A DNA stretch of 32,000 bases, from the NCBI RefSeq assembly GCF_000020225.1, contig NC_010655.1, positions 1,320,001 through 1,352,000 on the forward strand. Direction: 5' to 3'. Shown piece after piece: positions 1 to 32,000 of the stretch (position 1 is the stretch's first letter; every line of letters begins with the position of its first letter). The stretch comes from Akkermansia muciniphila ATCC BAA-835 (GTDB taxonomy: Bacteria > Verrucomicrobiota > Verrucomicrobiia > Verrucomicrobiales > Akkermansiaceae). Under the pieces are notes generated by a model, which was not told the DNA's origin, did not search any database, and saw only the letters and a program-made list of their open reading frames with translations. Both the position numbers and the translations under genes were made by a program.

Positions 1-339
1 TACCCCTCCCAGCTGTATGAAGCGTTTGCGGAAGGTGTGTTTCTTTTTGCCGTGCTGTGGTTTGTACGGGTAAGGTTCCCCCGTGCGTGGAACGGCTTGT
101 TCTGCGGTATTTTTGCCGTTCTTTATGCTGCGGGCAGAATTATTTGCGAAGAGTACCGGGAGCCGGATTCCCCCTTCTCCATGGGATTAACCCGCGGGCA
201 GTTCCTCTCCGTTTTCCTCGTGCTGGTGGGCGCCGCTTTCTTTGTATATGCCTTCAAGACCAGGCAGACGGTTCAGGAATGCGCTTTCTATGAACCTGAA
301 AAGAAAGACGGGAATGAATCGTCCGGAAAGGCCGTTTAA
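1..339 (+). CDS. lgt: Prolipoprotein diacylglyceryl transferase, C-terminal part (5' end cut by window edge)
   Basis: Frame 1 reads from nt 1 as YPSQLYEAFAEGVFLFAVLWF..., matching the conserved (H)PSQLYE region of Lgt. Hydrophobic TM segments follow, with a stop at 337-339. Confidence 0.8.
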   Translation, partial: YPSQLYEAFAEGVFLFAVLWFVRVRFPRAWNGLFCGIFAVLYAAGRIICEEYREPDSPFSMGLTRGQFLSVFLVLVGAAFFVYAFKTRQTVQECAFYEPEKKDGNESSGKAV

Positions 340-1070
340 AACGGGTCCAGGTCAAATTCCCCTGTTTTGGGAATACTGCTGGCGGGACCAGCCTTGAAAA
401 TATCTGCAATGCAGCTGGAAAAAAGCCGCAAATTCCGTTGGTCGAAGGCAAAACGTTCAAATTCCTTTACGGAAAACAGGGTGATGGGATCCGTGTTGTA
501 AGCTTTGAATTCCATGATGCCGGCGTCCGTATTCGTATTTGACAGGCGTCCCTCAATGCCTACGTCCCCGCTCATGAAGCGCCCCAGGATCAGGGAAGTT
601 CCCGGAAGGGGGGAGACCAGGGAAACAAGATCGGACATGATGTTGCCGCCCACGTCCGTAGGCTTCAGCTTGACTATGGCGAGGCTGAGAGTTACAGATC
701 CCGGAACGGGGCGGTCAACCAACTGCCATTTCATCCTCCCGCCTGTCTGTCTGGATTTGTTTTCCAACACGTTGCGGATGTCTTTCTGCAGCCCGGCCCT
801 GAATTGTGCCGCCAGGGACGGGGATTCCTTGGGGAATCTGGCTTTGATATAGTCAATATTGACGGGGGCTACATATACTTTCAGCCTTGGAGAATTCCAG
901 ACGGCCTGTTCCGAGGGATTATACCAGACGCCTCCAAAACAGCTCTGCCTGGAGTCCGCGTGAAGGGGATGGGTAATTAAAGGGGAAACGGGCATTGTCC
1001 GGGAACTGGAACAGGAAAAAACCAAACCTGTTCCCAGCGCCAGGAATAGCCGTGGAATAGCGCCGTGCAT
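336..1070 (-). CDS. Putative lipoprotein, function unknown
   Basis: I chose the internal ATG at 1070 (MHGAIPRLFLALGTGLVFSCSS...), which gives a signal peptide with a lipobox-like VFSC. The track's upstream extension to 1223 is Pro/Arg-rich and looks non-coding. I recognised no domain. Confidence 0.55.
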   Translation of the reverse strand: MHGAIPRLFLALGTGLVFSCSSSRTMPVSPLITHPLHADSRQSCFGGVWYNPSEQAVWNSPRLKVYVAPVNIDYIKARFPKESPSLAAQFRAGLQKDIRNVLENKSRQTGGRMKWQLVDRPVPGSVTLSLAIVKLKPTDVGGNIMSDLVSLVSPLPGTSLILGRFMSGDVGIEGRLSNTNTDAGIMEFKAYNTDPITLFSVKEFERFAFDQRNLRLFSSCIADIFKAGPASSIPKTGEFDLDPF

Positions 1071-1346
1071 GCAGAATAAGACGGTATCCGCCCGGGTGGT
1101 GTTCGAGTCATGACCCGATTGGCGCCAGGGGGGGGCCGGAGGGGGTGGCTCCGGAAATTCCGGGGCGGTTTTGTGCCTCCTAACGGACGGGTGGCGGGCC
1201 GGCAGGGAATGGGCGAATGGCATAAGAATAGCCGGAGCGGGGAAACGGCACGGTCAGAAGAACTCCGGACGACAAGGAAACGCGCAAGGTTGCCCCGTGT
1301 CCGGATGCATGATTGACAAGCCGGAAAAGCGGGGCATGCTGTTGAT

Positions 1347-2630
1347 ATGAGATACGAGCCGCTTCCTTCTTCCTTTTTTGCCGGCAACCGTGAAGAACTT
1401 GCTTCCCGCCTGCCTGCCGGCAGTATGCTGATTCTGCACGCCAACGACGTATTTCCTACGAATGCGGACGGCACTTTTGCCCTGCATCAGAATGCCAACC
1501 TCTTTTATCTTACGGGAGTTGACCAGGAAGAAACCGTCCTGGTCATGACCATCCGGGAGGACGGCTGGGATGAGATCCTGCTGTTGCGTGAGACAAATGA
1601 ACAGATTGCCATCTGGGAAGGCGCCCGGCTCTCGCAGGAACAGGCGAGAGAGCTGAGCGGCATCCAGGACGTGCGCTGGACCGATGAATATGATGCGCTG
1701 CTGGAGGCCCTGGTGCCGTCCGCATCCATGGTCTTTGTGGAAGCCAACCAGCATCCGCGATGCACATGCCCGGTGGAAACGCGCAATGCCCGCATGACCA
1801 AGGAGCTGAAGGAAAAATTCCCGGACGCTGTTTTGAAGAATGTCTATGAAATCTTGGCGGACATGCGGCAAATCAAAAAGCCGGAAGAAATCAAGGCTCT
1901 CAAAAAAGCCTGCGACATCACCAATGAAGGCTTCCGGGAATTGCTCCGGTTCATCAGGCCGGGGGTGGGCGAATGGCAGATTGAGGGATTCCTGGCCAAC
2001 GAATTCATCAGCCGCGGTCCGCGCAAATTCTCCTTCCTACCCATCATCGCTTCCGGAAAGGATACCTGTGTGCTGCATTATATCCAAAACGACAAACGGT
2101 GCGAAGACGGCGATCTGGTGCTTATGGACATAGGCACGGAATACGGGAATTACAACTCCGACATGACCCGCACCGTTCCCGTGAACGGAAAATTCACTCC
2201 CCGCCAGCGCGCTGTGTATGAAAGCGTGCTGAATATGATGACCTACGCCAAAAAGATTCTGAAACCCGGAATCCTGAAATCGGAGTACGAACGCCTGGTG
2301 CGCGTTTTTGCCGCCGGGGAACTCGTCAAGCTGGGGCTGATCACACCCGCGCAGGTGGCGGAAAAACCGTCCGATCCTCCCATTGTCCGGAAATATTACA
2401 TGCACGGGTGTTCCCACTTCCTGGGGCTGGATGTGCACGATGTGGGCGAAGCCAACCCCGTTGTGTTGCCGGGCATGGTTTTCACCGTGGAACCGGGCAT
2501 CTATATTGCGGAAGAAGGCATAGGCATCCGTTTGGAAAACGACGTCCTGATCGGGGAAACAGAAAACATCGACCTGTTGGGAGACGTGCCTTTGCTGCCT
2601 GATGACATTGAACGGCTCATGGCCCGGTAA
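1347..2630 (+). CDS. pepP: Xaa-Pro aminopeptidase (peptidase M24B)
   Basis: 427 aa with an N-terminal AMP_N-like region. M24 metal-ligand motifs are present: [34 protein letters not shown]. Confidence 0.85.
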
Positions 2631-2695
2631 AATGGGCCGGATACGGTTCTGAACTTGACAATGGGGCCCGTGTGGGTTTTCATTCCCGTCCCATC

Positions 2696-3571
2696 ATGTC
2701 GAAGAAACTCAAAATAGCTCTTCCCAAAGGCAGTTTGCAGGATTCCACCGTGGAATTGTTCCGCAAGGCCGGCTACAATGTGTATGTGTCCAGCCGCGGA
2801 TACCGCCCGACCTGCGACGACGACGATCTGGAGCTCTTCCTGATCCGTGCCCAGGAAATAGGCCGTTATGTCAATGACGGTTTCATCGACTGCGGCATTA
2901 CCGGGCGCGACTGGATTTATGAAAACAGGGCGGACGTGGAAGTGCTGACGGATCTTCAATACTCCAAGGCTACCTCCAAGCCTACCCGCTGGGTGCTGGT
3001 AGTCCCGGAAAATTCCCCCATTACCTGTGCGGAAGACCTTCAGGGCAAGCGCATCGCCACGGAAGGCGTGGGCATCACGGAACGCTGGCTTCAGGAAAAG
3101 GGTATTGAAGCCCACGTGGAATTCTCCTGGGGAGCTACGGAAGTGAAGGTGCCGGAACTGGTGGACGCCATTGTGGACATCACGGAAACGGGAAGCTCCA
3201 TCAAGGCCAACAAGCTCCGTATCGTGGACACCCTGATGACCTCCTATCCCCAGTTTATCGCGAACCGGGAAACCATGCAGGACGAGTGGAAAAAACAGAA
3301 GCTGGAACGCCTGGTCATGATGCTCAAGGGCGCTCTGGAAGCGCGCCGGAAAGTGGGTCTGAAAATGAACCTTCCTGCTGCTTCCCTGAACGGCCTGGTA
3401 GAGGCCCTTCCGTCTCTGCGCCGTCCCACTATTTCCCATTTGGCGGAAGAAGGCTGGCTGGCCGTGGAAACGGTCATTGACGAATCCGTTGTGAGGGATA
3501 TCATTCCCCAGCTCAAGGCCCTGGGAGCGGAAGGCATCATTGAATACCCGCTTAACAAGCTGGTTTACTAG
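2696..3571 (+). CDS. hisG: ATP phosphoribosyltransferase (long form)
   Basis: Starts [22 protein letters not shown], with ...DITETGSS... and a C-terminal regulatory domain. I preferred the ATG at 2696 over the track's GTG at 2672. Confidence 0.9.
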
Positions 3572-3613
3572 ATTTTTTTCTCACCACAGTAAAACAACAA
3601 ACGAACCACAATC

Positions 3614-3718
3614 ATGGGATCGCTCAAAAAACGCCGTAAAGCAAAAATCAACAAGCATAAGCGCAGCAAGCGCATGCGTCAGAACCGTCACAAGAAGCGT
3701 TTGCGTTACAAGTCCTAA
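3614..3718 (+). CDS. 34-aa highly basic protein resembling ribosomal protein bS22 (AURKAIP1/COX24-like)
   Basis: My own translation is MGSLKKRRKAKINKHKRSKRMRQNRHKKRLRYKS*. It resembles mycobacterial bS22 as I recall it ([33 protein letters not shown]). It lies 42 nt after hisG and is followed by a terminator. It falls below the ORF-track length cutoff. Confidence 0.65.
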   Translation: MGSLKKRRKAKINKHKRSKRMRQNRHKKRLRYKS

Positions 3719-3773
3719 GGTTTGTGCGCTTCGCTGCTCAAACTGGCAGTCTGTCCGATTTCCGGAAAATTCC

Positions 3774-3808
3774 GGCGTCCTCCTTATCACGGAAGGACGC
3801 CGTTTTTT
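3774..3808 (+). terminator. Rho-independent terminator after hisG and the bS22-like gene
   Basis: GGCGTCCTCC / GGAAGGACGCC stem (one bulge) followed by T6 at 3803-3808. Confidence 0.7.
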
Positions 3809-4300
3809 ATATGGACACAGCTTTTGCATCATTCTCATGAATTCATTGATAAAACTTTTTTTATTTTTCACCGCCTCATGACGATGATTTGTAAAAATTG
3901 TTTCATGATTTCCTGAAATAAAAAAGTAGTCGATGAGAGGGAGGGACTGGAGGAATTTGGACTGGCTGGAATCATATCAATTTTCCGCATGGAAAAAGAC
4001 GGCCATGTTTTTAGTTTTTGATTACCTGATATAAACTCGTGCATGGATTTGTGCGTCACGGGAATCGAACAGGTTATATCTATGGAGACGGTTGCTTAAA
4101 ACAACGTCTGTCTTCCATTTCTGTTCCCTTTTAAGGAAAACCGGAATAATGCTGATGAGCGGAATGGAGCCTGCGCATATTCCATAACGCAGGGGATGAA
4201 AAAACAGGCGGATGTCTCGTGGGCCATCCCTCCGGGTTGAAAGGATGCCTTTTTTCCGGTTTTAACGGCAGGCCATGTCAGACTGTTCCGCATCGGCGTT

Positions 4301-5530
4301 TTACGCCGCCTTTTCTTCCCGGAACCTTTTCAGGGGAATGGTGATGGTAAAAACAGTTTCCCGGTGGGGGATGCTGGAGACGGTGATGGCTCCGTCGTGG
4401 GCTTCCACGGCGCGTTTCACAATGGAGAGGCCTAGGCCCGTTCCCTTGATTTCCGAGGAGTGGTGGGTTTCCACCCGGTAAAAGCGGTTGAAGAGGAAGG
4501 GGATGCTTTCCACAGGAATGCCCACGCCCGTATCCGTGACGGTGATGACGCAGGCGTCCTGTGTTTTGGCGGCGGCCACAGTAATGGAAAGTCCCGGCTC
4601 CGTGTTTTGCTTGAGGGCGTTTTCCACCAAATTGAACAGAATTTGCGTCCAGTAAAAGGGATCTCCATAAAGTTCCCAATCCGTGGGAATGTCCATGTGC
4701 AGGACGGCCTGTTTTTTCTCCCGGATGGAATCCAGACGGGAGAAGACGTCGTCCGCGCAGGAGGTGAGGCGGAACCACTGCTCCTTCAGAATCGCCTTGT
4801 GGCCTGATTCGAGTTTGGAGATCATGAGCATGTCTTCAATAATGTTCATCAGCCTCTGGCTGTTCTGGTGCATGACTCCGATGAATTTGCGGGCCAGTCC
4901 GGGACTTTCCTCCACCAGATCGTCCTCCATCAGGTTTTCCAGATATCCCACGATGATGGTGAGGGGCGTACGCAGCTCGTGGGAGGCGTTTGCCACGAAG
5001 TCCCGGCGCATCTGGTTGGTGAGGTAGTTCTGCGTGATGTTGCGCAGCAGGATGCGCTTTTCTCTGATTGGGGCGTCCGTGATGGCGCTGTCCAGATGCC
5101 ACGCCGTGATGCCGTTTTGCACGCCGCCGGGGGAATTGGCGGCGCTCAGCGTGAATTCCTTGGTGACGGGGCCGTCCGTATCGAATGCTTCCTGAACATG
5201 CCCCAGCAATTCCTGGTTGCAGACCAGGGCCCCCACTTTGCGCCCTTCCAGCTTTTCTTCCTGAAAGAGTTCTTTGGCCAGCGTATTAGCCAGCACGATG
5301 TGTCCGGATGGACCGATGAGCAGGAAGGCCTCTCCCAGAGCTTCCAGGAAGCGCCGTTTGTCCGCGATGGCCTGTTCCTGCGCTTCTTCCCCGCGCTTCA
5401 GCAGGCGCTGAGCGTCCCGCAAGGCTTTTTTCCGGGCTTTCATGGCGGACCGACATACCTGGACCAGATGCCAGTTCAGGTACAGGGAGGCCAGAATAAG
5501 GATGGTTAGGATGTAGTCGATGGCCGACAT
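4301..5530 (-). CDS. Sensor histidine kinase (PhoR-like; one N-terminal TM, HisKA + HATPase_c)
   Basis: H-box FVANASHELRTPLT, N-box LFNLVENALK, G-boxes TDTGVGI and GTGLGLSIV. It starts 12 nt downstream of the response-regulator stop. Confidence 0.9.
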   Translation of the reverse strand: MSAIDYILTILILASLYLNWHLVQVCRSAMKARKKALRDAQRLLKRGEEAQEQAIADKRRFLEALGEAFLLIGPSGHIVLANTLAKELFQEEKLEGRKVGALVCNQELLGHVQEAFDTDGPVTKEFTLSAANSPGGVQNGITAWHLDSAITDAPIREKRILLRNITQNYLTNQMRRDFVANASHELRTPLTIIVGYLENLMEDDLVEESPGLARKFIGVMHQNSQRLMNIIEDMLMISKLESGHKAILKEQWFRLTSCADDVFSRLDSIREKKQAVLHMDIPTDWELYGDPFYWTQILFNLVENALKQNTEPGLSITVAAAKTQDACVITVTDTGVGIPVESIPFLFNRFYRVETHHSSEIKGTGLGLSIVKRAVEAHDGAITVSSIPHRETVFTITIPLKRFREEKAA

Positions 5531-5542
5531 GGAACCGGAGTG

Positions 5543-6247
5543 TTAAGCCTTTTCCTCCGGGATGCGGCGTCCCGGCAGGGTAAAGCGGTAGCCGATGCTG
5601 CGGACGGTTTCAATGCAGTCCGCGTAGGGAGCCAGTTTCTGGCGCAGCCGCTTCATGTGCGTGTCCAGCGTACGGCTCTGGGCCTGGTGGCTGTACCCCC
5701 ATACGCAACTGAGCAGGTCGTTGCGGTTCAGGGTCTGGCCCTCCCGTTCAACCATATGGATCATGAGCTTGAATTCCGTGGCCGTCAGGTCTACTTCCTC
5801 CTTGTCGATATAGAATTTGAGGGCGTTTTTGTCAAAAGTGAAGGGGCCGTATTCCGCAATGACGCTGCCCGGCGTGTGCTCGCACCGTTTCAGCACGCTG
5901 GCCACGCGCAGGACAAGTTCCTTGGGGCTGAACGGTTTGGTCACATAGTCGTCCGCTCCCAGTTCCAGCCCCTGGATGCGGTCTTCCGCCTGGGCCTTGG
6001 CTGTCAGGAAGATGACGGGAATGTTCTGGGTGCGGCTGTCCCGGCGCAGTTCCCTCAGTACGCCGTGTCCGTCCATGCCCGGCATCATCTGGTCCAGCAG
6101 GATCAGTTCCGGCTTGTCCCGGCGCGCCACTTCCAGCGCGGTCAGGCCGTCATAGGCCGCCAGGGGCGTATGGCCCGCACGTTCCAGATTATAAGCCACA
6201 AGATCTGAAATGGCGTGGTCGTCTTCAGCGATAAGAATGGTTGCCAT
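5543..6247 (-). CDS. OmpR/PhoB-family response regulator
   Basis: Receiver motifs ILIAEDD, LILLDQMMPGMDG, VIFLTAK. C-terminal winged helix ...LDTHMKRLRQKL...IETVRSIGYRF. Confidence 0.9.
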   Translation of the reverse strand: MATILIAEDDHAISDLVAYNLERAGHTPLAAYDGLTALEVARRDKPELILLDQMMPGMDGHGVLRELRRDSRTQNIPVIFLTAKAQAEDRIQGLELGADDYVTKPFSPKELVLRVASVLKRCEHTPGSVIAEYGPFTFDKNALKFYIDKEEVDLTATEFKLMIHMVEREGQTLNRNDLLSCVWGYSHQAQSRTLDTHMKRLRQKLAPYADCIETVRSIGYRFTLPGRRIPEEKA

Positions 6248-6463
6248 GTCTGTTTTTTACGATGAAAGAAAGGGCGGTGTCCCGATATTAGATGTGACGA
6301 TTCGTTCACATTTCCCCGCCCGGGAGGCGGTTCCGGACAGTTAAAGCCTCTTCTTATGCAAACATACTGTAACGGAAGCGTTTCCGTTTTGCAAGGCTGG
6401 CCCAGATTCAACTTCTCTTCCCTGCGTCATGTGATACACTTGCCCCGCAACAGTTGTATTGTT

Positions 6464-8140
6464 ATGCGAAGCGATAGAGTTAAAGCAGGGTTCGAGCGTG
6501 CGCCGCACCGCAGTTTGATGCGTGCCACCGGAATGACGGATGAGGATTTAAGCCGTCCTTTCATTGCCATTTGCAATTCTTTTAATGAAGTGATTCCGGG
6601 CCATGTCCACCTGAACAGGGTGGCCGCCCTCATCAAGGAGGAGGTACGCAAGGCCGGAGGAACTCCCGTGGAATTCAACCTTCCCGGCGTTTGTGACGGC
6701 ATTGCCATGGGCCACGGCGGCATGAAGTTTTCCCTGGCCAGCCGTGAGCTGATCGCGGACAGCGTAGAGACGATGCTGAGCGCCCATGCGTTTGATGCTA
6801 TGATCTGCATCCCTAATTGCGACAAGATTGTTCCCGGCATGATTATGGGCGCCCTGCGCTGCAATATTCCCACTATTTTCTGCAGCGGCGGTCCGATGGC
6901 CGCCGGCATGGCGGAGGACGGCACGGTGCTGGACCTGAACAGCGTGTTTGAGGCTGTCGCCCGCTTTAAGGCAGGCAAGATTAATGAGGAGGAACTTCAT
7001 TCCCTGGAATGCCGCGCCTGCCCCGGCGCCGGTTCCTGCTCCGGCATGTTTACAGCCAATTCCATGAATTGCCTGAGCGAGGTGATCGGCCTGGCCCTTC
7101 CCGGCAACGGTTCCCTGCTGGCTACTTCAGAGGAACGAAAGGAGTTCTGGAAGCAGACTGCCCGCCGCGCCGTGGAGATGGCGAAGGCGGACGGCCCCCT
7201 GCCGCGAGACATCGTAACCCGTGACGCTATCGACAATGCTTTCACAATTGATATGGCCATGGGCGGCAGTTCCAATACCGTGCTCCATACGCTGGCTATC
7301 GCCAGGGAAGCCGGCGTGGAGTATGACCTCCAGCGCATCAATGATATTTCTAGGCGAACCCCGAATATTTGCAAGGTGGCTCCTTCCTCCCGCTTCCACA
7401 TGCAGGATGTTCTGCGTGCAGGCGGGGTGAGTGCCATCATTCATGAAATTGCCAGAATTCCCGGAGCCCTTCATCTGGACGCCATGACCGTCAGCGGGAA
7501 AACGCTGGGTGAAACAGTGGAGGGATGCGGCATTGCGGATGAAACCGTGATTCATCCGTTGGAAAATGCCTATTCCCGTGATGGCGGCCTGGCGATTCTG
7601 TTCGGCAATCTGGCTGAGGAGGGCGCTGTGGTGAAAAAGGCGGGTGTGCATCCGAATATGATGAGTTTCCGCGGGCCCGCCGTGATTTTCGAGTCTCAGG
7701 AAGAGGCCTGCGAAGGCATCCTTGCCGGGAAGGTGAAATCAGGCGATGTGGTTGTCATACGCAATGAAGGCCCCAAGGGCGGCCCCGGCATGCAGGAAAT
7801 GCTGGCTCCCACTTCCTATATTATGGGGCAGGGCCTTGGCGCGGAAGTGGCGCTTATTACGGACGGCCGTTTTTCCGGAGCCACGCACGGAGCCTGTATT
7901 GGCCATATTTCCCCGGAAGCGGCGGAAGGCGGCCTGATCGGCCTGCTGAGGAACGGGGATATTATTGAGTATTCCATTCCGGACCGCACGCTGAACGTCT
8001 GTTTGAGCGAGGAGGAGATCGCACGCCGCCGTGCGGATTGGAAACCTACCTATAACAGGGTTTCCTCCTCCTGGCTGAGCCGTTACCGCCAGCTTGCCAC
8101 GAATGCCAGCAAGGGGGCAGTCCTCCGGCGCGGGGAATAA
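6464..8140 (+). CDS. ilvD: Dihydroxy-acid dehydratase
   Basis: Starts [23 protein letters not shown], with [16 protein letters not shown] and [12 protein letters not shown] motifs. I preferred the ATG at 6464; the track's 36-aa N-terminal extension has no homology signal. Confidence 0.93.
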
Positions 8141-8161
8141 TAGTTTCCCTTTTAACAGCAG

Positions 8162-8194
8162 CCGCTTCCCGTGATAGCCGGGAAGCGGTTTTTT
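8162..8194 (+). terminator. Rho-independent terminator of ilvD
   Basis: CCGCTTCCCG (8162-8171) pairs with CGGGAAGCGG (8179-8188), followed by T6. Confidence 0.75.
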
Positions 8195-8280
8195 ATGCCT
8201 GTTTTCCTTGCTCTGTAGTCTGGCAGGCTGCATGGTCGGATTGCCCGCATCCGGCATTGAAAAAACTGCCTGGGTAAAGC

Positions 8281-8311
8281 GGAACCGCTTCCTGTGAAGG
8301 GAAGCGGTTCC
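8281..8311. repeat. GC-rich hairpin related to the ilvD terminator hairpin
   Basis: GGAACCGCTTCC (8281-8292) pairs with GGAAGCGGTTCC (8300-8311). It shares the 11-mer GGGAAGCGGTT with 8180-8190. No adjacent T-run. Confidence 0.4.
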
Positions 8312-8770
8312 TAATCAACAATTCATGTTTTTCCAAGAAATGTTTTATTTGGAAATTCTGAGGCGGTCGCTCATTTTTTTCAGGGAAAGGACAATTAGTT
8401 CATTTTGAGTGGATGGATAGCGTTTCTTTATTTCCGATGGTGAAAGTCGTTTTCCCGGAGTTGGTGATGGAAAGGGAGCGTCCCTTCCGTCTCGTCCCGT
8501 TTGCCGGAATTATGGATAATAGGGTGGAAACGGGTTTGAGCGGCACGTACATTTCGGGAAAATAGCCTCTTCCTGTGCAGAGAGGGAAATGATTTTGTAA
8601 AAAATTCCGTTGCTGTCCGTTATGCTGATGATGTAACCCGTTTTCAGTATTCGCAGGAGGGCGATCTTGATAAGCCTGGTTTACCGGAACTGATGTTGCA
8701 GGAAGGCTGCGGAATGACGCAGGCCGGGACCAGGACATGGCGTTCCTTGTTGAAGGAAGCGTTGGAGATT

Positions 8771-8802
8771 GCCTTCCCGGTTCCCTGCGGAACCGGGAAG
8801 GC
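8771..8802 (-). terminator. Candidate terminator hairpin just 3' of the autotransporter gene (no U-tract)
   Basis: Perfect 14-bp stem: GCCTTCCCGGTTCC (8771-8784), loop CTGC, GGAACCGGGAAGGC (8789-8802). It lies 16 nt after the stop codon at 8818-8820. Confidence 0.45.
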
Positions 8803-8817
8803 CGGAATGGACATCCG

Positions 8818-11800
8818 TTAGAATGAGTAACTGACGGAGCCGTTGATTCCCTGGGCCGTCAGTCCGGCCCTGCTTTCCAGAGAGTATCCGATGCGGGCCC
8901 CCCACCTGTTGCCGAAGGCGGCGCTTATCCCTGCGTTGACGCGCAGAGCGGTGCGGCCTACGTTGACGCCGCGCGCCGTCCAGGCGCCCAGGTCACTGCT
9001 GACAGTCCCTTTGGGATTGAGGCGGCTGAGATCCTGAGTCACGGCAACTGTCACGCTGGGCGTCAGCGTGGCATTGGTTCCTGCCGCGTAGGTGCGGGAG
9101 AGGGTGATGCCTACGGGCAGCGTCCAGTTCTGGGCGCGCGCTCCGCTGAAGGTCCGGGCCAAGTCTCCGTGTTCGGAGAAGCTGTCCGTTTTCCCGGTCA
9201 TGAATTCCAGCCCGGCAAATGGTGCGATGACCAGTTTGTTGCGGAATTGTTCCGTCCAGGTGGCGTAGATGGCGGCTCCGAAAGAGTCAGAGTCAAATTT
9301 CCCGGCAGCGGAGGTGTCCGCCAGGCGGGCTTTCCCGTCAAAGGATGTGGTTCCGAAGGCTGCATACCCGTCCAGAGACAATTTGGAGGTTCCGGCGGGC
9401 GTGTAGCGGCCGTAGAGCATGGCCATGAAAGAATCCGCATCATAGCTGGACAGTCCTCCCTTGTCCTGGAAAGTTCCGTAAGATTGGCCGATGGCCACTC
9501 CTGCCAGGACGGAGGAGGAGAGCTTGCAATCCGCGCCTACGGCATAGCCGCCTGCGTCGTATTTGTAGCCGTCAATGCCGCTGCGCGAATGTTGGTCCGT
9601 CCAGGAACCCAGGCCGCCCACCCATACGGAGCCGCGGCCTGAAGCCACCGGCGCCATGGCGATGGGGGAACCCTTGGCGTCTGCAGACTGGACGGGCTTC
9701 GCTGCCGTAATATTCAGTCCCTGTGCGGCGGAAATGCCTCCCTGCGTCCTGCCCAGGGCGGCAAAACCCTTGAGAGCATCGTTGGAAGCCCAGGCCGCAT
9801 TGATCACGGTTTCCCCGCTGACGGATTGAATCATGGCTGCCGCCGCGTCTGCGCTGGAGGTTCCCAGAAGGGTTTCGAAGAACCTGTGTGCGGCTGAACC
9901 GTCCCGGACGCCCGTCCGGACCTGTTCCATGCCGGCTGCTGCGCCGGATATGTTCCCGGAATATCCCTGCATGGGGGCGGCGACTCCGTGCATATTTTGT
10001 GTCAGGCGGATAGTTCCGTTTTCATGGGGCGTTGCGCTTGTGGAGACGAAAGCGGTGTTGAACAGAGGCAGTTCGCTTACTTCGGCTCCGGTGATGGTGA
10101 CGTTGTCCACGGAAGAAGTTCCGGCGGCGGTGTGTGTGAGGTCGCGGCCGTTGCCCGCTTCATCGATATTCCAGAGTTTGATGGAGGAGTGGCCGTTGAA
10201 CGCGATGTCATTGAGGAGCAGGGAGGAACCTTCCCCCATTTCAATCACGGCGTTTCCGTTAATTTCCAACGTGTCTCCAGCCAGTACGGAATCTTCCGTC
10301 AGAATGACGCCTGCGCCATTCATTTCGTAGTCCGTCAGGTCTTCAACTCCCAATTGAGCTCCTTCCATGACCATGATGTCATCCACTTCGGCCAGGTGGC
10401 CCACGATCAGGGAGCCGGCTCCGGATTGCTGGATCAATGTTCCGCCGAATCCGTTATCCTCCGTGTCCGAGCCTCCGTAAAGCAGGTCGCCGCCGCCTGC
10501 CTGAATCAGCGTGGCGGCGCCACGCGTCCACGGACCGTCGTCAAGGGAGTAATAGTCTGCGTCGGAAATGCCGCTGTTGATGATGGTGATATCGTTCGCG
10601 TCCGTGTCCGCCAGAATGACGGAGCCGTCTTCCGCAAAGATGTCGTTAGCTTCTTCCCCGGCCGTGTTGCCGTCAAAGAAGGCTCCGGAGCCAATCAGAA
10701 GAATGCGGTTCTCCATCAGGTGGATGGCGCCTCCCAGCCCGGAGGCGGCATTATCCGTGAAGGTGACGTCCCTGCCGAGCCAGATATTGGCCCCTTCATT
10801 TTCAAAGAGGTCCTCCACATTGTCGCCATCCTGCTGCGCGAGGTTGCTCGTCAGTTCGGAAGCGATGGCCCCGCCATTGGCTCCAGCCGTGTTGCCGGAG
10901 AAGACAGTTCCGTTTCCTACCGTGATATCCAGCACTTCCGTGGTCAGTTTGGAGGTGCGTTCCCCGTCCGTATAGGTTATGGATTCGGCAATATTGTTCT
11001 GGGCGAAGACGGCTCCGCCGGATCCCGCTGCCGTATTGCTGATGAAGCTGTTGTTTTCTCCAATAACGATGTCTCCATGTGCATAGAGGGCGCCTCCCCT
11101 GGAGATATCCATGGCAGCGGACCTGCCCGGGGCCTTGCTGTTCATGAATGTATTGCCGCGGCCCGTGGTGATTTTGTTTTCGCGTTCCGTGACGGTAACT
11201 GTTCCGTTGAGAATATTCCCGTTTTCATCCGTATCAATGATGCTGGCGCGGATAAGGCTGTTGTCCGCATCGCTGAAGGCGCTCATGTGGTAAACGGGAG
11301 CATCTTCCGTTCCCTGATAAGTTACATTGTCCCCCAGCGTGATGGTATTTTCCGCAGCTACGGTGGTCATGGTCAGCGTAACATTGTCTCCAATGACTAC
11401 GTTCCCGCCATAAGTCCCTTCCGCATATTCTCCGGAGGCCAGCACATAGTCTCCTTCCGCGTTTTGCTTGATCGTCCCTTCAAAGGAGACGGTTCCACGG
11501 GTGGAAGCGCCGTCGTCTCCAATGGAGCCAACTGTGTCCCCTGCCCAGATATCGGCCATCTGGCTGCCGGAAAGATCGTTGTCGCCTGTAATTTCAGTAT
11601 TGCTTCCGATATAGATATTCCCTCCTTCCGCGTAAATATCAACATCGTCCAGCGTAGAGTTTGCTCCAATGGAGACGGTGGCCTGGTCTCCCGCTCCGGT
11701 GGTCATGCGCACGGTGCGGATTCCGTCTTCTCCTTCGGTTATGGACAGGGAATCCAGTTCCACGGATACGGCATCCAGTGTGACGGATGTCAGTTTTGCC

Positions 11801-12894
11801 CCTTCGCCGATGAAGATGGAACCTTGCGCATCCATGTCATAGTTTTCAATGGAACTGCCGTTGCCGACGGTGATGTCTCCGAACAGCCCCATGGTTTCCT
11901 CCATGCTGGTTCCGGGAAGGTAGGTTCCGTCTTCATCTTGTCTGGCAATGCCCTGGGAAAGGACAAGGGCTTCTGTCGTGATTTCCGCCCTCTCCTTGGC
12001 TGTCAGCGTACTGTTATCTCCCAGCAGTATTTCACCCCCAGTGGATTGGCTGTCGCCGCCCACGGTGCTCAGGTTCGTATCCTGCATCGTCACGGCTCCC
12101 GCGCTGAAGTCGATCCCTCCGTGAGCGCCGACGGTTTCCGACTGACCGATCAGGACGCCGGAATCTTCATTTTCATAAACGGATGTCGTATTGACGGCGC
12201 CTGTAGAGATGAGCGTGGAATCAGATAAGGAAATATCTCCATGGGAGACAATTTGGCCGCGGACTCCATCATTCATGGATAAATCCATTTCATGGATACG
12301 GACGTTTTTTCCCAGATCCATGGCAATTTCTCCCGGTGTAGAGGTGACTACCGTGGAGATGAAGGCTCCTGTTTCGGGATCAATTCTGGTTTCTATGGAG
12401 GCGGAATGCCCGGTAGTGACCTCATTCCGGCTGAGAACGGCTCCGTCTCCGGCCACCAGCTTGTTGTTTTCCAGCACAAGCCAGGTTCCTTCCAGCGTGG
12501 AAGCGTTTTCTATGGAAAGGGTGTTTCCTTCTTCGTCCCATCCGCTGAGCATGCCTTCCGTCATGTTGCCCACGTGAACGGTTCCACGGCCGCTCACGTT
12601 AAGATGCTGCATGTTCACGGCAGACATGTCCTTGTAGTTGAAGTTGGAGATGCTTCCTTTCCCGTCTGATTTGAGGACAATGGAGGCGTCTGCGGGCAGG
12701 GAGCCCAATTCTACTCCTTCAAAGTCGATGGAGCCGGTAATGGTCAACGTGTCTCCATCAGCCATCTGGTTCCAGGCTGTTTGAAATTCTTCCAGGGTGG
12801 AAGCTGTATATTCGGCGGCGAAGGTTTGGCTTCCAAGGACGCACATGGCTGCCAGAAGGGCCCGGCGCAACGGGAGGGGTAAACGAAGGTTCAT
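8818..12894 (-). CDS. Autotransporter outer-membrane protein with a Pmp-type (GGA[ILV]/FxxN) passenger domain, 1358 aa
   Basis: Signal peptide MNLRLPLPLRRALLAAMCVLGSQTFAAE. Gly/Asp/Thr/Asn-rich beta-helix-like passenger. GGALYA, GGAVFA, GGAIAS, GGAIHL plus FMNS, FISN, FSGN, FTDN, FDGN fall at about aa 578-755. The C-terminal ~280 aa has alternating barrel strands and ends ...SVSYSF. Confidence 0.9.
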   Translation of the reverse strand: MNLRLPLPLRRALLAAMCVLGSQTFAAEYTASTLEEFQTAWNQMADGDTLTITGSIDFEGVELGSLPADASIVLKSDGKGSISNFNYKDMSAVNMQHLNVSGRGTVHVGNMTEGMLSGWDEEGNTLSIENASTLEGTWLVLENNKLVAGDGAVLSRNEVTTGHSASIETRIDPETGAFISTVVTSTPGEIAMDLGKNVRIHEMDLSMNDGVRGQIVSHGDISLSDSTLISTGAVNTTSVYENEDSGVLIGQSETVGAHGGIDFSAGAVTMQDTNLSTVGGDSQSTGGEILLGDNSTLTAKERAEITTEALVLSQGIARQDEDGTYLPGTSMEETMGLFGDITVGNGSSIENYDMDAQGSIFIGEGAKLTSVTLDAVSVELDSLSITEGEDGIRTVRMTTGAGDQATVSIGANSTLDDVDIYAEGGNIYIGSNTEITGDNDLSGSQMADIWAGDTVGSIGDDGASTRGTVSFEGTIKQNAEGDYVLASGEYAEGTYGGNVVIGDNVTLTMTTVAAENTITLGDNVTYQGTEDAPVYHMSAFSDADNSLIRASIIDTDENGNILNGTVTVTERENKITTGRGNTFMNSKAPGRSAAMDISRGGALYAHGDIVIGENNSFISNTAAGSGGAVFAQNNIAESITYTDGERTSKLTTEVLDITVGNGTVFSGNTAGANGGAIASELTSNLAQQDGDNVEDLFENEGANIWLGRDVTFTDNAASGLGGAIHLMENRILLIGSGAFFDGNTAGEEANDIFAEDGSVILADTDANDITIINSGISDADYYSLDDGPWTRGAATLIQAGGGDLLYGGSDTEDNGFGGTLIQQSGAGSLIVGHLAEVDDIMVMEGAQLGVEDLTDYEMNGAGVILTEDSVLAGDTLEINGNAVIEMGEGSSLLLNDIAFNGHSSIKLWNIDEAGNGRDLTHTAAGTSSVDNVTITGAEVSELPLFNTAFVSTSATPHENGTIRLTQNMHGVAAPMQGYSGNISGAAAGMEQVRTGVRDGSAAHRFFETLLGTSSADAAAAMIQSVSGETVINAAWASNDALKGFAALGRTQGGISAAQGLNITAAKPVQSADAKGSPIAMAPVASGRGSVWVGGLGSWTDQHSRSGIDGYKYDAGGYAVGADCKLSSSVLAGVAIGQSYGTFQDKGGLSSYDADSFMAMLYGRYTPAGTSKLSLDGYAAFGTTSFDGKARLADTSAAGKFDSDSFGAAIYATWTEQFRNKLVIAPFAGLEFMTGKTDSFSEHGDLARTFSGARAQNWTLPVGITLSRTYAAGTNATLTPSVTVAVTQDLSRLNPKGTVSSDLGAWTARGVNVGRTALRVNAGISAAFGNRWGARIGYSLESRAGLTAQGINGSVSYSF

Positions 12895-12917
12895 GGTTTG
12901 TTATATTCAGATTAATT

Positions 12918-12950
12918 CAGGGAAAAGTGGAGATGAATGACTTTTCCCTG
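12918..12950 (-). promoter_or_regulatory. Perfect 11-bp hairpin in the autotransporter leader
   Basis: CAGGGAAAAGT (12918-12928) pairs with ACTTTTCCCTG (12940-12950), with an 11-nt loop. It lies between the ATG (12894) and the left inverted repeat. Confidence 0.4.
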
Positions 12951-12960
12951 CTGTTTATGT

Positions 12961-12979
12961 ACAGGATTGTTAATCCTGT
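12961..12979. repeat. Inverted repeat, left copy (IRL)
   Basis: ACAGGATTGTTAATCCTGT. It is the exact reverse complement of 13149-13167 and is internally palindromic except for the central GTT. Confidence 0.9.
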
Positions 12980-13148
12980 GTTTCTGAATATATCCCATTC
13001 GTTTTTTCCGCTTTGGGCACATAAATGCTCATGGTGCCTCGGAAGATTGAATCAACGGTTTATCTAACAAATAGAATTGTGGTTGTACATAAAGAATTGT
13101 CCGTAAAAAGAGATTAATGGATAAAAATATTGTAATTTTTTCTTGATA

Positions 13149-13167
13149 ACAGGATTAACAATCCTGT
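13149..13167. repeat. Inverted repeat, right copy (IRR)
   Basis: ACAGGATTAACAATCCTGT. It is the exact reverse complement of IRL, and identity stops at the 19-mer edges. Confidence 0.9.
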
Positions 13168-13194
13168 GATGTATCAGGTATTAATATAAAAAAC

Positions 13195-14292
13195 ATGATA
13201 TTCGGAATGGCGAGACATGGAAAAAACCAGAAGGAATATCTGGCTGCGGAAATGTTATTGAAAGGTAGCGGATTGAATATGCTGGATGCTGCCAGCCTCG
13301 CAGTAGAGCTGCTGAGCCTGTGCGGAGGCAGCCGCAGCATGCGCCGGGCCAGAAAGGCAATTTTTCTGGGTGCTGAGGAATTGAGGAAAGGGGAAAGGAC
13401 GGTTTCCTTTTCCGCCGCCGTGGAAGAAATGCTGAAGGCGAAGCGTAATCTTCGCCCTACGACGTTGCGCGATATCAGGTATTTCACCGGAGCTTTGATG
13501 CGGAGGTGTCCGGAATTGAAAGGTTTTCCGGTCCGGAAGCTGACGCCGGAGCATTGCGCCCATTTTCTGGAGGCTGCTTTTACATCCCACAGGCAGCGTT
13601 ACAAGGGCCGGGCGGTGATGAGCGGCGTTTTGTCCTTTTCCCTGCGGCGCGGATGGTGCGGGGAAAATCCTGTCGCCCGTGTGGACTCTCCTTCGTTTCG
13701 TGAACGGACGATTGCCATTTTGGCTCCGGAAGAGATAGGAAGCCTTCGGACGGTGGTGGAAGCTCCGGAATTTCGTGACTGCGCTCCGGCTGTTTGGGTA
13801 ATGTTGTACGCCGGAATCAGGCCGGGGGAGGTGGTGCGCCTCCATTGGCGTGATGTGGATTTGGAGGAGAGGGTCATTTCCGTAAGGTCCCGAACCAGTA
13901 AAACGGGGGGAATCAGGCATGTCACCATTCATGCTGTGCTCTGGCGGCTTCTGGCGGGATACGGAGCAGGGGGGCCGGCCGGACTGTTATGTCCTCCCAA
14001 TTGGCCGGTGCGCTGGAGGCTGCTCCGGAAAAAAGCCGGATGGGGGCTGCACAACCGCTTTGGAGAATGGAGTGCGGACGCGCTGAGGCATACTTATGCT
14101 TCCTATCACGCCAAATGGTTCAGGGATTTTTCCCTGCTTCAGCTGGAGATGGGGCATCGTTCCTCCTCCCTGTTGCGGGAGCGGTACCTGAACATGGAAG
14201 GGGTGAGCCGCGACAGGGCACGCCTTTTCTGGGAAGCGCCGGAACATGGCTGGAACAACAAAACCGGCATTGCAGGAACGGACTTTCTATGA
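13195..14292 (+). CDS. Tyrosine-type site-specific recombinase/integrase
   Basis: N-terminal SAM-like core-binding region. Catalytic-domain motifs AGIRPGEVVRLHWRDVDL (Arg I), ALRHTYAS (box II Arg), LEMGHRSSSLLRERYL (His and Tyr nucleophile). Confidence 0.9.
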   Translation: MIFGMARHGKNQKEYLAAEMLLKGSGLNMLDAASLAVELLSLCGGSRSMRRARKAIFLGAEELRKGERTVSFSAAVEEMLKAKRNLRPTTLRDIRYFTGALMRRCPELKGFPVRKLTPEHCAHFLEAAFTSHRQRYKGRAVMSGVLSFSLRRGWCGENPVARVDSPSFRERTIAILAPEEIGSLRTVVEAPEFRDCAPAVWVMLYAGIRPGEVVRLHWRDVDLEERVISVRSRTSKTGGIRHVTIHAVLWRLLAGYGAGGPAGLLCPPNWPVRWRLLRKKAGWGLHNRFGEWSADALRHTYASYHAKWFRDFSLLQLEMGHRSSSLLRERYLNMEGVSRDRARLFWEAPEHGWNNKTGIAGTDFL

Positions 14293-14350
14293 AGGGACGG
14301 CTGTTTGACTGCCGCAGCCGGAAAAGGGCGGCATGAGGGAGTCCCCATGG

Positions 14351-15268
14351 TTATGCCCTGGGCAGGAAGTAGCCGCGCTGTTTTTCTGAGATGGGCATGT
14401 CCAGGCGTTCCATAACGGCCAGCATGTCTTCCCATACCTTGCGTTTTTCCCGCGGGCTGTCCGATCTGAGCAGATAACTGGGATGGTAAGTGACGCGTAC
14501 GGGAATGCCGTTAAGGTCGTGGAACCTGCCGCGCATGGAACTGACGGATCCCTGTTCCCCCAATAGGCCTACGGCGGCGGTACCGCCCAAGGCTACAATC
14601 ATTTTCGGCTGGATGACCCGGATTTCATGCATGATGATGGGCAGGCATGCTTCAATTTCTTCCGGCGTGGGTGCACGGTTATTGGTCCGCTGGTTGGGGA
14701 GGGCCGGGCGGAATTTGACGATATTGGAAATATAGACCATGTCTCTGGAGAGCCCCATGGCCCTTAATATCTGGTTGAGTTTTTCCCCGGCACGGCCCAC
14801 AAAGGGCTCCTGCTGCACTTCTTCATAATATCCGGGAGCTTCCCCGATGAGCATGAGTTTCGTATGGGGATTGCCCGTGGCAAAGACCATGGTGTCCCGC
14901 AGGGAGTTGAGTTCCCGCGCCGGTTTCCAGTTCTGCGCCAGATTACGGAGGTATTGCAGCTTGTCTTCCATTGTCCCTTCCGGGAGGGTAATGGCAGAGG
15001 CCGGTTCCCTGTTTTGCGGAAACAGCTCCGGCGGTTCCGGCTTTCCGGCAGGAGCGGAGGCAGGAGCGGAGGCAGGAGCGGCTGCCTGCAGGGGCGGCGG
15101 TTCCGGAGAAGCGGGTGCTGATGCGGCGGGACGGCCTCCCTGCCTGGAAGCCACGTACCATGTTCTGAGAACGTTTCTGGCTTCATCCGTCAGGCTCGTT
15201 CGCGTTGTTCCCTGCTGGATCAGGGAATCAAGATAATGGCGGAAAAGGCTGTTCGGTGTAGCGCTCAT
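14351..15268 (-). CDS. Uracil-DNA glycosylase family 4 with an N-terminal extension and Pro/Ala-rich linker
   Basis: MLIGEAPGYYEE...PFVGRAGEKLN (GEAPG motif) and HPSYLLR motif B. An extra ~120 aa at the N-terminus includes PASAPASPEPPPLQAAAPASAPASAPAGKPEPPE. Confidence 0.85.
   Translation of the reverse strand: MSATPNSLFRHYLDSLIQQGTTRTSLTDEARNVLRTWYVASRQGGRPAASAPASPEPPPLQAAAPASAPASAPAGKPEPPELFPQNREPASAITLPEGTMEDKLQYLRNLAQNWKPARELNSLRDTMVFATGNPHTKLMLIGEAPGYYEEVQQEPFVGRAGEKLNQILRAMGLSRDMVYISNIVKFRPALPNQRTNNRAPTPEEIEACLPIIMHEIRVIQPKMIVALGGTAAVGLLGEQGSVSSMRGRFHDLNGIPVRVTYHPSYLLRSDSPREKRKVWEDMLAVMERLDMPISEKQRGYFLPRA
15049..15084. repeat. 12-bp tandem repeat (about 3 units) inside the UDG linker
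   Basis: CAGGAGCGGAGG occurs twice, followed by CAGGAGCGGCTG. On the minus strand this encodes the (PASA)n stretch. Confidence 0.7.
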
Positions 15269-15468
15269 GGGAGGATAAAGCCAGATTAGTCCATAAGAGG
15301 CCGTCTGTCACGACGATTCGCAGGCTCCCCGGCCTTCATGGAACGCTCCTCTCCGGGAAATGACACGGTAAAAGATGGTATCTTTTGCAAGGGAGGTAGC
15401 AAATTGGGGTTTTCCGGTTCAGGAATGGAAATGCAGCCGGCTCTCTCAAAATTTTACTTAGTTTACGT

Positions 15469-16605
15469 ATGTCTTTTTCTGAAGAATTAAACGGTTTGAT
15501 GGATTGCCCCACTCCCCTGGTACGCCGTTTCATGGCGTTGCTGGAACCGGTTGACGACGCCCGCCTGGAGGAGATGGCGCAGGAGAGCCGGCGTCTGACG
15601 CGGCTGCATTTCGGCCGGACCATCCGCCTGTTCGCCCCCATTTACCTGTCCAACGAATGCATCAATAATTGCAAGTACTGCGGTTTTTCCCGGGATAATC
15701 CCATTATCCGCACCACGCTTACGGTGGATGAAGTGGTGCAGGAGGCCCGCTACCTGCACGGCCTGGGGCTGCGCAGCATCCTGCTGGTGGCCGGGGAGCA
15801 TCCCAAGTTCGTTTCCGACGGGTATATGCAGGAATGCCTGGACGCCCTGCATTCCTTTATTCCATCCCTGGGGCTGGAGATAGGACCGTTGCCGGACGAC
15901 CGTTATGCGGAGATCGTCCGCCACGGGGCGGAACAATTGGCCGTGTATCAGGAAACCTATAACCGGGAAGTGTATGAAACCCTGCATACGGCAGGGATGA
16001 AGAAAAATTTCAACTGGAGGCTGGACTGCCCGGAACGCGCCTACCAGGGCGGTTTCCGCCGCATTCAGATAGGAGCCTTGTTCGGGCTTTCTCCGTGGCG
16101 GCGGGAGGCCATGGCACTTGCCGTCCATCTGGATTACCTGCAGAAGCATTGCTGGAAATCCGCGCTTTCCGTGGCGTTTCCGCGCATGCGTCCCTACGCC
16201 GGGAATTACGAGTATGAACCTGATCCGGACTTGATGCTGGATGACCGCCATTTTGTCCAGCTTATGGCCGCCCTGCGCATCTGTTTCCCCAAGATAGGCA
16301 TGTCCATCAGCACCCGTGAGCCCGCGCCGATGAGGAATGCCCTGATGCATTTGGGCATGACCCACATGTCCGCCATTGCGCGCACGGAACCGGGGGGCTA
16401 CACGGGCGTGGGAACGGCTGCCGCCCATTTGACGGTGCGGGGCAACCGGGTGGATCTTCCCGATGGCCGGAAAGGGAATTGCAAGGCGACGGAGCAGTTT
16501 GAGATTTCCGACCAGCGCACACCGGAGCAGGTGGTCGGAGCCATACGGAATGCCGGGCTGGAGCCTGTCTGGAAAGACTGGGATGCCGCTCTGGATGTGG
16601 TGTAG
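15469..16605 (+). CDS. thiH: 2-iminoacetate synthase (radical SAM tyrosine lyase, thiazole biosynthesis)
   Basis: 378 aa with YLSNECINNCKYCGF (CxxxCxxC). Length and N-terminal layout resemble E. coli ThiH. A related HydG/BioB-like enzyme cannot be fully excluded. Confidence 0.75.
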   Translation: MSFSEELNGLMDCPTPLVRRFMALLEPVDDARLEEMAQESRRLTRLHFGRTIRLFAPIYLSNECINNCKYCGFSRDNPIIRTTLTVDEVVQEARYLHGLGLRSILLVAGEHPKFVSDGYMQECLDALHSFIPSLGLEIGPLPDDRYAEIVRHGAEQLAVYQETYNREVYETLHTAGMKKNFNWRLDCPERAYQGGFRRIQIGALFGLSPWRREAMALAVHLDYLQKHCWKSALSVAFPRMRPYAGNYEYEPDPDLMLDDRHFVQLMAALRICFPKIGMSISTREPAPMRNALMHLGMTHMSAIARTEPGGYTGVGTAAAHLTVRGNRVDLPDGRKGNCKATEQFEISDQRTPEQVVGAIRNAGLEPVWKDWDAALDVV

Positions 16606-16708
16606 GAGAACCTTCTCCCGTCTCATTTCCTTGGAATGACATCCATATCACCGTGATGTTGTGATGGAGCATTGACGGCATGCTCCGGCTGTCATATTTC
16701 CGGTAGCG

Positions 16709-18595
16709 ATGATTCGTTATTATTGGGGGAGGTTTTGGCCGTTCCTCCTGTTTGCGTTCGGCATTGAGGCGGTGGAAAATCTGTTTACGGTATTTTTCGA
16801 ATACCGCAACATGGATTTCGGGTTGCTTCCCCTCCTGAAAACGGCGTACGTTTTTGTGACGGAGTTTGCCGTCACCATGTGCTACTGGCTTATTCCCTAT
16901 GCCGTTTATTTGTGGATTCTGCCGCGCGGGAAAGCAGGAGGGAAGGCGGACAGGTGGCTCACCTCCGCATGGTTTTTCCTGTTTGTGCTCGCCAATCTGT
17001 TTGAAGATGTGGCGGAAGCCTTTTTCTGGAACGAGTTTGAAGCCAGCTTCAATTTCATTGCGGTGGATTACCTGGTTTACACCAAGGAGGTTATCGGGAA
17101 TATTTACGAGTCCTATCCCATCATTCCTATTCTGGGCGGCATTCTGGCGGCGTCCGTTCTGGCCGCCTGGGGAATGAAGAGGTTCCTGCTTCCCAGGAAC
17201 GGGGCGGTTCCCGCCGGATGGAAACGGGGCTGTGTGGTGCTGTTCCTGCTGGCCTGCGTCACGGGGGGATATTGGCTGGTGGATATCAAGGATGCGGATG
17301 CCGTGAACAACCGTTATAATTCGGAAATGGCCAAGGATGGCCTTTACAGCCTGTTCAGCGCCTTTCTCAAGAATGAACTGGATTACCGCGCTTATTACCG
17401 GACGCTGCCGGATGCGGAAGCGGCGGCGTTTCTGGCCCGGGAGTTCACGGCGGATGACACGTCCGTGCCGGAGGCTTCGTCCGGCAGCGTAAAGAGGCAG
17501 GTGCGTCCTTCCGAGGGGGCTATCCGCCCGAATGTCGTGGTTGTGGTCATGGAGAGCATGGGAGCGGAATTTTTGAACGAGTGCCGGGAAGACGGGGCTG
17601 ACGTCACTCCGTGCCTGAGCCGTCTGGGAAAGGAAGGCATTTTTTTCCCGAATACTTATGCCACGGGCACCCGTTCCGTACGCGGTCTGGAAGCAATCAG
17701 CACATCCCTGCCGCCGCTTCCCGGCATGTCCATCCTTCGCCAGGAAGGAAACGAGCATTTGCAGACCATAGGTTCCATATTCAGGGACAAGGGATATGAT
17801 CTCAAATGGATTTACGGCGGCTACGGGTATTTTGACAACATGAATTATTTTTTCGGGAACAACGGGTTTCAGGTTCTGGACCGTAATTCCATGGCTGATT
17901 CCGAGGTGACCCATTCCACCATTTGGGGCGTTTGCGATGAAGATTTGTTCCGCCGCGCCGTACGGGAGGCGGATGAATCCTGCGGACGCGGCAAGCCGTT
18001 TTTGCAGGTGGTGTTTACCACGTCCAACCACCGCCCCTACACGTATCCGGAAGGGCGCATTGACATTCCTTCCCACACGGGGCGCATGGGGGCCGTGAAA
18101 TACGCGGATTATGCGGTAGGCGCCTTTGTGGAGGAGGCCAGAACCAAACCCTGGTTTGACAACACGCTGTTCGTGTTCGTAGGAGACCACGGCGCCGGGA
18201 GCGCGGGAAAGCAGGCCCTCAATCCGGAAACGCACCGCATTTTTTCCATTTTCTACGCTCCGGCTCTGCTGAAACCGGAACGGCGGGACACTCCCGTGAG
18301 CCAGATTGACGTGCTGCCCACCCTGCTGGGGCTGTTGAACTGGCCGTATGATGCGGCCTTTTATGGGAAGGATGCCTTGAAGCCTTCCTATCAATCCCGG
18401 TATTTTGTGAGCAATTACCAATATATCGGCTATTTGAAGGGGAAAGACATGGTGGTGCTCAAACCCCAGCGCGGAGTGGAATTTTTCCGGGACGGAGAGG
18501 CCGTTGAGCCGGACGGGCGGATGAAAGAGCTGGAAAGGGAAGCGGTTTATTACTATCAGCACGCTTCCGGCTGGCGCACCAGTTTGAAAGAATAA
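16709..18595 (+). CDS. LTA synthase-family / sulfatase-domain membrane transferase (phosphoglycerol- or phosphoethanolamine-transferase-like)
   Basis: About 5 N-terminal TM helices, then an alkaline-phosphatase-superfamily domain (VVVVMESMGAEF, TGTRSVRGLEA, FTTSNHRPY, VFVGDHG). Confidence 0.85.
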   Translation: MIRYYWGRFWPFLLFAFGIEAVENLFTVFFEYRNMDFGLLPLLKTAYVFVTEFAVTMCYWLIPYAVYLWILPRGKAGGKADRWLTSAWFFLFVLANLFEDVAEAFFWNEFEASFNFIAVDYLVYTKEVIGNIYESYPIIPILGGILAASVLAAWGMKRFLLPRNGAVPAGWKRGCVVLFLLACVTGGYWLVDIKDADAVNNRYNSEMAKDGLYSLFSAFLKNELDYRAYYRTLPDAEAAAFLAREFTADDTSVPEASSGSVKRQVRPSEGAIRPNVVVVVMESMGAEFLNECREDGADVTPCLSRLGKEGIFFPNTYATGTRSVRGLEAISTSLPPLPGMSILRQEGNEHLQTIGSIFRDKGYDLKWIYGGYGYFDNMNYFFGNNGFQVLDRNSMADSEVTHSTIWGVCDEDLFRRAVREADESCGRGKPFLQVVFTTSNHRPYTYPEGRIDIPSHTGRMGAVKYADYAVGAFVEEARTKPWFDNTLFVFVGDHGAGSAGKQALNPETHRIFSIFYAPALLKPERRDTPVSQIDVLPTLLGLLNWPYDAAFYGKDALKPSYQSRYFVSNYQYIGYLKGKDMVVLKPQRGVEFFRDGEAVEPDGRMKELEREAVYYYQHASGWRTSLKE

Positions 18596-18608
18596 GGCTC
18601 CGCAAGGT

Positions 18609-18637
18609 GCGGAGGCCGTGATTGTGGCGGCCTCCGC
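18609..18637. terminator. Hairpin between convergent genes (possible bidirectional terminator, no U-tract)
   Basis: GCGGAGGCC (18609-18617) pairs with GGCCTCCGC (18629-18637). Confidence 0.4.
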
Positions 18638-18656
18638 CCGCGCATGGAAAATGCGT

Positions 18657-19814
18657 TCAGGATTTGCTTCCGTCCCTGTAATCCTGGAGAGCGTCCCAAT
18701 GGAACGTGAAATGCTTCTGCATGTGCAGCCCGTTGGCGAGAATGAACATGAGGGAAATGCGGAATTCGTTATTGTTCAATCCTTCCAGCTCTTTTTTGTC
18801 AATTTTCATGGAGAATTTCCCGCTCTTTTTTCCAAGGCGCCGGGAGAAGGAAACGGCGTCATAGTCCTGGTTGACCGCATAAGGAGGATCCTGGATGTAA
18901 ACATTCAGAGCTTTGACGGTCTGGGGGCTTTTATAATTGCCGGAAACCAGAATCTGGTCTCCTTTAAAAGAAATGGCTACGTCCCCGACCTCCACTTCCG
19001 GCTTGCCTTCGTAGAATTGCTGGGACGGGGTGACGGAAAACACTTCACAGGCATCCAGCAGGGCGCAGCTGGCCGGGGTCAGGAACGTGGGACTGGTCCC
19101 GAACGTGTAATTGCCCGAACCCATCAGGGCCGTGCCGTATTTTTTACCGTCCGAGGCGGTTTGGTGGTTGTGCGGCAGATTAAGGCCGTGCCCCAATTCG
19201 TGGGCCATGCCTCCGTACCATTTGGTCAGCAGCCTTCCTTCCCTTGTTTTCTGCCCCAGGTGTTTGATATCGAAGGCCGGATAATCCAGGGCGAAACAGT
19301 TGCGCCCCATGCCGTAAAAGGGAACTCCGCCGGGATTGTCGGGGCCGTTCTTTTCGTCATTCCAGGTGGGCATGATGATGAGCGTGTGCTGGCTTTTTTT
19401 CCTGTCCGGATGGGCTTTGAAAAATTCGTCAAGTTCCTGGGCCGCTTTCCAGCCGCCTCCGTTTTCATAAGGATAATGGGCCGCCGGATTTTTGGCCTTG
19501 TATTCAATGATGTTCACGCGGCCTGGGGATTTGATGTCCAGGCCGAAGGAACGCGCGCCATAGCCATGCCGCTGCATTTCCTTGCCGTAAAACTGCTGGA
19601 GGTAAAGGAGCAGTTCGCTGAGGCGCCGTTCATAATCCGGAACGGGTTCCGTATCACTGCCCAGAAAATAAACGATATTGAGCTGACGGGCCGTTTTTTT
19701 CAGAGCAATCCGGTCTTTCAGGGCGTCCGGAACGGTGACTTCCGCAAAGGATGTCCCGGAGGCCGCTCCCAGAAAGAACAGAGAAAAAAATGCGGAGAGA
19801 AGTCGTTTCAACAT
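18657..19814 (-). CDS. ogpA: Secreted zinc metallopeptidase, OgpA-like O-glycopeptidase (385 aa)
   Basis: The ATG at 19814 gives signal peptide MLKRLLSAFFSLFFLGAASGTSFA. Zinc motif HELGHGLNLPH (HExxHxxxxxH). The size, motif spacing and divergent GH95 neighbour match my recollection of Akkermansia OgpA (Amuc_1119), but this is unverified. Confidence 0.7.
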   Translation of the reverse strand: MLKRLLSAFFSLFFLGAASGTSFAEVTVPDALKDRIALKKTARQLNIVYFLGSDTEPVPDYERRLSELLLYLQQFYGKEMQRHGYGARSFGLDIKSPGRVNIIEYKAKNPAAHYPYENGGGWKAAQELDEFFKAHPDRKKSQHTLIIMPTWNDEKNGPDNPGGVPFYGMGRNCFALDYPAFDIKHLGQKTREGRLLTKWYGGMAHELGHGLNLPHNHQTASDGKKYGTALMGSGNYTFGTSPTFLTPASCALLDACEVFSVTPSQQFYEGKPEVEVGDVAISFKGDQILVSGNYKSPQTVKALNVYIQDPPYAVNQDYDAVSFSRRLGKKSGKFSMKIDKKELEGLNNNEFRISLMFILANGLHMQKHFTFHWDALQDYRDGSKS

Positions 19815-20006
19815 ACATGCCAAAGTAGGAGCGTCATTTTTAAAGACAAGGAAATTTACTGTTCTCGCCGCCATTGGAGGAAGCGTCCCTGGGCCGGGAG
19901 GGAAATAATGGGGGAAAGAATCCGTCATGTGGCGGCCGATAAGTTCGGAATGGCTGAAAGATAGAGGTTGCGAAGGCAGTAAATATGTGACATTGTTTAT
20001 TAAAGC

Positions 20007-22397
20007 ATGCATTTCCAATCTCTATATTTATCTGCCGTGGCGGTAAGTGCCGTTTCTTTCGGGTGGGGGGCTCTGGATAAGCCTTCCGCCTCCAATTTGA
20101 TCTGGTCTGATGAACCGGCCGTAGTTGTTTATCCGCAGGAAGACAAAAATTCCGAGGGCAGTTTTGGCAAGTACAGAAAGCCTGCCTCCGTCTGGGAAGC
20201 GGAGGGGTATCCCATTGGCAATGGTCGCGTTGGAGCCATGATTTTCAGCGCTCCCGGCCGCGAGCGGCTGGCCCTGAATGAAATCAGCCTTTGGTCCGGA
20301 GGTGCCAATCCGGGGGGAGGGTACGGTTACGGGCCTGATGCCGGAACGAACCAGTTCGGCAACTATCTTCCCTTTGGGGATTTGTTTGTGGACTTTAAAA
20401 AAGGCGACCAACCGGCTTCCCTGTCTGTGGAAGATTTTACGCGCTCCCTGGATCTCCGGGACGGCATTCATAAAGTGAATTACAAGGCGGACGGCGTAAC
20501 GTATGACCGGGAGGCATTCTCCAGCACGCCTGCCAACGTCCTGGTGCTGAATTATAAAGCCAGCAAACCCGGCCAATTCAGCGCGGATTTTTCCGTTAAC
20601 AGCCAGCTTGGAGCAGATATTTCCGCCAAGGGATCCGTCATCACCTGGAAGGGGATGTTGAAAAACGGCATGAATTATGAAGGCCGCGTTTTGATCCGTC
20701 CCAAAGGCGGTACGCTTTCTGCCTCGGGAGATAAAATTTCCGTGAAAAATGCGGATTCCTGCATGGTCGTCATCGCCATGGAGACGGATTACCTGATGGA
20801 TTATAAAAAGGACTGGAAGGGTGAATCTCCCTCCAGGAAGCTGGACCGTTATGCGGCCAAAGCCGCTTCTGCGGATTATGCCGCCCTGAAACAGGCCCAC
20901 ATTTCCCAGTACAAGTCCATGTTTGACCGGGTGAAGGTCAACTTCGGAAAAACGGAGGAGGATGTAGCCAAGCTGCCTACGCCAAAACGTCTGGAGGCCT
21001 ATAAGAAAAATCCGGCAGACCCCGATTTGGAGGAAACCATGTTCCAGTTTGGCCGATATCTGCTGTTGTCCAGTTCCCGGCCCGGCACGCTACCGGCCAA
21101 CCTGCAAGGGTTGTGGAACGATTATGTCAAACCGCCGTGGGCCTGCGACTACCATAACAACATCAACGTCCAGATGGCGTATTGGGGGGCGGAACCCGCC
21201 AATCTTTCCGAATGCCATGAGGCCCTGGTCAATTATGTGGAGGCAATGGCCCCCGGCTGCCGGGACGCTTCCCAGGCGAACAAGGGGTTCAATACCAAGG
21301 ACGGTAAACCCGTGCGCGGCTGGACGGTGCGCACCTCCCAGAATATCTTCGGTGGCAACGGCTGGCAGTGGAACATTCCCGGTGCGGCCTGGTATGCGCT
21401 GCATATATGGGAACATTATGCATTTACCGGTGATAGAAAGTATCTGGAAAAACAGGCGTATCCCCTGATGAAGGAAATCTGTCATTTCTGGGAAGACCAT
21501 TTGAAGGAACTGGGAGCCGGGGGCGAAGGGTTCAAGACAAACGGCAAGGATCCGAGCGAAGAGGAGAAGAAGGATCTGGCCGATGTGAAAGCCGGAACTC
21601 TGGTGGCTCCCAATGGCTGGTCTCCCGAACATGGGCCGCGTGAAGACGGTGTGATGCATGACCAGCAGCTCATTGCGGAGCTTTTCTCCAATACCATCAA
21701 AGCCGCCCGCATTCTGGGCAAGGACGCCGCCTGGGCCAAGAGCCTGGAGGGCAAGCTGAAAAGGCTGGCCGGCAACAAGATAGGCAAGGAAGGGAATCTT
21801 CAGGAATGGATGATTGACCGCATTCCCAAGACGGACCACCGCCATACGTCCCACCTTTTTGCCGTTTTCCCCGGCAACCAGATCAGCAAGCTCAAGACGC
21901 CCAAGCTGGCGGAAGCCGCCCGCCTTTCCTTGGAATGGCGCGGCACGACCGGAGACAGCCGCCGTTCCTGGACGTGGCCGTGGCGCACGGCTCTGTGGGC
22001 CCGCCTGGGCGAGGGGAACAAGGCTCATGAAATGGTTCAGGGACTCTTGAAATTCAACACTTTGCCGAATATGCTGACTACTCATCCCCCTATGCAGATG
22101 GACGGCAACTTCGGCATTGTAGGCGGCATTTGTGAAATGTTGGTGCAATCCCATGCCGGGGGCCTGGACATCATGCCCTCTCCCGTGGAAGCGTGGCCTG
22201 AAGGTTCCGTGAAAGGGCTGAAAGCCCGGGGCAACGTCACGGTGGATTTTTCCTGGAAGGACGGCAAGGTAAGCAACGTGAAGTTGTATTCCGCCCAACC
22301 CAAGGTGTTGCCCGTGCGCGTTAACGGGAAGATGACCCGCATGAAAACCCTGCCGCTGAAATCGGGAGCGGGATCTTCGCAGCCCGCGGCCAGGTAA
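20007..22397 (+). CDS. Glycoside hydrolase family 95 alpha-L-fucosidase
   Basis: Signal peptide, then GNGRVGAMIF...LNEISLWSGG, LPANLQGLWN, DYHNNINVQMAYW and MQMDGNFG, all typical GH95 blocks. Confidence 0.9.
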   Translation: MHFQSLYLSAVAVSAVSFGWGALDKPSASNLIWSDEPAVVVYPQEDKNSEGSFGKYRKPASVWEAEGYPIGNGRVGAMIFSAPGRERLALNEISLWSGGANPGGGYGYGPDAGTNQFGNYLPFGDLFVDFKKGDQPASLSVEDFTRSLDLRDGIHKVNYKADGVTYDREAFSSTPANVLVLNYKASKPGQFSADFSVNSQLGADISAKGSVITWKGMLKNGMNYEGRVLIRPKGGTLSASGDKISVKNADSCMVVIAMETDYLMDYKKDWKGESPSRKLDRYAAKAASADYAALKQAHISQYKSMFDRVKVNFGKTEEDVAKLPTPKRLEAYKKNPADPDLEETMFQFGRYLLLSSSRPGTLPANLQGLWNDYVKPPWACDYHNNINVQMAYWGAEPANLSECHEALVNYVEAMAPGCRDASQANKGFNTKDGKPVRGWTVRTSQNIFGGNGWQWNIPGAAWYALHIWEHYAFTGDRKYLEKQAYPLMKEICHFWEDHLKELGAGGEGFKTNGKDPSEEEKKDLADVKAGTLVAPNGWSPEHGPREDGVMHDQQLIAELFSNTIKAARILGKDAAWAKSLEGKLKRLAGNKIGKEGNLQEWMIDRIPKTDHRHTSHLFAVFPGNQISKLKTPKLAEAARLSLEWRGTTGDSRRSWTWPWRTALWARLGEGNKAHEMVQGLLKFNTLPNMLTTHPPMQMDGNFGIVGGICEMLVQSHAGGLDIMPSPVEAWPEGSVKGLKARGNVTVDFSWKDGKVSNVKLYSAQPKVLPVRVNGKMTRMKTLPLKSGAGSSQPAAR

Positions 22398-22446
22398 AAA
22401 AGGAAATCCATAATCCAGTTTTAGTTCGGGAACTAAAAATAGTCAT

Positions 22447-22484
22447 GGCTTCCAGTCCTTTCGTTAGGGCTGGGAGCCTTTTTT
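22447..22484 (+). terminator. Rho-independent terminator after the GH95 gene
   Basis: GGCTTCCAG (22447-22455) pairs with CTGGGAGCC (22470-22478) with one G-U pair, followed by T6. Confidence 0.55.
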
Positions 22485-22644
22485 ATCCCGGACCTTTGCG
22501 GAAGGGACGTTATTTGTTTCAAAGGAGGAGCTTGCTGAATGGCGCGTTCCGAAAGAAGGAATTCCTCTCGGGATGTAAAGATTGGGAAGGGTTTTCGCAG
22601 GGGGCGGTTCTTCACCCCGTCTTAAGGAAAGAAGGGCTGCGCTC

Positions 22645-24018
22645 TCATTTCTTTTCCATCTGCCTGAGCAGGGAGCAAATGGCGCAGGAATGGAGGGAAC
22701 ACAGGTCTTCGTGAATTTGAAGCAATGCTTGGTGGTGCCAGGCTTTCGCAAGAAAGGCGTGTGCATCCGGCCTGCCGCCCAGCAGGGATTGGTGGACGGA
22801 GAGGACTTTTGTTCCCGCCTGTCCGGCCCGGAGGGAAAGATAATGCTTCCATGCATGTTCGTCATCTTTCATCGGGAGAAGGTGATTGATGATGAAGTCC
22901 AGAATTCTATCCCGGCCCATCAGGGCCATGGGGCGGGGAGACGGTGGGGAAGGAAGCGTTACATGGGTACTCCAGTAGGGGTGTGTAAGGGAGGAGAGGT
23001 ACTTCGTCAGCTCTTCCGTATGTCCGGCAAGGCAAAGACGCTTAAACGCATCAAAATCTGCTGTGATGACGGCCAGCGCCCCTACGCGCCTCTGCGGATG
23101 GTTGGCCGGCCTGTTGCCGGAATACGTCCAGGGAAAGGAGCGGTCCGGTGCCAGTTCAAATTGCGCCCGCAGGGGCCACCATTGAGCCCAGAGTTTTTTG
23201 TGGAGTTCTACGGCTTCCGGTGTGCAGGAGGCCGGAAGAACGGGAAGGAGGAAGCCCGCCGTACCGAAAAGCAGGGCTTCCGGACAGTTCCGGATGGAAC
23301 GCAGGGGCGCCCGCAGGGCCAGGTGGCGCATGGCGGTTTTGTTGGCGTGATAGCCCAGCGTTTCCGCCAGGTTTTCAAAAAGGGCCTGTTCCTCTCCTGC
23401 GTATTTGGCGCGTTCCGCATGGCGGCGGTGCTTGTTCCGGAACCTGTAGGCTGCCGCTGATTGGAGGAGTGTTTCCAGAAACTCCGGAGCCATGGATGCC
23501 AGCAGTCCGGAGTGGCGGCAGTGGCGTACCGGGGCGTTGCCGGAAGGGGATGTTCCTGACCGCGCCAGCGTAGCGGGGGGAATGACAGCCAGAGGAACGC
23601 GTTCATGCCTGGCATTGCGGGTGAACCATTTCCTGCGGCTGGGCGCACAGGCGAGGTGCAGGATAACGCCGTTAAACCCCGGGTTGGAACCGTGCCCGTG
23701 GCGTTCCCAGTCTTCCGGCGCGGGATCCAGTTCGATATCTCCCGATTGCGGGACGCCATTAATGCATATCCTGGCGTTTAGAAAGTCCGGTCCGGCGGAT
23801 TTATTCCAGTTCCCGAAATCCAGAATGTGAACGTCCCTGCCTGAATCATCCGTAAAAGAGGTTCCGAATACTCCTTCCAGAAGAAGAAGCTGAAGAGTCC
23901 GCTCGTCCGGAAGGGCGGAATGATTGGAAACGGAATGTTCCCTGACGGCGGCCGGCCCTTCTTCCCTTGCTGCGGAAAGGGCTTCCTCATACAGGGAGGC
24001 CATGGAGCGCAGGTCCAT
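22645..24018 (-). CDS. DUF2851-family protein, function unknown
   Basis: The N-terminal block ...GNWNKSAGPDFLNARICINGVPQSGDIELD..EDWERHGHGSNPGFNGVILH matches the GPDF / W..HGH / VILH signature I recall for DUF2851. Confidence 0.75.
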   Translation of the reverse strand: MDLRSMASLYEEALSAAREEGPAAVREHSVSNHSALPDERTLQLLLLEGVFGTSFTDDSGRDVHILDFGNWNKSAGPDFLNARICINGVPQSGDIELDPAPEDWERHGHGSNPGFNGVILHLACAPSRRKWFTRNARHERVPLAVIPPATLARSGTSPSGNAPVRHCRHSGLLASMAPEFLETLLQSAAAYRFRNKHRRHAERAKYAGEEQALFENLAETLGYHANKTAMRHLALRAPLRSIRNCPEALLFGTAGFLLPVLPASCTPEAVELHKKLWAQWWPLRAQFELAPDRSFPWTYSGNRPANHPQRRVGALAVITADFDAFKRLCLAGHTEELTKYLSSLTHPYWSTHVTLPSPPSPRPMALMGRDRILDFIINHLLPMKDDEHAWKHYLSLRAGQAGTKVLSVHQSLLGGRPDAHAFLAKAWHHQALLQIHEDLCSLHSCAICSLLRQMEKK

Positions 24019-24035
24019 GTGGAGGGGAGGTATTT

Positions 24036-24596
24036 TTATTGATCTTTCTGCCGTTCCAATTCTTCTTTCAGGCAGTCGGTTACGTTGCGGAATTTTTCTT
24101 CGTTCTCTTCGCTCATTTCGCTCAGGGTCAAATGGGAGTTGAGAACGTGGAGAGTTTGCTCCTTGGCATCCAAGTGAACGGAAGGGGCATTTTCAGTACC
24201 CAGGGCGGCACGTATCTGCTCTACTTTTCCCCTCCAGGGGGCTGTGGGCGGTTCAATGCTGAGCAGGGCGTCCAGCCCCAGGCTTTCCAGGGCGCTCAGG
24301 CAGCGTTCGCTCGGGGAAGCGATTTGGACGGATCCCCCGATGGGAAGCAGCCGTCGGGACAGGCCCGCAAGAGTGCCCATGAAGGTGGAGTCAATGCCGG
24401 AGCAAGTTTCCAGATCAATGACGATCAGACGCCCTCCGGAAGCGATGTAATCGTCCCCCAGGGATTTGACAGTCGGACTATTGGCAAAACTTCCGCGTCC
24501 GGAACACCGGATCCAAAGAAATTCATCAAAAAGGCCGAAAAGGATGGAAGAATTGTTATTCACGTCGTTAGAAAATGGAAACCATATGAATAACAA
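24036..24596 (-). CDS. STAS-domain protein with an acidic coiled C-terminal tail
   Basis: WIRCSGRGSFANSPTVKSL...GGRLIVIDLETCSGIDSTFMGTLAGL...LESLGLDALL is an anti-sigma-antagonist/STAS-like pattern. The track start is TTG (an in-frame GTG lies 11 codons in), so the start is uncertain. There is a 17-nt gap to the DUF2851 gene. Confidence 0.6.
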   Translation of the reverse strand: MLFIWFPFSNDVNNNSSILFGLFDEFLWIRCSGRGSFANSPTVKSLGDDYIASGGRLIVIDLETCSGIDSTFMGTLAGLSRRLLPIGGSVQIASPSERCLSALESLGLDALLSIEPPTAPWRGKVEQIRAALGTENAPSVHLDAKEQTLHVLNSHLTLSEMSEENEEKFRNVTDCLKEELERQKDQ

Positions 24597-24632
24597 GAGA
24601 AACCTCTGCGGTCAAGTCAGGATTTAATTTGC

Positions 24633-24686
24633 GCGCCGCCGGAAGAAGGTTCGTTTTCTCGCATGCAGAACCTTTTCCCGCGGCGC
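24633..24686 (-). other. Long imperfect hairpin between paralog A and the STAS gene
   Basis: GCGCCGCCGGAAGAAGGTTC (24633-24652) pairs with GAACCTTTTCCCGCGGCGC (24668-24686), about 17 paired positions. No U-tract. Confidence 0.35.
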
Positions 24687-24711
24687 TCTTTTCGTTATTC
24701 GGAGGGATGCC

Positions 24712-26214
24712 TCAGGAGTTCTTGGTGCCTTCCCCCGTACCAGGCAGGAAACGGTAATAGGTTTCCAGCATCAGCGTTGCCAGGCACTGGCGGTAGATGT
24801 TTTCAGATTTATTGCTCATGCCGGAAACGTATCCTACGTCATTTTTCCGGAAACTGCCGTCCGCATTCTGGCCGCTGAGCACGGCGTCCCGGAATGCTTT
24901 GTTGTAAGAGGTCCATACGTCTCCTCCGCGGTTCATGGCAGCCTGCACGCAGTAGTAATGCATGTAGAGATTGCTCTTGACGTTTTCCGTGCCGCTTCCC
25001 TGGCCCCACTGGAGGTTTTTGACATTGTTTTTGATCCAGTCCAGACCCTTGCGGGCGGCGCTGTCCGAGCCGTTGCCCGTCATTTGCAGAGAAAGCACGC
25101 CCACGCCTACCAGGGAGGAACGGGGCATATTGCCGTTTTCCTTATAGGAAAACTTACCGTCCGGCATGACGTTCTTGCGCACGTAGCTTGAGGCCTTGCG
25201 CAGCGTGGAGCGGATTTCCCCTTTGGTAGGCTTGACGCCGCCGTGTTCGGCAGCCTTGAGGGCCTGTACGTTCCATCCGGTGACGGAAAGGTCGATGTCC
25301 GGATTAATCTTGTTGTTGTAGCTGTAGCCCCAACCCCCGTTGGGGCACTGGGCGTCAATAATCCTGTCCACGGCTTTTACGACGACCTTTTCCAGATTGG
25401 AGATGGAGGGGATGTCCATCTGCTTGCAGAAGGTGTAGGCTTCGCACAGGGCATAGGTGGCTACCGCGTGGTCATAACAGATTTCCTTCAGGGCGGGCTG
25501 TTCCGAAAGGACGGGGTTTTTCATGCCTAAGTCCACCAGGAAGGAAATGCCTTTCAGGACGTTTTCTCCGAATTCCTCGGAAAGAGGGGTTTCACAGTGG
25601 GCCAGGTAGGCCAGCAGGGAAATGCCGGTCATGGAAGCGCGGAATTGTCCTTCACCCCAGGAGCCGTTGCCGTTCTGCTGTTTTTTCAGCCAGCGGAGGG
25701 ATTTGACTACGGCTTCCTCGCACTGCGGAGTGCCTCCGTTTTCCGTGATGCGCTTCATGCGGTCGTTCAAATCGCAGCGCTTGGAGATGATGCCGGGAAT
25801 GCCTCCCCCGTCTCCGTCGCCCGTGCCGGTGCCGAAGCCGTCGCCGATGTCGATGCCCATGGAAAGTTCTTCCGAGGGGACGTCCACCTCAATATCCGGG
25901 TTGACCACCGCGACGTCCGCCGTGGCGACGGCGGCGATGACCTTCACCTGCGCGGAGGTGGAGGAACTGCTGGGGCGCTGGGTGGTCTGGGTAACTTCCG
26001 GCGTGTCGATGTCCGGGTTGTCGCCTTCCTGGGTGGCATAGGCGACCATGGGGGGATCTTCCGGAACGGCCACGATGATGTGCACCAGGTAGAGGAGGAG
26101 GCCCATGAGGGCGATGCCGAGGAAGGAGACGGAAATGGCGGCGGTCAGTGTCTTGGTCCGCTGCTTCTTCAATTCCGCAAGGGCATTTTCAGTACTTTCA
26201 ATGTGGAGACTCAT
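24712..26214 (-). CDS. Membrane-anchored prenyltransferase/squalene-oxidase-repeat (alpha/alpha-toroid) protein, paralog A (500 aa)
   Basis: Short N-terminus, one TM (ISVSFLGIALMGLLLYLVHIIVAV), an S/T/P-rich and Gly/Asp-rich linker, then repeats with NGSWG, NGGWGYSYN, DGKFSY, DGSFRKN typical of terpene-cyclase/prenyltransferase beta repeats. Confidence 0.85.
   Translation of the reverse strand: MSLHIESTENALAELKKQRTKTLTAAISVSFLGIALMGLLLYLVHIIVAVPEDPPMVAYATQEGDNPDIDTPEVTQTTQRPSSSSTSAQVKVIAAVATADVAVVNPDIEVDVPSEELSMGIDIGDGFGTGTGDGDGGGIPGIISKRCDLNDRMKRITENGGTPQCEEAVVKSLRWLKKQQNGNGSWGEGQFRASMTGISLLAYLAHCETPLSEEFGENVLKGISFLVDLGMKNPVLSEQPALKEICYDHAVATYALCEAYTFCKQMDIPSISNLEKVVVKAVDRIIDAQCPNGGWGYSYNNKINPDIDLSVTGWNVQALKAAEHGGVKPTKGEIRSTLRKASSYVRKNVMPDGKFSYKENGNMPRSSLVGVGVLSLQMTGNGSDSAARKGLDWIKNNVKNLQWGQGSGTENVKSNLYMHYYCVQAAMNRGGDVWTSYNKAFRDAVLSGQNADGSFRKNDVGYVSGMSNKSENIYRQCLATLMLETYYRFLPGTGEGTKNS
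25675..26214. repeat. 540-bp direct repeat, copy 1 (5' third of paralog A)
   Basis: Hand alignment to 27348-27887 (offset 1673) gives 12 mismatches and no indels. Confidence 0.95.
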
Positions 26215-26363
26215 AGAGGGAGGTGTCTGGTTAGCATCAAGGCAAAAACTCCCGCATTTCTGAAAAATGGGGAGAATTGCCCTGTACAGGTATGTATTGC
26301 TGGCCTGCCTGTTTACAAGGCTGGCAGCATACTAAAGCCAGACACGCCTGTCTGTCAATCAGA

Positions 26364-27887
26364 TTAGGAATTCCTGGTGCCTTCCCCCGTGCCGGGAAGG
26401 AAGCGGTAATACACCTCCAGCATCAGCGTAGCGAGGCACTGGCGGTAAATTTTGTCATTGATGGAACCTCCATTGCTGTTCACGAGACCCCCCGGTCCCG
26501 GGAATCCGTTCGGGGTGAAGCTTCCATCGGTGGCCTGGGCTCCGAGGGTGGAATCACGGAAGGCCTTGTTGTACGCTTTCCATACATCTCCTCCGCGGTT
26601 CATGGCGGCCTGTACCCCGTAATAGTGCTGGTAGAGGTTGGAGGAAGTATTGTTCGCCTTCCAGTTAAACGGCTGGTTGGTGTTCTTAAGCATCCAGTCC
26701 AGACCCTTGCGGGCGGCGCTGTCCGAACCGTTGCCGCACATTTGAAGGGAAAGAACGCCTACGCCCACCAGGGAGGGACGTGCTGCGGCGTCTTCCCTGC
26801 CTTCCTGCATGTAGGTGAAGAGGCCGTCGGGCTTGCCGCATTTCCGGCAATAGGCCGCGGCTTTGCGCAGGGCCGTGCGTATTTCGCCTTTGGAGGGGCG
26901 GATGCCGCCATGTTCGGCGGCCTTGAGGGCCTGTACGTTCCATCCGGTGACGGAAAGGTCCGTATGAGCGCCCGCCTTCGTGTTGTAATTGTAGGCCCAG
27001 CCGCCGTCGGTATTTTGATTGTCCACAATCTTATCAACGGCCTTTATGACGACTTTTTCCAGATTGGAGATAGAGGGGATGTCCATCTGCTTGCAGAAGG
27101 TGTAGGCTTCGCACAGGGCATAGGTGGCTACCGCGTGGTCATAGCTGACTTCGTTCCTCTGGGGAACCAGGGAGAGAACGGGATTTTTCATGCCCTGATC
27201 CACCAGGAAAGAGATGCCCTTCAGGACAGTTTCCCCGAATTCTTCGGAAAGAGGCGTTTCGCAGTGGGCCAGGTAGGAGAGGAGAGCCATCCCTGTCATG
27301 GCGCATTTGTAATTATGGGGAGCCCCGCCCCAGGAACCGTCTTTATTCTGCTGTTTTTTCAGCCAGCGGAGGGATTTGACTACAGCTTCCTCACACTGCG
27401 GGGTGCCCCCGTTTTCCGTAATGCGCTTCATGCGGTCGTTCAAATCGCAGCGCTTGGAGATGATGCCGGGAATGCCTCCCCCGTCTCCGTCGCCCGTGCC
27501 GGTGCCGAAGCCGTCGCCGATATCGATGCCCATGGAGAGTTCTTCCGAGGGGACGTCCACCTCAATATCCGGGTTGACCACCGCGACGTCCGCCGTGGCG
27601 ACAGCGGCGATGACCTTCACCTGCGCGGAGGTGGAGGAACTGCTGGGGCGCTGGGTGGTCTGGGTAACTTCCGGCGTGTCGATGTCCGGGTTGTCGCCTT
27701 CCTGGGTGGCGTAGGCGACCATGGGGGGATCTTCCGGAACGGCCACGATGATGTGCACCAGGTAGAGGAGGAGGCCCATGAGGGCGATGCCGAGGAAGGA
27801 GACGGAAATGGCGGCGGTTAGTGTCTTGGTCCGCTGCTTCTTCAATTCCGCAAGGGCATTTTCAGTACTTTCAATATGCAGACTCAT
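26364..27887 (-). CDS. Membrane-anchored prenyltransferase/squalene-oxidase-repeat protein, paralog B (507 aa)
   Basis: The first 181 aa are identical to paralog A. The rest is collinear but diverged (DGSWGG, DGGWAYNYN, DGLFTY, DGSFTPN). Confidence 0.85.
   Translation of the reverse strand: MSLHIESTENALAELKKQRTKTLTAAISVSFLGIALMGLLLYLVHIIVAVPEDPPMVAYATQEGDNPDIDTPEVTQTTQRPSSSSTSAQVKVIAAVATADVAVVNPDIEVDVPSEELSMGIDIGDGFGTGTGDGDGGGIPGIISKRCDLNDRMKRITENGGTPQCEEAVVKSLRWLKKQQNKDGSWGGAPHNYKCAMTGMALLSYLAHCETPLSEEFGETVLKGISFLVDQGMKNPVLSLVPQRNEVSYDHAVATYALCEAYTFCKQMDIPSISNLEKVVIKAVDKIVDNQNTDGGWAYNYNTKAGAHTDLSVTGWNVQALKAAEHGGIRPSKGEIRTALRKAAAYCRKCGKPDGLFTYMQEGREDAAARPSLVGVGVLSLQMCGNGSDSAARKGLDWMLKNTNQPFNWKANNTSSNLYQHYYGVQAAMNRGGDVWKAYNKAFRDSTLGAQATDGSFTPNGFPGPGGLVNSNGGSINDKIYRQCLATLMLEVYYRFLPGTGEGTRNS
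27348..27887. repeat. 540-bp direct repeat, copy 2 (5' third of paralog B)
   Basis: See copy 1. Identity ends at the ATG on one side and near codon 181 on the other. Confidence 0.95.
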
Positions 27888-28242
27888 ACAATATGTGAAG
27901 CTTCCTGAGGATAGTAGAATGTTTTCCCGGTTGAGGCGAGTCCAAAAATTTTGATGGTTTATAGGGTGGTAAATGACCAGATATGAACAAAATGGAATTT
28001 TATAATGAACGGCTTATATTGATTGCGTCATATATCCGATGGGAGTCCAGACATTTCCGTAGCGGGAGCGCCTGCCGGGACACGGGCTGTGTTCCTGGTT
28101 TGTCGGAGGGGAATGAAAAAGGCTTTTTGAAGCCGGGAAGGAGAAACAACACGCCGGGAACAGTTTGCCTTTGAGTGTTTTTTAGCTGTGGCCGGCAGAG
28201 GAAGAGAGGGCGGTTCCGGGAGAGGAGTGTACGAAGAAATTT

Positions 28243-28279
28243 GAAAAAACAAGCCCTGCCATGGAGGGCATGGCAGGGC
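28243..28279 (-). terminator. Rho-independent terminator of galE
   Basis: Perfect 11-bp stem: GCCCTGCCATG (28253-28263) pairs with CATGGCAGGGC (28269-28279). On the minus strand it is followed by GTTTTTTC. Confidence 0.7.
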
Positions 28280-28312
28280 GGAAAAGAGGGTGGCCTTTTG
28301 CGGGTAGAGGCA

Positions 28313-29302
28313 TTAATAGTGGCCGCGGCGCGGGCCGGTCATCCACTTCCATGCGGTTTCCACAATGGCCCCGGCATCCTTGCACCTGGCTTCCCAGCCG
28401 AGGATTTCCTTGGCTTTCTTCGGGTTGGCAATCAGGCGGGGCGGGTCGCCTTCACGGCGCGGGCCGTAGCGGACGGGAATTTTTTTGCCGGTGACTTTTT
28501 CAGCCGTTTCCAGGATTTCCCGGACGGAAAGTCCCAGGCCGGTTCCGAGGTTGAAGCATTCTGTGGCCCCGCCTTTCATCAGGTAGTCCACCGCTTTTAA
28601 GTGGGCGTCCGCCAGGTCGTTGACGTGGATGTAGTCGCGGATGCAGGTGCCGTCCGGCGTGTCGTAATCCGTTCCGAAGACTTCGATGTATTCCTTTTCC
28701 CCAGTCAGCGTGAGCAGGATGTTGGGGATAAGGTGGGTTTCTGGTTCGTGGTCTTCACCAATCAAGCCGTCCTCGCTGCAGCCTGAGGCATTAAAATAGC
28801 GCAGAAAAACGCTTTTGAGACCCCAGGCGCGGTCGCAGTCCCTGCAAACTTTTTCCAGCATGTACTTGGAACTCCCGTAAGGATTGATAGGATCCTGCTT
28901 TTCCGTTTCCGGGATAGGGATCTGGGTGGGAACGCCATACGTGGCGCAGGTGGAGGAGAAAACAAAGCGCTTGACGCCGGCGGCTTGCATGGCGCCCAGA
29001 AGGACGAGGGGCCTGGCGATGTTGTTCATGTAGTACTTGAGGGGGTTCTGGACGGATTCCCCCACATTGATGAAGGCGGCAAAGTGAATCACGGCGTCAA
29101 AGTTGCCCTTCATCAGGAGAGGATATACCACGGAGGCATCTCCCAAATCCCCTTTGACCAGTTTCACTTCCGGGTCCACGAGGGCTCCCGCGTGGCCGTA
29201 CACCATGTTGTCCAGCACGGTCACGTCTGCGCCGGTTTTGACGAGCTGGCGTACCGTGTGGGAACCAATATATCCGGCTCCGCCGGTTACAAGTACTTTC
29301 AT
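28313..29302 (-). CDS. galE: UDP-glucose 4-epimerase
   Basis: MKVLVTGGAGYIGSH Rossmann motif and YGSSKYMLE (YxxxK). 329 aa from the ATG at 29302; the track's 16-aa extension was rejected. Confidence 0.9.
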   Translation of the reverse strand: MKVLVTGGAGYIGSHTVRQLVKTGADVTVLDNMVYGHAGALVDPEVKLVKGDLGDASVVYPLLMKGNFDAVIHFAAFINVGESVQNPLKYYMNNIARPLVLLGAMQAAGVKRFVFSSTCATYGVPTQIPIPETEKQDPINPYGSSKYMLEKVCRDCDRAWGLKSVFLRYFNASGCSEDGLIGEDHEPETHLIPNILLTLTGEKEYIEVFGTDYDTPDGTCIRDYIHVNDLADAHLKAVDYLMKGGATECFNLGTGLGLSVREILETAEKVTGKKIPVRYGPRREGDPPRLIANPKKAKEILGWEARCKDAGAIVETAWKWMTGPRRGHY

Positions 29303-29584
29303 GATTTTATCAAATTTGCTGTTGAGCCGGTTTAACTTTTTCTCCGGCAAAGGCGTCCGGACATTTTGGAGTCTGCGGAACCTTCCGGTTCACTGCAGGC
29401 TGAATCCCTGTTCCAGACGCCTGTAAAAGTGACATGTTTTCCCCTTTTTGTCAATTTGCGATATATCTTGCCGCCGTCTCTCCGTTCTTTGCCTGCGGCG
29501 GTTGGAGCTTCTCCGTTTTCATGCCGGAAACTGCCCCGCTTTTTACTGGCTCCTGACAGGCATTTTTGCGAACATCACTTCATT

Positions 29585-30964
29585 ATGAAACCGTCCGAGA
29601 TCAGGAATGTTCTGGAAGACCATGAAGTGCGCCCCAGCAAGTCCCTGGGGCAGAATTTCCTGACGGATGAAAATGTGGCCCGCTGGATTGTGGAGCAGCT
29701 CGAAATCCGGCCGCAGGATTGCGTGGTGGAGGTAGGGCCTGGAACCGGCTCCCTGACGGAACATGCCGCACCCCTTTGCCGCAAACTGGTTCTGGTGGAA
29801 TTTGATTCCCGTCTGGCGGAGTACCAGAAAGAGCGCTGGGCCGGTGATCCCCATGTGGAGGTTCACCATGCAGACGGCGCTTCCTGGGATCCGCGGGGGC
29901 TGTTTGCGGAGGCCCCTGTCAAATTCCTTGGCAATCTTCCCTATTCCGCGGGGGGAGCCATCCTCCAGAATTTCCTGTCCAGGCCCAGTGCTGTGGAACG
30001 TGCCGTGGTGATGCTTCAGAAGGAGTTTATCGACCGCATTCTGGCGACGCCGGATGATGATGCCTTCGGGCTGTTGTCCCTGCGCATCCAGAAAAACTGG
30101 ATTCCCCGTGCCCTCAAAACCATTCCGCCGGAAGCGTTTCATCCCCGTCCGCGTATTGATTCCACCGTGATGCTGCTCACTCCCCGTCCTGCCCGCGAGT
30201 TGCCTCCATATGACGACCGCCTGATGGATGAACTGATGCGCAAGGCTTTTTCCCAGCGGCGCAAACAATTGAAAAAACAGCTCCCCGCTTCTCCTCCGTG
30301 GGAGGGCGTGGCTGCTTCCCTGGGGCTTTCCCCTTCCGCCAGGGCTGAGGAATTGAATTTGTCCCAGTGGGTGGAATTGGCGCGCGTTTATGATACCAAT
30401 CCTCTCAAGGATGTGGCGCAGAGCGGAGATGAATTGTTTGACATCGTGGACGAACTCAATCAGGTGACGGGGCAGGGCACGCGCCGGGAAATACATGAAG
30501 GCAGCCTTCGTCATCGCGCCGTACATATGTTCCTGGTCAATAAGCATGGAGCTGTGCTTCTCCAGAAAAGGTCCCTGTGGAAAGACAGGCAGCCGGGCAA
30601 ATGGGATTCCTCCGCAGCCGGGCATCTGGATGCCGGGGAAAGTTATGAGGAAGCTGCGGTGCGGGAGCTGAAGGAAGAACTGGGGGTGTCCGGCTGCGGG
30701 CTGCAGAAAATCGCGGATTTTGACGCCGGAGAAAATAACGGCTGGGAATTCATCTCCCTCTATGAAGGGCGGTATTCCGGGAAAGTTCGTTTTCCGGCGG
30801 CGGAGGTGGACAGCGTGCAGTGGTTTACGCCGGAGCAAATCCAGGCGTGGGTGGAACGCCGTCCGCAGGATTTCTCGCCTGCGTTCATTCCCTGCTGGAA
30901 TGCATGGCTGGCCGCGAATAGAAAAAATCATTCTAACTCAAATACATATCATGATAAACCCTGA
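29585..30964 (+). CDS. rsmA: 16S rRNA (adenine1518/1519-N6)-dimethyltransferase RsmA/KsgA fused to a C-terminal NUDIX hydrolase domain (459 aa)
   Basis: The N-terminal ~270 aa has SLGQNFL, VVEVGPGTGSLT, FLGNLPY, FHPRPRIDS. The C-terminal ~170 aa has the NUDIX box GHLDAGESYEEAAVRELKEELGV (nt 30620-30688). It is one uninterrupted frame. I preferred the ATG at 29585 over the track start at 29366. Confidence 0.85.
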   Translation: MKPSEIRNVLEDHEVRPSKSLGQNFLTDENVARWIVEQLEIRPQDCVVEVGPGTGSLTEHAAPLCRKLVLVEFDSRLAEYQKERWAGDPHVEVHHADGASWDPRGLFAEAPVKFLGNLPYSAGGAILQNFLSRPSAVERAVVMLQKEFIDRILATPDDDAFGLLSLRIQKNWIPRALKTIPPEAFHPRPRIDSTVMLLTPRPARELPPYDDRLMDELMRKAFSQRRKQLKKQLPASPPWEGVAASLGLSPSARAEELNLSQWVELARVYDTNPLKDVAQSGDELFDIVDELNQVTGQGTRREIHEGSLRHRAVHMFLVNKHGAVLLQKRSLWKDRQPGKWDSSAAGHLDAGESYEEAAVRELKEELGVSGCGLQKIADFDAGENNGWEFISLYEGRYSGKVRFPAAEVDSVQWFTPEQIQAWVERRPQDFSPAFIPCWNAWLAANRKNHSNSNTYHDKP

Positions 30965-31412
30965 TCAATTATCTCCGGAACAGATCCAGTCCATCCGAAC
31001 CTGGGCGGAAGAAGGACTGGATTTAAACGCCATCCAGAAAAGGCTGCATGAGGACTTGAACATCAAGCTGACGTTCATGGATACAAGATTCCTTCTTCAG
31101 GATCTGGATATCCGCATCAGCCAGCCGGAGCCGGAACCCGAAGCCGAGCAGCCCGGAGAGCTTCCCGGAACAATGCCTCCCCCTGCCTCCCTGCTGGGAA
31201 AAACCCAGGTAACTGTGGATGAAATAACGCCTCCCCACGCCCTGATGGCCGGCAAGGTTTTATTCAAGAGCGGCGCCCAGGGCGCATGGGATATTGACCG
31301 TACCGGCCGTATCAACTGGGACGCTACGCTTGGAGAACCTACGGCAGACGACCTGAGGGAATTTGAAACGGAACTGCAATCCGTCATTCGCAGCCGCATG
31401 GGAGCCATGTGA
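30951..31412 (+). CDS. Hypothetical protein (153 aa) with a Pro/Glu-rich linker
   Basis: MINPDQLSPEQIQSIRTWAEEGLDLNAIQKRL... The ATG at 30951 overlaps the rsmA-NUDIX stop by 14 nt. I recognised no domain. Confidence 0.55.
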   Translation: MINPDQLSPEQIQSIRTWAEEGLDLNAIQKRLHEDLNIKLTFMDTRFLLQDLDIRISQPEPEPEAEQPGELPGTMPPPASLLGKTQVTVDEITPPHALMAGKVLFKSGAQGAWDIDRTGRINWDATLGEPTADDLREFETELQSVIRSRMGAM

Positions 31413-31603
31413 GGGAAACGGAAAATATTCCGCTTGAAATGGACTGGAAGCAGGAACTTGCCGGGTGGCGGTTATTTCCAATAAAAGCCCTGGCTGGAAT
31501 GGGAAATGCCGCGTCCGCATGCCATTCGGGAGAGAATGTCTGCCCGGAAAAAATGCGCGTTCATTTGGTTCCATAGTAAAATAAAAGCAACAAAAGGACT
31601 ATC

Positions 31604-31867
31604 ATGGAAATACCGGAGGAAATGATTGAAACGCTGGTGCCTGCCGTTCGGGAGCAGCTGGAGTCGCCGGACACCGCTTATGTCAAAAACTGTCTGGAAC
31701 GCCTGACGGGGCGGGAAAAACTGGGAGAACAGGAAGCTCTGGAACTGATGGCGCAGGCTCTGGCCATTACTATTAATGCGATGGTGGTGGGGGGCCGCTC
31801 TTTTGATTCGGGAAAGTACAAGGCGCTGTTGAAAGATCTCCCGGCTCTTCCGGATGAGGCTCCGTGA
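31604..31867 (+). CDS. Hypothetical small acidic protein (87 aa)
   Basis: Clean ORF with an ATG start and plausible helical composition. I recognised no domain. Confidence 0.45.
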   Translation: MEIPEEMIETLVPAVREQLESPDTAYVKNCLERLTGREKLGEQEALELMAQALAITINAMVVGGRSFDSGKYKALLKDLPALPDEAP

Positions 31868-31923
31868 TAAATCTCGACAATCTCCGGAATTGATTCATAA
31901 TCCTTTCTTTCACTTGAAATTTT

Positions 31924-32000
31924 ATGGCAAAAAAACCATTAGAAACAGGTGCTCCGGAAGCGTCCGCAGCTAAAAAAACGGCTGCTCGCAAGACGACGGC
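31924..32000 (+). CDS. 5' end of an unidentified gene (Lys/Ala-rich N-terminus), truncated by window edge
   Basis: The ATG at 31924 reads MAKKPLETGAPEASAAKKTAARKTT... and is open to the end of the window. Confidence 0.3.
   Translation, partial: MAKKPLETGAPEASAAKKTAARKTT

Follow-up and report, generated by a model that had tools for sequence, protein, structure and literature searches.

We consider it likely that positions 12961–13167 (207 bp) of the Akkermansia muciniphila ATCC BAA-835 window, by which we mean the whole stretch of 32,000 nucleotides that was analyzed, form an inverton of the GGATT-N3-AATCC type that would be flipped by a recombinase of the family encoded beside it and would act as a split promoter. 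Natural A. muciniphila populations carry the segment enclosed by the two repeats in either orientation, and this is true of at least two strain backgrounds. The element lies between a gene for a Pmp-type autotransporter, which is presumed to be regulated by it, and a gene for a Xer-like tyrosine recombinase, which we regard as the candidate invertase.

The 19-mer repeats and inversion of the segment

The element is bounded by the 19-mers ACAGGATTGTTAATCCTGT (IRL, on the autotransporter side) and ACAGGATTAACAATCCTGT (IRR, on the recombinase side), which are exact reverse complements of each other and of which each is an 8-3-8 palindrome (Table 1). When up to two mismatches were allowed, ACAGGATTNNNAATCCTGT matched the 32-kb window at these two sites only (0/100 in dinucleotide-preserving shuffles). 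The pair carries the core of the Akkermansia inverted-repeat motif, present as CAGGATTGTTAATCCTG and CAGGATTAACAATCCTG. Exact identity ended at the edges of the 19-mers; the repeat can be extended to 49 nt, but this extension is just 73% complementary and lies in AT-rich DNA. The inner segment has a GC content of 32%, compared with ~55% in the flanks. The autotransporter ATG is located 66 nt from IRL and the recombinase ATG 27 nt from IRR. A first-pass annotation of this DNA had described two exact inverted 19-mers with similarity ending at their edges, 169 bp of AT-rich DNA between the inverted cores, and these distances to the two start codons, and our sequence comparison, the base composition, and the ORF coordinates bear out this description. 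In many database entries, the recombinase starts at Met-5 (13207), which sets its distance to IRR at 39 nt. Single copies of the 19-mer that lacked a partner were found in eleven low-GC (31%) contigs and in several environmental contigs; these belong to unrelated organisms, and we discarded them as chance or unrelated matches.

Table 1. Coordinates of the features discussed, numbered from the first nucleotide of the window
Feature	Position	Strand	Description
Pmp-type autotransporter	8818..12894	-	1358 aa; presumed regulated gene
Stem-loop in autotransporter leader	12918..12950	-	11-bp perfect inverted repeat between IRL and ATG
Candidate fixed -10 TACATA	12953..12958	-	autotransporter side; weak, lacks the final T
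IRL	12961..12979	.	autotransporter-side putative recombination site, ACAGGATT-GTT-AATCCTGT
Invertible segment	12980..13148	.	169 bp; found inverted in contig L025
Four-species invariant blocks	within 13063..13090	.	TCTAACAAATAGA (13063-13075) and TGTACAT (13084-13090), from alignment
T-tract and -35-like hexamer TTTTTTC TTGATA	13136..13148	+	directed outward through IRR, 3 nt from the GGATT core
IRR	13149..13167	.	recombinase-side putative recombination site, exact reverse complement of IRL, centre AAC
Xer-like tyrosine recombinase	13195..14292	+	365 aa; identical to ACD04941.1 / B2UR56 of ATCC BAA-835; candidate invertase

A public metagenome contig (L025) carried the segment inverted exactly at intact repeats, with 100% identity as the reverse complement and with unchanged flanks. 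Compared with L029, a contig in the window orientation, L025 showed 0 differences over 4076 + 881 bp; other strains differ by 16–30 SNPs. A flipped junction was also present in L195, on a second haplotype that is 4 SNPs per 880 bp away, and the contig L196 begins exactly at the first base of IRR, at its inner edge. The flipped junctions read TTTATGT-ACAGGATTGTTAATCCTGT-TATCAAG and TATTCAGAAAC-ACAGGATTAACAATCCTGT-GATGTAT. Among the 26 intact A. muciniphila contigs, 24 had the window orientation and two were flipped (L025 completely, L195 by its junction only); these are counts of assembled contigs, and switching rates and within-sample mixtures are thus inferred from assemblies alone. The first-pass annotation had proposed an invertible element bounded by the 19-mers beside a tyrosine recombinase, which L025 and L195 support, and had suggested that both orientations be sought in related genomes, where the flipped state was found in these two A. 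muciniphila contigs and in none of about 20 sister-species contigs. The sites face in opposite directions, so that strand exchange between them would flip the 169-bp segment.

The sites themselves are more constant than their surroundings. Across Akkermansia species, the 19-mers were kept at 19/19 positions, compared with 81% identity in the inner segment and 87–88% in the flanks. At the orthologous locus of another species, both centres had changed together, from GTT/AAC to GCC/GGC (8 contigs). We scanned contigs with the pattern GGATTN3AATCC..N155-185..GGATTN3AATCC, which gave 10 usable Akkermansiaceae loci among the matches listed, the A. muciniphila type genome not being one of the genomes among them. 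With the centre left free in the pattern, the two centres were exact inverted matches of each other in 11/11 Akkermansiaceae pairs among the matches listed, and they differed between loci. These comparisons indicate that strong purifying selection acts on the repeats across species and that their centres co-vary. They also bear on two further points of the earlier annotation: its suggestion to check conservation of the repeat pair, which is kept in Akkermansia species with diverged flanks, and its view of the site as two arms around an asymmetric centre, which holds up in that the centre varies among loci and matches in every pair. Most of the matches listed outside the Akkermansiaceae looked like tandem tRNA genes and not like switches, a judgement made by eye for L084 only, which has a pair of identical copies that share their centre. 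The GGATT-N3-AATCC motif resembles an anticodon stem-loop.

In the mechanism that we propose, each 19-mer would be a recombination site in which a pair of symmetric binding arms flanks an asymmetric centre of 3 nt. The centre, probably placed inside a 7-bp overlap region TT-NNN-AA, would set the polarity of the site and would have to match between partners. Near-perfect palindromes in a divergent promoter region could also be operators, bound by a dimeric transcription factor that serves the two divergent genes, with no tie to recombination. That reading is contradicted by the observed inversion exactly at the repeat edges and does not predict centres that are inverted-identical within a pair yet vary between loci; we consider it extremely improbable.

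A stretch of 188 bp, made up of the segment and one of the repeat copies, was absent from L002, L007, L016/L039, L026, L035, and L049, which represent a single-haplotype lineage; L016 and L039, the opposite ends of a single palindromic contig, entered the count as one. We read this loss as a single deletion event in one A. muciniphila lineage, for which intact relatives of the L005/L011 type exist at a distance of 1 SNP. An assembly artefact was rejected as its cause, as the deletion allele is present in six independent assemblies built with k-mers longer than the 19-bp repeat. We likewise rejected the segment being a MITE or an integrated circle, because both sites are already present in the ancestral state (four species), the allele without the segment belongs to one haplotype, and the sites form an inverted, not a direct, pair.

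This deletion at the same repeats demonstrates that nonprogrammed events do occur there, and together with the low frequency of the flipped arrangement (2/26 intact contigs), it would fit a rare fixed structural polymorphism, generated by illegitimate or homologous recombination of short repeats and not by a programmed switch. However, flipped and unflipped forms share an identical ~5-kb haplotype, and flipping was observed on two haplotypes. RecA-dependent exchange usually takes place between repeats longer than 19 bp, which also counts against such an origin, as do the purifying selection on the repeats and the co-variation of their centres described above. Moreover, the same motif marks experimentally verified A. 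muciniphila invertons (PMC13343947). Taken together, these observations make a nonprogrammed polymorphism very unlikely.

The adjoining recombinase and its switch-linked family

The recombinase scored 37.8 bits against the Pfam recombinase family PF00589, for which the cut-off is 27.1. Residues Arg-209, Lys-236, Arg-298, His-321, and Tyr-331 are invariant in 15 family members and align with those of XerA and XerC-like proteins. The second histidine (His-II) of the HxxR motif, which almost every tyrosine recombinase has, is missing, a point against this protein as the invertase; an invariant Asp-295 (D-x-L-R-H) aligns with the His of XerA "PHVLRH". Asp-295 is common to the whole recombinase family and hence is probably tolerated. 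An AF2 model (pLDDT 80) showed the two-domain fold of the superfamily and gave lambda Int, XerA, Tn1549 Int, IntI4, XerH, and Cre as top Foldseek matches, with E values from 2e-9 to 1e-5. The recombinase scored 31–41 bits in the NCBIfam XerA/XerC/XerD equivalog models and thus missed their cut-offs (220–335). Judged by these comparisons, the protein is Xer-like in sequence without being a Xer orthologue.

On the other side of the switch, the autotransporter ORF matched the Pfam Autotransporter beta-domain (E = 4e-44) and Chlam_PMP repeat as well as the NCBIfam POMP_repeat. The stem-loop in its leader was recovered by RNAalifold on five species with 14 pairs, 7 of which have compensatory changes; no Rfam family was found in 12600–13400, the leader stem-loop included.

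Orthologues of the recombinase adjoin the switch at the same position in at least four species. A switch of the same design is located 1–27 nt upstream of the recombinase start in 7 of the 9 lineages compared for gene context (the window, L063, L199, L203, L204, L205, and L197), and the switch-adjoining recombinases include lineages that are just 40–50% identical. An autotransporter or Pmp-like gene occupies the equivalent position in three further recombinase lineages. The fimS-type layout recognized in the first-pass annotation, an element with an adjoining recombinase and an adhesin-like gene, is therefore not peculiar to the window: it is kept in at least four species and recurs in other recombinase lineages.

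The arms of the sites also vary with the locus. At the window locus, they read ACA-GGATT in all four species, whereas in 8/8 Akkermansiaceae switches sampled elsewhere a C directly precedes GGATT, except in the L063 site next to the recombinase. Both repeat copies of L204 have changed arms, GTATT/AATAC, and the neighboring recombinase is 47% identical to the window protein. The distinctive ACA arms fit a dedicated enzyme-site pair.

An alternative is that the inverton is genuine but is flipped in trans, by the A. muciniphila paralogue ACD05478 or by an unrelated recombinase, and that the adjoining recombinase has another role or is a regulated passenger. The paralogue belongs to the same family, being 44% identical with the same invariant residues, and has no adjoining switch. 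It appears more strongly conserved than the window recombinase, because exact-sequence records place it in 13104 collection blocks compared with 568. Furthermore, most Akkermansia invertons do not have a recombinase gene nearby, so that some of them at least must be flipped in trans. Such an arrangement does not readily account for the adjacency of recombinase and switch in lineages so far diverged, for an arm sequence that in L204 changed together with the neighboring recombinase, or for the ACA that precedes GGATT at the window locus in all four species, and we regard it as unlikely for this switch. These sequence data point fairly strongly to the Xer-like tyrosine recombinases of the Akkermansiaceae as the source of the enzyme, which is most likely the product of the adjoining gene. 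In the literature that we found, no invertase is named for the Akkermansia inverton family.

Candidate promoter signals at the switch

A T-tract followed by a TTGAC-like hexamer was present at one inner end in 14/14 family members, always abutting the recombinase-side repeat where a recombinase adjoins. Its distance from the core was fixed at 1–3 nt in 14/14 switches, and the mean match to TTGACA was 4.9/6 at the module end compared with 2.9/6 at the other inner end (14 members). At the window locus, the module is conserved in four species; a regular-expression search for it elsewhere in the 32-kb window revealed no clear pattern upstream of genes. When the segments were flipped in silico, TAnnnT lay at a spacing of 16–18 nt in the far outer flank in 10/14 family members, compared with 1/14 for the far inner flank, 2/14 for the near outer flank, and a background of 2%. 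The window locus fails this test in its strict form; its TACATA, which would lie 18 nt from TTGATA after the flip, lacks the conserved final T. A surface or secreted protein was recognizable as a neighbor in 8/14 switches, and it was always encoded on the far side.

These data moderately support the interpretation of the switch as a split promoter, of which the segment would carry the upstream half alone. In the window orientation, the T-tract and TTGATA would abut the recombinase start without a usable -10. After the flip, a TA-initiated hexamer next to IRL would be 17–18 nt away from TTGATA, and the autotransporter would be transcribed. The autotransporter is thus predicted to be OFF in the window orientation, which is also that of most public assemblies. 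The TA-rich outer arms could partly be recombinase-binding sequence and not a -10 element. We also considered that a promoter at the module end might read into the segment, toward the autotransporter as oriented in the window, and rejected this, as no family member has a hexamer pair at a usable spacing there. A generic sigma-70 scan found nothing in the segment and was not enriched over shuffles in this genome; a terminator scan likewise detected none there and showed no excess over shuffled sequence. The recombinase's own promoter was not located.

The segment might instead invert while carrying a complete internal promoter or some other orientation-dependent signal, in which case the T-tract/TTGAC module would be an accessory or bending site. 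A possible plus-strand promoter lies at 13047–13077, where TTGAAT (13047–13052) is followed after 19 nt by TAGAAT (13072–13077); its equivalent in L128 reads TTGATA-17-TAGATT, and the blocks that are invariant in four species lie deep in the segment (Table 1). Whole promoters are also the rule in classical invertons (fimS, Bacteroides), and the candidate -10 of the window is poor. However, the internal blocks are conserved among orthologues only and not family-wide, and recombination alone hardly explains a fixed module distance or the excess of TAnnnT in one flank over the controls. We therefore consider inversion without a split promoter somewhat unlikely and retain the split promoter as the preferred reading.

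Implications and comparison with known systems

A wider reading, which we put forward only tentatively, is that the Akkermansiaceae Xer-like clade with Asp at His-II provides the invertases of the whole inverton family. The ancestral form would be a three-part cassette of Pmp-type autotransporter, switch, and recombinase. The promoters would be split, with the recombination site as a 17-bp spacer, the -35 and T-tract mobile, and the -10 staying in place next to the gene under control. The 3-nt centre, which varies, would serve as an address, keeping the ~30 switches of a genome from recombining with one another.

A. muciniphila is a leading candidate probiotic whose strains differ in colonizing ability, and some thirty invertons have been described from its genome. 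The locus offers testable candidate invertases for this family in ACD04941.1 and its paralogue ACD05478. The -35 module, the repeat, and the -10 in the flank would make a simple rule by which assemblies could be scored as ON or OFF; if the rule is true, orientation across the family in metagenomes could be converted into predicted surface-protein expression, and a knockout of one or two genes would then give phase-locked strains. The deletion lineage may represent a natural "locked" variant of the switch.

By its sequence, the locus belongs to the already published A. muciniphila inverton family (PMC13343947, PMC11892184) and is not a new kind of element. In PMC13343947, the inverted-repeat motif of Akkermansia is quoted from Jiang et al. 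(2019) as CGGATT..AATCCG. Inverton group 138 comprises 32 loci in ATCC BAA-835 and is enriched near PEP-CTERM and autotransporter genes (PMC11892184), and the cps1 capsule inverton of A. muciniphila was shown to affect colonization (PMC13343947). The window element shares with these invertons the organism, the GGATT-N3-AATCC core, an intergenic position by genes for surface proteins (autotransporters, PEP-CTERM), and the occurrence of both orientations in sequence data. Its centre-to-centre distance is 188 bp, compared with 174 bp in a published example (2092093–2092283). The T-tract/TTGAC module, common to the 14 switches compared, is a candidate counterpart of the published internal promoter motif (138-2 / Jiang), so that a directional motif may be shared as well. 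The window copy differs in having A for C before GGATT and in directly abutting a recombinase gene.

The fimS element of E. coli, with FimB and FimE, is likewise a short intergenic element with short inverted repeats, adjoining tyrosine recombinase gene(s), and an adhesin-like gene, the recombinase having a predicted role in our case. fimS switches its adhesin on and off and has 9-bp repeats, a complete promoter, and two small recombinases that act with IHF and Lrp. In contrast, the window locus has a single Xer-like enzyme of 365 aa, which carries an additional helical region at its N terminus and Asp at His-II, along with 19-bp near-palindromic repeats and a promoter that is probably split across the repeat.

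In UPEC, the element ipuS, with IpuA and IpuB, is reported to control transcription of the autotransporter UpaE by its orientation, to be flipped by several Fim-type recombinases, and to drive an ipuR-upaE operon (PMC6083910). It resembles the window locus in being an invertible element beside tyrosine recombinase genes and an autotransporter, and it differs in coming from another phylum and having unrelated repeats.

Bacteroides fragilis also has many invertons per genome with a common repeat motif, most of them without a recombinase nearby, which points to inversion in trans, and they regulate the surface structures of a gut symbiont. Their global invertase Mpi is a serine recombinase, accompanied by locus-linked Tsr tyrosine recombinases, and they carry whole promoters of the TAnnTTTG type; the candidates in Akkermansia are Xer-like tyrosine recombinases, unlike Mpi. 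Finally, the outward -35 at IS ends, which forms hybrid promoters, and the phase-variable spacers of Neisseria and Haemophilus also bring a -35 to the right distance from a -10. Those systems rely on transposition or repeat slippage, whereas for the window locus we propose site-specific inversion in which the site itself would be the spacer.

Inverted repeats between an autotransporter gene and a recombinase gene

The first-pass annotation had described a 19-mer and its exact reverse complement in the DNA between an autotransporter gene and a tyrosine recombinase gene, and both copies were confirmed. A degenerate search with ACAGGATTNNNAATCCTGT, allowing up to two mismatches, gave no further match in the 32 kb and none in 100 shuffles. 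The GC content of the 169-bp inner segment is 32%, compared with about 55% in its surroundings. The claimed distances to the start codons, 66 nt for the autotransporter and 27 nt for the recombinase, were also correct; the latter refers to the first ATG and becomes 39 nt with the Met5 start used in many database entries. UDG, radical-SAM, and ilvD genes lie around the two genes. The DNA is from Akkermansia muciniphila: the recombinase has exactly the sequence of ACD04941.1/B2UR56 from strain ATCC BAA-835, and several complete genomes encode identical proteins.

The leader of the autotransporter gene contains a stem-loop that is conserved in five species; 7 of its 14 predicted base pairs show compensatory changes, and an Rfam search gave no match. 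Separately, contigs from an unrelated organism of low GC content (31%) have a single, unpaired copy of the exact 19-mer, always at the same conserved position (L008, L013, L019-L021, L027, L040, L047, L052, L053, and L057).

Features of the window locus and of switches in other database contigs (L-numbers)
Feature	Position	Strand	Description
Autotransporter gene	8818-12894	minus	1358 aa, left of switch; Autotransporter beta-domain (E=4e-44), Chlam_PMP/POMP repeats
Stem-loop	12918-12950	minus	conserved; 11-bp perfect stem; between IRL and autotransporter start
Left repeat (IRL)	12961-12979		ACAGGATTGTTAATCCTGT
Inner segment	12980-13148
Conserved blocks	13063-13090		ortholog-conserved
Module	13136-13148	plus	TTTTTTCTTGATA
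Right repeat (IRR)	13149-13167		exact reverse complement of IRL
Recombinase gene	13195-14292	plus	365 aa, right of switch; Phage_integrase domain
Switch, L063			recombinase 37% identity; begins ~20 nt from recombinase gene
Switch, L199			GGATT-TAC-AATCC + GGATT-GTA-AATCC; repeat end 22 nt 5' of ATG
Switch, L203			GGATT-TCA-AATCC + GGATT-TGA-AATTC, imperfect (16 nt, 94% complementary); opposite 1070-aa autotransporter
Switch, L204	2811-2999		GTATT-GCA-AATAC + GTATT-TGC-AATAC; end 1 nt 5' of ATG; opposite TRL protein and 1614-aa autotransporter
Switches, L205 and L197			CGG/CCG-centre pairs; opposite Pmp-like or unknown genes
Degenerate pairs, L197/L198	4959-6721		AGATT-TGT-AATCC + GGATT-ACA-AATTC; GTCAAG motif adjacent

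Both orientations and a deletion allele in assembled contigs

Public metagenome contigs were scanned for exact matches to the 19-mer, yielding 53 stretches. These and seven contigs located via the recombinase protein were sorted by BLAST searches with the inner segment and each of its two flanks; contigs with flanks at least 98% identical were assigned to A. muciniphila. By this classification, 24 A. muciniphila contigs have the window orientation. In one contig, L025 (OGWU01001756.1), the inner segment is the perfect reverse complement, flipped exactly between intact repeats with unchanged flanks. L025 and the window-orientation contig L029 are identical across 4076 bp of left and 881 bp of right flank, compared with 16-30 SNPs between L025 and other strains over comparable lengths, indicating that one strain lineage exists in both states.

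The recombinase-side junction of the flipped form, TATTCAGAAAC-ACAGGATTAAC, opens L195, a Logan contig found in four samples. The first base of L196 is that of IRR, the inner edge of the repeat, where an assembly graph would be expected to branch. These two contigs have a common haplotype that is 4 SNPs per 880 bp away from that of L025 and L029, so inversion has occurred in at least two backgrounds. Because the flipped junction could not be assembled from window-orientation reads alone at k >19, we take these contigs as real. These data support the invertible switch proposed in the first-pass annotation, which had called for a check of both orientations across related genomes. That the flipped form is a fixed rare rearrangement is very unlikely, as this would be at odds with the haplotype common to both orientations, with flips in two backgrounds, and with conservation across species.

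Exactly 188 bp, comprising the inner segment and one repeat copy, are missing from six independent A. muciniphila contigs (L002, L007, L016/L039, L026, L035, and L049), L016 and L039 being two ends of one palindromic contig and counted once. No differences separate the six across 3 kb of flank, and the intact contigs L005 and L011 are 1 SNP away. This single haplotype, together with the two-site form present in sister species, points to a deletion that arose once, as a derived state, in a single widespread lineage, and recurrent excision was rejected. What is left is a single site of left arm, GTT centre, and right arm; the palindromic arms inherently contain 8-9-nt direct repeats, and slippage between these would give such a product, as would a rare misaligned reaction of the recombinase. 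This lineage, in which the recombinase ORF remains intact, represents a natural "locked" variant. The ends of OGYF01000020.1 (181.8 kb; L016/L039) are mutually reverse complementary, so that the locus appears twice, which is probably an assembly artefact.

Recombination sites and the recombinase family

In one sister species, both 19-mers are 19/19 identical to those of the window, compared with 81% for the inner segment and 87-88% for the flanks. In a more distant species (eight contigs; recombinase 72-76% identical), the arms are the same and both centres have changed from GTT/AAC to GCC/GGC. A one-genome-per-species scan for GGATTNNNAATCC, 155-185 nt, and GGATTNNNAATCC, with the centres left free, gave at least 10 Akkermansiaceae loci among the matches listed, after tRNA-like matches were set aside. 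The centres are exact inverted matches within the pair in all 10 listed loci and in the window, and the triplets differ across loci (GTT, GCT, ATC, GCG, TAG, GCC, TAT, and TTG). In tyrosine recombinases, the strand-exchange region must be identical in the two partner sites; pairwise-matching, locus-variable centres are expected if the centre sits in this region. TT-NNN-AA is the probable overlap region, judging from how Cre, Xer, and Flp-type enzymes work in general. The conservation of the pair and the co-variation of its centres agree with the earlier reading of each 19-mer as a tyrosine-recombinase site with an asymmetric centre between two arms. An operator for a dimeric regulator, which would explain neither the flipped contigs nor the co-varying centres, is extremely improbable.

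Most matches outside the Akkermansiaceae (the L061-L180 set, mainly Bacteroidota) were set aside as probable tandem tRNA genes by their hit pattern, with an eye check of L084 only, which has two identical copies with the same centre. GGATT-NNN-AATCC resembles a tRNA anticodon stem-loop, and scans for this inverton motif should beware of tandem tRNA genes.

In sequence searches, the recombinase scored 31-41 bits against XerA, XerC, and XerD, far under the equivalog cut-offs; judged by sequence, it is Xer-like and no Xer orthologue. Residues R209, K236, R298, H321, and Y331 are invariant in fifteen family members. Tyrosine recombinases normally carry a second catalytic histidine at the HxxR position; here, Asp295 is invariant at the position of this histidine in XerA and XerC-like proteins, changing HxxR to DxLR family-wide. 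The AlphaFold model (pLDDT 80) resembles lambda Int, XerA, Tn1549 Int, IntI4, XerH, and Cre, with an additional N-terminal helical region of lower confidence.

Identity between the several deep lineages of the family is 40-50%. In at least four species, orthologues of the window recombinase adjoin a switch and an autotransporter gene, and among nine lineages with examined gene neighbourhoods, seven have the recombinase beside a switch, the two without an adjacent switch being ACD05478 and P0019. With ~30 switches per 2.7-Mb genome, we estimate chance adjacency at well under 1% per gene. The L204 pair has exchanged GGATT/AATCC for GTATT/AATAC symmetrically, in each arm of each copy, and its recombinase shares just 47% identity with that of the window, a pattern suggestive of enzyme-site co-evolution. 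The degenerate pairs in L197/L198 are interspersed with glycosyltransferase genes at a distance of 2-3.5 kb downstream from a family recombinase and may be further switches on a glycan locus.

The other Akkermansiaceae switches all lack a family recombinase within their respective 8-kb stretches, indicating that some are flipped in trans. A candidate trans-acting invertase is the A. muciniphila paralogue ACD05478.1/B2UM34 (L181, L200-L202), which is 44% identical to the window recombinase and whose exact sequence is recorded in 13104 collection blocks, compared with 568 for the latter. The paralogue gene is flanked by GH2 and arginine decarboxylase genes, and no GGATT-N3-AATCC pair occurs within 6 kb of it. 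This paralogue is also a candidate to act on the window switch, the main uncertainty about the enzyme.

Possible transcriptional action and relation to published invertons

When the switches are oriented alike, a module consisting of a T-tract and then a TTGAC-like hexamer points outward at one inner end, 1-3 nt from the core (TTTTTTGCTTGAC, GGTTGACA, and TTATTGACA in other switches). The mean match to TTGACA is 4.9/6 at this end and 2.9/6 at the opposite inner end. The module end faces the recombinase in every recombinase-adjacent switch, and the module is directed away from a recognisable surface or secreted-protein neighbour wherever one is present (8 of 14 switches); the other switches have a TerD gene, an RNase PH gene, or an unannotated or unseen gene on their far side. 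In L204, L205, and L197, the repeat ends 1-6 nt 5' of the recombinase ATG, so a module-driven transcript would start inside the ORF and the module would be of no use to the recombinase there.

After the segments were flipped in silico, 10 of 14 switches had a TAnnnT hexamer on the far outer flank at a spacing of 16-18 nt from the module, most often 17 nt (hexamers TATGCT, TATACT, TATTCT, TAGGCT, TAGCTT, TAATTT, and TAGAAT), compared with 1/14 in the far inner flank, 2/14 in the near outer flank, and a background of 2% (binomial P = 1e-14; Fisher far versus near, P = 0.006; some of the 14 loci are interrelated). From this we infer a split promoter, in which the mobile segment would supply the T-tract and -35 element, the recombination site would form the spacer, and the -10 element would stay fixed next to the regulated gene. 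The TA signal could derive partly from the recombinase-binding arms. The window composite after the flip (TTGATA, 18 nt, TACATA) is the weakest of the set and fails the strict TAnnnT pattern; orthologues have TATGTA and TATATG at the TACATA position. On the split-promoter model, the window and nearly all assemblies would be autotransporter-OFF and L025 would be ON. Alternatively, a complete internal promoter may lie near the conserved blocks, with TTGAAT-19-TAGAAT in the window and TTGATA-17-TAGATT in L128 as candidates. Both arrangements predict transcription in the same direction: in the window orientation it would run to the recombinase, and after the flip to the autotransporter.

Our literature search found no paper joining A. 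muciniphila, phase variation, and a tyrosine recombinase. The mBio 2026 capsule inverton paper (PMC13343947) has no mention of a recombinase, and the text of the hCom2 study (PMC11892184) links no invertase group to its inverton group 138. Relative to the literature consulted, three points appear to be new: the association of Akkermansia switches with one particular recombinase family, as seen by comparison; the recurring autotransporter/switch/recombinase cassette; and the comparative evidence for a split promoter.

The kind of element is not new. As quoted in PMC13343947, Jiang et al. 2019 gave CGGATT..AATCCG as the repeat motif in Akkermansia, and the same paper describes a cps1 inverton that flips in vitro, in mice, and in humans, as followed by PCR with restriction digest, qPCR, and long reads. 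According to the hCom2 study, ATCC BAA-835 has 32 invertons of the one repeat group 138, located near PEP-CTERM and autotransporter genes and containing a promoter-like internal motif. The GGATT-N3-AATCC core is common to the published A. muciniphila invertons and the window repeats, which makes the window element a member of this family.
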